A program made the translations under genes and the position numbers. Shown here one piece after another: positions 1 to 64,000 of a stretch of DNA of 64,000 nt; within the stretch, counting starts at the first letter, position 1; each line of letters begins with the position of its first letter. Source of the DNA: Clostridia bacterium (lineage in GTDB: Bacteria; Bacillota; Clostridia; Oscillospirales; CAG-272); assembly GCA_024405755.1 (NCBI GenBank), contig JAKSOD010000004.1, positions 991-64,990 of the forward strand, in the 5' to 3' direction. Below the pieces are notes generated by a model, which worked only from the letters and a program-made list of their open reading frames with translations, searched no databases and was not told where the DNA came from.

Positions 1-662
1 AACAATTCAAGAAGCTCTTCCGGACGGTCAACGAAAACGTCGGCACCGCACGAACGGAGCAGATCAATAGGACGGTATCCCCACGTGACAGTGACGTGAG
101 CAGAGAATCCTGCGTTCTGTGCAACACGAACGTCTGTTTCTCCGTCGCCTATCATTACGGCATCTTCCGGAGAGATTCCGAGCGTGCGGCAGAGTTCGAG
201 CGCGCCGGCAGGATCGGGTTTGCGGTGACGTTCGGGAGTATTTCCGAATGATAGACTGAATTCACCGTTTGGGAACAAAAAGGAAATCAGATTTTTTACA
301 TATGCATCCTGCTTGTTTGACAAAACAGCAAGGATGTATCCCCGGCGTTTCAGTTCCCGCACGGTATCGGAGATTCCGGAATAGTTCTCTCTCGTGTTCA
401 TATACGTAAGACCGTAAGTCCGGTTGTAAATTTCAAGCAGGCGGTCGGTTATCGCGTCGTCATTGTATAATTCGGGCGGGAGCATCCGGCGGCAGAGCAT
501 ACGCGCTCCGTCACCGAGGGAACGCCGAACGTGATCCACGCTGCGGCGCGGTAAGCCGCATTCGTCAAGTGCGAGATTCATTCCATCCGTGATGGCGGAA
601 ATCGTGTCGGCAAGTGTGCCGTCAAGATCAAAGATCAGAAGTTTTGCATTTATCGGAGTCAT
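1..662 (-). CDS. HAD-superfamily hydrolase (phosphoglycolate phosphatase / PpaX-like); 3' end lies outside the window
   Basis: The reverse strand from the ATG at 662-660 reads MTPINAKLLIFDLDGTLADTISAITDGMNLALDECG. DxDGT is HAD motif I. The frame stays open to position 1 (...DVFVDRPEELLEL). Confidence 0.8.
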   Translation of the reverse strand, partial: MTPINAKLLIFDLDGTLADTISAITDGMNLALDECGLPRRSVDHVRRSLGDGARMLCRRMLPPELYNDDAITDRLLEIYNRTYGLTYMNTRENYSGISDTVRELKRRGYILAVLSNKQDAYVKNLISFLFPNGEFSLSFGNTPERHRKPDPAGALELCRTLGISPEDAVMIGDGETDVRVAQNAGFSAHVTVTWGYRPIDLLRSCGADVFVDRPEELLEL

Positions 663-690
663 TTTGACAAAAAGCTACCTTTTTTATATA

Positions 691-1803
691 TTATTTATTT
701 TCACCGAGAAGGGAATTGTTCAGTTCTTCGAGAAAATCGCGTATTTTCTTGCGGTTAAGAGCATAATAAATGCGATTGGACTCGCGGCGTATCTCGACAA
801 ATCCCGCTTCAAGCAAAAGTGACATATGGTGAGAAACGGTCGCGGTGGAAAGATCAAGCAAAGACGCTATCTGTTGACCGTATTTTGGACTTTCCGCAAG
901 AAGTTTGAGTATTTCAAATTTTCGGTTATCACCCATGGTACGCAGAGAACGGCATAGTTTGTCATCAACTGTCGAAACATCGGTTATTTCTCTCAGCGGT
1001 TCAAAAAGAACACCGACATAGAGAAAATCGGTGATTTTCTGTGAAGTGTAACTCATAAGGTACTGAGTTGTGTTGCACATGGCAATAGACGGTTGAAGAT
1101 ACAGAACATCTGCTGATGTAGATATTTTCACGGAGTAATTGCTTTCTATAAATTTCGCTCCTCCTGCTGCCATGGGTTCACTGACAGCAGCGAGGAACCA
1201 GCCTATATAGTGCTTTACAGACTCATATTTACTCATATAAAGTTCCCCTGCGGAAGTCAGTATCCCCGCAAGAAGTTCTCTGTACTCTTCATAATTATTA
1301 TAAAGTTTGCAAAGCTGCCACTTTTCGTCTTCCGGTACGGGCATTTTTTCAATAAAATCAAATAATTCCGCAAAATTAGTCACAACACCCGAAAAATCGT
1401 CAGAAGCAAACTCGGAAATGAGCATAGAAGAGAAATTTACAAAAAACATAGCCTTTGACTGATCCTTCAAGGCAGCAATATCCGTTTTAAAATCGGGGGA
1501 AGGCCTTCTGCAAATGTCGTGGATCAGATAAAATGCAAAACATCCCTTCATTGAAGAGTGCCTTGCAAACAAAAAATCCAACAGAGCGGGATCTGTTTCA
1601 GATTCGATTCCGCCGGTAACGAACTCCGACAAATCAATTATGGCATCGAAGCAACTGTTAAGGACATTTTCGTCAATAGCAAACTTCTTAAGGATCGCCT
1701 GTTTGAGATCACGGCATGATTGATCGTTTCGGCTGTTAAATAAAAGCATTGCGGATTCGAAAACCAGATTCGGTTCGTGCAGCAGGATGGCTTCAACTTC
1801 CAT
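691..1803 (-). CDS. ArsR/SmtB-family transcriptional regulator with a long unrecognised N-terminal domain
   Basis: The ORF is 370 aa. The C-terminal segment NRKFEILKLLAESPKYGQQIASLLDLSTATVSHHMSLLLEAGFVEIRRESNRIYYAL is a typical ArsR winged HTH. I do not recognise the first ~270 aa. Confidence 0.75.
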   Translation of the reverse strand: MEVEAILLHEPNLVFESAMLLFNSRNDQSCRDLKQAILKKFAIDENVLNSCFDAIIDLSEFVTGGIESETDPALLDFLFARHSSMKGCFAFYLIHDICRRPSPDFKTDIAALKDQSKAMFFVNFSSMLISEFASDDFSGVVTNFAELFDFIEKMPVPEDEKWQLCKLYNNYEEYRELLAGILTSAGELYMSKYESVKHYIGWFLAAVSEPMAAGGAKFIESNYSVKISTSADVLYLQPSIAMCNTTQYLMSYTSQKITDFLYVGVLFEPLREITDVSTVDDKLCRSLRTMGDNRKFEILKLLAESPKYGQQIASLLDLSTATVSHHMSLLLEAGFVEIRRESNRIYYALNRKKIRDFLEELNNSLLGENK

Positions 1804-2545
1804 GATTGTGCTCCTTTATACCTTTCGGTGATCAAATGATTTCGTTGATTCTGTGGCGTGAGTAATGTAACTCAAAAATATGCAGAAAGCAAACAGAAAA
1901 ACAACTGTCTTCAATTATTTGAAAGAGACGAATGAATTACGTGCTTGCTAATATGTATCGGTACTATTATCTGTCAACTCGTGAAAATCAGCGAGCATTC
2001 GTTGGGAATATCGACTGCTCGATTTGACGTTTTACGTACATAATACCTATTCATTTAGAAATATATCACATAAATAAAACATTGTCAAGTGCTTTTTATA
2101 AAAATAAATCAAACATTCGACGACACTATCTGCAATTAGTTAGACAAACATCGAAAATCATACAAGTATCAATCAAAAATATTAGATGCTAATCGCGAAA
2201 TAATTGAAACCAATTTGAAAACCGTGAAATAAAAAACGCTTGATTTATATCTAAAAATCCATTTTGGATAATAATGAAAAAATACATGACAGGCGTAAAA
2301 TATTATGTTTGACTTGTTAGATGAGTGTAAGAAAAGATGTTCTGAAGATTCGCTGCACATCAATATGTTAATGTGTGTTGTTTTGGGGTCTGAAACGGAA
2401 ATACAGTGAATTTTTGTTTGATTTGCACAATCTTTTTGGCGAAAATTTATAAATTATTATTGTTTTAAAGTCTTTTACCAAATTTATTTTTATGATATAA
2501 TATAATGTATTTTTATGAAACTATGATACCTTGCGAGGGAGTATT

Positions 2546-4387
2546 ATGAACGTCAAAAGAGAAGATTTAAGAAACATTGCAATTATCGCTCACGTTGACC
2601 ACGGTAAGACCACTCTGGTTGACGAAATGCTTAAACAGGGCGGAATTTATCGCGACAATCAGGAAACCGTTACCCGTGTTATGGACTCCGGTGATCTTGA
2701 ACGTGAACGCGGAATTACTATTCTTGCAAAAAATACCGCTGTCCATTATAAAGATGTAAAAATTAATATCGTAGATACTCCCGGGCACGCTGATTTCGGC
2801 GGTGAGGTTGAGCGTGTTATGAAGATGGTCAACGGAGTGATACTGCTTGTTGATGCTGCGGAAGGTCCTATGCCCCAGACGCGTTTTGTTCTTCAGCGTG
2901 CGCTTGAACTTAATCACCCTATTATTGTTGTGGTTAACAAGATAGACAAGCCCGATGCCCGTCTTGACGAAGTAGTTGATGAAGTCCTTGAACTTCTTAT
3001 TGATCTTAATGCCTCCGACGAACAGCTTGACAGTCCCGTTCTTTTCTGCTCGGGACGTGCAGGTACTGCTTCTCTGTCTGCGGATGTTCCCGGAACAGAT
3101 CTTACTCCTTTGTTTGATACCATTCTTAATTATATTCCGGCTCCCGAAGGCTCCGTTGACGACGATCTCCAACTGCTTGTTTCTTCTATTGATTATAACG
3201 ATTATGTCGGACGTATCGGAATCGGACGCATTGAAAGAGGAACGATCAAGCAGAATCAGGATGTTTATATTACTAATTTCCATTCAAATGCTTCTCCAAA
3301 GAGAGTACGTATCCAGGCACTTTATCAGTTTGACGGTCTGAACCGTATCCCCGTGGAAAGTGCGAAGATGGGCGATATCATCGCTTTCTCAGGTGCGGGC
3401 GACATCACTATCGGTGATACCGTAACGTCACTTGCACGTCCCGAGCCTCTTGAATTTGTTAAAGTCAGCGAACCTACCATTGAAATGACTTTCTCCGTAA
3501 ACGACAGTCCTTTTGCCGGACGCGAAGGAAAATACGTTACTTCCCGTCAGATTCGCGACAGACTCTATCGTGAACTGCTCAAAGATGTATCTCTCCGTGT
3601 GCGCGACGGCGAGACTACCGATAACTTTTATGTTTCGGGACGCGGTGAAATGCATCTTTCAATTCTTATTGAAACCATGCGACGTGAAGGATATGAGGTT
3701 TGCTGTTCTACGCCGAGAGTTCTGTTTCGTGAGATCGACGGAGTCAAGTGTGAACCTATTGAACGTGTTTCCATTGACGTCCCCACAGATTACGTAGGGC
3801 CGGTTATCGAAAAACTCGGTCAGCGTCACGGTGAACTTCTTGAAATGTCTTCTCACGGAACCCGTTCAAGACTCGAATACAAGATTCCGACCCGCTGCCT
3901 CTTCGGTTATCGTTCAAAGTTTATGACTGATACCCGCGGAGAAGGTATCTTAAACTCCGTCTTTGACAGTTATGCCCCCTATGCAGGAGAGATTCAGATG
4001 CGCTTTACCGGATCTCTTGTAGCAAGCGAACAGGGCATTACCACTTCTTACGGTCTTTATAACTGCCAGGATCGCGGAAGAATGTTTGTTACCGTGGGTG
4101 TTCCGGTGTATGAGGGACAGATTGTCGGCGAATGTCCGAAAATGGAAGATATCACTCTTAACCCCTGCAAGGAAAAGCATCTTACCGCCGTCCGTTCCAC
4201 CGGTGCCGACGAGAAACTTCTCCTTACTCCTCCCGTGATATTCAGCCTTGAAGAGGCTATTGAATACATTGTTGATGACGAACTTATCGAGGTCACCCCT
4301 AAAACTATTCGTCTGCGCAAGAGAATTTTAGATACCGAGACACGTCTGAAGGCTCAGAGCCGTATCAAAAAGGGACTCGCAAACTGA
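2546..4387 (+). CDS. typA: Translational GTPase TypA/BipA
   Basis: It carries [12 protein letters not shown] (G1), [14 protein letters not shown] (G3) and NKID (G4), with an EF-G-like length. I moved the start to the ATG at 2546, behind GAGGGAG. The ORF track begins at an upstream TTG. Confidence 0.95.
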
Positions 4388-4402
4388 ATATTAAAGCAAA
4401 AA

Positions 4403-4448
4403 GGCTGTTAAAAACCTCGTTCCCGAGGTTTTTAACAGCCAATTTTTT
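4403..4448. terminator. Intrinsic terminator hairpin after typA; member of the conserved GTTAAAAACTCG hairpin family
   Basis: ggctgttaaaaacctcg-ttcc-cgaggtttttaacagcc forms a perfect 17-bp stem and is followed by aattttttat. Confidence 0.8.
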
Positions 4449-4536
4449 ATTTGAGTGGATAATTATGGCTTTTTTGAACTGAACTTTATATTTTTTTATA
4501 AGCGAAAAAAGCTTCAGATCTTTTTCACTTTTTTTG

Positions 4537-4580
4537 TGACAGAAAACTGTCAGTAGAAAAAATCCATGCGGTGATAAAAT
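4537..4580 (+). promoter_or_regulatory. Possible operator plus extended -10 promoter for the tail-fibre cassette
   Basis: The inverted repeat TGACAG-aaaa-CTGTCA lies at 4537-4552. A TGaTAAAAT extended -10-like element lies at 4572-4580. There is no clear -35. Confidence 0.3.
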
Positions 4581-4590
4581 TTATTACGGA

Positions 4591-6927
4591 ATGGCAAAAA
4601 CATCATTTCTGCCTAAAAAAGGCAGAATCAACAGAAAGGAAGAAAAATTGAGAAGAATTAGAATGAGAGCCACCGGATTCCGACTTGATCCCGACTGGGA
4701 TATAGCGGGAACGGTAGGAAGCAGGGGAGTAGCAAGTATTTCCTTTGATTTCAGCAACGAATGGCAGGGACTGGCAAAGCGGCTGACGTTTTATCCGAAG
4801 GGTGAAACGACAGGAGTGTCGATCCTTATGCAGAGCGACGACGAGGAAATACTTCTTCCGCCCGAAGCATATTCAAAACCCGGGGAGACAACATTTGTTA
4901 TCGACGGTGTGGGAAACAACGGAGTCAAACTGATCACACTGAGGGGCAGACTACGTATTCTCGATACAGCGCCTGCGGGCGGAGGCGAGCCTTCGGAGCC
5001 GTCTCCCACGGAAGTTGAACAGATAATGCTTGCCTTGTCGGAACTGACGGATAAGACCGAAAGACTTGACGGCAAGCTTGATCCCGTAGAGGGAGATGCC
5101 GACATGGAAGACAATATCGCGGTGCTGACTGCCGACGGAAAGGTCACGGACAGCGGTCTTTCGGTGGATGATGTTCTGACGGAACATCCGCAGACCGATG
5201 TGGAAGATGATACGACATTGTCCGTAAAACTTGATAACGGCGGGAATTTCGGCGTGATAAGTGACATTGAGCGTGATGAAAACGGTCATGTGAAGTCTGT
5301 GGAGTACGGTGAAATTGAATTGCCGCGCCGTCGTTCCATTCATATCGGAACCGAGCCGAAATATTCCGTTCCTGTCGGAACCGAGTACATTTACGACCAA
5401 GGAGAATATGAGATCGGTATTACCGGAAGATATACCGTTGAAAACAATAATAGTATGGCATCGGGGATCAGAACTCAGTATTACATTACGACACCCGGAG
5501 ACGATACTCCTGCACTTGTTGCCGTAATGTTTATGACCCAGAAGTTCACCTCATACATCAGAAAGGGACAGATCCTTCATGTCTTAGGTAATAATGTTAA
5601 GGTAACCCTTGAAAGTTATGCATCCGGAGAGAACGGTGACGTTCCCGAATACCGCGAGGGAGATTATTTCCTGAACAGCGAAAGCGGCGATCTTTTTGTC
5701 TGTACGGCTGAGCAGGAAAGTGATGCTCTTGCCGAATGGGAATACACCGGAAAACTTCCGGAAAACCTTCCGGTGGCGACACCAACCGTGCTTGGAGGTG
5801 TGAGGCCCGTGGCAAAGGAAGATTATATGACTGTGCCCGTCGGCATTGACAGCACGAACGGAAGACTTTACACCGTACTTTGGGGATCTTCTTCCGTAGA
5901 TTCATGGGCGGATGTTCAGAGAATTGTCCGTTCGGGACTTGCGTCTCAGGTATTTGAAATCGGAGACCAGCTGACCTGCGAGAAAAACGGAGAGACTCTG
6001 ACATGGGATATCATAGGTTTTGATCACGACATTCCCGCTGAACAGGGATTGGAACACAGTATGACATTGCAGCTCCATTCCGCTATCGGTGCTGTACAGT
6101 ATGACGCGGGTGAGGCAGTTTACTTCGCCGAAGAAGGACTTGCGGCAGGAACGTATCATTTCAAACTGACCAACGGATATCTTACCTCATACGGAGGAGG
6201 AAGAATGGTGGAGTTCACGGTTGATTCGGAAATACCTGCCGGAGCGTTGATATGCTTTGAATGGCCTGATAATACCGATGCTTCCGATGCAACGGTAAAG
6301 ATTTATTCTGACCGTACATGTTCCGTTTGCCTTGATTCGGTAAATGTTGATTACGGAGAAGGCGGAACGCTGCTTGAAAATACCAATAATGCAAAAATGG
6401 TCAGGTGCGGTAACGGAAGATGGCGTGATTCCGCCATCAGACAGTATCTTAACAGTACTGATGAAGCAGGCGAAGTCTGGACACCGAAAAACGATTTTGA
6501 TCTTGCTCCCGTGTGGGCGGATACTCTCCCGGGATTTCTCAACGGAATTGACCCGGATTTTCTTAGTGTTATCGGAAATGTCAGAAAAAAGAGCCAGATA
6601 AACACAGGATCGGAAACGGGTCTTGAAGAGACGGAAGACAAAGTGTACCTTCTTTCGTTGTCAGAGGTTTACGGTAATCCTGACGATCCTGATTCTGAAA
6701 TGCCGTTTGAGTATTATTCTGAAAACTCACAACTGACAGAGCCCGGAAACGGGGAGAATGCAGTGAGAAAAAAATACTACGGAACGGAAAGTGTGATCTG
6801 GCTTCTGCGTGACGGCAGACAGGCAAATCAGAATGTTATTATGTTTGTAAACAAAAACGGAACTGTTGGGTATACAAATGCCAACGGATCTGTCGGTTAC
6901 TGTATCCCCGCATGCTGTATTGTGTAA
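4591..6927 (+). CDS. Phage tail-fibre / baseplate-upper-protein-like protein with a DUF6273-like C-terminal domain
   Basis: The ORF is 778 aa. The N-terminus (RATGFRLDPDWDIAGTVGSRGVASISFDFSNEW...TFVIDGVGNNG...LRGRLRILD) resembles phage BppU-type fibre N-domains. The C-terminus has ...RWRDSAIRQYLNS...KVYLLSLSEVYG...IWLLRDG..., as seen in DUF6273-type domains. An alternative start is M25 at 4663. Confidence 0.6.
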   Translation: MAKTSFLPKKGRINRKEEKLRRIRMRATGFRLDPDWDIAGTVGSRGVASISFDFSNEWQGLAKRLTFYPKGETTGVSILMQSDDEEILLPPEAYSKPGETTFVIDGVGNNGVKLITLRGRLRILDTAPAGGGEPSEPSPTEVEQIMLALSELTDKTERLDGKLDPVEGDADMEDNIAVLTADGKVTDSGLSVDDVLTEHPQTDVEDDTTLSVKLDNGGNFGVISDIERDENGHVKSVEYGEIELPRRRSIHIGTEPKYSVPVGTEYIYDQGEYEIGITGRYTVENNNSMASGIRTQYYITTPGDDTPALVAVMFMTQKFTSYIRKGQILHVLGNNVKVTLESYASGENGDVPEYREGDYFLNSESGDLFVCTAEQESDALAEWEYTGKLPENLPVATPTVLGGVRPVAKEDYMTVPVGIDSTNGRLYTVLWGSSSVDSWADVQRIVRSGLASQVFEIGDQLTCEKNGETLTWDIIGFDHDIPAEQGLEHSMTLQLHSAIGAVQYDAGEAVYFAEEGLAAGTYHFKLTNGYLTSYGGGRMVEFTVDSEIPAGALICFEWPDNTDASDATVKIYSDRTCSVCLDSVNVDYGEGGTLLENTNNAKMVRCGNGRWRDSAIRQYLNSTDEAGEVWTPKNDFDLAPVWADTLPGFLNGIDPDFLSVIGNVRKKSQINTGSETGLEETEDKVYLLSLSEVYGNPDDPDSEMPFEYYSENSQLTEPGNGENAVRKKYYGTESVIWLLRDGRQANQNVIMFVNKNGTVGYTNANGSVGYCIPACCIV

Positions 6928-6939
6928 AAGGAGTAAAAA

Positions 6940-7122
6940 ATGAAATACTATTCAAGAAAAAACAGCTTGGTCAAAGAAAGGATCGCTAACGAAGAAGTTC
7001 GTGAACGACTTGAAAAAATAATCAGCGACCTTGATTATATTGCAATGCTGACTGACGTAGACCTCGGTGAAGTTGAGGAAAACGAAGAATACAGTACAGA
7101 AAACGGCAGGGAGGAAAACTGA
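6940..7122 (+). CDS. Small acidic hypothetical protein (60 aa) in the phage-like cassette
   Basis: An AAGGAG RBS lies 7 nt upstream. The gene is tightly packed between the fibre gene and the XkdX-like gene. It has no TM segment and no recognised domain. Confidence 0.5.
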   Translation: MKYYSRKNSLVKERIANEEVRERLEKIISDLDYIAMLTDVDLGEVEENEEYSTENGREEN

Positions 7123-7123
7123 A

Positions 7124-7306
7124 ATGACGGATAAAACGACTGACGGAATCAATGCCGCACACAGCCCTATGTTTGAAAAAATCAGAGGGTATTTCAGACG
7201 CGGATTGTGGAATGAAATGCGGATTAAAAACGCCGTGATCAAGGAGAAGATCAGTACGGATGAATTCTTTGAAATCACGGGGAAAACATTCTCTTATATT
7301 ATATAA
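7124..7306 (+). CDS. XkdX-family phage protein (60 aa)
   Basis: MFEKIRGYFRRGLWNEMRIKNAVIKEKISTDEFFEITGK matches the XkdX pattern (F..I+.yY..GlW....v.naV.kg.It.eey.eITG). The ATG at 7124 follows a GGGAGGAAAA RBS and lies 1 nt after the upstream stop. Confidence 0.7.
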   Translation: MTDKTTDGINAAHSPMFEKIRGYFRRGLWNEMRIKNAVIKEKISTDEFFEITGKTFSYII

Positions 7307-7323
7307 AATAGGAAGGAATAATA

Positions 7324-7965
7324 ATGGCAACACGCTTTTTTCCGGGTTATGATTCATATAAAATAACGTCTCCGTTCGGGGATGTCAGATCGTGGGGAGT
7401 CCACGAAGGAGTGGATCTCGTGGCTGTAAATTCATCCGGAAGTGCCTGCACTGACAGGATCATTGCTTTTGACAGCGGTATCGTGATTGACACCGGGTAC
7501 AATTCAATATCGGGATATTACTGTAAAATAAAGCACAACGACATATATACCACTCTTTACTGTCATATGAAGGTCAATACAGTTGCAGTAAAGAAAGGGC
7601 AGAAGGTAAAAAAAGGTGACGTTCTCGGATATATGGGCAGAACGGGACGCGCCACGGGTGCTCATCTTCACCTCGGACTCTCAAAATACGGTACTTATGT
7701 CGATCCGGTGGATTATTTTGAACGTGATCTTGAAAAAAATGATTCCCTGACGGTGAACTGCCGACGTATGCGCCTCAGACGCGGGTCAGCGGGGGACGAA
7801 ACTGCCCTTTTGCAGCATTTGCTAAATATTCACGGGGCAAAACTTGAAGCCGACGGAGTTTTCGGTGAACTTACCGAATCTTCAGTAAAGAGTTTTCAGT
7901 CATCTCATGGACTTGATGCCGACGGCGTCGTCGGTGTCTTGACGTGGAATGCTCTGATGAATTAA
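7324..7965 (+). CDS. M23 peptidase fused to a peptidoglycan-binding domain (endolysin-like)
   Basis: The M23 signatures are HEGVDL and GRATGAHLHLGL (HxH). The C-terminal segment ALLQHLLNIHGAKLEADGVFGELTESSVKSFQSSHGLDADGVVGVLTWNAL is a PG_binding_1-type repeat. Confidence 0.85.
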   Translation: MATRFFPGYDSYKITSPFGDVRSWGVHEGVDLVAVNSSGSACTDRIIAFDSGIVIDTGYNSISGYYCKIKHNDIYTTLYCHMKVNTVAVKKGQKVKKGDVLGYMGRTGRATGAHLHLGLSKYGTYVDPVDYFERDLEKNDSLTVNCRRMRLRRGSAGDETALLQHLLNIHGAKLEADGVFGELTESSVKSFQSSHGLDADGVVGVLTWNALMN

Positions 7966-7968
7966 AAG

Positions 7969-8016
7969 ATCGGACTGCCGCAAATGGTCAAATCATTTGC
8001 GGCAGTCCGATTTTTT
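7969..8016. terminator. Bidirectional intrinsic terminator between the lysin gene and the convergent LCP gene
   Basis: atcggactgccgcaaatg-gtcaaat-catttgcggcagtccgat forms an 18-bp stem and is followed by a T-run. Confidence 0.8.
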
Positions 8017-9418
8017 ATTTATTGATCGTCTGCTGCCAGAGAGCAATGGTCTTGGTCATATTACTGATCCTGATCATGGATCTTCCCTTGGCATCACGGT
8101 AATAGTACCAATATGGAGAGGTAGGGATTGTAAATGTATTTACATTATACGTCATATAATTCGGAGATTTAAGAATGTATGATGTGAATGTCGTAAATGT
8201 AATATCCGTTGTCACGAGCGGGAACAATTGATTGAGAAGATCGTTCAATTCTCCTATGCTCTTGGTCTTGAGTTTATTGAAGATCGCGGTGATTGCTTTG
8301 CGCTGTCTGTCGGTACGGCCCCAGTCACCGTTTCCGGAGGAACGGTTTCTGCAATGGGCAAGGAGTTGTGCCCCATTCAGATGTACGACCTGACCTTCAA
8401 GAGAAATATCAATTTTGGTGCTTCCGCTTCTTCCGTTTATGTATTCGATTTCCTGAGTGGAGAGTCCTATGTCAATGCCGCCGAGAATATCAAATACTTT
8501 CTGAACGCTTCCGAAATCAACTTTAATGTAATTGTCGATCGTGATTCCGAAATTACGCTTGATCGTATTGATGAGAAGAGAAGTACCTCCGCTTGAATGC
8601 GAAGCATTGAGTCTGTTGTAGAATCCGCCGTTTGCGGGGATATAAACATATGTATCGCGGAGCATGGAAGTTAGTGTTATCGATCCGGTCTTATCGTTAA
8701 TCGAAACGATGATCATTACGTCCGAGAGTCCGTATTTACCGGTGAGGTCACGTCCTATCAGAAGGATATTTTTGATTTTCCCGTTTTTAGGATCAATAGG
8801 ATTCGATGGCGTAAGTGGAGTTGTATCGGGAGCGGGAGTAACATTAGGTCTTGCGGTGGTCGCGGGAGTAGGTTGCGTTTCCGGAGCGGTAGTCTGTGGT
8901 ATCGGTTTTGTCGTTCCCGTGGAAGTGATCGGAGTTGTTCCGTATGATGTACTTTCAGCTGATTCGGTTTCGGTATGTACCGGGAGAGTCTCCGGAGGTA
9001 CGGGAAGAGTCTCCGGAGGAGTCGTGACAGTATCTGGTGTAGTGGGATCTTCCGGGACGCTTGCTTCGTCCGTTTCTCCGGCAAGAATACGGGATACTTC
9101 ATCCCAGTCAATGTAATATTCGCTGTCGTCGCTTTCTCCTCCGGTAACGTATGAAACATCGCCGAATTCGGGCTCATAGGATTCGATCTCCTGCAAGCGG
9201 CTCTCGAGATCTTCGACCGACATGTTTTCACCTTCTGCAAGGGTAACGATGGTTTCGTAATTCATCTTAGAGTAAAAGTTGTACATAATTCCGCCGGCGA
9301 TAAGGACTCCCAGCAGAATGATTCCGAGGATGACGAGCAGAATTATAATTAGAACTTTTTTTGTTTTGCTGCCCTTTTGGGACTTTTTATTTTCAGAGTT
9401 CATTTTTTCGGTATTCAC
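8015..9418 (-). CDS. LytR-CpsA-Psr (LCP) family glycopolymer ligase with a Pro/Thr-rich linker
   Basis: It has an N-terminal TM segment and a PT-rich linker. The LCP core reads ILLIGRD...SDVMIIVSINDKTGSITLTSMLRDTYVYIP...NASHSSGG...NYIKVDFGSVQKVFDILGGIDI. The start is either GTG 9418 or ATG 9403. Confidence 0.9.
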   Translation of the reverse strand: MNTEKMNSENKKSQKGSKTKKVLIIILLVILGIILLGVLIAGGIMYNFYSKMNYETIVTLAEGENMSVEDLESRLQEIESYEPEFGDVSYVTGGESDDSEYYIDWDEVSRILAGETDEASVPEDPTTPDTVTTPPETLPVPPETLPVHTETESAESTSYGTTPITSTGTTKPIPQTTAPETQPTPATTARPNVTPAPDTTPLTPSNPIDPKNGKIKNILLIGRDLTGKYGLSDVMIIVSINDKTGSITLTSMLRDTYVYIPANGGFYNRLNASHSSGGTSLLINTIKRNFGITIDNYIKVDFGSVQKVFDILGGIDIGLSTQEIEYINGRSGSTKIDISLEGQVVHLNGAQLLAHCRNRSSGNGDWGRTDRQRKAITAIFNKLKTKSIGELNDLLNQLFPLVTTDITFTTFTSYILKSPNYMTYNVNTFTIPTSPYWYYYRDAKGRSMIRISNMTKTIALWQQTINK

Positions 9419-9452
9419 CTCGTTTGTTCTTGTGAATGAAATGGTATTCTTA

Positions 9453-10700
9453 TCAGTCGTTGATGATGGCTGCCCATTTCTGCATCATTTCATCTTTTTT
9501 GTCGCTCTTGATTTCAAGCCAACTCGTTTTATGTCCGGAAGGTTCCCATGTGTCAATAAAGTAACCGTCCATGGGAAGTCTTGTGGAGACAATTTCATAT
9601 TTGGAGTATGTGGGCGCATTCCAGATAAAAGAGAGGCAGTCTGTGCGTGTCATATCGGTGGTGATAAGAGGCAGACACTTGTCAAGAATCCCGACAAGTT
9701 GACCGAGACTCAGATCCTTGACTTTGTTGAATGCGAAAGTGAGAACGTCTCTTTGACGTTCGGTGCGTTTGTAGTCTCCGCCGGAGAGTTTACGCGCACG
9801 GGCATATATAAAGAGAGCGTCGGCGTTTAAGTGGATCTCTTTGTCTGCACTGGCTTCGGGAATTGATTTGGTAACCGTGAGCTTGAAGCCTTCATTTTTG
9901 CAGTTCTTGTATATTTTCTGAAGGTTGGGGTCGTTGATCAGACCATCGTTTACATATTTGATCTCTGCAAGATTAAGTGTCATATCAAGGCCGCCGAGAA
10001 GCTCAAAGACTTTGACGAAATCGGCGTATTTTGCACGGCAGTATTTGTCGATTCTGATCCCGAAGTTTTCCTGAAATGTTTTGATCAGCGTTCCGACACC
10101 ACCGTAAGAGTGAGCACTGTTGATCTTGTTGAATTCTTTGGCGTCACTGATATAAACATAGGTGTCACGCATAAAAGATGTGAGAACAATACGTTTTTGG
10201 GTTGGATTGATCGATACTACGATCATAGCGTCGGATCTTCCGTTTGAAGTATCTTTAATTGCATCTGTGCCTATCACAAGGATATTCATTACATCTGAAC
10301 CGACGGGAGTGTGAGGAATATCATCAGGATTGAAGTTGGAGGCTTCTTCAAAAGTTGTGATCGTTGAAATGATTTCCTCGACGGTAGTTGCGGCAGGGGT
10401 GGTTTCTTTGCTTCCTGCGGTTTCGGAAGAGATCACTTCGCCGGATGATGTATCGTCGGGAGTTTCGGTGGCATCGGAAGCAGATGTGTTGTCGGCAGCA
10501 GTGGACTCTTCGATTTCACGGTCGCTGTCCTGTGGGTCGATGTCCCAGCCGGAGTCCGGGTGAAAGTCTGTGTTGCTCAGGTCAACGGTCTCGTAATTCA
10601 TTTTGCCGTAGAAATGCTCAAAGACTATCACTCCTGCCGTAATGCCGACAATCAGCAGTACGGCAAGAGCGATAATTACGATTTTGATTGTCTTTTTCAT
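9453..10700 (-). CDS. LCP family glycopolymer ligase (second paralog)
   Basis: It has a TM segment and an acidic S/T-rich linker. The core reads NILVIGTD...RSDAMIVVSINPTQKRIVLTSFMRDTYVYI...NSAHSYGG...LGGLDMTL. An AAGGAG RBS is present. Confidence 0.9.
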   Translation of the reverse strand: MKKTIKIVIIALAVLLIVGITAGVIVFEHFYGKMNYETVDLSNTDFHPDSGWDIDPQDSDREIEESTAADNTSASDATETPDDTSSGEVISSETAGSKETTPAATTVEEIISTITTFEEASNFNPDDIPHTPVGSDVMNILVIGTDAIKDTSNGRSDAMIVVSINPTQKRIVLTSFMRDTYVYISDAKEFNKINSAHSYGGVGTLIKTFQENFGIRIDKYCRAKYADFVKVFELLGGLDMTLNLAEIKYVNDGLINDPNLQKIYKNCKNEGFKLTVTKSIPEASADKEIHLNADALFIYARARKLSGGDYKRTERQRDVLTFAFNKVKDLSLGQLVGILDKCLPLITTDMTRTDCLSFIWNAPTYSKYEIVSTRLPMDGYFIDTWEPSGHKTSWLEIKSDKKDEMMQKWAAIIND

Positions 10701-10771
10701 TTGGGATTCTCCTTGTTTTTGCTGCGATAAAGAATATGTGCTTTATAATTGTATGTGTCAGACGTCGGAGT

Positions 10772-12760
10772 TTATTTAACATATGACGGTTTTTTTATCG
10801 GCGCGTCTTCCGGTCTGACAAACTGAGGAACGATAGATTTGATTTTTTCCTCGATTTTTTTGGCACGGACGTCTGGAGAAATGGTTTCATCACAGGCTGT
10901 TCTTTCGAGTTCACGAACGGAAGTAAAGAGAAAATCACGGTCAAGCAAAGTTGGACGGCTGACAAATATTTTATCGTGTTCTGTTGCACTGAGTCCTTCT
11001 TCCGCGGTAAGAAGCTCTTCATATAGCTTTTCACCGGGACGCAGACCGGTATACTCTATTTTTATGTCATAATCAACTTCATATCCCGACAGACGGATAA
11101 GTTTTTTCGCAAGGTCGGAGATTTTTACGGGTTCACCCATATTGAGCACGAAAATCTCTCCTCCGTTTGCCATTGATCCGGCAGCAAGAACAAGCTGTAC
11201 AGCTTCCGGAATGGTCATAAAGAAACGGGTAATTTCAGGATGGGTTACGGTGACGGGACCGCCCATTTCAATCTGTTTTTTGAAAAGAGGGATAACGGAC
11301 CCGTTTGATCCGAGGACGTTGCCGAAACGAACGGCACAGAATTCGGTTTTGCTTCTGCCATTGAGGGATTCAACGATAAGTTCGCATACACGTTTTGATG
11401 CGCCCATTACGTTGGTGGGGTTAACGGCTTTATCGGTGGATATCATAATGAAACGTTCAGCTTCGGCGGCGATCGCTGCTTCCGCGGTGTTGAGTGTCCC
11501 GATTATGTTGTTTTTTACGGCTTCTGTGGGGGATACTTCCATCAGAGGAACATGCTTATGCGCTGCGGCGTGAATCACGAGTTGTGGTTTCAGGTTACGC
11601 ATAAGAGCAAACAGATGTGAACGGTCTCTGACGGAGGCAATATGTACTTCAAGATCAAGTTTGTCGCCGTATGTACGAATAAGTTCCTGCTGGATATCGT
11701 AGGCATTGTTTTCATAAATGTCTACGATAATAAGTTTGCGCGGACCGAAAGCGGCGATCTGCCGGCAGATCTCGGACCCGATCGACCCTCCTCCTCCGGT
11801 TATCATTACGGTGCGTCCGGAAATATATCCGGAAATAGAGTCGTTATCAATGTTTATGGGTTCTCGTCCGAGAAGTTCTTCCGGAGTGATGTCGCGGAGT
11901 TTCTGGATGCAGTCAACTTCATCTTCCCGGAAATCATAAAGACGCGGAAGCATTTTGACCTCGCATCCGGTCTCGGCACAGTAATCGAGTATCGTTGCGC
12001 GTGTCTTGTTGTCCGCCGTTGGTATTGCAACGATAATCAGATCGATTCTGTATTTCTTTGCAAGACGCTGAATGTCTTTATTCGTTCCGCAAATTTTTAA
12101 TTTCCCGATATAATAACCGATTTTTGATTCGTCTTCATCAATTCCAACAATGGGAACAAGCGGGCAGTTTTCCGTATTGTTGATCTCATTGAGCAGCATG
12201 GTACAGGCGTTTCCGCATCCGATTATCATAACACGTTTTTTCTGATCGGTTTCTTTTGAAATCAGATAATCCCTGAAAGCACGGAAAGCAAGGCGTGTGC
12301 TGACGAGAGCAATGGCTATAAAACAGGCAACAAATACGAAGAAATAAAGATGTATCCGTTCTACCCAATTTAAAATGGAAAACAGTCTTGCAATTCCGAA
12401 CACGGCGACACCCGACAGAACAGCCGCAACAGTACAAGAAAGGAATTCACGGTACTGTGCATAACGCCATAAACTCCGGTAAAGACCGAAGGCAGTGAAT
12501 ACCACAAGGTATACAGGGAGTATAATTGCCAATAGGCTGAAATACAGTTTTGCATCATAGTAATAATCGAATCTGCATACAAAGAAGCAGGCAGTATATG
12601 ATGCTAAGACGAGCATAAGATCCGCAAGATACAGCAGTATTACTCTATAATGATTTCTAATGTGCTTTGACAGTTCTTTCATAACACTGAACTCACCTTT
12701 CATGGTGATTTTTGTGACGGTACGCTTTTTGGCGGTGTAACGTGCGCGTTTGATCATCAC
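10772..12760 (-). CDS. Membrane-anchored polysaccharide biosynthesis protein, CapD/EpsC/PglF-like NDP-sugar 4,6-dehydratase
   Basis: Four N-terminal TM segments are followed by two Rossmann regions (VMIIGCGNA; VMITGGGGSIGSE) and ...AAHKHVPLME...STDKAVNPTNVMGASKR. The start codon overlaps the upstream stop (GTGATG). Confidence 0.85.
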   Translation of the reverse strand: MMIKRARYTAKKRTVTKITMKGEFSVMKELSKHIRNHYRVILLYLADLMLVLASYTACFFVCRFDYYYDAKLYFSLLAIILPVYLVVFTAFGLYRSLWRYAQYREFLSCTVAAVLSGVAVFGIARLFSILNWVERIHLYFFVFVACFIAIALVSTRLAFRAFRDYLISKETDQKKRVMIIGCGNACTMLLNEINNTENCPLVPIVGIDEDESKIGYYIGKLKICGTNKDIQRLAKKYRIDLIIVAIPTADNKTRATILDYCAETGCEVKMLPRLYDFREDEVDCIQKLRDITPEELLGREPINIDNDSISGYISGRTVMITGGGGSIGSEICRQIAAFGPRKLIIVDIYENNAYDIQQELIRTYGDKLDLEVHIASVRDRSHLFALMRNLKPQLVIHAAAHKHVPLMEVSPTEAVKNNIIGTLNTAEAAIAAEAERFIMISTDKAVNPTNVMGASKRVCELIVESLNGRSKTEFCAVRFGNVLGSNGSVIPLFKKQIEMGGPVTVTHPEITRFFMTIPEAVQLVLAAGSMANGGEIFVLNMGEPVKISDLAKKLIRLSGYEVDYDIKIEYTGLRPGEKLYEELLTAEEGLSATEHDKIFVSRPTLLDRDFLFTSVRELERTACDETISPDVRAKKIEEKIKSIVPQFVRPEDAPIKKPSYVK

Positions 12761-13581
12761 TGATCTTTTGTGCCTTTGTTATTATTGCCGTAGTTCGAAT
12801 AATACGAATTGTATCCGTATTTCGACGAACGGCGATAACGATAATATCCGTAATTATAGCGGTAGCGATAGCGGTAACCTGATCCGCCGCCTCCGCTTGA
12901 AGTATCTGCAATCATAGTACCGAGAATATTGGTATCGGACAATTTGATGCTGCTGATAGCATGTGAGAGATCTTTGTGCAGGCAGTAGTCCTGACGTATA
13001 TTCAGAATGATTCCTGCTGTGTTGTGGCTGAATGTCAGCGCGTCTGTGACGACGGTGACAGGGGGAGTATCAACGATAACGTAGTCATAGACACGGCACA
13101 CGATATCAAGAAATTTGATCATTGTCTGAGAACCCAACAGTTCGGAGGGATTGGGCGGGATAGGACCGGAAGTGATGAGGTCAAGTCCGGGACGGACATT
13201 ATGGCGTATTGTGGAGGCAAGAGTGTTAAGTTTCAAAAGAATAGTGGAAAGTCCCGATTCGCTGTTATCCTGCTCAAACATGAGGTGCTGAGTGGGTTTT
13301 CTCATATCAGCGTCAATAAGAAGCACCCGGCCTCCTGTCTGACCGAAAGATAAGGCAAGGTTTGCGCTGTTGACGGATTTGCCTTCGTTCGGCACGGAAC
13401 TTGTCACGACCATGGCATTTCTGTGCGGAACATTCTGATCAATTGCGGCAATTGAGAATGTCACATTTGAACGAAGTGTTTTATATGCTTCCACAATAGC
13501 GAAAGGTGTATTTTCATTCAGAAGTACATTTGGGGAATGTCCCTCTCTTCTAGAATTATTCTTGTTGTTTCGCTTTTTCAT
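12757..13581 (-). CDS. Bacterial tyrosine (BY) kinase, CpsD/CapB/Wze-type, with an Arg/Tyr-rich tail
   Basis: The Walker A is VTSSVPNEGKSVNSANLA and Walker A' is VLLIDADMRKP. The C-terminal tyrosine cluster reads GYRYRYRYNYGYYRYRRSSKYGYNSYYSNYG. I set the start at the internal ATG 13581 (MKKRNN...). Confidence 0.85.
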   Translation of the reverse strand: MKKRNNKNNSRREGHSPNVLLNENTPFAIVEAYKTLRSNVTFSIAAIDQNVPHRNAMVVTSSVPNEGKSVNSANLALSFGQTGGRVLLIDADMRKPTQHLMFEQDNSESGLSTILLKLNTLASTIRHNVRPGLDLITSGPIPPNPSELLGSQTMIKFLDIVCRVYDYVIVDTPPVTVVTDALTFSHNTAGIILNIRQDYCLHKDLSHAISSIKLSDTNILGTMIADTSSGGGGSGYRYRYRYNYGYYRYRRSSKYGYNSYYSNYGNNNKGTKDQ

Positions 13582-14344
13582 CGTAATAACCCCTTTCTGT
13601 CGGTTTGTGACTTGTTGAGAAGTGAGGAATCTCACCGAGGACGAGCATTCCGTAATCAGCGGTAACTTCATCTTTGCTGTGCACTCTTGTATCGAATATG
13701 TTGAGCATTATTACAACAGCTGCTATCAGGAATGCCACGATGAGACCGTACGTGAAAGGTTTGCGGTATGAGGGCAGGTTGGATTTTATTGCAGATGAAG
13801 TGGTTTGCAGGACTTTTGCATATCCTGAATGAATAACTTCTTCAACAATCTCGGGGACCGCATTGCAGGCTGCATTTGAAATCATAACTGCGTCGCTGGC
13901 GGTGGGGCATGATACGGTTACAGACATAACAAAGGTTTCACTGACGGAAGCGAGACGGATCATTGATCCGATTCTTTGTTGGGTGTAAACAACTCCGCTT
14001 GATCCCACAAAAACACCGTCTTCCGTACCGTCCATAGCATCGAGATTTTTCATGATGATATCTGTGGAAGCATCCATGGTAATCATGACAGTCAGCAGGT
14101 TAATAAGTCCCTGAGAAGCCACTGCGGTGGCTGTGACGAATGGGGTAGTAGTTTCGCCTTCCGTGGCTGAGGCGATGGATGGATATACCAACACGTTGGA
14201 AGACGCGGTATAATTGGGTACTTTTTTTGATTCGGTAAGGTAGTACGATCCCATAAAAACAATAATGAAAGCCAGGATCATGATCCATGCACGGCGAAGC
14301 AGGTCAAGTGCAATGGATTTTACGTTGATATGAATGCTGTTCAA
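13556..14344 (-). CDS. Wzz/CpsC-type chain-length / BY-kinase modulator membrane protein
   Basis: The ORF is 262 aa with two TM segments flanking an extracellular domain. It lies immediately upstream of the kinase, in the classic CpsC-CpsD arrangement. The start is TTG. Confidence 0.7.
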   Translation of the reverse strand: MNSIHINVKSIALDLLRRAWIMILAFIIVFMGSYYLTESKKVPNYTASSNVLVYPSIASATEGETTTPFVTATAVASQGLINLLTVMITMDASTDIIMKNLDAMDGTEDGVFVGSSGVVYTQQRIGSMIRLASVSETFVMSVTVSCPTASDAVMISNAACNAVPEIVEEVIHSGYAKVLQTTSSAIKSNLPSYRKPFTYGLIVAFLIAAVVIMLNIFDTRVHSKDEVTADYGMLVLGEIPHFSTSHKPTERGYYDEKAKQQE

Positions 14345-14395
14345 AGTATCTTTGTCCTTTCGTTTATTTTTTTATTGAATAAATCGGAGAAAAAA

Positions 14396-15439
14396 TCAGA
14401 CTCCAAAATATATGAGAATTAAACTGACGGTGGCGAAAATTGCGTCGAGATGAGTCCGTTCCATGCCGTGTGAGGCGTGGACACCGGGACCGATAAGTGC
14501 ACCCGGAATGTCGTTACCTGCCTGCCACATTGCACCAACGTCGGAGCCGTAGTAAGGATAGATGTCAACAGCATAGGATATTCCGGATTTTTTTGCCATT
14601 TCAATGAGTTTTCCGGTGAGTTCGTAATCGTAGGGACCGCAGCTGTCTTTGGCGCATATTGAGACGGTATGCTCGGTGCAGGAGAGATCTCGTCCGATAC
14701 AGCCCATATCGACCGCAAGCATGGAGGATACGGGAGGAACATATGCTGCACCGTGACCGACTTCTTCGTACATTGAGATAAGTATCCGGACTGTGTTCGG
14801 AGGAACGATACCCTCAGTCCGCATAGCGTGTATTGCAGTGATAAGGCAGGCAACACTTGCCTTATCATCGAGAAAACGTGATTTTACGAAACCGTTTTCC
14901 GTGACCGTGGTCCTGGGATCAAAGCATATGTAATCTCCGTTGCAGATACCCAGTGCACGTACATCGTCTGCGGAGGAAACGACTTCATCGAGACGGACAT
15001 ACATATTATCGGCATCACGGGGGAGGGATTTGGCGTCGCTGTAAACGTGAATTGAAGGACTGCGTGACAAAATCGTGCCGGTAAAGCGTTTTCCTTTACG
15101 GGTGATAATGAAACAGTATTCTCCGTCGAGGGTGGGAAGAAGAGGTCCGCCTACCACGGAAAATGAAATATCTCCGTTTCCGTCTACCGAACGAACCATA
15201 GCACCGAGGGTGTCGCAGTGGGCACAAGCACCGATGGCGGGAGCATCGGGATCCTTGCCCGGAACGGTAAGGATAAAACAGCCTTTATTTGTTCGTTCGA
15301 TTTCACATCCTTCTTCCGCAGCAATAGCGGTGAGAAGTTCGGAGATTTCCCTCGAATATCCGCTCGGACTCGGAACTGCCATAAGACGCTGTACCGTATC
15401 GCAGTAAAAATCTTTGTATTTTATTATATCGGTTGTCAT
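14396..15439 (-). CDS. M42-family metallo-aminopeptidase (YsdC/FrvX-like)
   Basis: The length and motifs fit M42 (PSPSGYSREI..., CAHCDTLGAMV, EEVGHGAA, DMGCIG, ...HASHGMERTH). I set the start at ATG 15439 (MTTDIIKY). Confidence 0.7.
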   Translation of the reverse strand: MTTDIIKYKDFYCDTVQRLMAVPSPSGYSREISELLTAIAAEEGCEIERTNKGCFILTVPGKDPDAPAIGACAHCDTLGAMVRSVDGNGDISFSVVGGPLLPTLDGEYCFIITRKGKRFTGTILSRSPSIHVYSDAKSLPRDADNMYVRLDEVVSSADDVRALGICNGDYICFDPRTTVTENGFVKSRFLDDKASVACLITAIHAMRTEGIVPPNTVRILISMYEEVGHGAAYVPPVSSMLAVDMGCIGRDLSCTEHTVSICAKDSCGPYDYELTGKLIEMAKKSGISYAVDIYPYYGSDVGAMWQAGNDIPGALIGPGVHASHGMERTHLDAIFATVSLILIYFGV

Positions 15440-15757
15440 TTCCGCTGTGCAACTCCGTTCCGGGAAAGTCGAAAGAAACGTAAAAAACAGTTTCAAGTAT
15501 ACTTTACCATTAAAAATATAACTATAATTATATTATACCACCTTTTAAAGCGTTCGTCAAGCACACTTCGACAAATAAACCGTGAACTCAACAAGTATTT
15601 TTTTGTAAATCTGTGCTTTTTTGACGTTCGGATTCGAAATACAGTAAAGTTTTTTCAGAGACGGATAAAATTTATTTGACAATAAAGACACACGGTGATA
15701 TAATCATTATGTAGTAATGTATCTTTGTCGCGGAGCAGGGGAAAAGGAGTGGAAAAA

Positions 15758-16291
15758 GTGGAGGAAAACCGCCAAAACAAAAACAGCGGATGCGTTCGCC
15801 ATGTAAAAATATCTGCGGATAAACTGATGCCCTTGCTTTGTTCTCTTTTGCAAGAGGGACGGGAAGTTTCCCTTACGGTCACGGGATACAGTATGCAGCC
15901 GTTTTTTCGTCATGGGAGAGATTCCGTTCTGATCTCTCCGCCAAATGTGGCTCCCGTCCGCGGGGATATTGTCCTTCTGCGTGATGTATCCGGAAGATAT
16001 CTTCTCCACCGTGTGCTTGATACGGCGGAAGGGATCATATACACCTGCGGTGACGGAAATATCAGGCCTGACCCTCCTATGCCTGCGTCGGGACTCTGCG
16101 GGATAGTCCGTAAGGCCAAACGCAAAGGCAAAGTAATTACCGAAAAATCACTGTTCTGGCGTATCTTTGGACGAGTATGGGGAGGGCATCCCTTCGCACG
16201 GCGCCCTTTTCTGAGAATATATCGGCTTGCGGCATTTTCCCTGGATAAGATACGGCGCAGATATACAGATTACGACGAATACGACGGTTGA
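15758..16291 (+). CDS. S24/S26-like serine peptidase family protein
   Basis: GYSMQPFFRHGRDSVLISP...RGDIVLL...LHRV is the LexA / signal-peptidase-type Ser fold signature. A GTG start at 15758 lies 8 nt after AAAGGAG. Confidence 0.55.
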   Translation: MEENRQNKNSGCVRHVKISADKLMPLLCSLLQEGREVSLTVTGYSMQPFFRHGRDSVLISPPNVAPVRGDIVLLRDVSGRYLLHRVLDTAEGIIYTCGDGNIRPDPPMPASGLCGIVRKAKRKGKVITEKSLFWRIFGRVWGGHPFARRPFLRIYRLAAFSLDKIRRRYTDYDEYDG

Positions 16292-16351
16292 ATCAGATTT
16301 ATATTTGATTTTGACGGTTATTGAAAAATAAAAAAGAAACAGGTAATAGCT

Positions 16352-17371
16352 ATGACAATTATCGTAACTGGCGGAGCCGGATTTATCGGTTCAAATTTCA
16401 TTTATTATCAACTCCGTGAGCATAAGGATGACAGAATTGTCTGTGTTGACAGCCTGACTTATGCCGGAAATCTTTCCACTCTTGCACAAGCAATGAAAAA
16501 TCCCGGATTCAGATTTGTCCGTGCGGATATTACCGACAGGGAAGCGATTTACCGGGTTTTTGAGGAGGAAAAGCCGGATGCAGTGGTGAATTTTGCTGCT
16601 GAGAGCCATGTTGACCGTTCGATCGAGTCTCCGGAAGTGTTCCTTCGCACGAATATTCTCGGAACAGAGGTAATGATGGATGCCTGCCGCAAGTACGGAA
16701 ATGTCAGGTATCATCAGGTGTCAACTGACGAGGTGTACGGGGATCTGCCTCTTGACCGCCCCGATCTTCTTTTCACCGAGACGACTCCCATACATACGAG
16801 CAGTCCTTATTCGGCATCCAAAGCATCTGCCGACCTTCTTGTGGGCGCATATTACCGTACCTACGGACTTCCCGTAACCATCTCACGCTGCTCAAATAAC
16901 TACGGACCTTACCATTTCCCCGAAAAACTGATCCCGTTGATGATCATCAATGCCCTTCACGACAAGCCTCTGCCCGTTTACGGTACGGGGGAGAACGTCC
17001 GCGACTGGCTATATGTTGAGGATCACTGTGCTGCCATTGATCTGGTACTTCGCAAGGGACGTATCGGAGAGGTCTACAATATCGGCGGACATAATGAAAT
17101 GAAGAATATTGATATCGTGAAACTGATCTGCAAGGCTCTCGGCAAGTCCGAAAGCCTGATCACCTACGTTTCCGACCGCAAGGGACACGATATGAGATAC
17201 GCCATTGATCCTACGAAGATCCATAATGAACTCGGCTGGCTTCCCGCCACGAAGTTTTCTGACGGTCTGCAAAAAACCGTTGAATGGTATCTTGAAAACC
17301 GTGAATGGTGGGAAACCATCATCTCCGGCGAATACAAGAATTACTACGAAAGAATGTACGGAAACAGATAA
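16352..17371 (+). CDS. rfbB: dTDP-glucose 4,6-dehydratase
   Basis: TGGAGFIGSNF, ...STDEVYGDL... and YSASKASADLL give the YxxxK catalytic motif. Length is 339 aa. Confidence 0.95.
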   Translation: MTIIVTGGAGFIGSNFIYYQLREHKDDRIVCVDSLTYAGNLSTLAQAMKNPGFRFVRADITDREAIYRVFEEEKPDAVVNFAAESHVDRSIESPEVFLRTNILGTEVMMDACRKYGNVRYHQVSTDEVYGDLPLDRPDLLFTETTPIHTSSPYSASKASADLLVGAYYRTYGLPVTISRCSNNYGPYHFPEKLIPLMIINALHDKPLPVYGTGENVRDWLYVEDHCAAIDLVLRKGRIGEVYNIGGHNEMKNIDIVKLICKALGKSESLITYVSDRKGHDMRYAIDPTKIHNELGWLPATKFSDGLQKTVEWYLENREWWETIISGEYKNYYERMYGNR

Positions 17372-17385
17372 AGAGGAAAACGCAA

Positions 17386-18255
17386 ATGAGAATAATCGTA
17401 ACCGGAGCTGCCGGTCAGTTGGGGAAAGATCTTGTACCCGAACTTCTTAGCCGCGGGCACGAAGTGATCGGAGTGGATCTTCCGGAACTTGACATCACAG
17501 ACCGTGACGGTGTGCTTGACATCTTTTCCGAAAAGAGACCGGACGCCGTGATCCACTGCGCCGCATGGACCGCGGTGGATATTGCCGAGGATGAGGATAA
17601 AAAAGAAGCGGTTCGCCGTGTGAATGCGTACGGAACGTCAAATATCGCCGAGGCAGCCGGATCTGTCGGTGCGAAAATGATTTATATTTCGACTGACTAC
17701 ATCTTTGACGGCAGGACCGGAGACAGACCGTGGGAGGCATGCGATGAAGCAGCACCCATAAACCATTACGGTAAGACGAAATATGAAGGCGAACTTGCTG
17801 CCGCTGAATTCTGCGATAAACTCTTTATCGTCCGGATCAGCTGGGTATTCGGAGTCCACGGCAAGAATTTTGTTGCCACTATGCTCAGACTCGGCAGAGA
17901 AAGAAAGAATCTGACCGTTGTTGCGGATCAGATCGGCAGTCCTACGTATACGCCGGATCTTTCCCGTCTGCTTGCGGATATGATCGCAACAGAAAAATAC
18001 GGCAAGTATCACGCCACGAACGAGGGTTTTGTTTCGTGGTATGAATTTGCCTGCGAGATATTCAGGCTTGCATCCGAACGCGATCCCGTATATTCCGACG
18101 TGAAGGTCACACCGGTAACGAGTGATGAGTATCCCGCGAAGGCGGCTCGTCCGGCAAACAGCCGGATGTCGAAAGCGGCACTTGACGCGGCGGGATTTGA
18201 CAGGCTCCCCGCGTGGCAGGATGCTCTCGCACGTTATCTTGACGCGGTAATGTAA
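17386..18255 (+). CDS. rfbD: dTDP-4-dehydrorhamnose reductase
   Basis: MRIIVTGAAGQLG...HCAAWTAVD...STDYIFDG...YGKTKYEGE. The ATG at 17386 lies 15 nt after the rfbB stop. Confidence 0.9.
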   Translation: MRIIVTGAAGQLGKDLVPELLSRGHEVIGVDLPELDITDRDGVLDIFSEKRPDAVIHCAAWTAVDIAEDEDKKEAVRRVNAYGTSNIAEAAGSVGAKMIYISTDYIFDGRTGDRPWEACDEAAPINHYGKTKYEGELAAAEFCDKLFIVRISWVFGVHGKNFVATMLRLGRERKNLTVVADQIGSPTYTPDLSRLLADMIATEKYGKYHATNEGFVSWYEFACEIFRLASERDPVYSDVKVTPVTSDEYPAKAARPANSRMSKAALDAAGFDRLPAWQDALARYLDAVM

Positions 18256-18272
18256 ACAGAAAGGACATAAAA

Positions 18273-18860
18273 ATGGGACAGATCAAGGTCACCCCCTGCG
18301 AAATAGAGGGACTTTATGTAATTGAACCTGCCGTTCACGGCGACGACAGAGGATATTTCTGCGAAACATATAATCAGAGGGACATGAAAGAAGCGGGACT
18401 CGATATGGTCTTCGTTCAGGACAATCAGTCTATGAGCGGAAGGGGAGTCCTGAGAGGCCTTCATTTTCAGATCAATTATCCCCAGGGGAAACTTGTCCGC
18501 GTAATAAAGGGAAAAGTATTTGATGTTGCCGTGGATATGCGGGAAGGCAGTCCCACGAGAGGGAAGTGGTTCGGCATCGAACTGAGCGAGGAAAACAAGA
18601 AACAGTTTTACATCAGTCCCGGATTTGCCCACGGTTTTCTCGTGATGAGTGAAAGTGCCGAATTCTGTTATAAGGTCACTGACTTCTACCATCCGGGAGA
18701 CGAGGGCGGTATCGCGTGGAACGATCCGGGAGTGGGAGTAGAATGGCCGGGAGTAACGGGAGATTATCCCGGGTGCGCCGATCCGTCGGGTTATCTGCTT
18801 GACGGTGAATATCCTCTTGTTCTGAGTGACAGAGATAAAAAGTGGGATACTCTGAAATAA
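18273..18860 (+). CDS. rfbC: dTDP-4-dehydrorhamnose 3,5-epimerase
   Basis: DDRGYFCETY...RGLHFQ...QGKLVRV.KG.VFDVAVD.R..SPT.GKW...PGFAHGF is the cupin-type RmlC signature. Confidence 0.95.
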   Translation: MGQIKVTPCEIEGLYVIEPAVHGDDRGYFCETYNQRDMKEAGLDMVFVQDNQSMSGRGVLRGLHFQINYPQGKLVRVIKGKVFDVAVDMREGSPTRGKWFGIELSEENKKQFYISPGFAHGFLVMSESAEFCYKVTDFYHPGDEGGIAWNDPGVGVEWPGVTGDYPGCADPSGYLLDGEYPLVLSDRDKKWDTLK

Positions 18861-18895
18861 AATACAGTCTGCAGCGAAAATTAATAATGAAAACA

Positions 18896-18926
18896 GTATC
18901 CGGCACCGATTTCAGGTGCCGGATAC
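18896..18926. terminator. Bidirectional terminator between rfbC and the convergent tcdA
   Basis: gtatccggcacc-gatttca-ggtgccggatac forms a 12-bp stem. Confidence 0.7.
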
Positions 18927-18951
18927 TTTACATAAATTCTACAATAACTTA

Positions 18952-19692
18952 TCAATCATTTTTGTCCTTGATACCTGCAAGATCGCGGATTATCTTTCCC
19001 GCCATGATCAGTCCTGCGGTTGAAGGGACGAAGGAAATGCTTCCGGGAGGAGTTTTTCCCCGGCTTCCGTCTTCGCGGATCTCCGCCGGCGGTTTCTCCG
19101 CATATTCGCGCGGCGGTTCGTCTGACCATACAACGGGCAGGCATCTGATCCCGCGGAGTTTAAGTTCATGCCGCATGACGCGGGCGAGAGGGCATACTGA
19201 TGTGGAATAAATATCAGATATCCTGAATCTTTCGGGATACAGTTTGTTGCCCGCTCCCATAGAGGAGATCACCGGTACTCCGGCTGCGGATGCGCGGCAG
19301 ATTATTTCGATCTTGGCACTCACCGTATCGACGGCGTCGGCAATATAATCGAAGGCGGATATGTCGATCACATCTGCGTTTTCCGGCAGGTAAAAAAGCT
19401 GATGAGCGATAACGGTACATTCGGGATTGATGGCAAGAAGCCGTTCACGCATAACTTCCACCTTCGGTTTTCCAACGGTGCCGGTGTGGGCAATGACTTG
19501 TCTGTTGATGTTCGAAGGCCCCACTGTATCTCCATCTACAATGGTAATATGCCCCACTCCGGCTCTGACAAGAGATTCGCAGACGTAGCCGCCAACGCCG
19601 CCGACCCCGAAGACACAGACGTATGCGGCGGCAAGACGTTCCGTGCCGGCCCTGCCGAGAAGATATTCTGTTCTGCTGTTGTCAAATGACAT
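18952..19692 (-). CDS. tcdA: tRNA threonylcarbamoyladenosine dehydratase (ThiF/MoeB-fold, TcdA/CsdL-like)
   Basis: VCVFGVGGVGGYVCESLVRAGVGHITIVDGDTVGPSNINRQ is a ThiF-type Rossmann motif. The ~245-aa single-domain size is typical of TcdA. Confidence 0.8.
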   Translation of the reverse strand: MSFDNSRTEYLLGRAGTERLAAAYVCVFGVGGVGGYVCESLVRAGVGHITIVDGDTVGPSNINRQVIAHTGTVGKPKVEVMRERLLAINPECTVIAHQLFYLPENADVIDISAFDYIADAVDTVSAKIEIICRASAAGVPVISSMGAGNKLYPERFRISDIYSTSVCPLARVMRHELKLRGIRCLPVVWSDEPPREYAEKPPAEIREDGSRGKTPPGSISFVPSTAGLIMAGKIIRDLAGIKDKND

Positions 19693-19925
19693 TTCCGTTT
19701 CTCCTGCCGTGGATTTTTATACAGTATACCACAAAAGACACAGCTTTTCAATACTTTTTCTTTCCTTGAAAAACGGCACAAAACCAAAAAATATCTTTAC
19801 AAAACAATAAAATTATAGTATACTGAAATCACAACCGTAATGGCTGATTCAGAAAAAGGCGGCGATAAAATTTGGACAGAAATAAAATTGATTTTTCCGA
19901 TATCTCCACTGTAGAGGAGAAACTT

Positions 19926-20450
19926 GTGAAGAGACAGGTCATTTTCGAGGGCAAGGTGCTGCGCCTCGAAAAAGACGACATAACGCTTCCGGACGGCAGA
20001 CCTGCTATCCGTGAGGTCATACGTCATCACGGAGCTGTGGCTGTCGTTCCGATCGACGGCAATGGCAGAGTGATCTGTGTGCGACAGTTCCGTTATCCCT
20101 ACCGCGAGATCCTGCTTGAAATCCCGGCGGGAAAACTTGAACCCGGTGAGGATGACCACGAAGCGGCGGCACGGCGCGAACTTCGTGAAGAAACCGGGGC
20201 GATACCGGGAAAAATGACGTATCTCGGTAAATTTTATTCCTCCGCGGCGATCCTTGACGAGATCATCCACGTTTATCTGGCGGAGGATCTTTCATGGGGC
20301 GATACCGATCCCGACGACGACGAGTTTCTTGATGTTACGGCGATTCCGATGGATGAACTCTGCAATATGATCGCCCGAGGTGAAGTCCCCGACGGAAAAA
20401 CCCAGGCATCTGTCATGAAGGCTGCGTATATTCTTAATAATCGTAAATAA
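19926..20450 (+). CDS. nudF: ADP-ribose pyrophosphatase-type NUDIX hydrolase
   Basis: The Nudix box is PAGKLEPGEDDHEAAARRELREETG. A GTG start at 19926 lies 6 nt after GAGGAG. The ORF track begins at an upstream TTG. Confidence 0.8.
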   Translation: MKRQVIFEGKVLRLEKDDITLPDGRPAIREVIRHHGAVAVVPIDGNGRVICVRQFRYPYREILLEIPAGKLEPGEDDHEAAARRELREETGAIPGKMTYLGKFYSSAAILDEIIHVYLAEDLSWGDTDPDDDEFLDVTAIPMDELCNMIARGEVPDGKTQASVMKAAYILNNRK

Positions 20451-20480
20451 TTGCAAAGAATTGCAAAGAATTGCAAAAAA
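20451..20480 (+). repeat. Three tandem 10-bp units (TTGCAAAGAA x2, TTGCAAAAAA)
   Basis: Read directly from the sequence. The repeat lies between the nudF stop and the MFS gene start. Confidence 0.9.
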
Positions 20481-20509
20481 ATTAACAAGTATCCCAAAGG
20501 AGAAACGAG

Positions 20510-22063
20510 ATGAAACTCAATTACAAACGCACAGTATGCGTAGGTTTTGCTTTTTTCCTGATCTGTACTTTCTGGCAGGCATATGACACGATCGTACCTA
20601 AGATCCTGACCGACCGTTTCGGAATGTCGCAGACACTTTCGGGATTTATTATGGCGATCGATAATATACTCGCTCTCTTTATGCTGCCTCTTTTCGGGGT
20701 TCTCTCCGACAAATGCAGATCAAAAATGGGCAGGCGCACGCCGTTTATCCTCTTCGGAACGATAATAGCCTGCGCTGCTCTTGTCGGACTTTCTTTCGTT
20801 GATTCGGCACAACTGAAAAAACTTGATGCCGTGTCAGATGTTGATTCCCAACAGGCAAGAGAGATAATTTACGACTATGACTACTCCGATACGCTTCTGA
20901 CACCCGATAACGAAGAATTTGTGCTGAAAGAAAAATTCACCCGCGAACAGTTCGCAAGTATCACTTCTGTTGATAAGGAAACGGGCAGCGCGTCGATTGA
21001 GTACACAAGTTATGTCGTCCCTGCTCGTCAGGCATATATTCATGAAGAAATCACCGGGAAGGATCCGTCCACGCTGATAATCTTTATCGCCGTTCTGCTG
21101 ATTCTGCTGATTTCAATGGCGACGTTCCGTACGCCCGCCGTTGCACTTATGCCGGACGTAACGATAAAACCTCTGCGTTCCAAAGCAAATGCCGTGATCA
21201 ATCTTATGGGTACTATCGGCGGAAGTCTTGTTCTCGGTCTCGGAATGATCCTTGCAACTGGAAAGATCGAAAATACATATATGAATTACACCGGATACTT
21301 CTGCATCGTTGCCGGTATTATGGCGGTATGCCTGACGGTATTTCTGATTACCGTGAGAGAACCGAGATTCGCCCGTGAAATGGAAGAATCAAGCCGCAGA
21401 TACGGTATTGATGAAGAAGACGGCACCGACGAAAACGCGGGGGGACGAAAACTCTCACGCGGAGAGATGACATCTCTCGTTCTGCTCCTTGCGTCGGTAG
21501 TGTTCTGGTTTTTCGGCTACAATGCCGTTACAAGCAAATATTCTGTTTATGCCGGGAATATCCTTGATCTTGACTATAACAGCACCCTTCTTGTGGCAAA
21601 TGTTGCCGCCCTTGTTTCTTATATTCCGGTAGGAATAATAGCGTCAAAGGTCGGGCGGAAAAAGACCATTATCGCGGGAGTCATTATGCTCTGTGCCGCA
21701 TTTGCAACGGCATCTTTCCTTGAAGCGGGAACTCCCCTGCCAGTAATGATGGCGATCTTTGCCGTCGCCGGGATCGGTTGGGCGACGATAAACGTCAATT
21801 CATTCCCCATGGTGGTCGAGCTTGCACGGGGCGGAAAAGTCGGGACTTATACCGGATATTATTATACCGCAAGTATGGCGGCGCAGACCCTGACTCCCGT
21901 TCTCTCCGGCTTCCTTATGGACAAAATGGGAATGAAAGTCCTGTTCCCGTACGCTGCGATCTTTGCCGGATGTGCGATCGTCACAATGATCTTCGTACGT
22001 CACGGAGATTCGAAACCCATGCCCTCGGAAAGCAAACTCGAAGGGCTTGATGTGGATATGTGA
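20510..22063 (+). CDS. MFS transporter (GPH/SLC45-like)
   Basis: The ORF is 517 aa with about 12 TM segments and a large central loop. The motif LPLFGVLSDKCRSKMGRRTPFI is typical of glycoside-pentoside-hexuronide-type MFS proteins. Confidence 0.8.
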   Translation: MKLNYKRTVCVGFAFFLICTFWQAYDTIVPKILTDRFGMSQTLSGFIMAIDNILALFMLPLFGVLSDKCRSKMGRRTPFILFGTIIACAALVGLSFVDSAQLKKLDAVSDVDSQQAREIIYDYDYSDTLLTPDNEEFVLKEKFTREQFASITSVDKETGSASIEYTSYVVPARQAYIHEEITGKDPSTLIIFIAVLLILLISMATFRTPAVALMPDVTIKPLRSKANAVINLMGTIGGSLVLGLGMILATGKIENTYMNYTGYFCIVAGIMAVCLTVFLITVREPRFAREMEESSRRYGIDEEDGTDENAGGRKLSRGEMTSLVLLLASVVFWFFGYNAVTSKYSVYAGNILDLDYNSTLLVANVAALVSYIPVGIIASKVGRKKTIIAGVIMLCAAFATASFLEAGTPLPVMMAIFAVAGIGWATINVNSFPMVVELARGGKVGTYTGYYYTASMAAQTLTPVLSGFLMDKMGMKVLFPYAAIFAGCAIVTMIFVRHGDSKPMPSESKLEGLDVDM

Positions 22064-22917
22064 TCCGGAAGGCGAAAATGAATCATGGAATAATAATTCC
22101 GTCAGTTATTCTGCTTCTTGCGGCAGTATATCTGTTCCTGATAAAGCCTCGGACGGGGAAAAAGATCCCCGTGGAACTGACGGCGGCGGATTACGCACAC
22201 CGAGGACTTTTCGACAATGAAAACGGCGACGGGGAGAACACTCTATCTGCCTTTGCCGCAGCGTCGGCGGCGGGTTACGGGATAGAACTTGACGTCAGAC
22301 TTTCTTGTGACGGAGAGGTAGTTGTCTTTCATGACAACACACTTGAACGTCTTTGCGGAAGAACGGAACGTGTGGATTCACTCAGTGCCGCGGAACTTGC
22401 AGAAATCAGGATCGGCAAAAATCAAGGAAAAATCCCGCTGTTTGAGGAAGTTCTCGCGGTTATTGACCGAAAAACTCCGCTTTGTGTGGAACTGAAAGGT
22501 GACAGCACGGACACCACTCTCTGCGGCAAAGTCGCCGATATACTCGATCGTTACGACGGATTGTATTCGGTAGAATCGTTCAACCCGTTTTTGCTGAATT
22601 GGTTCAGAAAAAACCGTCCGGACTGTGTCAGAGGACAGCTTGTGACGAATCTGTTCCGGCAGAAAGGTGCCGCATTCGGCACATCACTTGCCTGCACGCC
22701 AATGCTGCTCAACTGCATTTCGCGTCCGGATTACATTTCCTGTGATATCAGATTCCGCAGGAGTATTTCAGTTGTTATCTGTGAAAAACTGTTCCGTGCC
22801 GTGATGTTTGCATGGACTGTGGACACGGAGGAAAAATATGAGGATGCAGCGGCACGCGGAGATATCCCGATCTTTCAGGATATTCTGCCCGCCGTACCGC
22901 CCGAATCGAAAAAATAA
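22060..22917 (+). CDS. Glycerophosphodiester phosphodiesterase family protein (membrane-anchored)
   Basis: YAHRGL...ENTLSAFAAA...GIELDVRLSCDGEVVVFHDNTLERL is the GDPD signature. It overlaps the MFS stop by 4 nt. An alternative start is ATG 22078. Confidence 0.8.
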   Translation: MIRKAKMNHGIIIPSVILLLAAVYLFLIKPRTGKKIPVELTAADYAHRGLFDNENGDGENTLSAFAAASAAGYGIELDVRLSCDGEVVVFHDNTLERLCGRTERVDSLSAAELAEIRIGKNQGKIPLFEEVLAVIDRKTPLCVELKGDSTDTTLCGKVADILDRYDGLYSVESFNPFLLNWFRKNRPDCVRGQLVTNLFRQKGAAFGTSLACTPMLLNCISRPDYISCDIRFRRSISVVICEKLFRAVMFAWTVDTEEKYEDAAARGDIPIFQDILPAVPPESKK

Positions 22918-22932
22918 AAGGAGATCGGACTA

Positions 22933-23769
22933 ATGAGAGACAATTATGATGCCTTGAAGACCGAAGGGCGCAATCCGCGCACGGTCAATATTGATAAAAT
23001 GTCCACCATAGATATGGTGCGCACGATAAATCAGGAAAACAAACGGGTGGAAGAAGCCATTGACGAGGTGCTCCCTGAAGTTGCACGTGCGGTGGATATC
23101 ATATCAGACGCCATGAAAAACGGCGGCCATCTGATCTACGTCGGAGCAGGGACATCCGGCAGGCTGGGAGTCGTCGATGCGTCTGAATGTCCGCCTACTT
23201 TCGGTGTTGAGCCGGAACTTGTCCGCGGTATTATAGCCGGAGGAAACGGAGCCATGTTCCGCTCCGTTGAGGGTGCCGAGGACAGTGCGGAGCAGGGAGC
23301 TTCGGCGATTGATGCCGACGGCGTGGCGGCAGGTGACGTTGTCGTCGGGATCTCCGCGTCGGGACGCGCACCGTTTGTTCTCGGAGCACTGCGCCGGGCA
23401 CGGGAGATCGGTGCTGTACCGATAGGACTCAACTGTAACCCCGGTTCGGTAATGGAGGAATACTGTGACGTCACTGTATCCCCGTACGTGGGACCCGAAG
23501 TCATTTCAGGATCAACAAGGCTGAAATCCGGTACCGCGCAGAAACTGATACTGAATATTTTTTCCACCTGCGCTATGATACGCACAGGGCGTGTGCGCAG
23601 TAATCTTATGGTGAACGTGCGGCCGAGCAACGAAAAACTCGTTGAACGGGCTACACGCATCATAATCGAACTTTCCGGCTGTGAGCGGAAGACTGCCGCC
23701 GCCGCACTTGAAAAATTCGGCGATGTTCCAGCGGCACTCGACGCCATAGAAGCCGGATTCAAGGCGTAA
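22933..23769 (+). CDS. murQ: N-acetylmuramic acid 6-phosphate etherase
   Basis: The SIS-domain pattern is present: TEGRNPRT.NID.MST..MV..IN.E...V..A...YVGAGTSGRLGV.DASECPPTFGV...SASGRAP. Confidence 0.85.
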   Translation: MRDNYDALKTEGRNPRTVNIDKMSTIDMVRTINQENKRVEEAIDEVLPEVARAVDIISDAMKNGGHLIYVGAGTSGRLGVVDASECPPTFGVEPELVRGIIAGGNGAMFRSVEGAEDSAEQGASAIDADGVAAGDVVVGISASGRAPFVLGALRRAREIGAVPIGLNCNPGSVMEEYCDVTVSPYVGPEVISGSTRLKSGTAQKLILNIFSTCAMIRTGRVRSNLMVNVRPSNEKLVERATRIIIELSGCERKTAAAALEKFGDVPAALDAIEAGFKA

Positions 23770-23798
23770 AAGCGTCTTTCGGAATCAAAGGTGAAAGA

Positions 23799-24431
23799 AT
23801 GGAAAAAGAGAAATACAATAACGAACAGTGGCTGAAATGGGCAGTGGAACTCCAGAGTCTTGCTCAGGCCGGACTGTATTACTCAAAGGATGTTTATGAT
23901 ACGGAAAGATATGAACGAATTCGGGAAATATCCGCGGAAATGGTCACGTACAAGACGGATATTTCAGCTGATAAGGTGAAGGATTTGTTTTGCTGCGAGA
24001 CAGGGTATCAGACTCCGAAGCTTGATACGCGTGCCGCCATAATCAAAGACGGAAAAATACTTCTCGTCAAGGAACGAAACGGCAAGTGGTCGTTGCCCGG
24101 AGGCTGGGTAGACGTTGATATTTCCGTTGGGGAGAATGCGGTGAAGGAAGTCCGCGAGGAAGCGGGACTTGATGTCACCGTTGACCGCGTAGTTGCGCTT
24201 CACGACAGAGACCGGCATAATCATCCCGTTTATGCTTATAAAATCTGCAAGGTTTTTGTTCTGTGTTCCGTTGTCGGAGGAGAATTCAGACCGAATTCGG
24301 AGACTCTCGCAAGCGGATATTTCGGACTTGACGAACTTCCGGAACTTGCAGAGGAGAAAAACACTGAAGAACAGATCAGAATGTGTTTTGATGCATATGC
24401 TTCGAAAAAATGGGAAACTGTTATTGACTGA
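23799..24431 (+). CDS. NUDIX hydrolase with an N-terminal Nudix_N_2-type helical domain
   Basis: The N-terminus WLKWAVELQSLAQAGLYYSKDVYDTERYERI is followed by the Nudix box GGWVDVDISVGENAVKEVREEAGL. Confidence 0.8.
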   Translation: MEKEKYNNEQWLKWAVELQSLAQAGLYYSKDVYDTERYERIREISAEMVTYKTDISADKVKDLFCCETGYQTPKLDTRAAIIKDGKILLVKERNGKWSLPGGWVDVDISVGENAVKEVREEAGLDVTVDRVVALHDRDRHNHPVYAYKICKVFVLCSVVGGEFRPNSETLASGYFGLDELPELAEEKNTEEQIRMCFDAYASKKWETVID

Positions 24432-24455
24432 GAATAACTGAAAGTCTATTTTAAC

Positions 24456-24493
24456 GGGGGTGTAAAAACTCGGGAACGAGTTTTTTCACCCCC
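24456..24493. terminator. Bidirectional terminator (conserved hairpin family) between the NUDIX gene and the convergent dapA
   Basis: gggggtgtaaaaactcg-ggaa-cgagttttttcaccccc is followed by gttttt. Confidence 0.75.
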
Positions 24494-24507
24494 GTTTTTG
24501 CGTAACT

Positions 24508-25413
24508 CTATACGGGGAATTTCAGATCAATTTCAGGAAACGCCGGTAGGACGACGGAAAGTCTCCGGATGGTCGCCGCGGATGGAGGACAGAGAGGCGG
24601 ACGGCAGTATCCGCCGCAGAGTCCCGCCATCTGTGCCGCCGCTTTGACGGGTATCGGATTCACTTCGGCAAACAGAGCATCACAAACGGGCTGCAATTCC
24701 GCTGCGGTCTGTGCCGCTTTTTTCAGGTTTCCTTCGGAAAAATCGCGGCACATTCCCACCATACGCTCGGGCAGAATGTTTGATATGACGGAGATCACGC
24801 CGTCTCCCCCGAGGGAGAGTGTGGGCAGAGTGTGATCGTCGTTGCCGGACCAGACGCAGATCTCACGCCCGAATCCTGAGATAAGCCGTTCCGTGTGCGT
24901 TATGCTTCCCGAGGCATCCTTGACTCCGATCAGATTCGGGATAGAAAACAGTTCTCCCCATATTTCTTCCGATAATCCCATTCCGGTGCGTGAAGGAACA
25001 GTATATGCTATCACGGGGAGTGAAGTTGCACCGCATACGGTTCGGTAATACTCCACAAGTCCCGCCGGAGAAGTTTTATTGTAATACGGGGTGACGGTCA
25101 GAAGTCCGTCGGCGCCTGCCGCTTCCGCCTCATGTGCCATTTTTACAGCATGAGAAGTGTCGTTCGATCCCGCACCTGCGATCACGGGCAGACCGCCCGA
25201 ATCGGATTTTGCAAGTTTTATTAGTTCCGTCCGTTCTTCATCTGTCAGAGTGGGGGATTCTCCCGTGGTGGCTCCCGTCACAAGTGCGGAAATACCGCTG
25301 CCCGCCTGACGGCGTACAATCCCCGAAAATGATTCCTTATCAAGATTGCCGTTGGGGAGAAAAGGCGTTATGAGTGCCGTGGCGACGCCGTAAAACAGAT
25401 TATATTTGCTCAA
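24508..25413 (-). CDS. dapA: 4-hydroxy-tetrahydrodipicolinate synthase
   Basis: It is a DapA/NAL-family TIM barrel: TALITPF..., GTTGESPTL..EER, and a KD active-site Lys context in IGVKDASG. The TTG start follows a GGAGG RBS. Confidence 0.85.
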   Translation of the reverse strand: MSKYNLFYGVATALITPFLPNGNLDKESFSGIVRRQAGSGISALVTGATTGESPTLTDEERTELIKLAKSDSGGLPVIAGAGSNDTSHAVKMAHEAEAAGADGLLTVTPYYNKTSPAGLVEYYRTVCGATSLPVIAYTVPSRTGMGLSEEIWGELFSIPNLIGVKDASGSITHTERLISGFGREICVWSGNDDHTLPTLSLGGDGVISVISNILPERMVGMCRDFSEGNLKKAAQTAAELQPVCDALFAEVNPIPVKAAAQMAGLCGGYCRPPLCPPSAATIRRLSVVLPAFPEIDLKFPV

Positions 25414-25589
25414 GAATATGTCCTCCGGATCAAAAAATCACGCGGCGGTGCAAATCCGTTTGAAAAACCGTCAAAAACGGTTGAAATTGCCGCGCTTTTG
25501 TATTATAATAGTATGTATAAATGACATAATGGGTCAAAATTATCTCCGGCGGCGCGCGCTCCCGGAAAATCTGAAAACGGAATTGAAAA

Positions 25590-26669
25590 ATGAGTGAAGT
25601 TATAATAAACAAGAAACCCGAGACCGACCTTTGTACGTCGGATTTCAACTACGAACTGCCCGAGGAACTTATTGCGCAGCATCCTGCGGAACCGAGGGAT
25701 TCCTCTCGTCTTATGGTCATTGACCGCAGGACCGGCGAACTTTCACATGAGCATTTTTATAATATAATTGACCACCTGAGACCTGAGGATACTTTGGTAA
25801 TAAACGATTCAAAGGTCATTCCCGCCCGTCTTTACGGTCATGCCCAGGGAAGACCGGATGCCGCTGTGGAATTGCTCCTCCTCCGGCAGCGCGGAAACGA
25901 TCTGTGGGAAACCCTTGTAAAACCCGGAAAACGCGCCCGTATCGGAATGAAAATGGTTTTCGGCGAGGGCAAAATGGTCGCCACGGTTACGGATATTGTG
26001 GAGGAGGGAAACCGCCTTGTGAGCCTTGAATATGACCGCAGCGCATACGCCAACGTTTATGATATGCTTCACGAACTCGGAATGATGCCTCTGCCGCCGT
26101 ATATTACGGAACGGCTTGAAGACGGCAGCCGCTATCAGACGGTGTATGCCCGTGAGGAAGGCTCTGCTGCGGCACCTACGGCGGGACTCCATTTTACGAA
26201 CGAACTTCTTGACAGAATACGCCAAAAAGGTGTTGCTGTCGTACCCGTGATGCTTCATGTAGGACTCGGAACTTTCCGACCTGTCAAGGAAGACAGAGTA
26301 GATGCTCACATTATGCACACTGAATATTTCAGCGTCAGCGAAGAAAGTGCACGGATCATCAATGAGAGGCGCGCAGCCGGCGGCAGGATCATCTGCGTAG
26401 GTACGACTTCCTGTCGGACTCTTGAAAGTGCTGCGGACGAGAACGGGATCGTTCACGCCATGAGTGCCGACACGGGAATTTTCATTTATCCGGGATACCG
26501 TTTCCGCGCGACTGACGCTCTTATTACAAACTTCCATCTGCCTCAGAGCACGCTTCTGATGCTTGTTTCTGCTCTGTATGACAGAGAACATATGCTGAAC
26601 ATATACAAAACCGCGGTTGAAATGAAGTACAGGTTCTTTTCCTTCGGCGATGCTATGCTCATCGAATAA
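25590..26669 (+). CDS. queA: S-adenosylmethionine:tRNA ribosyltransferase-isomerase
   Basis: [27 protein letters not shown]...PLPPYI...YQTVYA...[13 protein letters not shown]...[10 protein letters not shown] is a full-length QueA signature. Confidence 0.95.
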
Positions 26670-26767
26670 TTTTCCGTCATACTGCGTTGCTTCTCGACTC
26701 GGACGGCTCGACGTACACGTGTACGCCGTCGCCGCCGCTCGCTCGGTGCGCCTTGTCTGACGAAAAA
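26670..26767 (+). repeat. Palindromic core element (TTTTCCGTCATAC ... TCTGACGAAAAA) directly after the queA stop
   Basis: Its end motifs match the cores inside the elements at 37844-38023 and 47454-47797. The interior contains the hairpin cgacgtacac/gtgtacgccgtcg. Confidence 0.6.
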
Positions 26768-26960
26768 TTCTTCTGATGAGAAAATCGATGTTAAGCATCG
26801 GCAATCCAATGACTTCTTGTAAAATTTGAACAATTATTTATATTTCAACGTGTTGAATTTCGCCGTTTTGTATGAAACGTTTACCGACCGGTAATGCTTT
26901 TTTATTAGCAGAGGTAGTTGTTTTCTTTATAAGAAAACAATGTGATTTTTGTGTAATCTA

Positions 26961-26989
26961 TTGACAATATCACGATATCGTGATATAAT
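26961..26989 (+). promoter_or_regulatory. Consensus sigma-A promoter with an embedded perfect palindrome (putative operator)
   Basis: TTGACA lies at 26961-26966, followed by a 17-nt spacer and TATAAT at 26984-26989. The bases at 26967-26986 (ATATCACGATATCGTGATAT) form a perfect 20-bp palindrome. Confidence 0.75.
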
Positions 26990-27015
26990 AATCCGTAGAA
27001 AAGGAGGAAATGCCG

Positions 27016-27270
27016 ATGCCTGTTTTATCAAGATTTTACGGAATAATCATAAGGATGTATTTTTTGCAAAAAGAACATAATCCGCCGCATATTCATGCAA
27101 TCTATAATGAGGATATGGCGGCAATCAACTTTATTACGGGGGATGTGTTGGAAGGATATTTGCCGCCGAAAGCGTTAACGCTTGTCCGCGAGTGGATTTC
27201 AGTTCACAAAGATGAATTACAGGAAATTTGGGAGACGCAGAATTTCAAAAATATAGCACCTCTTGAATGA
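27016..27270 (+). CDS. DUF4160 domain protein
   Basis: MPVLSRFYGIIIRMYFLQKEHNPPHIHAIYNEDMAAINFITGDVLEGYLPPKALTLVREWISVHKDEL is the characteristic DUF4160 pattern. The start lies 8 nt after AGGAGG. Confidence 0.8.
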   Translation: MPVLSRFYGIIIRMYFLQKEHNPPHIHAIYNEDMAAINFITGDVLEGYLPPKALTLVREWISVHKDELQEIWETQNFKNIAPLE

Positions 27271-27287
27271 GATAAGGGGAAAATATT

Positions 27288-27728
27288 ATGTTCCATAAAA
27301 TTAAAAATATTGTACCGCTTTCCGACTTCAAATTGAGTGTACTTTTTGCGGAAGGTGTAACCAAAATATATAATGTTGCTCCATTATTTGATAAAATACC
27401 GGCTTTCCAACTTTTAAAGCAAAGTTCCGGGTTGTTTGCCGATGTATATGTTGATGTCGGTGGCCACGGAATCGTATGGAATGATGAACTTGATTTGTCC
27501 TGCGATGAACTTTGGGAAAACGGAAAAGAAGTAAATACTCCCTTTGACGGACTTATGTCTTTCGGCGATGCATCAGAGTTATGGGGATTGAGTGAGAGCA
27601 CGCTGCGAAAAGCAGTCGAATACGGTAAACTGAAAAACGGTGTTGATGTTTGTAAATTCGGAAAACAGTGGGTCGTGTCTGCAGAAGCCATGCAGAGGGA
27701 ATACGGTCAAAACGGGCGTAGAATATGA
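27288..27728 (+). CDS. DUF2442 domain protein with a C-terminal excisionase/MerR-like helix-turn-helix
   Basis: The N-terminal ~85 aa (IKNIVPLSDFKLSVLFAEGVTKIYNV...GHGIVWNDELDLSCDELWENG) are DUF2442-like. The C-terminal FGDASELWGLSESTLRKAVEYGKLKNGVDVCKFGKQWVVSAEAMQREY is HTH_17-like. Confidence 0.7.
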   Translation: MFHKIKNIVPLSDFKLSVLFAEGVTKIYNVAPLFDKIPAFQLLKQSSGLFADVYVDVGGHGIVWNDELDLSCDELWENGKEVNTPFDGLMSFGDASELWGLSESTLRKAVEYGKLKNGVDVCKFGKQWVVSAEAMQREYGQNGRRI

Positions 27729-27859
27729 GACTTCCAATTGGAATAATCTAAAAAACCGTAAGCGTCAGAGACGCCGTGTTCATTCGATATACTTCGCATA
27801 ACATTGCAAAAACGCGGCTCAACGATCCCACATACAGATTTTCAGAACGGAGAAAAGTC

Positions 27860-28921
27860 ATGAATTCTGAACTGATAATAAAAATATGGTCCTCAAAAGT
27901 GCCTGCCGAGGATATTTCCGTTACGAGGATCTCGGATCACGACTTTGCACTTACCGGAGTCGGCAAAGTGTCGTGCGGGGATATTCCTGCCGATATTCTT
28001 CTGACCGTTCCGGATATTGTTTCCGTAACGGAACTCCGGCTGTTTCCGTATGTTCCCGAAAATGATGAATACGCCCGCACATACGCTCTGAAATTTGCAA
28101 AAAAGCAGGCGGCGGTGCTCGGCGGTGCTGTAGAGGAAATACTTCCGGACGGCGGAAGAAAGGTTTATCGTGAGGGAGACGCTGTATTTTCTTATCCTGC
28201 ACTTAATGAGTATACACCGAAAATGCATCTTTCCGTGTGGTATGCCCCCGATGAGGGATTTGATGCCGCTGCCGGAAAAGTCGTTGATATTTTTGAAAAA
28301 TACCTTCCTTTTGCTCTTCCGTCTGCCTACGGATCATCGGAGCCGCTTGAAAATCAGTGCGGAAAAGACGGAGAGAATTTTGATAAGGAAAAGTTTATTG
28401 ATTTTTTGAAAGAAGAATCCGCCCCGATTTGGTATGCACGTTCTCCTCTGATCGGAGTATATATCCGCGATGCACACCGCAGTCATGCACAGCGGGAGGG
28501 ATTCCGGGCGAATTGTATTACAGTTGAATTCCCCGAAAAGATATATGACTATCGTGAATGGTCATACGCTTTGCGAAAAGTTCTTCGTGAACTGTGTTCC
28601 GCCTGCGGTGCCTTCTTCGGACAGATCGCAGCGGGAGACGGCGGCGTTGCTTCATGGTGGTGGCAGGGGATACCCGACGATCTCGGAGTCGCCTGTGTAA
28701 TTGGTGAACCGTATTTTTCACTGATCGCCGACTGCGAAGGAGAAAATGCCGACGTTATGTGCGGGGACGGAAAAAACGGGAAAACGGCGTACTTTGAAGA
28801 GCCGAACGGACCTCGGATAAGCTCCGATCTTCTTTCTTTGCGCCGTAAACGGTTTTTTAAAAAGAAAAGTCCGTATTTATCTCCCGACGATTTTACAAAG
28901 GCGGAAAAATTCCCTTTCTGA
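27860..28921 (+). CDS. Hypothetical protein (353 aa), no recognised domain
   Basis: The ATG at 27860 lies 8 nt after GGAG, and codon usage looks like the neighbouring genes. There is no signal peptide or TM segment and no motif I can name. Confidence 0.6.
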   Translation: MNSELIIKIWSSKVPAEDISVTRISDHDFALTGVGKVSCGDIPADILLTVPDIVSVTELRLFPYVPENDEYARTYALKFAKKQAAVLGGAVEEILPDGGRKVYREGDAVFSYPALNEYTPKMHLSVWYAPDEGFDAAAGKVVDIFEKYLPFALPSAYGSSEPLENQCGKDGENFDKEKFIDFLKEESAPIWYARSPLIGVYIRDAHRSHAQREGFRANCITVEFPEKIYDYREWSYALRKVLRELCSACGAFFGQIAAGDGGVASWWWQGIPDDLGVACVIGEPYFSLIADCEGENADVMCGDGKNGKTAYFEEPNGPRISSDLLSLRRKRFFKKKSPYLSPDDFTKAEKFPF

Positions 28922-28942
28922 TGCTGTTGACAAAAACAAGAA

Positions 28943-29932
28943 ATGAGTAATGATTTTATTGAAAAATTGATCAGTGAAAGAGTGTCCGGGGAGCAGCTTC
29001 TTCCGCTGATAGCCATAGCCGGCCCCACCGCATCGGGGAAAAGTGCCCTTGCGCTGAGGCTCGCCTGTGAACTCGGCGGCGAGATCGTCGGCTGTGACTC
29101 CATGCAGATCTACCGCAGAATGGATATAGGAACTGCAAAGCCGACAGCAGCCGAGAGAATGTCAGTTCCGCATCATATGATCGATTTTGCCGATCCCGAT
29201 GTGTTGTATTCATGCGCCGATTATGCATCTGACGCAGAGAAGTGTGTGGAGGACATTCATAAACGCGGAAAGATACCGGTGGTGTGCGGAGGTACGGGAT
29301 TGTACCTTGACAGTCTGCTTTTTGACCGTCCGTGGAGTGAAAGTGGAGGACAGAGCGAGATTCGTGAAAAACTGTCCGCAGAAGCGCAGAAAGAAAACGG
29401 AGCGCATATCCTATGGGAAAGACTTCTTGCGATCGATCCCGAAAGTGCGATGAAAACACATGAGAACAATGTGCGCAGAGTTATCCGCGCCCTTGAAATT
29501 TTCGAACTTACCGGCATTCCGAAGAGCGAACTTGACCGACGCGGAGGTGAGCCGAGATATGATCACCTTGTTTTTTCACTCTGCCGTCCCGACAGAGCAG
29601 AGCAGAATGCCCGTATCGAGTCACGTGTTGATGAAATGATCCGCGACGGGTTGCTTGAAGAGACATCCCGCCTCGATAAAGAAGGGGTATTTGCCGCCAA
29701 CGTCACTGCGTCACAGGCGATCGGATATAAGGAAATGCTTGGCTGCGTCAGAGGGGAATGTACGCTTGCCGAAGCGAGAGAATCCCTGATCATCGCAACA
29801 AGACAGTATGCCAAACGGCAACTGACATGGTTCGGAGCCAAGGACTATGTTCACCGTATCGATATTACTCCGGAATCTCCCGATCCATATCCGGCGATAA
29901 GGAAAGCCGTGAAAGAATACTTCGGATTTTAA
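28943..29932 (+). CDS. miaA: tRNA dimethylallyltransferase
   Basis: IAGPTASGKSALAL (P-loop), ...DSMQIYRRMDIGTAKP...HHMIDF...GGTGLY...AKRQLTW. Confidence 0.95.
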   Translation: MSNDFIEKLISERVSGEQLLPLIAIAGPTASGKSALALRLACELGGEIVGCDSMQIYRRMDIGTAKPTAAERMSVPHHMIDFADPDVLYSCADYASDAEKCVEDIHKRGKIPVVCGGTGLYLDSLLFDRPWSESGGQSEIREKLSAEAQKENGAHILWERLLAIDPESAMKTHENNVRRVIRALEIFELTGIPKSELDRRGGEPRYDHLVFSLCRPDRAEQNARIESRVDEMIRDGLLEETSRLDKEGVFAANVTASQAIGYKEMLGCVRGECTLAEARESLIIATRQYAKRQLTWFGAKDYVHRIDITPESPDPYPAIRKAVKEYFGF

Positions 29933-29989
29933 ACCGGAAACGAATCAAGAAACAAAAAGATGTAAAAATGAAAGGAGGTCCCGACACCT

Positions 29990-31738
29990 ATGGATGACGG
30001 AAAGAAAAATGCTCCCGTACCCGGAACAAATGCACACAACTCCGGAATCGGTCAGAGACAGAGAAAAACGAATCCGGGGACTGCTCCCGAGGCAATCCGC
30101 AAATACGGAGAGGAACTCCGTGCAAAACATGAGCAGGAAATTACTGCGGATGTGCGTCAAAAACCGACGGACAGTGCATCGGCACGGTCGGCAGATCGAT
30201 CTGCCGGACGTCCCGTACGGCAGGCGGAACAACCCGTTCTCCAACCGCAGCGAAGAACCTCTCCCGCTGAGTCAAAAGTAAAAAGCGGCGGGTCGGTGCG
30301 CAGACTGTGGTCCGTAAAAGAAGAAAAAGAATACGGTGAGGGGAAGAAATATTTCGACTGGGAATACTTCTTCAATGCTCTGACACATATCGTAATTGCG
30401 ATAGGAGCGCTTGCGCTCGTTGTTTATTTCAGCTATCATCTTGTCGATACTCTGACGGATACCGTCTCCACTGCTGCCGTTTGTGCTGTCGCCGAAACCG
30501 AATATCGCGTTGCCGATGCCTATCTGATACGTGACGAAGTTCCCCTCAATTCAAAATATGCGGGACTTGCGGATTATCGGATAAAGGATGGCGGAAGAGT
30601 TGCTGCCGGCGAGAAGATCTGCAGTATTTATCCCGATGCAACTCTTGGAATGCGCGCTGAAATTGATCGCATAGACCGAGAAATTGCTCTGCTTGAAAAA
30701 AGCGTCACCGAAGGAACGGTGACTATGGGAATGAAGGATACGGCGGAAAAGACGAATGAGTACTATTCCCGGATAATGAAACGGCTGGCGTCCGGGGATT
30801 ATACCGGAGCCGCGGAAATGGCGGACGGGTTCCGCACTTATCTTGACCGTTTCGCTTATCTTTCCGGAAGCGGAGATCAGATCTCAACTCGTCTCAGCCT
30901 TCTTATCAGTGAACGCTCGGCTGCGGTAGCTTCTATGGGAACTCCGGCGGGAAACGTCACGGCACCGAAGGCAGGATTCTTTTATTCTTCCTGCGACGGT
31001 TATGAGGCCGCGTTCTCCGCACTGTTGAAAAACGAGATCACTCCCGCTGATTTTGCGGCGGCGGCAACATCGTCTCCTGCGGATATTTCCGGAACTGTGG
31101 GCAAACTTGTGTCCGGATCTGCATGGTATATCGCAGTATCTGCTCCCGCCGAGGATTTCCGTGGATTCACTGCCGGAAAAGAATACAATATTACTTTTAC
31201 CGCCGGAAAAGGTACTGAGGTTTCAATGAAACTCGAACAGTATACAGTATCCGACGACGGATCCGTATTTATGGTTTTCTCTTCTTCGCGTATTCCCGAA
31301 AATATGGTGTGGTCGCGCAGACAGGCGGTGAAGATCGAGTATGCGGTTTACGACGGATACCGCGTGCCGGTCGGTGCCGTTCACAGTTACGAGGGAATGA
31401 CGGGAGTTTATACACTTCACGGAGGTTACGTTTATTTCCGCAGGATAAATATTGTCTACGAGGGAGAAGGGTATTTCATCGTATCAAGATACGCTGACGT
31501 TGAACCCGGAAAACCGGATACATATTACGTTCTTGGGTTTGATCCCGACGGAGGGATAGGGACGCTTACACATCTCCGGGAATTCGCGAAGGACAGAGGA
31601 TTGACGGAAAAGACTCACAGTCCGTCTGCGATACCGGTCGTGAGAGGAAAAACATTCCTTCACTATTACTACCTTGATGAACTTGAAAATATGATAATCA
31701 AAGGCAAAGATCTGTATCACGGAAAGGTGTTGAGCTGA
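29990..31738 (+). CDS. HlyD-family-like membrane-fusion / adaptor protein with a basic disordered N-terminus
   Basis: It has about 120 aa of a basic low-complexity N-terminus, one TM segment (IVIAIGALALVVYFSY), a lipoyl-like hybrid motif (DGGRVAAGEKICSIYP) and a coiled-coil (EIDRIDREIALLEKS). Confidence 0.5.
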   Translation: MDDGKKNAPVPGTNAHNSGIGQRQRKTNPGTAPEAIRKYGEELRAKHEQEITADVRQKPTDSASARSADRSAGRPVRQAEQPVLQPQRRTSPAESKVKSGGSVRRLWSVKEEKEYGEGKKYFDWEYFFNALTHIVIAIGALALVVYFSYHLVDTLTDTVSTAAVCAVAETEYRVADAYLIRDEVPLNSKYAGLADYRIKDGGRVAAGEKICSIYPDATLGMRAEIDRIDREIALLEKSVTEGTVTMGMKDTAEKTNEYYSRIMKRLASGDYTGAAEMADGFRTYLDRFAYLSGSGDQISTRLSLLISERSAAVASMGTPAGNVTAPKAGFFYSSCDGYEAAFSALLKNEITPADFAAAATSSPADISGTVGKLVSGSAWYIAVSAPAEDFRGFTAGKEYNITFTAGKGTEVSMKLEQYTVSDDGSVFMVFSSSRIPENMVWSRRQAVKIEYAVYDGYRVPVGAVHSYEGMTGVYTLHGGYVYFRRINIVYEGEGYFIVSRYADVEPGKPDTYYVLGFDPDGGIGTLTHLREFAKDRGLTEKTHSPSAIPVVRGKTFLHYYYLDELENMIIKGKDLYHGKVLS

Positions 31739-31739
31739 T

Positions 31740-32504
31740 ATGATTGAAAATATAAGATCCGGCAGTGCGGATGAAAAACTGCTTGCGGCATATGACAACG
31801 TCATCAACGGAATACGTGCGGCTGTGCGTGATGCAGGACGGGAAGAGAACGAAGTCTCTCTCGTTGCGGCGGTAAAATATGCGGATGCCCGAGAGATAAA
31901 TCTTCTTCACAAAGAACGCGGACTTTCGGATATCGGGGAAAATCGCGTGCAGACTCTTATCGAACATTGGGAGTCATTGGAAGACAGGGAGAATTTCCGC
32001 GTGCATTTCATAGGGTCGCTGCAAACAAACAAAGTTAAATACATTATCGATAAAGTCTGTCTGATCCACTCACTCGATTCTCTGTCGCTTGCCTCTGAGA
32101 TCGAACGTCAGGCGGCAAAACGCGGAATCACGGCGGAAGTTTTGGTTGAGATAAACAGCGGAAGAGAAACGTCAAAGGGCGGGGTGATGCCGGAAGACGC
32201 GGAAGACTTCTGTCTACGACTTGCGGAGTATCCGCATATAAAACTGCGCGGATTTATGACTATGGCGCCCAAATGCGAAAAATTTGACGAATATTTAAAT
32301 TATTTTCAAGAAACTTATCAACTTGTTCTTGACATTTGGACTGAAAAACTTCATAATATATGTAAGCCTGTCTTGTCTATGGGAATGAGTGACAGTTATG
32401 CCGCAGCCATTGCCGCAGGAGCCACTTATGTGAGAGTAGGATCGTCGATTTTCGGTAAACCTGCTCCCGCCGTGAAAAACGGGACGGAAGGAATAATACA
32501 ATAA
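31740..32504 (+). CDS. yggS: YggS/YlmE-family pyridoxal-phosphate homeostasis protein
   Basis: LVAAVKY....I..L......DIGENRVQ.......HFIGSLQTNKVKY......IHSLDS...MGMS.D...AI..GAT.VRVGS.IFG. Confidence 0.9.
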   Translation: MIENIRSGSADEKLLAAYDNVINGIRAAVRDAGREENEVSLVAAVKYADAREINLLHKERGLSDIGENRVQTLIEHWESLEDRENFRVHFIGSLQTNKVKYIIDKVCLIHSLDSLSLASEIERQAAKRGITAEVLVEINSGRETSKGGVMPEDAEDFCLRLAEYPHIKLRGFMTMAPKCEKFDEYLNYFQETYQLVLDIWTEKLHNICKPVLSMGMSDSYAAAIAAGATYVRVGSSIFGKPAPAVKNGTEGIIQ

Positions 32505-32552
32505 AATATCAGAAAAAATAAAGATCAGGAAATGATCGGACGGAGGAATACT

Positions 32553-33056
32553 ATGGAATTTTTTAAATCAAAGAAGAAGAATATCGGCGGAGAAGAGTAC
32601 GACGATGCCGGTTACTACGACGCATACGATAACGGTGACGCCGCAGAAATGGGTTTTGCCGGAGCGGAAGAAAACTCAGAACCCGAAAGAACCGCACCCA
32701 AGAAAACTATTTCTTTCGCCTCACAGCCTTCCGATACTGCCAGAGTTACAATGATGCTTATGAAACCCTCTTCATATGAAGAAGGAAGGAATATAGCCGA
32801 ACAGTTGATGCACAACCGTGCGGTTATCATGAATCTCGAAAACGCCAACAAGGAGACCGCTTCCAACCTTATTTACTTCCTTACAGGTGTTCTTTATGCG
32901 ATCTCCGGTCATATGAAACCCGTTTCCGGTGACACCTATATGCTTACTCCCAATCACATGGAAATCGCCGACGAGAGTTCCGAGTATGAGGAAGGCGACG
33001 GAGAGCAAGCCGATCCTTATGCAGGATTCGGCGGATACGGCGGATACGGCGTTTGA
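32553..33056 (+). CDS. sepF: Cell division protein SepF
   Basis: The conserved C-terminal domain reads MLMKPSSYEEGRNIAEQLMHNRAVIMNLENANKETASNLIYFLTGVLYAISGHMKPVSGDTYMLTP. The ATG at 32553 lies 7 nt after GGAGG. Confidence 0.9.
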   Translation: MEFFKSKKKNIGGEEYDDAGYYDAYDNGDAAEMGFAGAEENSEPERTAPKKTISFASQPSDTARVTMMLMKPSSYEEGRNIAEQLMHNRAVIMNLENANKETASNLIYFLTGVLYAISGHMKPVSGDTYMLTPNHMEIADESSEYEEGDGEQADPYAGFGGYGGYGV

Positions 33057-33152
33057 TGCCGGATGTTTCACGGTATGAATATCGGGCAGCGAACCGCAAA
33101 ATCGGACGCTGCCCCATGCGTGTTTTTTAACTGAGCGAAAGGCTTTGAGATT

Positions 33153-33434
33153 TTGAAGTTATTAATTTATCTTGTAGTCACACTGTCGGACACCGTATTA
33201 TCGGCTGTGTTGTTTGCAATGCTTATCCGTGCGGTGCTGTCATTTTTGATGATTGGTGACGACAATAAGTTTTCCGTATTTCTTTACGCGATAACGGAGC
33301 CGTTCATTCTCCCCGTCAGAACGCTGTTTGAAAAAATGGGTTGGTTTCAGGGGACTCCGATCGACGTATCATTTTTCATTACCTGCATACTGTTGGAAAT
33401 GCTGCGACTGACTTTGTCCTGCATACCGCATTGA
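33153..33434 (+). CDS. yggT: YggT/YlmG family membrane protein
   Basis: The ORF is 93 aa with two TM segments. It contains AMLIRAVLSF... and ...ITEPFILPVR..., and sits in the conserved position after sepF. The start is TTG. Confidence 0.8.
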   Translation: MKLLIYLVVTLSDTVLSAVLFAMLIRAVLSFLMIGDDNKFSVFLYAITEPFILPVRTLFEKMGWFQGTPIDVSFFITCILLEMLRLTLSCIPH

Positions 33435-33551
33435 ATCCCGGGACAGCGGCCGCACAGGCGGCCGCACGTCCGATCAGAAAATACTGCCTGTCCGGTGCTC
33501 TCAGACAGAGAAGCCGTGTCGTAAGCGCAGATTCAAGATAAGGAGTTTAAG

Positions 33552-34985
33552 ATGTCTGTTCCACAGAGTTTCAGAAAAAAATATGCCCTTGACGGGGAAG
33601 TTTATCAGAAAAATGATGTTGACGCGGCACTGACTGCGCTTTATGCCATGTCCACAAAACTATACACCGAGAATACTGATCTGCACCGCGAACTTGACGA
33701 AATGAAACAGAACGCGGAGGAGAACAAGGAGATATCCGAAGTTTCAAAGACAGTGAATGAACTCTGTGACATGGTGGAGGAACTGATCGGAAGCGTGAAA
33801 GATCTTCGGAGTGAATACTCCGTTCTTCCTAAGCGGATCGACGAGCTTGAAATGAAGATCGACGATCTGACAGACACTGTTGTTGCACGATCTGACATTG
33901 ACGACATCGGTGAATATGCCGGTATGGACGACGTGCTTGCGGAAATGCGTCTTATCGAGACGGATTCTGAGGATGAAGCCGAGGCGGAGATTTTCGATGA
34001 GCCGACTGATGACGGTGAAATTGAAGTTGAAGTCTACGAGATAACGGAAGAATCCGGAATTGAAGAAGAAATCCCAGCCGAGGAAGAAACCGCAGCTGAG
34101 GAAGAAATCGCAGCCGAGGAAGAAATCCCAGCCGAGGAAGAAATCGCAGCCGAGGAAGAAATTGCGGCCGAAGAAGAAATTGCAGCCGAGGAAGAAATCG
34201 CAGCCGAGGAAGAAATCCCAGCCGAGGAAGAAATCGCAGCCGAGGAAGAAATTGCGGCTGAGGAAGAAACCGCAGCTGAGGAAGAAACCGAAATTGAGGA
34301 AGAGTCTGAGATTGCGGAAGAAACCGAAGTTGCCGAACGTATCGAAGAATCTGCAATTGAAACAGAACTGAAAAAAGATGACAACACGGATTTTATTATC
34401 GCGGAACTTCAACGGGCATTCGGATCGGGATTTGCCGACGAGATAATTGATGCCGAAGATAATAAAACGGAAACAGAGCCCGAACCGGAAAACGATCCCC
34501 AACCGGAAGACGAAGAAACTGCAGAAGCCGGAACAGAGCCTGAAACGGAAACTTCTACGGAGGAAGTTCAGGGGCAATTGGATAACGCCGTCGGAAAAGA
34601 AGAATACATAGAGGATACTCCGGCGTCCTTCAGCGAAGATGACGAAGCACAACGGTTGAAAAAAGATCTTCTCCGCAGCTTTGAGATTTTAAGTGATTCC
34701 GGCAATGAAGAAAAAAAAGATCCGGAAGATGAGCCCGCCGCTAAAATTTCCGACGATAATGTGAGCCGTATGCTCGCAGCACTTTATTCCAAACCCATAG
34801 CACCTGCGGTCAAAAATGAAGCCGTCGGTACTGAGCCCGCCGATCCGGATACTGCCGGGAGCGGTACGGAAGAATCCGCACCTGCCGTAAGTGAATCCGC
34901 TGAGACATCCAAAACAGAAAAGACATCAGTCAGCGATATGAGAAGTTCTCTTGACGCTATCCGTCGCAGACTCGGTAAGAAATAA
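33552..34985 (+). CDS. divIVA: DivIVA-domain protein with a long acidic repetitive region
   Basis: It occupies the conserved position between yggT and ileS. The N-terminus FRKKYALDGEVYQKNDVDAAL..., followed by a coiled-coil, resembles the DivIVA lipid-binding domain. The rest is strongly acidic low complexity. Confidence 0.65.
   Translation: MSVPQSFRKKYALDGEVYQKNDVDAALTALYAMSTKLYTENTDLHRELDEMKQNAEENKEISEVSKTVNELCDMVEELIGSVKDLRSEYSVLPKRIDELEMKIDDLTDTVVARSDIDDIGEYAGMDDVLAEMRLIETDSEDEAEAEIFDEPTDDGEIEVEVYEITEESGIEEEIPAEEETAAEEEIAAEEEIPAEEEIAAEEEIAAEEEIAAEEEIAAEEEIPAEEEIAAEEEIAAEEETAAEEETEIEEESEIAEETEVAERIEESAIETELKKDDNTDFIIAELQRAFGSGFADEIIDAEDNKTETEPEPENDPQPEDEETAEAGTEPETETSTEEVQGQLDNAVGKEEYIEDTPASFSEDDEAQRLKKDLLRSFEILSDSGNEEKKDPEDEPAAKISDDNVSRMLAALYSKPIAPAVKNEAVGTEPADPDTAGSGTEESAPAVSESAETSKTEKTSVSDMRSSLDAIRRRLGKK
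34064..34300 (+). repeat. In-frame 18-bp tandem repeat (about 12-13 units) encoding (A/P)AEEE(I/T)
   Basis: gccgaggaagaaatcgca and its variants (atccca, attgcg, accgca) can be read directly. It also shows a higher-order duplication. Confidence 0.9.
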
Positions 34986-35000
34986 ATCAGGAGTTTAATT

Positions 35001-37832
35001 ATGTCAAAAGATTACACAAGCACACTTAACCTGCCGAACACAAGTTTTGCCATGCGGGCAAATCTTCCCCAGAGAGAGCCTGAAATGCTTAAATACTGGG
35101 AAGATATCGATCTTTATCATAAGATGCTCGACGCGGCAGAAGGAAAGCCTCAGTTTATACTTCACGACGGCCCTCCTTTCTCCAACGGCGACATTCATAT
35201 GGGACACGCCCTCAACAAGATTTTAAAGGATATCATAAATAAATCCAAGGCTATGACCGGTTATCGCGTACCTTATGTACCCGGATGGGACAACCACGGT
35301 ATGCCTATCGAGAGTGCCATTATCAAAAAGAACAAACTTAATCGGAAGAATATGTCAATTTCAGAGTTCCGCGATGCCTGTCACAAGTTTGCTCAGGACT
35401 TTATTGACAGGCAGAGAACGGAATTCAAACGTCTTGGAATTACCGCTGATTGGGATCACCCTTATGCCACCATGCATCCTGCTTTTGAGGCACGCGAGGT
35501 CCGTGTTTTCGGGGAGATGTTCAAGAAGGGGTATATATACAAAGGACTCAAACCCGTTTATTGGTGCCCTCACGACGAGACCGCTCTTGCTGAGGCTGAA
35601 ATCGAATATTCCGATATCAAGTGCACCTCTATCTACGTGAAATTTGCCGTAAATGCCGACAACGAAAAGGTTAAGGAAAAACTTACCCCCGTCTGCGACC
35701 TCGGCAGAACTTATTTCATCATCTGGACCACCACCACGTGGACTCTTCCCGGAAACCTTGCGATCGCTCTTCATCCGGACGACGAATACTCCGTGCTGAA
35801 AGCATCTGACGGAAATTATTATATTGTTGCTTCCGCTCTTGCCGCAAAGACCATGGCAGCCGGAGGGGTTGAAAGCTTCGAGACAGTCATGACTGCCCCC
35901 GGACGCGAATTCGAGTATATGGCGGCGCGTCATCCTTTCCTTGACCGTGACAGCCTTATCGTCAATGCCGACTACGTCACTATGGACAGCGGTACCGGAT
36001 GCGTTCATACCGCCCCCGGTTTCGGTGCAGACGACTATCTTACCGGCAGAAGATACAATATGAACATCATAGTTCCGGTTGATGACCGCGGTTATCAGAC
36101 TGCTGACGCTGGGAAATATGCCGGTTTGTATTATGAAAAATCCAATGATATCATTCTTGCGGATATGAAGGAAAGCGGAGCTCTGTTTGCTTCCGAGAGT
36201 ATCGTTCACTCTTATCCTCATTGCTGGAGATGCAAGAATCCCATCATTTTCCGTGCCACTCCCCAGTGGTTCTGTTCGGTAGATGCCTTCAAGGAAGATG
36301 CCGTAAAGGCATGTGAGAATGTGACATGGCAGCCTGCATGGGGCGGAGAGCGCATTGTTCAGATGGTTCGTGAACGCGCAGACTGGTGCATTTCACGTCA
36401 GCGTCATTGGGGACTTCCCATTCCGGTTTTCTACTGCTCGGACTGCGGAAAACCCATTTGTAACGATTATACCATTGACCGTGTGTCGAAGGTCTTCGGC
36501 GAAAAGGGATCAAACGCATGGTTTGATATGGAGCCTTCCGGGATCCTCGGCGAGGATTATGTCTGCCCCTTCTGCGGAGGCAAGCATTTTACCCGTGAGA
36601 CCAATACACTCGACGGTTGGTTTGACTCCGGATCCACGCATTTTGCCGTTATTGAAAACGGCGGATACGATCCCGCATGGCTCAAAGACATTTCATGGCC
36701 TGCCGATCTTTATCTCGAAGGTGCAGACCAATACCGCGGCTGGTTCCAGTCTTCTCTGCTGACTGCCGTTGGAGCCAAGGGAGAGGGAGCACCGTTCAAG
36801 ACTGTTCTGACTCACGGTTGGACCGTTGACGGCGAGGGAAAGGCTATGCACAAATCCCTCGGCAACTCCATTGCTCCCGACGACATCATCAAGAAATACG
36901 GTGCGGATCTCGTTCGCCTTTGGGTGGCATCGAGTGATTACAGCGTTGACGTCCGATGCTCCGACAATATTTTCAAGCAGCTTTCCGAGACATACCGCAA
37001 GATCCGCAATACTGCCCGTATCATTATGGCTAACCTCGGAGATTTCGATCCCGATAAAGATGCCGTACCTGTGGAAAAAATGACTGAGATCGACCGTTGG
37101 GCTTTGTCACGCCTCAATGCTCTCATAAAGACAGTCCGCGGAGCGTACGATTCCTATCAGTTCCATATCGTTTATCACGCGATCAATAACTTCTGCACCG
37201 TTGATATGTCAAAACTTTATATTGATATCACCAAGGACAGAGTATATGTTGAAAAGGCGGATTCTCCCGCCCGCCGTTCTGCGCAGTCTGCCCTGTATCT
37301 CATCATCAATGCAATGACAAGACTCGTGTCTCCGCTGCTTGCATTCACCGGTGAGGAGATCTGGCAGGCAATGCCGCACGCTGCCGCCGATAACAAAATC
37401 AGCGTATTTCTCAACCCGATGCCCGATCCCGAGGCTGAATATGAGTTTGACGGTGTAGCGAAGTGGGAAGATCTGTTTGAACTCCGTGATGATGTTATGA
37501 AGGCACTCGAACTTGCCCGCGCCGAAAAACTTATCGGTAAGTCTCTTGATGCCAAAGTAACCGTATATACCGAAGATGCGGATACTCTTGCTCTGTTCGG
37601 CAAATTCACCGAAAGCGAACTTGCCGCTGTGTTTATTACAAGCGGAGCACATATAGTGAACGGCAAGGCTCCCGAGGGGGCGTACGTTCCCGAAGACGGG
37701 CGTCCTATCGGAGTCACGGTCGAGGGTGCCGACGGTCACCGCTGCGACCGCTGCTGGTGCTATTCCACCGATGGAGTGGAGAGCGAGGACGGTTTTATCT
37801 GCTCACGCTGCCACAATATCGTCGGTGACTGA
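35001..37832 (+). CDS. ileS: Isoleucine-tRNA ligase
   Basis: PPFSNGDIHMGHALNK (HIGH), KMHKSLGN (KMSKS) and a C-terminal zinc-finger cysteine cluster. Length is 943 aa. Confidence 0.97.
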   Translation: MSKDYTSTLNLPNTSFAMRANLPQREPEMLKYWEDIDLYHKMLDAAEGKPQFILHDGPPFSNGDIHMGHALNKILKDIINKSKAMTGYRVPYVPGWDNHGMPIESAIIKKNKLNRKNMSISEFRDACHKFAQDFIDRQRTEFKRLGITADWDHPYATMHPAFEAREVRVFGEMFKKGYIYKGLKPVYWCPHDETALAEAEIEYSDIKCTSIYVKFAVNADNEKVKEKLTPVCDLGRTYFIIWTTTTWTLPGNLAIALHPDDEYSVLKASDGNYYIVASALAAKTMAAGGVESFETVMTAPGREFEYMAARHPFLDRDSLIVNADYVTMDSGTGCVHTAPGFGADDYLTGRRYNMNIIVPVDDRGYQTADAGKYAGLYYEKSNDIILADMKESGALFASESIVHSYPHCWRCKNPIIFRATPQWFCSVDAFKEDAVKACENVTWQPAWGGERIVQMVRERADWCISRQRHWGLPIPVFYCSDCGKPICNDYTIDRVSKVFGEKGSNAWFDMEPSGILGEDYVCPFCGGKHFTRETNTLDGWFDSGSTHFAVIENGGYDPAWLKDISWPADLYLEGADQYRGWFQSSLLTAVGAKGEGAPFKTVLTHGWTVDGEGKAMHKSLGNSIAPDDIIKKYGADLVRLWVASSDYSVDVRCSDNIFKQLSETYRKIRNTARIIMANLGDFDPDKDAVPVEKMTEIDRWALSRLNALIKTVRGAYDSYQFHIVYHAINNFCTVDMSKLYIDITKDRVYVEKADSPARRSAQSALYLIINAMTRLVSPLLAFTGEEIWQAMPHAAADNKISVFLNPMPDPEAEYEFDGVAKWEDLFELRDDVMKALELARAEKLIGKSLDAKVTVYTEDADTLALFGKFTESELAAVFITSGAHIVNGKAPEGAYVPEDGRPIGVTVEGADGHRCDRCWCYSTDGVESEDGFICSRCHNIVGD

Positions 37833-37843
37833 GATAATTTGTC

Positions 37844-38023
37844 TTAAGGCAACACCGCACAATTCACGGCTGACGCCTTGACTGCGCATATGCTTGCATC
37901 TTTTTCGTCATACTTCACAAAATTTCGTTGAAATAGAGAAACTATTCCTTCCTCATTTTGTATCGTCTGACGAAAAATCTGACGGCGCATCTGCACCGCC
38001 AGAATTGTGCGGTATTGCCTTAA
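37844..38023 (+). mobile_element. MITE-like palindromic element A, copy 1 (180 bp)
   Basis: The 22-bp terminal inverted repeats are ttaaggcaacaccgcacaattc and gaattgtgcggtattgccttaa, with 1 mismatch. By eye, one base differs from the arms of the copy at 47454-47797 (plus the central insertion-site bases). It has no coding capacity. Confidence 0.75.
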
Positions 38024-38034
38024 TATTTTACTGC

Positions 38035-38237
38035 GGGACTGTTAAAAAAGTCAATACATTTTTACAGTCCCTCAAAAGCAGTGGTCAGGAGCCACTGCTT
38101 TGGGCGCGACATTGGCGTTTTTGCCTTGAAACAAGGATGGATTTTACTCTTTTTTTAGGGCAAAACGGCGGTGTTCTGCCGCCGAGCCAAATGTCGGCGG
38201 GGTGTTAAAAACTCGATAACGAGTTTTTAACACCCCC
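38035..38237 (+). repeat. Multi-hairpin repeat element B (about 200 bp), forward copy
   Basis: It holds four or five nested or serial hairpins and ends in the conserved terminator hairpin ggggtgttaaaaactcg-ataa-cgagtttttaacacccc. Its reverse complement recurs at 52645-52847. Confidence 0.8.
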
Positions 38238-38259
38238 ATTTTCAAGGATTGTTGCTGCT

Positions 38260-38796
38260 ATGCTTATCTGGTTGATTTTGCTCATAATTATTGTTTTCTG
38301 TGATCAACTGACAAAATGGTTGGCGATCATACTGCTCGAAGACTGCACACCTCATTATCTGATCGACGGCGTACTGCGCTTTTCCTATGTGGAAAACCGC
38401 GGTGCTGCTTTCGGTATGCTTGACGAACACCGCTGGGTGTTTCTCGTGCTGTCCACAGCGGCGATTATCGGTATATGCGTTTATGTCTGTCTTAAGCCGC
38501 CGAAGAGCAGGCTTGTAATGATATCGCTGACTCTCATTGCCGGCGGAGGGATCGGAAATATGATCGATCGGACTTTCCTCGGCTACGTTGTGGATTTCAT
38601 TGATTTCTGCGCATTCCCCAAACTATGGAAGTGGGTATTCAATGTTGCCGATTCCTGCATCTGCGTTGGTGTCGGACTGTTGATCCTCTACCTTATTATT
38701 GATACTGTGAAAGAAGTCAGAGCGGAAAAGGCAAATAAAAAAGTCTCACCCGACGAGATTGAGACACGGTCCGACGGGGATATAAAAAATGATTAA
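38260..38796 (+). CDS. lspA: Lipoprotein signal peptidase (signal peptidase II)
   Basis: DQLTKW...VENRGAAFGM...GGGIGNMIDR...GYVVDFI...FNVADS gives the conserved LspA Asp motifs. Confidence 0.93.
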   Translation: MLIWLILLIIIVFCDQLTKWLAIILLEDCTPHYLIDGVLRFSYVENRGAAFGMLDEHRWVFLVLSTAAIIGICVYVCLKPPKSRLVMISLTLIAGGGIGNMIDRTFLGYVVDFIDFCAFPKLWKWVFNVADSCICVGVGLLILYLIIDTVKEVRAEKANKKVSPDEIETRSDGDIKND

Positions 38797-39811
38797 AAAA
38801 AATGCGAACGAAGATGAAGAAGTAATCTGTGACGAGAGCAGCACCGCCGGAAAAATTTACTCATATACCGTGACAGCGGAACATGACGGCGAGCGGGTCG
38901 ATAACTTTGTGGGAATCGCATCCGCAGGAGAAGATTCCCCGCTTTCACGTTCTCAAGCGGCAAAAATGTGTCTTGACGGCAGAGTTTTTGTAAACAATAA
39001 AAATGTTCTCAAACGTACCGTGCTTCATGTCGGTGACGAGGTCAGAGTTGAACTTCCGCCTCCCGTGCCGGACCGTGCCGAGCCTGAGAATATTCCCATT
39101 GACGTGATTTACGAGGATAATGATCTTATTGTTGTGAACAAAGCTGCCGGGATGGTCGTTCATCCGTCGGCAGGACATCTGACGGGTACTCTTGTTTCTG
39201 CGCTGCTCTATCATTGCGGTGACAGTCTTTCGGGGATCGGAGGAGTGAGCCGACCGGGAATAGTACACCGGATCGACCGGGATACCACGGGACTGCTTGT
39301 TGTGGCAAAGAATGATATGGCTCACGTCTCCCTTGCGGCGCAGATCAAAGCACACACTGCCCGAAGAACGTACGTTGCGGTGATTATCGGCTCAATGAAA
39401 TCCGATTCGGGCGATATTGACGCTCCAATAGGGCGGCATCCCGTTGACAGACTCAAAATGGCGGTAGTTGCCGCTGACAGTGTGACATCACGTCCCGCAG
39501 TCACTCATTGGCGTATGCTTGAAGACTATTCGGGTTATTCTCTTGTTGAGTGCCGGCTTGAAACCGGAAGGACTCATCAGATTCGCGTCCATATGTCCCA
39601 TTCCGGTCATCCCGTGCTCGGTGATCCCCTTTACGGCGGAGATAAAGACAGATTTTGTCTGCGTCACCCTGATCTGATCGAGGGGCAGTGCCTGCATGCA
39701 AGACGGCTTGAATTCGATCATCCGAGAACAGGGGAGCGAATGTGCTTCGAATGTCCCGTTCCCGAAAAAATGCAGCGCGTAATTGATCTGCTGCGTCAGG
39801 GAACAGTGTAA
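38789..39811 (+). CDS. rluD: RluA-family 23S rRNA pseudouridine synthase (RluD-like)
   Basis: An S4-like N-terminus is followed by VVNKAAGMVVHPS, HRIDRDTTGLLVVAK and GRTHQIRVHM. Confidence 0.9.
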   Translation: MIKKNANEDEEVICDESSTAGKIYSYTVTAEHDGERVDNFVGIASAGEDSPLSRSQAAKMCLDGRVFVNNKNVLKRTVLHVGDEVRVELPPPVPDRAEPENIPIDVIYEDNDLIVVNKAAGMVVHPSAGHLTGTLVSALLYHCGDSLSGIGGVSRPGIVHRIDRDTTGLLVVAKNDMAHVSLAAQIKAHTARRTYVAVIIGSMKSDSGDIDAPIGRHPVDRLKMAVVAADSVTSRPAVTHWRMLEDYSGYSLVECRLETGRTHQIRVHMSHSGHPVLGDPLYGGDKDRFCLRHPDLIEGQCLHARRLEFDHPRTGERMCFECPVPEKMQRVIDLLRQGTV

Positions 39812-39842
39812 AATACTAAAAAGCAAATTAACGGAGAGTTCA

Positions 39843-40703
39843 ATGGAAGATTTCAGCGATATACTTCTTGTGACCGATCTTGACGGCACATTTTTCGGAG
39901 AAAAATCGTCAATAGTGCCGCGAAACATGGAGGCAATAGACTATTTCAAAGCCGGAGGCGGACTGTTTACGATTGCGACGGGACGGATGCACTGCAATAT
40001 AAGTCGTCCTCTGCCTATGGTGAAGGAACTTATCAATGCTCCGATGATATCCTGCAACGGCGCGCTGATGTTTGACATAAGGACCGGCAAGACCATAAAT
40101 GAAAGACTGATCCCCGCAAAACTCGGTATGGATATTGTGGAATATTCCGTATCTCATTACGACGATGTCGGAGCGAGGGTTTCCGCGCCGGACGGATTTT
40201 TGTGTTCGGATGAAATGGTGGCAGCCTGTCCGAGACTTGCAAAGGATCTGAAAACCTGCGATCCGTGGATGCTCAATATGGTTCCTTTTGAGAGATGGAA
40301 CGAATTCAGCTGGTATAAGATCATAATCCGCGGTGATTCCGACAGACTTGATTTACTTCGTGCAGAACTTGAAAAAAACTTCGGTGAAGCGGTCGAGATC
40401 AGTAAGTCCGGTGCTACTTTCCTTGAAGTGCAGTCTGAGGGAACGAACAAGTCCGTGCAGCTTGACGCTTTGCGTGAATACTGCGAGAAGGAAAAAGGCA
40501 GGAAACTTACCGTGTGGTATTCCGGAGACTACGAAAACGATCTTGAAATATTGAAGATCGCCGATGTCGCCGTCTGTCCCGGGAATGCCCTTGACTGTGT
40601 AAAAGAGGTCTGCGACTTGTGTCTGTGCCGCAATACGGAAGGACTTATGGCGGATATTATTGAAACTATTGCAGCGCGGAAAGGCGGAAAATGCAGATTC
40701 TGA
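39843..40703 (+). CDS. Cof-type HAD-IIB phosphatase
   Basis: LLVTDLDGTFFG (motif I), ...IATGR..., ...NKSVQLDAL... and ...SGDYENDLEIL fit the family. The ATG is at 39843. Confidence 0.8.
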   Translation: MEDFSDILLVTDLDGTFFGEKSSIVPRNMEAIDYFKAGGGLFTIATGRMHCNISRPLPMVKELINAPMISCNGALMFDIRTGKTINERLIPAKLGMDIVEYSVSHYDDVGARVSAPDGFLCSDEMVAACPRLAKDLKTCDPWMLNMVPFERWNEFSWYKIIIRGDSDRLDLLRAELEKNFGEAVEISKSGATFLEVQSEGTNKSVQLDALREYCEKEKGRKLTVWYSGDYENDLEILKIADVAVCPGNALDCVKEVCDLCLCRNTEGLMADIIETIAARKGGKCRF

Positions 40704-40708
40704 AAAAA

Positions 40709-40733
40709 ACGGCGGACAAAAGCCGCCGTTTTT
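40709..40733 (+). terminator. Intrinsic terminator of the Cof-type phosphatase gene
   Basis: acggcgg-acaaaa-gccgccgt is followed by ttttt. Confidence 0.75.
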
Positions 40734-40740
40734 GAGCAAA

Positions 40741-40780
40741 GGTGGTGTAAAAAGCTCGGGTACAAGTTTTTTACACCACC
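40741..40780. terminator. Conserved-family hairpin (imperfect copy) at the 3' end of the convergent DUF4364 gene
   Basis: The sequence is ggtggtgtaaaaagctcgggtacaagttttttacaccacc. It lies 5 nt from the minus-strand stop at 40786-40788. Confidence 0.6.
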
Positions 40781-40785
40781 TTCTT

Positions 40786-41337
40786 TTAATCAAACATAAA
40801 GTTTACGTTTCCTGCCATAAGTGCGGTAAAACCGCGGTAGATCACCTCGGGACGGCTGTCAAAGTTGCTCTTCATGCGTTCCGCCCGGTTGAAGCTGTCA
40901 ACTTTCAGCGTGGACTCGAAGATGACGGATTTTTTTTCAAGCAGGCGGCAGCGGACGTAACATTCTCCGGTTGCCTTGTCAATTACTTCGATATCACAGT
41001 CGGCGGTTATACCGCGGCGTTGGAAGTCAAGATAACGGAATGCGGCTGAAAGAGATTTATCAAGAATTGATGTAAGAACATCTGATTTGAGTTCCCGTGC
41101 CACAACTCTGCCCTGATCGCTGACGGTGTACAGCGTGTTCCCATCCTCAACGACCGGCTCGATCAGTCCGCCGTCGAGCATTTCGTTGAAACTCTCGGCA
41201 AAGTCAAGATACATTACGTAATCGGTCTGCATCACGATATCGTTTATGGTACAGAGTTCAAGGGGATAATTAATATTTTCAAGCAGGTAAAGAACAAATA
41301 TTTTTACGGCACGTTTGCTGCCGATAGGTGACGACAT
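40786..41337 (-). CDS. DUF4364-family protein (PadR-like putative regulator)
   Basis: The ORF is 183 aa. The N-terminus KIFVLYLLENINYPLELCTINDIVMQTDYVMYLDFAESFNEMLDGGLIE recalls clostridial DUF4364 proteins. This call is from memory only. Confidence 0.5.
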   Translation of the reverse strand: MSSPIGSKRAVKIFVLYLLENINYPLELCTINDIVMQTDYVMYLDFAESFNEMLDGGLIEPVVEDGNTLYTVSDQGRVVARELKSDVLTSILDKSLSAAFRYLDFQRRGITADCDIEVIDKATGECYVRCRLLEKKSVIFESTLKVDSFNRAERMKSNFDSRPEVIYRGFTALMAGNVNFMFD

Positions 41338-41478
41338 GATGACCTCCTTGGAACATAAGACGAAAAAAGATATATGTAAATATTATCACAAAATTTGAAA
41401 TTCTTCAATAGTTTTGTTTGCCTTTTTGCGAAATTTGTGGTATTATATAGTCAATACCAATCGAAAGGACGAAAAACA

Positions 41479-42684
41479 ATGATAAATATCGCATTACTCG
41501 GCTTCGGGACCGTCGGAGGAGGCGTCGCTGAAGTCATTACCAAAAATGAAAAGATCATATCCGCACGTCTCGGAGATAAGATCAATATCAAATATATCCT
41601 TGATCTGCGCGAATTTCCGTCAAGTCCCTTTGCTGACCGCATAGTGCACGATTTCAACACCATACTTAACGACCCTGAGGTCAGTATTGTGGCGGAAATG
41701 ATGGGCGGAGTTCATCCCGCCGCAGATTTCAGCCGTGCCGCCCTTGATGCCGGTAAGAGCGTTGTCACCTCAAACAAGGCAGTCGTTGCAGCCTGCGGTG
41801 ACGAACTTCTTGCCCTTGCCCGCAAACGCGGAGTACGCTATCTGTTTGAAGCAAGCGTCGGCGGCGGTATACCGATCATCAGACCTCTGACAGATGACCT
41901 CGCTTCCAATGAGATAAACTCCGTATGCGGAATTCTCAACGGAACTACCAACTTCATTTTAAACGAAATGTCCGAAAACGGCAGTGATTTTGACTCCGTG
42001 CTGAAACAGGCGCAGGAAAAGGGATATGCCGAGGCTGATCCTACCGCCGATGTTGACGGATTTGATGCCGCTCGTAAGATCATAATTCTTGCCGCTCTTG
42101 CATACGGCAAACTTATGCCCCTAGAATCGATCAGCATCCGCGGTATCCGCAGCGTGACGCGTGCGGACGTCACTGTTGCCGAACAACTCGGCTGCCGGCT
42201 GAAACTGATTGCAGATGTCAGACTTGATGCCGACGGCAGGATCCTTGCCACCGTTGCTCCTCGTTTCGTGCGTACTTCCTGTCCGCTTGCCTATATTGAC
42301 GGAGTGTTCAACGGAGTCCTTGTTCGCGGAAATATGGTAGGAAACGCAATGTTCTACGGACCCGGTGCCGGGAAACTCCCCACCGCAAGTGCTGTGGTAG
42401 CCGATATTATCGACGCCGCCGAGCGTAAATTTGCGGCACCTCCGAGACTTGACTGGGTTCGTGCGGAAGAAAAGGATATATCTCCCGTTGATCCCGCCAA
42501 CGAAGGCGAGTATTTCTGTCATATCTTTGATAATGCCGCCGCTGCCATTGCAGCCGCAAATGCAGCCGGTAATACCGCAAAGAGTGTGGATGCGGCAGAA
42601 CTCGGTGAGAACGGCGTGTGGGCAGTGCTTTCCAACAAGAGCGAGCTTGCGGGCAGCGTCCGCCGTTACGCTTTCTTTGAGTGA
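41479..42684 (+). CDS. hom: Homoserine dehydrogenase
   Basis: IALLGFGTVGGGV..., VTSNKAV..., YLFEASVGGGIPII..., GILNGTTNFIL... and GYAEADPT.DV.G.DAA.K. The ATG is at 41479. Confidence 0.9.
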   Translation: MINIALLGFGTVGGGVAEVITKNEKIISARLGDKINIKYILDLREFPSSPFADRIVHDFNTILNDPEVSIVAEMMGGVHPAADFSRAALDAGKSVVTSNKAVVAACGDELLALARKRGVRYLFEASVGGGIPIIRPLTDDLASNEINSVCGILNGTTNFILNEMSENGSDFDSVLKQAQEKGYAEADPTADVDGFDAARKIIILAALAYGKLMPLESISIRGIRSVTRADVTVAEQLGCRLKLIADVRLDADGRILATVAPRFVRTSCPLAYIDGVFNGVLVRGNMVGNAMFYGPGAGKLPTASAVVADIIDAAERKFAAPPRLDWVRAEEKDISPVDPANEGEYFCHIFDNAAAAIAAANAAGNTAKSVDAAELGENGVWAVLSNKSELAGSVRRYAFFE

Positions 42685-42690
42685 TCGTTT

Positions 42691-43842
42691 ATGAATGATG
42701 AAGTCAGCCGTCCTGCGGGACGGAGGATAAAAGTAACACATATATTGACGGATTCAAATGTGGGAGGAGCCGGGAATTACCTGTATTACCTTCTCGGTGC
42801 CTCCGACAGAGAAAAATTTGACTTTTCCGTGATTCTGCCGGCCGGAGCGAAAATTACGGAAAAAATCGAAAGTCTCGGCATTCCGGTAAGGCACGTGGAG
42901 TGCCCCTGCTTTGCAGACAGATCATATGCACCGCGTGCGGAGAAAGAATTGCGCAGGCTGATCAACGGGGAAAATCCGGATGTCGTTCATACGCACGCAT
43001 CTCTGACCGGACGTATTGCCGCGGCAAAGTCGGGAGTCACCGTTAAGATCATGACCAAGCACTGTTCAGATATGCCTCCTGAGTATCAGACATTTTTCCC
43101 GATAAAGCAGATAGCGCGGCGGCAGTTCAGACGTACAGTTGACGGAGCTGTGGCTACCGACGAGCAGGCGCGTGATGCACTTGTCGCCTGCGGTATGCCG
43201 CGTGAGATGATCACCGTGATACGCAACGGCGCTGCACCTCTATGTCAGATCGGCGAGGAAGAGAAAGATGCTTTACGCAAAAGTCTCGGGATCCCGTGCG
43301 GAACTTTCGTTGTAGGAAGTTTTTCCCGTCTTGAACCGGTGAAAGCTCATGAAATACTCCTTCGCGCCGCCGCTGTATGTATGCGGTTCGTGTCGAACAT
43401 TTACTTTCTGATTGTCGGAGACGGAAGCAGGCGTGAGGAACTCGAAGCCTTGGCAGTGCGTTACGGTATATCGGAGAATGTAAGATTCTGCGGTTTCGTG
43501 TCCGATATCGCACCATATATGTCGCTCTGCACCGTAAATGTCAATACTTCCGTGGGGACGGAAACGTCGAATCTGGCAATCAGCGAGGGATTGAGTCTCG
43601 GCGTGATTCCCGTGGTTTCCGATTTCGGAGGAAATCCTCGGTCTGCCGCCGGATGCGGACTTGTTTATAAGGATAATGATCCGGCACTTCTTGCAGATGC
43701 TGTTTTGTCTCTCTGCCGCGATCCTGAGCAGGTAAGGTTTTTATCGGAAGCGGCAAAACGGGAATTTCATTCTCACCGTACCGCAGATAGAATGGCGCGT
43801 GAGACAGAAAAAGTTTACCTTAATCTTTTACGGCAAAAATAA
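42691..43842 (+). CDS. Glycosyltransferase family 4 (GT-B, group 1)
   Basis: An N-terminal GGAGNY motif is followed by a C-terminal ...GDGSRREELE...F.GFV.D..PYM.....V.TS..TE...LAISEGLSLG.P.V.S..GG (the EX7E region). Confidence 0.8.
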   Translation: MNDEVSRPAGRRIKVTHILTDSNVGGAGNYLYYLLGASDREKFDFSVILPAGAKITEKIESLGIPVRHVECPCFADRSYAPRAEKELRRLINGENPDVVHTHASLTGRIAAAKSGVTVKIMTKHCSDMPPEYQTFFPIKQIARRQFRRTVDGAVATDEQARDALVACGMPREMITVIRNGAAPLCQIGEEEKDALRKSLGIPCGTFVVGSFSRLEPVKAHEILLRAAAVCMRFVSNIYFLIVGDGSRREELEALAVRYGISENVRFCGFVSDIAPYMSLCTVNVNTSVGTETSNLAISEGLSLGVIPVVSDFGGNPRSAAGCGLVYKDNDPALLADAVLSLCRDPEQVRFLSEAAKREFHSHRTADRMARETEKVYLNLLRQK

Positions 43843-43852
43843 ATTCTGAAAT

Positions 43853-43885
43853 CACCCCGGAACGGAAAAATGCAGTTCCGGGGTG
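43853..43885. terminator. Bidirectional terminator between the GT4 gene and the convergent symporter gene
   Basis: caccccggaac-ggaaaaatgca-gttccggggtg. Confidence 0.7.
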
Positions 43886-43891
43886 TCTTCT

Positions 43892-45265
43892 TTATTCACC
43901 GTGAATCCGTTTCTTTTCTCCGAAATATGCCCGTGTTTCCTCGGTGACCTCCCGGTTTCCGAGCAGGAGTACAGTGACATTGATGACTGTCATAAGTCCC
44001 ATTGAAAGATCGGCGACTCCCCATACGGAACCCGGTGAAATGATCGCTCCCGCAAGAGCACAGGCTGAGAATACGGGAACAAAACACAGACGTGTCAGCC
44101 TGCGGTCTGCATGCGGAGTCAGATATGCAAGGCATTCAAGTCCGTAATAACTTTGACAGATTACAGTGGCGGCACCGAACATAAGCACGGCAATACAGAC
44201 TGCATAATTGCTCCATGTGCCGAGAACGGCGGAATATGAACTGATCGTCATCATAACGGAGTTATCTCCCCATACGAAAACTTTATCGTAACTGACAAGA
44301 ATCACCGCCGCTGTCATGGCGCAAAGGATCACGGTATCCACGATAACCTCCACAATGCCGAGAAACCCTTGTTCGGCGGGCGAGGACACGTCGGATGACG
44401 AATGGGCAAGCGGCGACGTTCCCGCCCCCGCTTCGTTGGTAATAAGTCCACGCATTGTGCCGTATCGGAGAGAGCGGGAGAGCAAAAAACCTGAAATACC
44501 GCCGAGGATTCCTCCGGATGACCCGAAATCAAAGGCGTCGGTGACGACAAGACGAATCACGATTGGCAGGTCGGCGGCACGAAGGATAAGGACAGCCGCG
44601 GACATCACGAAAAAACCGAGGCTCATCAGGGGAACAAGGCGCGCGGTAAATGAACTGATACGTGAAAGACCTCCGGTGCAGACGGCGGCGGCAAGAACGG
44701 CAACGGCAGCACCGATAATCAGCCGACTGATTCCAAGCACACCTTCAAGCGCACCCGCAACGGCATTGACCTGCACCACGCAGCCCATAGAGAGGGAATT
44801 GACAAGGCAAAGAGCGGCAAATGCCGCAGCAGCGGCAGCTCCCGCACGCGGCAGTCCCCGTGATGACAGAATATCCTTAATGTAGTACGGAGTACCGCCC
44901 TCGGATTTCCCGTCAACTGTTCTTCTGTGACGCAGCGCAAGGACTGTCTCAGCGTATTTCAGTGCCGACGCCGCTACGGCGGAGATCCACATCCAGAAAA
45001 TTGCTCCCGGTCCTCCGAGATTGATCGCCGCGGATACTCCTACGATATTTCCGACTCCGAGGGTTCCCGCAAGTGCAAGGCAGAGAGCGCGGCGCGGTGA
45101 GATGCCGCCCGGAGTCCGCGGTTTTCCGGAGAGAAGCGGGCGCAGTACGGCTGCGGGATGTCGGAACCAGAAAAAATTTAGCTTTACGGCAAAGAAGATC
45201 CCCGATGGAATTAGCATCAGGGGAACGAGTACCCCCGTGACGTATCTGTTCAGAAATTCAAGCAT
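43892..45265 (-). CDS. Alanine/glycine:cation symporter (AGCS) family transporter
   Basis: It has about 11 TM segments. ...ALAGTLGVGNIVGVSAAI..GGPGAIFWMWI.A....ALKYAE..LA...R and ...NEAG.GTSP.AH are typical AGCS motifs. Confidence 0.85.
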   Translation of the reverse strand: MLEFLNRYVTGVLVPLMLIPSGIFFAVKLNFFWFRHPAAVLRPLLSGKPRTPGGISPRRALCLALAGTLGVGNIVGVSAAINLGGPGAIFWMWISAVAASALKYAETVLALRHRRTVDGKSEGGTPYYIKDILSSRGLPRAGAAAAAAFAALCLVNSLSMGCVVQVNAVAGALEGVLGISRLIIGAAVAVLAAAVCTGGLSRISSFTARLVPLMSLGFFVMSAAVLILRAADLPIVIRLVVTDAFDFGSSGGILGGISGFLLSRSLRYGTMRGLITNEAGAGTSPLAHSSSDVSSPAEQGFLGIVEVIVDTVILCAMTAAVILVSYDKVFVWGDNSVMMTISSYSAVLGTWSNYAVCIAVLMFGAATVICQSYYGLECLAYLTPHADRRLTRLCFVPVFSACALAGAIISPGSVWGVADLSMGLMTVINVTVLLLGNREVTEETRAYFGEKKRIHGE

Positions 45266-45432
45266 TTTTCCCCCGATCCCGCCCGATAAGCGTACAGTCT
45301 TTTATATGAATCTATTCCGCACCCCGGTTAGCAATTCCGAATTCTTCTGCCAAAAAAATTGTAAACTAAATGTTAATTCGATATTAAACCTCTTGATTTT
45401 TTCCAATAATGTAGTACAATGTAAATCGTAGG

Positions 45433-45459
45433 TTAGCACTCGAGCAAAATGAGTGCCAA
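45433..45459 (+). promoter_or_regulatory. CIRCE operator (HrcA binding site) upstream of groES
   Basis: TTAGCACTC-gagcaaaat-GAGTGCCAA compares with the consensus TTAGCACTC-N9-GAGTGCTAA. It follows a TTGATT...TACAAT promoter-like pair at about 45393-45420. Confidence 0.9.
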
Positions 45460-45505
45460 AAAATAAGAAATAAAGACGAAAGTCGTTCATTTAAGGAGGA
45501 AAATC

Positions 45506-45793
45506 ATGAACATCAAACCCTTGGCAGACAGAGTTGTCATCAAACTCGTCGAAGCAGAGGAGAAGACCGAGAGCGGCATCATCCTTACCGCGAAGGCTCA
45601 GGAAAAACCCCAGATCGCCGAAGTAGTCGCAGTTGGCCCCGGAAAAGCCAACGACGACGGAGTCCGTACTCCCGTTGAAGTCAAAGTCGGCGATAAGATC
45701 ATTGCCGCAAAATACGCCGGAACCGAAGTCAAGATTGACGGCGTTGAATATACCATCATCTCCGAGAAAGACGTTCTCGCTATCATTAAATAA
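45506..45793 (+). CDS. groES: Co-chaperonin GroES
   Basis: MNIKPLADRVVIK......T.SGI.L...A.EKPQ.AEVVAVGPG. Length is 95 aa. Confidence 0.97.
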   Translation: MNIKPLADRVVIKLVEAEEKTESGIILTAKAQEKPQIAEVVAVGPGKANDDGVRTPVEVKVGDKIIAAKYAGTEVKIDGVEYTIISEKDVLAIIK

Positions 45794-45808
45794 TTCGGAA
45801 GGAAGTAA

Positions 45809-47452
<1,644 letters not shown>

Positions 47453-47453
47453 T

Positions 47454-47797
47454 TTAAGGCAACACCGCACAATTCACGGCTGACGCCTTGACTGCGCATA
47501 TGCTTGCATCTTTTCCGTCATACTTCACAAAATTTCGTTGAAATAGATTAGGGAACCTCTAAATATTCATCGCGGACGGGATCGCGGTGCTTTATTCCGT
47601 CATACTTCACAAAAATCCTTCGTGGTGGGGCAACAACACGTGCGGATTTTTGTTTCGTCTGACGAAAAAATCCCTCGCGCCCCATCTCGCACTGAATTTT
47701 TAGAGGTTCCCTTAACTATTCCTTCCTCATTTTGTATCGTCTGACGAAAAATCTGACGGCGCATCTGCACCGCCAGAATTGTGCGGTATTGCCTTAA
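47454..47797 (+). mobile_element. MITE-like element A, copy 2, interrupted by nested element C
   Basis: It has the same 22-bp terminal inverted repeats as copy 1. By eye the left arm differs from copy 1 at one base and the right arm at none. It starts 2 nt after the groEL stop. Confidence 0.8.
47548..47714 (+). mobile_element. Nested palindromic element C (167 bp) inserted in the centre of element A
   Basis: The terminal inverted repeats are ttagggaacctctaaatattca and tgaatttttagaggttccctta, with 2 mismatches. It carries its own TTCCGTCATACTTCACAAAA...CGTCTGACGAAAAAA core. The junctions fit a TA duplication when compared with the uninterrupted copy. Confidence 0.7.
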
Positions 47798-47814
47798 ACC
47801 TGCAAATATAATTA

Positions 47815-47846
47815 TGGGACCGGATCACGCGAGTGATCCGGTCCCA
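47815..47846. terminator. Bidirectional terminator between the groEL locus and the convergent epimerase gene
   Basis: tgggaccggatcac-gcga-gtgatccggtccca forms a 14-bp perfect stem. Confidence 0.75.
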
Positions 47847-47874
47847 TATCATATTACAGTATTACAGTCTCATA

Positions 47875-48798
47875 TTACAGTATTTCCGTCTCGCATAAGA
47901 AGGTGAATTCATCTCCGGGATGCAAAAGATTTGTGCCCGGTCTTGTCATGGCATTGTCGGGGAGGGTACCGTCGGGAGCATCAAAAGACGGCAGTCCGCG
48001 CCACGGCTCAATACAGATAAACGGCGCATCGGTGTGTGCAGGCTGCCAGAATCCGAATGTTGCGGCATCGGGACAGCTTATCCTTACCGAATGCGGCGTT
48101 TTTTTATTTTGAGATGAACTTGATTCAGCAAATTCGGCGGATTCCAGCGTCACCGAGGTGACATTCGTCAGAATGATCGCATCGTGATCAAAGAGAGAAT
48201 TATCAATGTCAATATATCTGTCATCCCGAAGGGGATAAGGCTCCGCCTCACCGGACATAAAGAAGTTATCGGACAGCAGAAGTCTGCGCGGCGGCTCGGA
48301 ATATTCGAGTTTCAGCCGTGATTTATCCGACGGAAGAATAAATCCCGGGTGCAGTCCCACCGAAAACGGAAGAATTACGCTGTCGGTGTTTTTTACAGTG
48401 ACACGGGAGATCATTTGATTTCCGTCAAGCCGGAATGAGCGGCAGAGATCAAACCGGAAAGGATAAGATTCAGCGGTCGTTGGGTTATCCCGGAAGAAAA
48501 AACTGACCGAATGATTTTCTTTATCGTTTTCGATATGTTCCGGTGACAGAAAACGGGCGAAACCGTGGATCCCGAGTCGGAATTCCCGTTCGCGGCAGAT
48601 CCACGAACCTCCGCGAAGCCTGCCGACTGTCGGAAAAAGCAGCGGAGCATGTTCGCCCCAGTATTTTCCGTCTCCGTTCCAGAGAAGTTCCATGACGTTT
48701 TCCCTGTCATGCACCGAAAGTGATATCGGCTCGCCTCCCGTTTGACGAAAAACGGCTCGCAGTATGCCGTTATCAAGAACATATTGTTTTTCGGTCAT
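47875..48798 (-). CDS. Aldose 1-epimerase family protein
   Basis: ...LFPTVGRL...GIHGFAR...VGLHPGF...ICIEPW fits the mutarotase-like fold. The ATG at 48798 follows a GGAGGG RBS. Confidence 0.7.
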   Translation of the reverse strand: MTEKQYVLDNGILRAVFRQTGGEPISLSVHDRENVMELLWNGDGKYWGEHAPLLFPTVGRLRGGSWICREREFRLGIHGFARFLSPEHIENDKENHSVSFFFRDNPTTAESYPFRFDLCRSFRLDGNQMISRVTVKNTDSVILPFSVGLHPGFILPSDKSRLKLEYSEPPRRLLLSDNFFMSGEAEPYPLRDDRYIDIDNSLFDHDAIILTNVTSVTLESAEFAESSSSQNKKTPHSVRISCPDAATFGFWQPAHTDAPFICIEPWRGLPSFDAPDGTLPDNAMTRPGTNLLHPGDEFTFLCETEIL

Positions 48799-48977
48799 GT
48801 TTTTCCCTCCGTCATTTTTCTGTCTCAATTATACCGCTTATTGCTTTGAATTTCAATACTTTTCCTTTCTTCCGCATGTCAAAATGGGATAAATCGGATA
48901 AAACTGCGCATACTGTTTCCGACGGGTTTTTTGAGAATGACAACGCGGTAATCATGAAAACAGTAAAGGAGATACCT

Positions 48978-50036
48978 ATGAAGAATAAACCGGTAAACAC
49001 GGATGGGGCGGCTGTGGTCTCAGTTTCATCCGTGGTTGGAAAAAAAGAATATGACGGTCCTCTCGGGGAAAAATTTGACGTTCACGACGAAACCGACCGT
49101 TTCGGACAGAAGACATTTGAACTTTCGGAAAGTGAAATGCAGAGGGAAGCAATGAGCCTGACGCTCGGTAAGGCGGGACTGTCCGCAGCCGATATCGGTG
49201 CCGTATTTGCCGGTGATCTTCTGAATCAGTGTGTCGGGTCTGCATACGGACTTATCGAATACGACGTGCCTTATTTCGGACTGTACGGAGCCTGCTCTAC
49301 GGCTGCGGAGGGACTGACACTTGCCGCAATGTTAACGTCAAAGGGAATTTACGACAGATGTATGAGTGTAACTTCGTCGCATAACGCCTCCGCAGAGCGT
49401 CAGTACAGAAATCCTCTCGAATACGGCGGACAGAGACCGCCCACGGCACAGTGGACAGTCACGGGATCCGGTGCGTATCTTGTTGAGGGAGGTTATGGGA
49501 AGAATTCGGCGGAACACTCCGACGGCTTGTCTCCGATGGCATATATCACTGAGGTAATGCCCGGTATCGTGGTGCAGAAGGGCGTCACTGATCTTACTAA
49601 TATGGGAGCGGCAATGGCACCTGCAGCGGTTGAGAGCCTGCTGGGGTATTTTGATTCCACAGGTACCGGACCCGATGATTTTGATCTGATAATCACGGGA
49701 GATCTCGGATTTGAAGGAACTTCTATTCTGCGTGAGATCCTTGCGGTATCGGGGAAAGACCCGGGCGACAGACTCACGGACTGCGGTATGCTTATTTATG
49801 ATAGGTACGGTCAGGATGTGCACAGCGGCGGGTCCGGATGCGGATGTTCTTCCGTAGTTCTGGCGGCACATTTCCTTCCAATGCTGAAATCGGGAGAATT
49901 GAACGACGTTCTGTTTCTCGGCACGGGAGCTATGTCAAGTCCTGCCGCTACACGTCAGGGGCAGGTCATTCCCGGTGTGGCACACCTATTGAGACTGATG
50001 TCACCTGCGGCGTACGAAAGAGGGGCAAAAAGATGA
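48978..50036 (+). CDS. spoVAD: Stage V sporulation protein AD
   Basis: The thiolase-like SpoVAD pattern is present: GKKEYDGPLGEKFD...QKTFELSESEMQ...GDLLNQC..S.Y......PYFGLYGACST..E.L..AA. The ATG at 48978 follows an AAGGAG RBS. Confidence 0.85.
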   Translation: MKNKPVNTDGAAVVSVSSVVGKKEYDGPLGEKFDVHDETDRFGQKTFELSESEMQREAMSLTLGKAGLSAADIGAVFAGDLLNQCVGSAYGLIEYDVPYFGLYGACSTAAEGLTLAAMLTSKGIYDRCMSVTSSHNASAERQYRNPLEYGGQRPPTAQWTVTGSGAYLVEGGYGKNSAEHSDGLSPMAYITEVMPGIVVQKGVTDLTNMGAAMAPAAVESLLGYFDSTGTGPDDFDLIITGDLGFEGTSILREILAVSGKDPGDRLTDCGMLIYDRYGQDVHSGGSGCGCSSVVLAAHFLPMLKSGELNDVLFLGTGAMSSPAATRQGQVIPGVAHLLRLMSPAAYERGAKR

Positions 50037-50407
50037 ATTTTTCTGATTATATGCAATATATCTGGGCATTTATCATCGGTGGTGCTATCTGCGTGATAGC
50101 TCAGATCCTTATCGACCGAACAAAACTTACCCCTGCACGTATTCTTGTCGGATACGTTGTTGCCGGCGTTTTTCTCGGTGCCGTGGGACTTTATAAATAT
50201 ATAGCCGATTTTGCCGGCGGAGGCGCAACAGTACCTCTTTCCGGATTTGGATTTCTTATTGCTAAGGGCGTAAAAAAGGCGGTTGACGAGAGAGGCTTGC
50301 TCGGAGTGCTGACCGGAAGCCTTACCGCCGCAGCGGGAGGAACTGCTGCGGCGTTGGTTTTCAGCTTTATTGCTGCCTGCGTTACCACAAGCAAACCGAA
50401 AAAATAA
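50033..50407 (+). CDS. spoVAE: Stage V sporulation protein AE (SpoVAEb-type)
   Basis: IWAFIIGGAICVIAQILIDRTKLTPARI...FAGGGATVPLSGFG closely parallels B. subtilis SpoVAEb. The ATG overlaps the spoVAD stop (ATGA). Confidence 0.85.
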   Translation: MNFSDYMQYIWAFIIGGAICVIAQILIDRTKLTPARILVGYVVAGVFLGAVGLYKYIADFAGGGATVPLSGFGFLIAKGVKKAVDERGLLGVLTGSLTAAAGGTAAALVFSFIAACVTTSKPKK

Positions 50408-50449
50408 TTCTGTCTTATGGAGGGAAAAAATTTCTTTGCCCGTAAACGG

Positions 50450-50478
50450 TTGCAAAAAGTCGAAAAATATGTTATAAT
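50450..50478 (+). promoter_or_regulatory. Sigma-A-type promoter for the Ig-like surface protein gene
   Basis: TTGCAA at 50450-50455 is followed by a 17-nt spacer and TATAAT at 50473-50478. This leaves a leader of about 120 nt. Confidence 0.6.
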
Positions 50479-50608
50479 TAAAAAAAGTGTCGTTCTGACG
50501 TAATGGATCTGAATAAGATATCGTTCGACACGCACACTTTGTCCTATATATCTGCAGATTAACGCAGAGGTTCGATTCTTTTGCCGTCTCCCACATAAGG
50601 AGGAGAAA

Positions 50609-52618
50609 ATGTTTAGGGAAAAAATGAATTCCGTCCGTAATGACGAAAAAATAAATTTGAAGATACAAAAAAATATACCCGTGGGGATCGTGATATTCAT
50701 TATTACCGTCTTCATAGCTGCGGTACTTGCACTTCCCGTGTTTGCCACGGAAGACACGACTCCGGCGATCCCCATTGACAATCTGAAGATCACAAAGATC
50801 GAAATGGGAAAAACCCCAACTAAATCCGTTTACCGCACCGGTGAGTCCCTCAACGTAGCCGGCGCGACGATAAAGATTTATTACAGCGACAATTCCACGA
50901 AAACAGTTCCCGTAAATTCCAACTGGTGCATAGGGTTTGACAGTTCGTCCGCGGGGACATGTACCGTTACGGTCAGCCATCCCATGGGCGGAAATTCCGT
51001 CACATTCAAAGTTACTATTGCGGCTTTAAAGGGAATAAAGATATCTGCCGTACCGAAAAAGACCGAATACTACGTCGGTGAGGCGGAGGATCGTGCCGGA
51101 CTCGTGGTAACGCAGATCTTTACCGACGGAAGCACCGATACCCTTCCTGACGGATACACCGTAAGTGGATTTGAGACTGCCACAGCCGGGAATAAGCGTA
51201 TCACGGTGAGTTTCGGAGGATTTTCGGCAACGTACCAGATTTCCGTGAAGGAAAGAACAGTATCAAAAATCACCGTCAAAAATGCGCCGACCAGAACAGA
51301 GTACTTTATGGGCGACGAACTTGATCCCACGGGTCTTCTTGTTACAGCGTCATACGACGACGGCAGTGAGTCAGACGTTACCGATTATGTAACACTTGTA
51401 GGATTTGACACATCCGAAATGGGAGTACGTACGGTGACTGTGGTGTATCTGTCGGGATCAACGAATTTCAACGATGCTTTTACGATTACGGTCAAGATCG
51501 CAAGCGCATTGGGAATTGAGATCACGACGCCTGCCGCAAAGACGGAATACCTTGCCGGAGAAGAGTTTGACCCGACGGGGATCGTCGTATCCGTGGTTTT
51601 TGAGGACGGAAAACGTGAGCCGGTGACTGAAGGTCTCGAGTTTTCGGGATTCGTCTCAAATTCTCTCGGCAACAAAACCGTTACGATTGCATACGGCGGA
51701 TTTGAAACCACATATAAAGTCAATATTTCCGTAAGTCCCGATCATGTACATACGGAAGGCGAATTTATCACTATTCTTGAATCCACCTGCACGACTGAAG
51801 GCAGCGAGGGCACATTCTGTACCGTATGCGGAGAGCCGGTGAACGTCAGACCGCTTCCTCTTGCCGAGCATTTGTACGGCGAGTGGGAACGATCCATTGA
51901 GCCGACAGAGACCGAAGACGGTCAGGATAAACGTCAATGTCTTGTCTGCGGAGCGGAGGATGTAAGGATCCTTCCGAAACTCGGACAGATCCTTGAATAT
52001 CACGGAGCTGTTGCGGTGGTCAGCGGTGATTATCTGTATCCGGCAGGAACGGTATTCACCACCCGGGATATCTTCGGAACTCTCGGCGGGAGCGAGCTGA
52101 TCTCAATGAACGCCGCCGCTGCGGAAAAACTCAACGCTGAGGTGTTCTCGGTCATTGAGACGGGATTTACGGATTCCACGGGATCGGTTACCATAATCCC
52201 ACCTACTCCGGTCAAATATTCCATTCCGCTTGTAGGATCTGAACCGTATTCCGAAGTGTATGTTATGAGTGACGGAGAAACTGTTGAATCTATCGTTGAA
52301 AACGGAATGATCGTGTTTTCCTCCGATTATCCCGGAAAATTTGCCATTGTCGGAGTGCTTGCTGAACCAAGACCTGTAACGACTTCCGTGGATGACGAAT
52401 CATCATCTCCTGAGGACGAATCCGGAACTGATCCCGAAAATTCCGGTGTGGATGACACCTCTTCCGATAATACTTCCCCTTCCGATACTTCCGGAGGCGG
52501 TGAAGGTCCGGGTATTTCCCGTACGCTTGGCACGGTGATCATTATTATCGTTGCCGTTGCGATCGTAGGTGTTATCCTTACAGTTGTTTATCTTTATATC
52601 ATAAAAAAATACTATTGA
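50609..52618 (+). CDS. Cell-surface protein with five bacterial Ig-like (Big_3-type) repeats, a Cys-rich module and a C-terminal TM anchor
   Basis: The repeats read ...K(T/R)EY.(V/A)GE(E/A).D..GL.V...(Y/F).DGS......GY.VSGF.T...G.K.(I/V)TV.(Y/F)GG..... A CxxC...CxxC segment follows, then an acidic Ser-rich stalk and a final hydrophobic helix. Confidence 0.8.
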   Translation: MFREKMNSVRNDEKINLKIQKNIPVGIVIFIITVFIAAVLALPVFATEDTTPAIPIDNLKITKIEMGKTPTKSVYRTGESLNVAGATIKIYYSDNSTKTVPVNSNWCIGFDSSSAGTCTVTVSHPMGGNSVTFKVTIAALKGIKISAVPKKTEYYVGEAEDRAGLVVTQIFTDGSTDTLPDGYTVSGFETATAGNKRITVSFGGFSATYQISVKERTVSKITVKNAPTRTEYFMGDELDPTGLLVTASYDDGSESDVTDYVTLVGFDTSEMGVRTVTVVYLSGSTNFNDAFTITVKIASALGIEITTPAAKTEYLAGEEFDPTGIVVSVVFEDGKREPVTEGLEFSGFVSNSLGNKTVTIAYGGFETTYKVNISVSPDHVHTEGEFITILESTCTTEGSEGTFCTVCGEPVNVRPLPLAEHLYGEWERSIEPTETEDGQDKRQCLVCGAEDVRILPKLGQILEYHGAVAVVSGDYLYPAGTVFTTRDIFGTLGGSELISMNAAAAEKLNAEVFSVIETGFTDSTGSVTIIPPTPVKYSIPLVGSEPYSEVYVMSDGETVESIVENGMIVFSSDYPGKFAIVGVLAEPRPVTTSVDDESSSPEDESGTDPENSGVDDTSSDNTSPSDTSGGGEGPGISRTLGTVIIIIVAVAIVGVILTVVYLYIIKKYY

Positions 52619-52644
52619 TAAGAGTAGATTTTTGAAAAAACAAG

Positions 52645-52847
52645 GGGGTGTTAAAAAACTCGTTATCGAGTTTTTTAACACCCCGTCGACATTTGGCTCG
52701 GCGGCTGAACACCGCCGTTTTGCCCTAATAAAAGAGTAAAATCCATCCTCGTTTCAAGGCAAAAACGCCAATGTCGCGTCAAAAGCAGCGGCTCCTGACC
52801 ACTGCTTTTGAGTGGCTGTAAAAAAGTATTGACTTTTTTACAGCCAC
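52645..52847 (-). repeat. Multi-hairpin repeat element B, inverted copy
   Basis: By eye its reverse complement aligns along the full length of 38035-38237 with roughly a dozen differences. Two of these are compensatory pairs in the outer hairpin. Confidence 0.8.
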
Positions 52848-52869
52848 TTGCTGTTATTCTGAAGTTTTT

Positions 52870-54786
52870 TTATGCGGGAGGATTGGTAAGATTCTGAACG
52901 ACTCCGACACCCACGGTGTATGGCAGAGGCAGAGTTGTGATCGATCCTTCCCAACCGGCAATGTAAGTTTCCTTGTAGTTGGGGTTGGATTCATTCCACA
53001 GAACTTTGTTGTAGGACTTTTCACGGTATTTGGGGTATGCCTTGATGCCCTGCGGCCAGAGAAGGGTAGCGGGTTTCATCTTCATATAAGCATTGGATGT
53101 ACCGCTGTCGTTGCCCCATGTGGTGTAACCGTGGTGAGCGACCTGAACGATATCGGATTTCAGATATGTTCCGTACATTCTGTTGCAAATGCTTAATGCT
53201 GCGCCGGTGGCGTCACCGGTATGCATATATACGGTTTCGGCACCGGTTTTTTCATCCTTGAATGTCATTTTGATAATGACGCTGGTGGTGTTGAATGCGT
53301 TGGTAAGAGCGGGAGCATAGCTTTCGATAGTATAGAGAACTTCGAGTTTGGCATTGGCGAAGTAGTAAACATGACCGACGTGAGCAGTGCAGAGATCTGC
53401 ACCGAGACTATCGGCGGCAGCAACTACGTTCGACCATGCGCTGCCTTCGGTGGCTGACCAGTTATCCGCGCCTTTGTTCATATAGTAATTAATGGCTTTC
53501 TGACGCTCGGTATCGGACATAAAGTTGACAATGAAACGTTCAACGGTAATTTTTGCTTTGCTTATTTCGGAGTACTTACCGCCGATCATTCCGGAGTGAT
53601 CACTGTGTGCGTGGGTAATGAGCCATGCGGCAACTCTGATGCCTCCGGTCTTGGCGACATAATCGGCTGACTGCTCTTTCATTTGTTGGACCAGAAGATT
53701 GGCGTGAGCCGTACGGTTGTAACCGCCGTCGACCACAATAAAGCGTCCGTCGGTAAGTCTGATAAGGATGGACATACCGTTGCTGGAATATTCGGTAGCG
53801 GTTGCAGTGGAATTCTTGACGTATTCAAGTCCGATCATGGTGATCTGTGAAGTGGTCACAACATCATACTTGTTCTCATCTGCAAGAGGAACAAGGGACT
53901 GTTTCGTAAACGGCTCAACGATCATGCGGATCGTTTTTTCATAAGCATAGTAACCGATATTGACTGTGTAATTTTCGTTGTAGTATGTAGCAAAACTGTT
54001 ATCGGTGATCTTGTTTGTGGTGTGGCACTTGAAGCCTTCCTGACCGAGTTTTGCGAGGTAAGCGTTGTAGATTTCTTCGGTGGTGCCGGAGAAGATCAGT
54101 TCGTTGCCGTTGCCGGGTTCATAGCAGGAAGTCAGTTTTGCATTTTCCATAATGGGCATTGCGGAAAGGGTTTTGCTCTTGGATCCGGAAGCTTCAATAT
54201 CGGACTTTTTAAGTTTGACGGTCACTTTCCCGGTTGCTTCATCTTTGACCGCGGAGTTCTTGACAAGACGGTTGAAAGTATTGACGGCGGAATTTAATGC
54301 GGTACTCGTATATCCGAGGATAACGATCTTATTTCCCTTGACGGTAACGAGGTAATCGCCGTATTTCATTTCGGAGGCAGCCTCGGCGGTTTCGGGGTAA
54401 TCGGTAAGACCGACAAGGATTTCAAGGGTATCCTTGGGATATTCATCGGCAGGTTTTTTCCAGTCATCATTGATAGGAACTGTGACGTTGGTAACCGTTG
54501 TGATGTTTTTGCGGATGTTCATGGCAGCCTGAACGGATATATCATCGGTATCAAGGTCAACGTGCCGGATAACACGAACGTTGCTTTCTCCGTCGACCAC
54601 AATGTCGAGAGTGTCACCGGAGTCGGGCGTATCGGCGGAATCGTCTGGCGTATCGGACCCTCCGGCAGTATCTGCGGTGTTATCACCGTTTTGGCCGTCG
54701 TCGCATCCGATAAGATATATCGGGACGATCGAGATGATCATTAAAGCGGCAAGCAATAAAGCAAGCAAGCGTTTTCTGAAAATCAT
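52870..54786 (-). CDS. Lipoprotein with a C-terminal metallo-beta-lactamase-fold (ComEC/Rec2-related-like) domain
   Basis: The lipobox is IYLIGC. An acidic linker and about 300 aa of unknown sequence come before ...WLITHAHSDHSG... and ...VAHHGY..., the MBL HxHxDH and distal His motifs. Confidence 0.7.
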   Translation of the reverse strand: MIFRKRLLALLLAALMIISIVPIYLIGCDDGQNGDNTADTAGGSDTPDDSADTPDSGDTLDIVVDGESNVRVIRHVDLDTDDISVQAAMNIRKNITTVTNVTVPINDDWKKPADEYPKDTLEILVGLTDYPETAEAASEMKYGDYLVTVKGNKIVILGYTSTALNSAVNTFNRLVKNSAVKDEATGKVTVKLKKSDIEASGSKSKTLSAMPIMENAKLTSCYEPGNGNELIFSGTTEEIYNAYLAKLGQEGFKCHTTNKITDNSFATYYNENYTVNIGYYAYEKTIRMIVEPFTKQSLVPLADENKYDVVTTSQITMIGLEYVKNSTATATEYSSNGMSILIRLTDGRFIVVDGGYNRTAHANLLVQQMKEQSADYVAKTGGIRVAAWLITHAHSDHSGMIGGKYSEISKAKITVERFIVNFMSDTERQKAINYYMNKGADNWSATEGSAWSNVVAAADSLGADLCTAHVGHVYYFANAKLEVLYTIESYAPALTNAFNTTSVIIKMTFKDEKTGAETVYMHTGDATGAALSICNRMYGTYLKSDIVQVAHHGYTTWGNDSGTSNAYMKMKPATLLWPQGIKAYPKYREKSYNKVLWNESNPNYKETYIAGWEGSITTLPLPYTVGVGVVQNLTNPPA

Positions 54787-54933
54787 TACTTATCTTCCTT
54801 TCCTTTGTGTGGTTTTTTTGCCCAATCGGGAAAACAGGGCACATTTTCAGTTAATTATAACATATAATGATCCGGAATTCAACATAAAAGTGATTATTTT
54901 GAATAATTTTTTCTGTGCAGTACCGCAACCTGC

Positions 54934-55629
54934 TTATTGTACCGGGGGTTCAACGCCAAAAGCGTCGGCAAGTTTTTGCAGAGCCGCTTTTTCAATCCGG
55001 CTGACGTACGAACGTGAGATCCCGAGAACGGCAGCGGTCTCACGCTGAGTATGCTGTTCCCCGCCGTCAAGACCGTATCTGAGTCGTATAACCTGACGTT
55101 CGCGTTCGCAGAGCAGGGCGGTCACAAGAAACTTTGCCTGTTCTGCCATAACGAGACGGTCGATTTCTTCTGCCATATTTTCGTCGCAGTTGATGACGTC
55201 ACCGTAAGTGAGCGGGTTGCCGTCTCGGTCAACGTCTATCGTCTCGTTTATCGACACTTCACTTTGCAGTTTGCGCTGACGGCGAAAGTGCATCAGTATT
55301 TCATTTTGTATGCAGCGGGCAGCATAAGTTGCGAATCTTGCTCCGTGTGACACATCAAAACTGTCCACTGCCTTGATCAGTCCCACGGTGCCGATAGAGA
55401 CAAGATCTTCCTGATCTTTTCCGGAGGAATAGTATTTGCGGACAATGTGTGAAACCAGCCGCAGATTATGTACGATAAGTTCCTCCCGAGCCTTGTTGTC
55501 TCCTTCTGACGCGCGTATGAAAAAATCACGTTCATCCGCGGCGTTCAGAGGCGGCGGAAAACTGTGAGGAGTTCCGATCCCGAGTACGGCGTGGAGAAGT
55601 CTTGACAGCGGAGTCAGAAAATTAATCAT
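54934..55629 (-). CDS. sigK: Sporulation sigma factor, pro-sigma-K-like
   Basis: HNLRLVSHIVRKY, ATYAARCIQNEILMH and ISRSYVSRIEKAAL match sigma-K rather than sigma-E region 2/4 signatures. A short hydrophobic pro-sequence (MINFLTPLSRLLHAVLGIG) precedes FPPPL. The ATG at 55629 lies 6 nt after GGAGGTG. The 326-aa track ORF is an upstream read-through. Confidence 0.7.
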   Translation of the reverse strand: MINFLTPLSRLLHAVLGIGTPHSFPPPLNAADERDFFIRASEGDNKAREELIVHNLRLVSHIVRKYYSSGKDQEDLVSIGTVGLIKAVDSFDVSHGARFATYAARCIQNEILMHFRRQRKLQSEVSINETIDVDRDGNPLTYGDVINCDENMAEEIDRLVMAEQAKFLVTALLCERERQVIRLRYGLDGGEQHTQRETAAVLGISRSYVSRIEKAALQKLADAFGVEPPVQ

Positions 55630-55820
55630 CAGATCACCTCCGATCAGAAAAAAATCAGGCGGGCGCTCTGCACATATGGCAAAATGTCCGCATAAGGAGT
55701 ATATGCCGCTGATGCCGTATGTTTGCTTGTACACCGAATAAAAAAAGCCTTCGGTATTTGTCGGGTCATTGCAGTTTTTGGCTGAAAATGCTGTAATTTT
55801 ATGGGAGTACAATAAACCAC

Positions 55821-55850
55821 TTGACAAAAACGAACGAAAAATGGTACAAT
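55821..55850 (+). promoter_or_regulatory. Sigma-A-type promoter for the SH3b surface protein gene
   Basis: TTGACA at 55821-55826 is followed by an 18-nt spacer and TGgTACAAT (-10 at 55845-55850). This leaves a leader of about 160 nt. Confidence 0.55.
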
Positions 55851-56014
55851 AACAATGTATTGGTATCCACTCCGCTTTTTTCCGTTGGAAAGAGATCCGG
55901 AAAAGGGTTCGCACAAGGTTTAAAACCCGTTATGAAAAACACTGCCTGTGGACGGCAAGTGGAATTACTGCGGAGTATAATAGCTCATTTGTTCCACAAT
56001 AAGGAGATCCCGTT

Positions 56015-58279
56015 ATGAAAAAAGACGTAAAAAGCACAATTTCATATCAGAAATCCGTCGGATTCCGGCTGCGCCTTCGTCAGGCAGTCTGCTTTATTTT
56101 GTGCATTTGTTTTGCTCTCGGAACGGTTCCGGCGGCAAAGGCAGTAACGATACCGACGGAGCAGAGCACCGTATCGCAGATAATGTCAACGTACTCGGCA
56201 AGCCTGAAAAGATCCGGAAGACGATCCTTTGACGGATACTGCGCTTCTTATGTCAACAACCAGCTTGTTGTTCTCGGAGTGAACAAATCCCTGATCGGAG
56301 GAAACGGTAAGGATGAATTTGATATATATAAAAATATGAAGACCACTTCGGGCGGATATACAGTCCACGCATATTCCGCGGCATCTTATGATATCCGTTC
56401 TGCCCTTACGGTCATTACATCCACATGCAATGTTGTCACCAATGTTCTTGTCGGTTTTGAACGCACGGCGACAAGATCCGGCTCCGTTTACGGTCACGTT
56501 TTTCTGATACACGCAATAATCGACGGATATATTTATTATTCCGAAAGTTTCAGCGTTACCGTCGGCGGTGTGACTTATGCCGAAGGAGTTCCGATCAAAT
56601 GTACCATTGACCAACTTGCAGCAAAATATAATACAAGCTTTTATCAGTTTGAGGGGATAATCTGGTTTGAAGACGAAGACCTCACTATTGCGTGCATAGG
56701 CGGAGGGGATCCGACACCGACTCCGCCCGATCCTCCCGATACACCGGACGATCCCACGCCCGAAGTCCCGGTACCCGGAAGATATCAGATAAATGCGTCC
56801 GGCGGACTTCGTGTCCGTGCGGGAACCTCAACTTCGACGGATAAGATAGCACTTTTGCCTGACAGATCAATTGTGACCGTTACCGAGGTTTCCTCCAACG
56901 GCTGGGGAAGAGTATTTGTTGACGGTAAAGAAGGTTGGATCAGCCTCGCTTTTGCCAAGAGGCTGGAAAACCTTGTTGCCGTGATGGAAGTGTATAACTC
57001 GTCTGGTACGCAGATAAGCCGAACGGCTTATTCAAACCTGACAGAAGCGGTCTCAAAGACAACGGAGGATGCGTTCACATATATTATCACACTGAACGCC
57101 GACTGTGTGCTTACGGGTGACACCGTCATAGGCAACAAGACTTCCGTAATAAATGAAGGATACAAACTTGATACCGCGGGTCATATGCTTGATATAAACG
57201 GCGGAAAGGTAACGTCAACCGCCAAAATTTCTGCCCTTGATTCAATTCCATTCGTTACCTGCACCAAAAACGGGAACGAATACGTTTATACTTCCACAGT
57301 TAATATCGAAATCAACAGCGCATATCTGTCGGTTAACGATAATGTGTCGCTTTGCTTCAAAGCAAAAGTCAGCGGAGTCGATACCGGCAAGAATACTGAT
57401 GCTGCAATAATTGTAACCACCGAAGACGGAAAAGTCAGCGAGTATCCGTCAACTTCCTATTCCGGCGGAGTATACAGTTTCACCACCGGGGGGATCTCTG
57501 CGAAGCGTATGGCAGATCAAATCAGCGCGAAGGTCAGAGTCCGTACCACCGTGAACGGGATGGTTTACGAGCGTACAGGTACTCCCATTGAGTATTCTCC
57601 GGTTCAGTATGTTGACAGTATGTACGGCAGCAGTGCGAGCAATGCACAACTTGATTCCATGCTTGCGTCAATGCTGAACTACGGAGCGGCGGCACAGAAA
57701 TACTTTGATTATAACCCTCAGGATTCCGCCAACTGTCTTCTGGGAGATGCAGTACGGAACCTAAGTTGGGACAGCGGCGCGGTCGTCAGATCGGAATTTG
57801 CTCCTGCGGCAGACAGCAACAGCAGTGTAAAAGTCGGATCTGTTCAGTTGGTTTTCCTTGATACCGTGGCTCTCCGATTCAGAATCAGCGGAAGTGCGAA
57901 AGACAGTCAGTTGAAACTCCTCGTATGGACTGCGGGGGAATATGAAGCACTTGCAGCAGAAGCGGCAAAGAGCGGAAAGAATATTTCGGAACTGATGGTC
58001 AGCGGCAACTGTAAAAAAGCACTGTCCTGCTCCGGTGGTACTTTCACTCTTGACGGGATTACTTCAAAACAGTATGCAGATACCTATTATGTAAGACTCT
58101 GTGAGACTTCCGGCGGCAAAACCCTGTATGATAATGTCATAGCATACAGCGTTACGGAATACTGTTATTACAAACTCCACGACGGTGTCAACGAGGATAT
58201 GGACGAGTTGTGCCAGGCTATTGCGGAGTATTCAGCCGCTGCGAGAAAGTATTTCGGATACAAAGTCAACGGGGGCTGA
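56015..58279 (+). CDS. Secreted 754-aa protein: tentative CHAP/papain-like Cys-His domain, Pro-rich linker, SH3b domain, large unknown C-terminal region
   Basis: The signal peptide is ...ALGTVPAAKA. DGYCASYV and YGHVFLIHAI resemble a CHAP Cys/His pair. The linker is PTPTPPDPPDTPDDPTPEVPVPG. The SH3b segment is YQINASGGLRVRAGTSTSTDKIALLPDRSIVTVTEVSSNGWGRVFVDGKEGWI. Confidence 0.6.
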   Translation: MKKDVKSTISYQKSVGFRLRLRQAVCFILCICFALGTVPAAKAVTIPTEQSTVSQIMSTYSASLKRSGRRSFDGYCASYVNNQLVVLGVNKSLIGGNGKDEFDIYKNMKTTSGGYTVHAYSAASYDIRSALTVITSTCNVVTNVLVGFERTATRSGSVYGHVFLIHAIIDGYIYYSESFSVTVGGVTYAEGVPIKCTIDQLAAKYNTSFYQFEGIIWFEDEDLTIACIGGGDPTPTPPDPPDTPDDPTPEVPVPGRYQINASGGLRVRAGTSTSTDKIALLPDRSIVTVTEVSSNGWGRVFVDGKEGWISLAFAKRLENLVAVMEVYNSSGTQISRTAYSNLTEAVSKTTEDAFTYIITLNADCVLTGDTVIGNKTSVINEGYKLDTAGHMLDINGGKVTSTAKISALDSIPFVTCTKNGNEYVYTSTVNIEINSAYLSVNDNVSLCFKAKVSGVDTGKNTDAAIIVTTEDGKVSEYPSTSYSGGVYSFTTGGISAKRMADQISAKVRVRTTVNGMVYERTGTPIEYSPVQYVDSMYGSSASNAQLDSMLASMLNYGAAAQKYFDYNPQDSANCLLGDAVRNLSWDSGAVVRSEFAPAADSNSSVKVGSVQLVFLDTVALRFRISGSAKDSQLKLLVWTAGEYEALAAEAAKSGKNISELMVSGNCKKALSCSGGTFTLDGITSKQYADTYYVRLCETSGGKTLYDNVIAYSVTEYCYYKLHDGVNEDMDELCQAIAEYSAAARKYFGYKVNGG

Positions 58280-58335
58280 GTTATGATAAAAAACGAAAAA
58301 ATGCTCATTTTTTTGATATAAATCGTCAAATATTG

Positions 58336-58363
58336 TTGCAATTTTCAAAAAATATGCTATAAT
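58336..58363 (+). promoter_or_regulatory. Sigma-A-type promoter for the yegP-like gene
   Basis: TTGCAA at 58336-58341 is followed by a 16-nt spacer and TATAAT at 58358-58363. Confidence 0.6.
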
Positions 58364-58408
58364 TATTATAGTCCCTTATTACACCTCAATAAAAAAAGGA
58401 GATTAACC

Positions 58409-58780
58409 ATGGGAAAATTTGCTGTTAAAGCCGTTAAGACCGGCATCAAGTTCAATCTTAAAGCCGGCAATGGTGAAATTATCGCCACTTCCGAGATTTA
58501 TTCTTCCAAGGACGCTATGGACAACGGTATTGCTTCTGTCAGAAAGAATGCTCCTATCGCAAATCTTGAAGATCAGACCGTTGAAGGTTTTGCCACCGCC
58601 AAGAACCCGAAGTTTGAAGTATACACCGACAAGGCCGGTGAATTCCGTTTCAGACTGAAAGCAAGAAACGGTCAGATCATTGCCGTTTCCGAAGGTTACA
58701 AGACCAAGACCAGCTGCCTTAACGGCATTGAGTCTGTTCGCAAGAATGCTCCCGAGGCTGAAGTTATTACCGAAGAATAA
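58409..58780 (+). CDS. YegP-family protein (tandem DUF1508 / UPF0339 repeats)
   Basis: It has two repeats of the pattern F.LKA.NG..IA.SE.Y.....C.NGI.SV+KNAP. Confidence 0.85.
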   Translation: MGKFAVKAVKTGIKFNLKAGNGEIIATSEIYSSKDAMDNGIASVRKNAPIANLEDQTVEGFATAKNPKFEVYTDKAGEFRFRLKARNGQIIAVSEGYKTKTSCLNGIESVRKNAPEAEVITEE

Positions 58781-58798
58781 TTTCTTGATTTAATGCAA

Positions 58799-58841
58799 GA
58801 ATATCCGCGGAGACGCATAGTTCGCATCTCCGCGGATATTC
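58799..58841. terminator. Bidirectional terminator between the yegP-like gene and the convergent EamA gene
   Basis: gaatatccgcggagacgca-tagtt-cgcatctccgcggatattc is flanked by T-runs. Confidence 0.8.
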
Positions 58842-58842
58842 T

Positions 58843-59763
58843 CTATTTTTTTAGTTTTTTCAGCCAATCGGTAACGGGAAGCTGAGCCATCAGTACTGCT
58901 GCAAAAACCAGAACGCAGCCGCAGAGTTCTTTGGCGGAAAGAACGGTGTGAGGCGGAAGGATCCAACCCGCGAGGGCGGCAAAGACGGATTCAAGGCTCA
59001 TAAGCAATGTGGCGGACGTGGGGTCACAGTCACGCTGTCCGATAATCTGAAGGGTATATGCAACGCCGCAGGACATGATGCCTGCGTAAAGGATACTGAC
59101 CTTGCCTGCCGCAAGATCGGTCAATGCAGGTTCCTCGAAAAGAAACGCAATAATTAGCATGATCGATCCTGCAACGAAGAACTGAACGCAGGACATAAGG
59201 GTTCCGTTTATGCCTTTTGCTCCGAAATGATCAACGACAATTATATGAACTGAAAAAATCACGGCACAGCAAAGAACAAGCAGATCACCGACGGCGACCG
59301 TAATATCTTCATTGACGCAGAGCAGCCAGAAACCGACTATCGCGACGGCGATACAGACCCACGTGATGGGGGGAATCTTTTTATGTACGAATATACCGAG
59401 AACGGGTACGAGGACAATATAAAGAGCAGTTATGAATCCGGCTTTTCCGGGGGTAGTTCCGACAATGCCGCATTGTTGAAAGGAACTTGCGGCACAAAGA
59501 ACGAGACCGCAGATCACACCTCCGATGACGGAATTGCGTGTAATGCGCTTTTTATCCTCCTTTGACGGGCGGACTTCTGACGGAGTGAGCCGATCAAGAA
59601 GAAATATCACGGGGATAAGAACAATGCCTCCGAGAAGAGTGCGCGCGGCGTTGAAAGTGAACGGGCCCATATGATCCATACCTTCGCTCTGCGCCACGAA
59701 AGCGGTACCCCAGATTATTGCTGTAAGCAGCAGAGTGAGTCTGCCGCGGGTTGTTCTGCTCAT
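58843..59763 (-). CDS. EamA/DMT-superfamily transporter
   Basis: It has ten TM segments and two EamA repeats (IIWGTAFVAQ...). The ATG at 59763 (MSRTTRG) lies downstream of the consensus promoter. Confidence 0.85.
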   Translation of the reverse strand: MSRTTRGRLTLLLTAIIWGTAFVAQSEGMDHMGPFTFNAARTLLGGIVLIPVIFLLDRLTPSEVRPSKEDKKRITRNSVIGGVICGLVLCAASSFQQCGIVGTTPGKAGFITALYIVLVPVLGIFVHKKIPPITWVCIAVAIVGFWLLCVNEDITVAVGDLLVLCCAVIFSVHIIVVDHFGAKGINGTLMSCVQFFVAGSIMLIIAFLFEEPALTDLAAGKVSILYAGIMSCGVAYTLQIIGQRDCDPTSATLLMSLESVFAALAGWILPPHTVLSAKELCGCVLVFAAVLMAQLPVTDWLKKLKK

Positions 59764-59794
59764 GAAATACGACCTTTCAAAAGAACTGAATTGC

Positions 59795-59823
59795 ATTATA
59801 TCATAAATCATTTGAAATGTCAA
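59795..59823 (-). promoter_or_regulatory. Consensus sigma-A promoter of the EamA transporter gene
   Basis: On the minus strand, TTGACA lies at 59823-59818, followed by a 17-nt spacer and TATAAT at 59800-59795. Confidence 0.7.
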
Positions 59824-60000
59824 TGAAGACACTTGCTCCGCGCGATAGTGAAGTTGCTCGTTTCACTCGCAATGAAGACGGAACTTCGCGCCTGATGAAG
59901 TGAAGTCGTCCGTTTCTTCCGTTTCCCTTTTTTCATTCCTTCATTAGCAGAAGCGTATTCATTCCTTCATTAGCCCCGCAGGGGCGACTTCATTCAAAAA

Positions 60001-60035
60001 AGTCTCTTTTGTCATACAACAAAAGAGACTTTTTT
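60001..60035. terminator. Intrinsic terminator downstream of tRNA-Tyr
   Basis: agtctcttttgt-cataca-acaaaagagact forms a 12-bp stem. It is flanked by an A-run and a T-run, so it can work in both directions. Confidence 0.85.
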
Positions 60036-60036
60036 G

Positions 60037-60121
60037 TGGTGGGGGATGGTGGATTCGGACCACCGAAGTCAGTGACAACAGATTTACAGTCTGCCCCCTT
60101 TGGCCGCTCGGGAAATCCCCC
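60037..60121 (-). tRNA. tRNA-Tyr (anticodon GTA), class II with a long variable arm and encoded CCA
   Basis: The reverse complement GGGGGATTTCCCGAGCGGCCAAAGGGGGCAGACTGTAAATCTGTTGTCACTGACTTCGGTGGTCCGAATCCACCATCCCCCACCA is nearly colinear with E. coli tRNA-Tyr. The T-loop reads TCCGAAT rather than TTCGAAT. Confidence 0.9.
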
Positions 60122-60164
60122 ATATTCTATTGAGTCCGCAACCCTCTGTCGGTCTGCGGACTCA

Positions 60165-60239
60165 TGGAGCTGGTGAACGGAGTCGAACCATCAACCTGCT
60201 GATTACAAATCAGCTGCTCTGCCATTGAGCCACACCAGC
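60165..60239 (-). tRNA. tRNA-Thr (anticodon TGT), encoded CCA
   Basis: The reverse complement GCTGGTGTGGCTCAATGGCAGAGCAGCTGATTTGTAATCAGCAGGTTGATGGTTCGACTCCGTTCACCAGCTCCA folds as a canonical cloverleaf. Confidence 0.92.
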
Positions 60240-60270
60240 AAACTCGACGCTTTCCGGTCGGACAAGTGGT

Positions 60271-60299
60271 ATTATATCACAGGCATATGGGTTTGTCAA
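60271..60299 (-). promoter_or_regulatory. Consensus sigma-A promoter of the tRNA-Thr/tRNA-Tyr operon
   Basis: On the minus strand, TTGACA lies at 60299-60294, followed by a 17-nt spacer and TATAAT at 60276-60271. The -10 is about 30 nt upstream of tRNA-Thr. Confidence 0.8.
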
Positions 60300-60375
60300 G
60301 TGTTTTTTTAAACTTTTTTTGTTTTTTTGTCCCGAAAATGATAAATTTATTTCAAGATCAACATCACGAAATCTA

Positions 60376-60404
60376 TTGAAACGCAGTAAATTATATGATA
60401 TAAT
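60376..60404 (+). promoter_or_regulatory. Sigma-A-type promoter of the dut-maf(-mreBC) unit
   Basis: TTGAAA at 60376-60381 is followed by a 17-nt spacer and TATAAT at 60399-60404. Confidence 0.65.
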
Positions 60405-60437
60405 ATACAATACGATATTATACGCTGAGGTGCGGTT

Positions 60438-60884
60438 ATGGAGATAAATGTTAAGATAAAACTAACAAGAGGAGCAAAGACTCCCGAATATGCCACCACG
60501 GACTCGGCTGCCGTGGATCTTCGCGCTGCTCTTGAAGGCGGCACTGTCGTGATCCCCGCCGGAGAACGCAGGATGATCCCCACGGGTATTGCAATTTCCC
60601 CCGAGCGGCGTGATGTTGTGGCTGTTATCGCCGCACGGAGCGGACTCGGATGCAAAAAGGGCATTAATCTTGCCAACGGTATCGGTGTGATCGACGCAGA
60701 TTACCGCGGAGAGATCTCCGTGACACTGTATAATTCTTCTTCAGAGGCGTTTACCGTGAATGACGGTGACCGTATCGCTCAGATGATGTTTCTTCCCGTT
60801 CTGCGCGGCAATTTCTCTGTAACCGATGAACTTGACCGGACCGAACGCGGTACCGGAGGTTTCGGTTCCACGGGGGTAAAATAA
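60438..60884 (+). CDS. dut: dUTP diphosphatase
   Basis: ...YAT..SAAVDL.A......I.PGE...IPTG......ARSGL......L.N..GVIDADYRGE......N........GDRIAQ......R..GGFGSTG are the trimeric dUTPase motifs. Confidence 0.93.
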   Translation: MEINVKIKLTRGAKTPEYATTDSAAVDLRAALEGGTVVIPAGERRMIPTGIAISPERRDVVAVIAARSGLGCKKGINLANGIGVIDADYRGEISVTLYNSSSEAFTVNDGDRIAQMMFLPVLRGNFSVTDELDRTERGTGGFGSTGVK

Positions 60885-60885
60885 A

Positions 60886-61479
60886 ATGAAACTCATACTT
60901 GCTTCCGGATCTCCGCGCCGCCGTGAGATCCTGTCAAACGCCGGAATTAAATTCACCGTTGTTACATCAGATGCAGACGAAACTCTGCCGGATGGGATAG
61001 AGGCAGTTGATGCAGTCAAACTCCTTGCCGAGCGCAAGGCGCGGGCGACAGCGGCGGCGCATCCCGAACTTGCAGGTGAGGAATATGTCATTCTTGCCGC
61101 CGACACGGTCGTTGAAAATTTCGGGGAAATACTGGGCAAACCCGCAGATAAAGACGATGCGCGCCGTATGGTGACAATGCTCTCCGGCTACGGTCATTCG
61201 GCACACACGGGGATTTGTCTGCTTTACAACGGTAATGCCGTCACGTCCTCGGAGACGACGTATGTGACTTTTGACGATATGACTCCGGAGGAGATCGAGG
61301 AATACGTATCATCAGGCGAGCCTTACGACAAAGCGGGGGCATATGCCATTCAGGGTAAGGCCTCGCTTTACATCGCCGGTATAACGGGTGATTTTTTCAA
61401 TGTAATGGGATTGCCGATCCATGCCGTGAACGTACTTCTTCGCGACAGTTTCGGCATGCGGCTTACTGATTTTGACTGA
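60886..61479 (+). CDS. maf: Maf-family nucleoside-triphosphate pyrophosphatase
   Basis: LILASGSPRRREIL...ILAADTVV...GKP.....A..ML..LSG..H.V.TG......Y......KAGAYAIQG. Confidence 0.92.
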   Translation: MKLILASGSPRRREILSNAGIKFTVVTSDADETLPDGIEAVDAVKLLAERKARATAAAHPELAGEEYVILAADTVVENFGEILGKPADKDDARRMVTMLSGYGHSAHTGICLLYNGNAVTSSETTYVTFDDMTPEEIEEYVSSGEPYDKAGAYAIQGKASLYIAGITGDFFNVMGLPIHAVNVLLRDSFGMRLTDFD

Positions 61480-61583
61480 GTTATTTGATTTGTCCGCTGA
61501 TGCAGACGGAATTAATATATTTTTTTGAAATAATACGTTCCTGCCGGATTTTTGGCAGATGAATGTCTGAACAGGAGACTGTG

Positions 61584-62588
61584 ATGTCCAAACATATAGG
61601 AATTGATCTTGGCACCTCAAACACGCGCATATATATGAAGGGCAAGGGTATAGTCCTGCGGGAGCCGTCGGTTGTCGCGGTGGATCAGATGCACAAAAGA
61701 GTTGTTGCCGTTGGCGCAGATGCCAAGAGAATGATAGGAAAAACGCCCGGAAACATTATGGCGAGCTACCCTATGAAGGAAGGCGTTATTGCAAATATTG
61801 ACGAAACGGGCAGAATGCTGCGTTCATATCTCGGCAAAGTATCGGCAGGCGGGATACTGTCACGTCCCACAGTGATCATCTGCACTCCATACGGAGTGAC
61901 GGAAGTGGAACGCCGTGCAGTGGAAGACTCTGCATTTGAGGCAGGAGCAAAAAATGTTGCTCTAATTGAAGAGCCGCTTGCCGCGGCGATAGGCTCCGGA
62001 CTGAAAACCTCGGGAGCACGCGGATGCATGATCGTGAATATCGGCGGAGGTATCACCGAAGTTGCCGTTATCAGTCTCGGCGGTATAGTGAAATCCACTT
62101 CGGTACGTGAGGGAGGAGCGAGTCTTGACGAAGCGATTGTGCAGTATATGAAGCGGGAATACAAAGTTCTCGTAGGAGACGGGACCGCAGAAGCTTTGAA
62201 AAAGAATATCGGATCTGTGCATCAGAGTATGGACAGAGGAGAAATGGAGATCCGCGGGAGAAGCCTGCGCACGGGACTGCCTGCGATAATGACGTTGAAT
62301 TCCGCACAGATCAGGCAGGCTCTCGGGGAACAGTCGAAAAAGATAGTCGGTGCGATCTGTCAGACTCTTGAAAACACACCCCCTGAACTGTCGGCTGATA
62401 TTTTTGATTTCGGAATAATGCTTGCAGGCGGCGGCGCGCTGCTCGGCGGACTTCCGGAACTTATCACAAAGGAGACGGGAGTGCGTGTTACAGTGGCTAA
62501 AAAGCCTCTTGACAGTGTGATACTCGGTATCGGTCGGATTATTGAAGCAAGCGACAACGACGATATCGTCAGATACCGGGCAAGATAA
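61584..62588 (+). CDS. mreB: Rod-shape-determining protein MreB
   Basis: IGIDLGTSNTRIY..GKGIVL.EPSVVA...P...GVIA....T..ML......EP.AAAIG...........VNIGGG.TEVAVISLGG. The ATG at 61584 lies 7 nt after GGAG. Confidence 0.95.
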   Translation: MSKHIGIDLGTSNTRIYMKGKGIVLREPSVVAVDQMHKRVVAVGADAKRMIGKTPGNIMASYPMKEGVIANIDETGRMLRSYLGKVSAGGILSRPTVIICTPYGVTEVERRAVEDSAFEAGAKNVALIEEPLAAAIGSGLKTSGARGCMIVNIGGGITEVAVISLGGIVKSTSVREGGASLDEAIVQYMKREYKVLVGDGTAEALKKNIGSVHQSMDRGEMEIRGRSLRTGLPAIMTLNSAQIRQALGEQSKKIVGAICQTLENTPPELSADIFDFGIMLAGGGALLGGLPELITKETGVRVTVAKKPLDSVILGIGRIIEASDNDDIVRYRAR

Positions 62589-62677
62589 CGGATAACGTAT
62601 AACGGGATCGAAAACAGCTGCGGCTGACGCAGAATCTTTTGCTTTTTACGGCTGAAATGCCGCAGGGAGGCGGAAAC

Positions 62678-63526
62678 TTGGGAACGATCATAAAATTATT
62701 CAAGAGCAGATTCTTTATAATTGCTCTTTGCACAGCACTTCTTTTGTCCATAATTCCCACTGTACTGTGCATAATGGGGCAGGGAGATTATGTCCGTTCG
62801 GCAATTCAAACGGCGGCTACTCCGTTTCAGTGGTGTTTCACAAAGATAGGAGAGGGACTCGGAGGATATTCCGTTTATTTCCGGTCATTGTCCGATCTGC
62901 GTGAGGAAAACGAAAAACTTCGTGAAGAACTCAGAAATTCTCAGGATAAGGTCTATGATGCAGAACTCATCCTTGAACAGAATGAATATCTTCGCTCGTA
63001 TCTCGGAGTAAAGGCGGAGCACAGCGATTTCAGTTTTGAGGAAGCAACCGTGATCGGCAGGGAATCCACCAACTACCGCACCGTTTACACTCTGTCAAGG
63101 GGAACTATGCACGGTGTGGAAGTCAATATGCCAGTTATTACCGAGGACGGACTTGTAGGTTACGTCACAGAGACCGGCGCCACGTGGTGCCGTGCGGTAT
63201 CGCTTGTTGAAACGGCGTCGGCTGTCGGAGCATACGTTGAGCGTTCCGGTGTTCTCGGAGTTGTTGAAGGAACTTACGAACTGCGCTTTGACGGACTGTG
63301 CCGGATGATATATATCGAGCCGGACTCGGATATACGAGAGGGCGATCGTATCCTTACCTCGGGCGTGGGGAGTATTTACCCGCGCGGACTGTGTGTCGGG
63401 ACGGTTTCCCGTGTTGATGCGGATCCCGCAACGAGGACGCTTGCGGCAACGATAGTACCTGATGTTGATTTTTCCGATATTTCAAAGGTAATGATAATTA
63501 CGGACTATAAAGTATTCACTGAATAA
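62678..63526 (+). CDS. mreC: Rod-shape-determining protein MreC
   Basis: A TM segment and a coiled-coil (LREENEKLREELRNSQ) are followed by the beta-barrel core ...PVITEDGLVGYVTE......V.L........GA.V.R......G.....L.TSG.GSIYPRGL.VG.V. The TTG at 62678 lies 7 nt after GGGAGG. An alternative ATG is at 62657. Confidence 0.85.
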   Translation: MGTIIKLFKSRFFIIALCTALLLSIIPTVLCIMGQGDYVRSAIQTAATPFQWCFTKIGEGLGGYSVYFRSLSDLREENEKLREELRNSQDKVYDAELILEQNEYLRSYLGVKAEHSDFSFEEATVIGRESTNYRTVYTLSRGTMHGVEVNMPVITEDGLVGYVTETGATWCRAVSLVETASAVGAYVERSGVLGVVEGTYELRFDGLCRMIYIEPDSDIREGDRILTSGVGSIYPRGLCVGTVSRVDADPATRTLAATIVPDVDFSDISKVMIITDYKVFTE

Positions 63527-63564
63527 TTCTTCTGTGTCAAAGCTGAAGAATTAAAGGAGAAAAA

Positions 63565-64000
63565 ATGAAGAATGTTGCAATGATCGGCTTCGGCGGGATC
63601 GCCCAAAGCCACAAAAACGCTCATCTGAAATTTGAATCTGAGGGACGTGAACGGCTGGTTGCCGTATGTGATATTACACCGGAACAGTTCAAAAAGCGAA
63701 TAAAGATCAATATTGACACGGGAGAGGAAACTCTCGGAGGCAGTTTTCACGTTTATTACGATCTTGAACAGATGCTTTCAAACGAGAAGATAGACCTGAT
63801 TGATATCTGTATTCCGTCATATCTTCACGCAGATACTGCGATTTCCATGCTGGAGAGAGGGTACGACGTTCTGTCGGAAAAACCCATGGCTATGAATAGT
63901 GCAGATTGTGAGCGTATGATGGCGGCTGCGAGACGAACGGGGAAGCATCTGATGATCGGTCAGTGCCTGAGATTTTACGGTGAGTACGAGTATCTCAAAG
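63565..64000 (+). CDS. Gfo/Idh/MocA-family oxidoreductase (5' part; runs off the window)
   Basis: MKNVAMIGFGGIAQSH is an N-terminal Rossmann motif, followed by ...DLIDICIPSYLHAD......G..VLSEKPMA. An AAAGGAG RBS is present. There is no stop before position 64000. Confidence 0.8.
   Translation, partial: MKNVAMIGFGGIAQSHKNAHLKFESEGRERLVAVCDITPEQFKKRIKINIDTGEETLGGSFHVYYDLEQMLSNEKIDLIDICIPSYLHADTAISMLERGYDVLSEKPMAMNSADCERMMAAARRTGKHLMIGQCLRFYGEYEYLK

Follow-up and report, generated by a model that had tools for sequence, protein, structure and literature searches.

The stretch of DNA analyzed here, referred to as the window, is 64 kb long and carries ileS and, downstream of it, the groES and groEL genes. 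Behind the stop codons of both ileS and groEL lies a copy of a hairpin-forming repeat, designated element A (copies A1 and A2, respectively), and A2 contains a second repeat, element C. The features are as follows.

35001–37832, + strand: ileS, class I tRNA synthetase (Pfam tRNA-synt_1 and Anticodon_1)
37844–37847: TTAA, left target-site duplication of A1 (from the sequence and the family-wide 4-nt duplication)
37848–38019, + strand: element A copy 1 (A1), A-type MITE of 172 bp, GG...CC (nhmmer full-length match, 126.6 bits)
37903–37922: left core of A1
37963–37977: right core of A1, TCGTCTGACGAAAAA
38020–38023: TTAA, right target-site duplication of A1 (from the sequence)
45506–45793: groES (Pfam Cpn10)
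45815–47452, + strand: groEL (Pfam Cpn60_TCP1)
47454–47457: TTAA, left target-site duplication of A2 (from the sequence)
47458–47793: element A copy 2 (A2) as a whole, including C
47458–47550, + strand: left half of A2, through the loop bases ATTA, with one substitution relative to A1 (from the sequence and alignment)
47513–47532: left core of A2
47551–47711, + strand: element C, complete C-type MITE of 161 bp, GGG...CCC, oriented as A2 (nhmmer full-length match, 111.4 bits)
47595–47614: left core of C
47655–47669: right core of C
47712–47714: TTA, direct repeat of 47548–47550, duplication from C (from the sequence and length arithmetic against A1)
47715–47793, + strand: right half of A2 (from the alignment)
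47737–47751: right core of A2
47794–47797: TTAA, right target-site duplication of A2 (from the sequence)
47813–47848: perfect 16-bp hairpin, common to the convergent groEL and aldose-epimerase genes, native terminator region

The 22-mer TTAAGGCAACACCGCACAATTC occurs four times in the window (37844 and 47454 on the + strand, 38002 and 47776 on the − strand), with 0 occurrences expected from shuffled sequences. The terminal sequences of C occur once each (47548 on the + strand and 47693 on the − strand). The 22-bp inverted ends reported in the initial annotation were found as described, but their outermost TTAA or TTA is the duplicated target and lies outside the inverted repeats. Comparison with other copies placed the true limits of the mobile units at GG...CC, giving 172 bp for A1 and 161 bp for C, which had been taken as an element of 167 bp. 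The terminal repeats are GGCAACACCGCACAATTC and GAATTGTGCGGTATTGCC in A1 and GGGAACCTCTAAATATTCA and TGAATTTTTAGAGGTTCCC in C, and the core TTYCGTCATACTTCACAAAA has three sites in the window (37903, 47513, and 47595). The whole window contains only these two copies of A and one copy of C, all in the forward orientation. When A1 and A2 are aligned, a left block of 99 nt shows one difference within the element, a right block is identical at 84 of 84 nt, and a single insert lies at the center of A2, which bears out the description of C as nested in the second copy of A at its center. The right block (47714–47797, including one loop base and the TTAA duplication) corresponds to 37940–38023 of A1. 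Outside the loop, the two copies differ by one substitution, and A2 consists of A1 (172 bp) plus 161 bp plus 3 nt. As judged from this alignment, the near-identity of A1 and A2 argues for recent copying. Both A1 and C fold into a single long imperfect hairpin (−66.9 kcal/mol with a z-score of −8.4 for A1, and −71.0 kcal/mol with a z-score of −7.6 for C). The open frames inside the elements are short and accidental, with no protein-family content and no transposase gene.

An exact search with the 17-nt core, using one genome per species, gave at least 110 genomic stretches. Oscillospirales genomes account for about 95 of these, and about 15 others represent chance matches in unrelated phyla. 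The matching taxa include Acutalibacteraceae, Ruminococcus, Faecousia, Clostridium sp. CAG:448, Eubacterium sp. CAG:180, Ruminiclostridium, and Intestinibacillus, and many copies are at contig ends, as expected for repeats. More copies were detected by BLAST on Subdoligranulum variabile replicons and on human fecal "phage" contigs, and the A-type 18-nt terminus was present in 73 IMG/VR stretches, some of them chance matches. A profile search of the fetched loci with nhmmer (alignment A2, strand margin of at least 26 bits) yielded 82 non-redundant full-length family copies, and the elements of the window are thus far from being the only ones. A-type copies have the terminus GGCAAYACCGCRCAATTC and modal lengths of 162 and 172 bp, and C-type copies have the terminus GG(G/T)(A/C)ACCTCTAAAAATTCA and a modal length of 161 bp. 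The terminal inverted repeats are 18–19 nt long, and helix 1 of the alignment has 17 pairs with 92% of the cells paired. Shorter deletion derivatives of 106–118 bp and even 28 bp are also present (L014, L017, L109, and L107). The copies show the hallmarks of MITEs: terminal inverted repeats, a duplication of fixed length and variable sequence, small size without a transposase gene, dispersed copies, and a precise empty site. The initial annotation had recognized two related non-autonomous families, and both forms are found solo at their modal lengths elsewhere. Based on these sequence comparisons, A and C are best described as related subfamilies of one MITE family with different terminal repeats. 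The accompanying statement that they share a core and differ in their arms holds for the exact-core clade, toward which the exact-core search had biased the first sample. It does not extend to the copies from Subdoligranulum and IMG/VR, which have A-type termini and a length of 172 bp but different, co-varying cores (e.g., TTTTCCGGCAACTGTCACAAAAAT paired with TTTTTGTTTAACCTGCCAAAAAATC).

Both A copies of the window closely follow a gene. The ileS stop codon is separated by 11 nt from the TTAA duplication of A1 and by 15 nt from A1 itself. The TGA of groEL ends at 47452 and is followed by one T and then by the TTAA duplication of A2. A2 with C is located between the groEL stop codon and the 16-bp terminator hairpin, and both elements are probably co-transcribed as part of the groEL 3′ UTR. 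The evidence for the insertion sites of the window itself is indirect and comes from one locus without the element and one with it. In a strain whose epimerase is 98% identical (L111), the contig covers the epimerase gene, the common terminator hairpin, and the right end of A, and it breaks off inside A. This places A at the same spot as in the window. In a related species (L112; epimerase 64% identical, GroEL C terminus about 95%), the groEL stop codon is followed by an ordinary terminator only. Since this species has no element after groEL, A2 appears to be an acquisition and not a native part of the groEL gene. The contigs reached via identical proteins of groEL, groES, and lspA ended short of the element.

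A rival reading is that these mobile elements also act in the 3′ UTR of the upstream gene as a strand-specific structured RNA, e.g., as a stabilizer, a processing site, or a protein-binding site. The consensus hairpin of 16 diverse copies has 35 pairs, in which 92% of the cells are paired compared with 35–43% in slid controls. Compensatory changes were found in 21 of the 35 pairs (2–9 in slid controls and 9.8 ± 1.9 in shuffles), and the compensated pairs include interior helices outside the terminal repeats. The core changes in the copies from Subdoligranulum and IMG/VR also compensate, as in the replacement of a T-A pair in CCGTCA/TGACG by G-C in CCGGCA/TGCC. Many copies coincide with a stop codon, whose TAA forms part of the duplicated TTAA, TAAA, or ATAA. 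When the orientation of A1, A2, and C is defined as forward, the stop codon is within the duplication in 20 forward copies (behind 20 different genes) and in six reverse copies, three of which follow dubious ORFs. At a distance of 40 nt or less from a gene 3′ end, 28 copies are forward and eight are reverse (p = 0.001). The right-hand neighbors are divided evenly between the strands (35 versus 33), which speaks against an effect of the replication direction. A functional RNA would explain the conserved internal loops as well as the orientation bias, and the position of A2 upstream of the native terminator hairpin is in line with it. However, the 12 G-U cells are not in excess over the 16 A-C cells, and the data thus do not show a one-strand RNA as the selected form. 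Neither at the gathering threshold nor with a limit of E ≤ 10 did a search of Rfam 15 give any match to the elements, with weak matches only on the neighboring terminator hairpin. Moreover, the cores are replaced wholesale in sister clades, and fully palindromic MITEs are common. Terminator asymmetry was considered as the cause of the orientation bias and rejected, because terminator-like hairpins are equally frequent on the two strands (32 versus 29 of 81). Domestication as a 3′ UTR RNA is therefore rather unlikely. The orientation bias at stop codons is the main ground for keeping a functional 3′ UTR reading, to which we give a small probability, and it provides a testable hint that some copies affect expression. 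In its most specific form, the interior would be a strand-specific structured 3′ UTR module, spread by an IS5-type transposase, preferentially retained in one orientation directly behind stop codons, and modulating the formation or stability of mRNA 3′ ends. We regard this form as doubtful; if true, the module would act on groEL, ileS, and other genes in many gut Oscillospirales. A hammerhead-like CUGANGA motif was noticed in the right core, and it was likewise without an Rfam match. No convincing sigma-70 promoter match was found in the core.

The comparison of A2 with A1 supports the reading of A2 as a mobile element into which another mobile element has been inserted. The right junction of C reads CCC-TTAACTATT, not CCC-TAACTATT. 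Without GGG...CCC, A2 has 19 nt where A1 has 16, indicating that 3 nt (TTA) were duplicated; the previous calculation, in which removal of C and one TA restored the original length, was off by one base. The flanks of C, which are ATTA on the left side and TTAA on the right side, do not match perfectly. The junction fits either a 3-nt duplication or a duplication of TTAA from which the left junction has lost one A. When C and one TTA are removed, the loop of A2 becomes AATAG-ATTAA-CTATT, which has the same length as that of A1 (AATAG-AGAAA-CTATT) and contains the preferred target TTAA. The rebuilt ATTAA and the AGAAA of A1 differ at two adjacent bases. A locus from another sample (L262) has the same type of A center with an uninterrupted 5-nt loop, AATAG-GTCTA-CTATT. 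Given this variation, the 5-nt loop is apparently free to vary between copies, and an ATTAA variant is plausible; none was found among the A copies examined. A search for the empty site with the joined flanks of C recovered A1 (97.6% identity over 165 nt). A metagenome scan with the window-specific A center AAATTTCGTTGAAATAGA gave 67 matches, all by chance in unrelated DNA, and no groEL site with A but without C was obtained from it.

The same structure would also arise if the long form with its 167-bp center were ancestral and A1 were an internal-deletion derivative, with no nested transposition. Deletion derivatives do exist in the family, and the two differing loop bases could be the scar of a deletion or excision. 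However, all parts of a C-type element are present in the insert, which has termini and cores of its own and the modal length of 161 bp. C-type copies, whose solo occurrence the initial annotation had suggested checking, were found alone in other genomes with their own 4-nt duplications (n = 12). In more than 10 genera, 172 bp is the usual length of A-type copies, and C is absent from all other A copies examined. Both pieces of the composite thus have the standard solo length of their type, and the center of A occurs uninterrupted in L262. An ancestral long form is therefore very improbable, and the nesting of C in A genuinely documents successive activity, although it is mechanistically ordinary. 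Other A-type variants contain unrelated extra DNA of 27, 20, and 112 bp at the same central position, and tandem A-A pairs with one common TTAA were found in L030 and L044. The center of A is thus a place that tolerates extra DNA, and each insertion regenerates the TTAA target. A preference for hairpin centers behind strongly expressed genes had been proposed, but one case of C in A is too little to establish it, and the family as a whole prefers A+T-rich tetranucleotides.

The target-site duplications of the family define the type of transposition. With the limits set at GG...CC, identical 4-nt flanks were present in 50 of 63 copies, compared with 2–3 of 63 for lengths of 2, 3, or 5 nt and 0–2 of 63 in shifted registers. 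In the set of non-redundant copies, the corresponding numbers are 62 of 82 for 4 nt and 2–5 of 82 for other lengths or shifted registers. The duplications comprise 15 tetranucleotides: TTAA (33 cases), TAAA (8), TTTA (4), CTAA (4), ATAA (2), CTTT (2), and TATA, TTCA, GAAA, AAAA, TTTT, TTAT, CTTA, TTGA, and TTAG (one each). A search with the two flanks of each copy fused together revealed a true empty site. The filled sites in L135 and L144 read ...TTTT-CTTT-[172-bp A-type]-CTTT-GTTTTC..., and L180, whose flanks are 99.4% identical to theirs, reads ...TTTT-CTTT-GTTTTC... with a single CTTT. The family transposes with a 4-nt staggered cut, and its target preference is for A+T-rich tetranucleotides, very often one with a TAA stop codon. 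The 4-nt duplication rules out both a TA-duplicating IS630/mariner mechanism and a single-strand mechanism of the IS200/REP type.

The initial annotation had favored the former and interpreted the junction of C as a TA duplication of the IS630/Tc1-mariner-MITE type. TA is among the junction bases, and bacterial MITEs that insert at and duplicate TA are known, such as RUP and Correia (PMC10969869). However, the 2-nt duplication fits only two of the 63 copies, duplications such as CTTT, GAAA, and TTTT do not contain any TA, and the length difference at the C junction is 3 nt, not 2. In addition, the terminal repeat of C matches IS5-family termini as described below. An IS630-family element is present in one Nitrosomonas locus, but it is unrelated to the termini of A and C. 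An origin of A and C as IS630-type MITEs is thus scarcely tenable. Only an IS630-family element whose ends read GGGAACCTC... or GGCAACACC... would bring this reading back. A relic of a single-strand (HUH or Y1) transposon, i.e., a palindrome-associated, hairpin-targeting element of the REP/RAYT or IS200/IS605 type, could account for the palindromic elements, the one insertion in a hairpin loop, and the orientation bias relative to genes, but it is practically untenable, because such elements are inserted next to a fixed tetra- or pentanucleotide and have neither the terminal inverted repeats nor the variable target duplication present here, and the right-hand neighbors (35 versus 33) give no signal of the replication direction.

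The candidate transposase was found through the terminus of the C-type elements. The IMG/VR scan with the C-type terminus gave four matches. One of them, L264, coincides exactly with the left end of an insertion sequence (TTAA-GGGCACCTCTAAAAATTCA...), in which the transposase gene starts about 130 nt inward. L268 (Nitrosomonas CP011451.1) has the full L264 locus, with the transposase gene interrupted by the IS630-family element. With NCBIfam NF033581 ("IS5 family transposase", cut-off 140), the C-terminal 285 residues of the L268 transposase reached a score of 232.7 bits, and their domains are Pfam DUF772 and DDE_Tnp_1. L271 has a terminus identical to those of L264 and L268 with the flank TATA, and also an approximately 135-bp MITE with the same termini and TGAA on both sides. 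L272 has the variant terminus GAGCATCTCTAAAAATTGA with the flank TTAA. The C-type consensus GGGAACCTCTAAAAATTCA matches the IS5-family left terminus at 18 of 19 positions, and the two ends of the C copy in the window match at 17 and 18 of 19 positions, whereas the A-type terminus matches at only 12 of 19. The matching IS5 elements belong to Nitrosomonas-like Proteobacteria; their right ends are decayed or missing, their left flanks are TTAA or TATA, and their own duplications are unreadable. The N-terminal fragments of Nitrosomonas-type IS5 (P0081–P0083) are all relics that are truncated and lack a right end.

The search for an autonomous insertion sequence with A or C termini covered the window, about 0.7 Mb of Oscillospirales loci, 150 kb of Subdoligranulum, and 0.56 Mb of viral loci, and was negative throughout. 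A tblastn search with the IS5 transposase gave no match to the window or to any of the Oscillospirales loci. No long pairs emerged when terminal repeats were paired by fuzzy matching across all loci, as the apparent ones of 995, 2960, and 3499 bp were due to chance with 3–4 mismatches. All-against-all ORF clustering for multi-copy proteins was negative for Oscillospirales, and self-BLAST of the 150 kb of Subdoligranulum gave a G+C-rich repetitive region only. Judged by its ends, C thus appears to have an IS5-family terminus, and the cognate transposase was not among the sequences searched from the same lineage. IS5 itself targets YTAR, and members of the IS5 subgroup make 4-nt A+T-rich duplications. 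Because of the match of the C-type terminus and the A+T-rich 4-nt duplication, an IS5-family transposase acting in trans is the best candidate for mobilizing the family, although the connection is an indirect one. The length of the duplication alone does not single out IS5, because IS701 and IS1380 also duplicate 4 bp. For IS1380 elements, as for the present family, this target duplication is exact. IS701 elements likewise make an exact 4-bp target duplication, and their terminal consensus is ---YACT-Y--YR (PMC2266710). This consensus does not fit the termini of A and C (GGCAAC... and GGGAAC...), and no transposase of the IS701 or IS1380 type was linked to these termini, whereas those of the IS5 family were.

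The elements were compared with known small repeats. Bacterial MITEs derived from or mobilized by IS5-family elements and their eukaryotic counterparts, the Tourist MITEs of PIF/Harbinger, are likewise short and non-coding, with terminal inverted repeats beginning with GG and a short A+T-rich duplication, which is TAA/TTA in Tourist. The C-type terminus agrees at 18 of 19 positions with that of IS5 elements encoding a DUF772 + DDE_Tnp_1 transposase. The differences are that the search of the host lineage gave no autonomous partner, that the interior is unrelated to the IS5 ends examined, and that the terminus of the A-type, with 12 of 19 positions in common, is divergent. The preference for TTAA is also presumably looser than the YTAR target of IS5. 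The Correia elements of Neisseria, ERIC/YPAL of Enterobacteria, bcr1 of the Bacillus cereus group, and EFAR of Enterococcus are dispersed elements of 100–170 bp that are palindromic throughout, and such whole-element palindromy is typical of bacterial MITEs. They are often co-transcribed with flanking genes, form long RNA hairpins, and are commonly located near stop codons. They differ from A and C in their duplication (TA in Correia and TTTAT in bcr1), termini, and host range, and to our knowledge, none has been recorded for Oscillospirales. RUP of pneumococcus is linked to IS630-Spn1 and has a TA duplication. RUP, BOX, and SPRITE resemble A and C as small structured intergenic repeats of a Gram-positive genome that are located in 3′ UTRs and regulatory regions, some of them terminator-like, but they have no sequence similarity to A and C, and BOX is modular and not a plain inverted-repeat element. 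Pneumococcal repeats of this kind are known to insert into one another (PMC10969869). The attC sites of integrons and IS110 bridge-RNA-like elements were considered from their shape, and they do not fit the terminal repeats and variable duplications.

Here, we propose a history of the locus based on the comparison of the copies. A and C are non-coding MITEs that would be mobilized in trans by a DDE transposase. This enzyme, which most likely belongs to the IS5 family, would make 4-nt staggered cuts at A+T-rich tetranucleotides and prefer TTAA. A copy of A would have been inserted into a TTAA one base past the groEL stop codon, and another 11 nt past the ileS stop codon. Later, a copy of C would have entered the groEL-side A at the loop of its central hairpin, which is 5 nt long (ATTAA), duplicating TTA(A). 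We consider this explanation as a whole, i.e., an IS5-type-mobilized MITE family with A near ileS and groEL and the later insertion of C into the loop of A2, to be likely; in it, we infer which transposase is active in this host, as well as the order and recency of the events.

No description of these repeats was found in the literature. The MITE family is apparently unnamed and undescribed, and the nested insertion does not represent a new mechanism. The family is abundant in Oscillospirales of the human and animal gut (Ruminococcus, Acutalibacteraceae, Faecousia, Subdoligranulum, and others) and on contigs classed as viral. Its copies break metagenome assemblies, as seen from their frequent position at contig ends, and yield spurious small ORFs in protein databases. 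Through these copies, the 3′ UTRs of core genes also gain a stable hairpin structure of approximately 170–340 nt. With the GG...CC limits and the TTAA-preferring 4-nt duplication known, the elements can be annotated easily, and individual copies are usable as strain markers.

The MITE copies are strongly biased in orientation where they abut stop codons. Among the 82 family copies in the fetched loci, those abutting a stop codon run forward, i.e. in the orientation that A1, A2, and C take relative to their upstream genes, in 20 cases versus at most six in reverse, and the copies lying within 40 nt of a gene's 3' end are divided 28 to 8 in the same sense. The window copies A1 (behind ileS), A2 (behind groEL), and C (within the central loop of A2) are forward in three of three. 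Neither terminator-like motifs nor the direction of replication accounts for this bias.

Extra DNA in the central loop was found in further A-type copies, with a length of 112 bp in L165 (455–738) and L168 (1498–1782), 27 bp in L081, L035, and L022, and 20 bp in L064, and the copy in L053 carries a left-arm 14-mer in triplicate and the core in duplicate. At the other extreme, minimal relics of the family are a 24-bp C-type remnant (GGGAACCTCTAAAAATTAGTTCCC) adjoining an A copy in L055 (184–215) and, in L107 (3135–3170), an A-type remnant of 28 bp between TTAA flanks. Internal deletion or excision may have produced them. One frame is open on the reverse strand of element A, and the 52- to 80-residue "proteins" P0064–P0073 of the protein database, predicted by gene callers from A-type copies, are spurious ORFs of repeat origin.

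Outside the host lineage, a proteobacterial metagenome contig (L271) holds a MITE of ~135 bp (676–808) that ends in termini of the C-type (GAGCACCTCTAAAAATCCA ... TGAATTTTTAGAGGCGCCC) and has duplicated TGAA, together with an IS5 relic that shares a terminus with it. Another insertion-sequence nest was found within a prophage-like region of Nitrosomonas (L268, CP011451.1; 4868–8460), where one copy of an IS630-family element sits within an IS5-family element and another copy of it splits the neighboring IS110-like gene.

A second family in the window consists of perfect hairpins that are almost identical to one another and read GGGGTGTTAAAAA(A)CTCG-loop-CGAG(T)TTTTTAACACCCC, in which the A-run and T-run have a G+C clamp on the outer side:

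38199–38236, second-family hairpin
52645–52684, second-family hairpin
40739–40782, further hairpin
4398–4445, further hairpin
52811–52848, further hairpin
24456–24472, further hairpin
38040–38075, further hairpin

A 17-mer of this family gave five matches versus 0.15 expected when up to three mismatches were allowed. The hairpins are intergenic, lying for example directly ahead of lspA, and could be bidirectional terminators or a further small palindromic repeat.

Upstream of ileS, an 18-nt unit (consensus GAAGAAATCGCAGCCGAG) is repeated in tandem ~12 to 15 times (34065–34332); this array would encode acidic hexapeptide repeats. The window also includes the following tRNA feature:

60040–60239, minus strand, a pair of tRNA genes matching Rfam RF00005 (67.9 and 47.9 bits)
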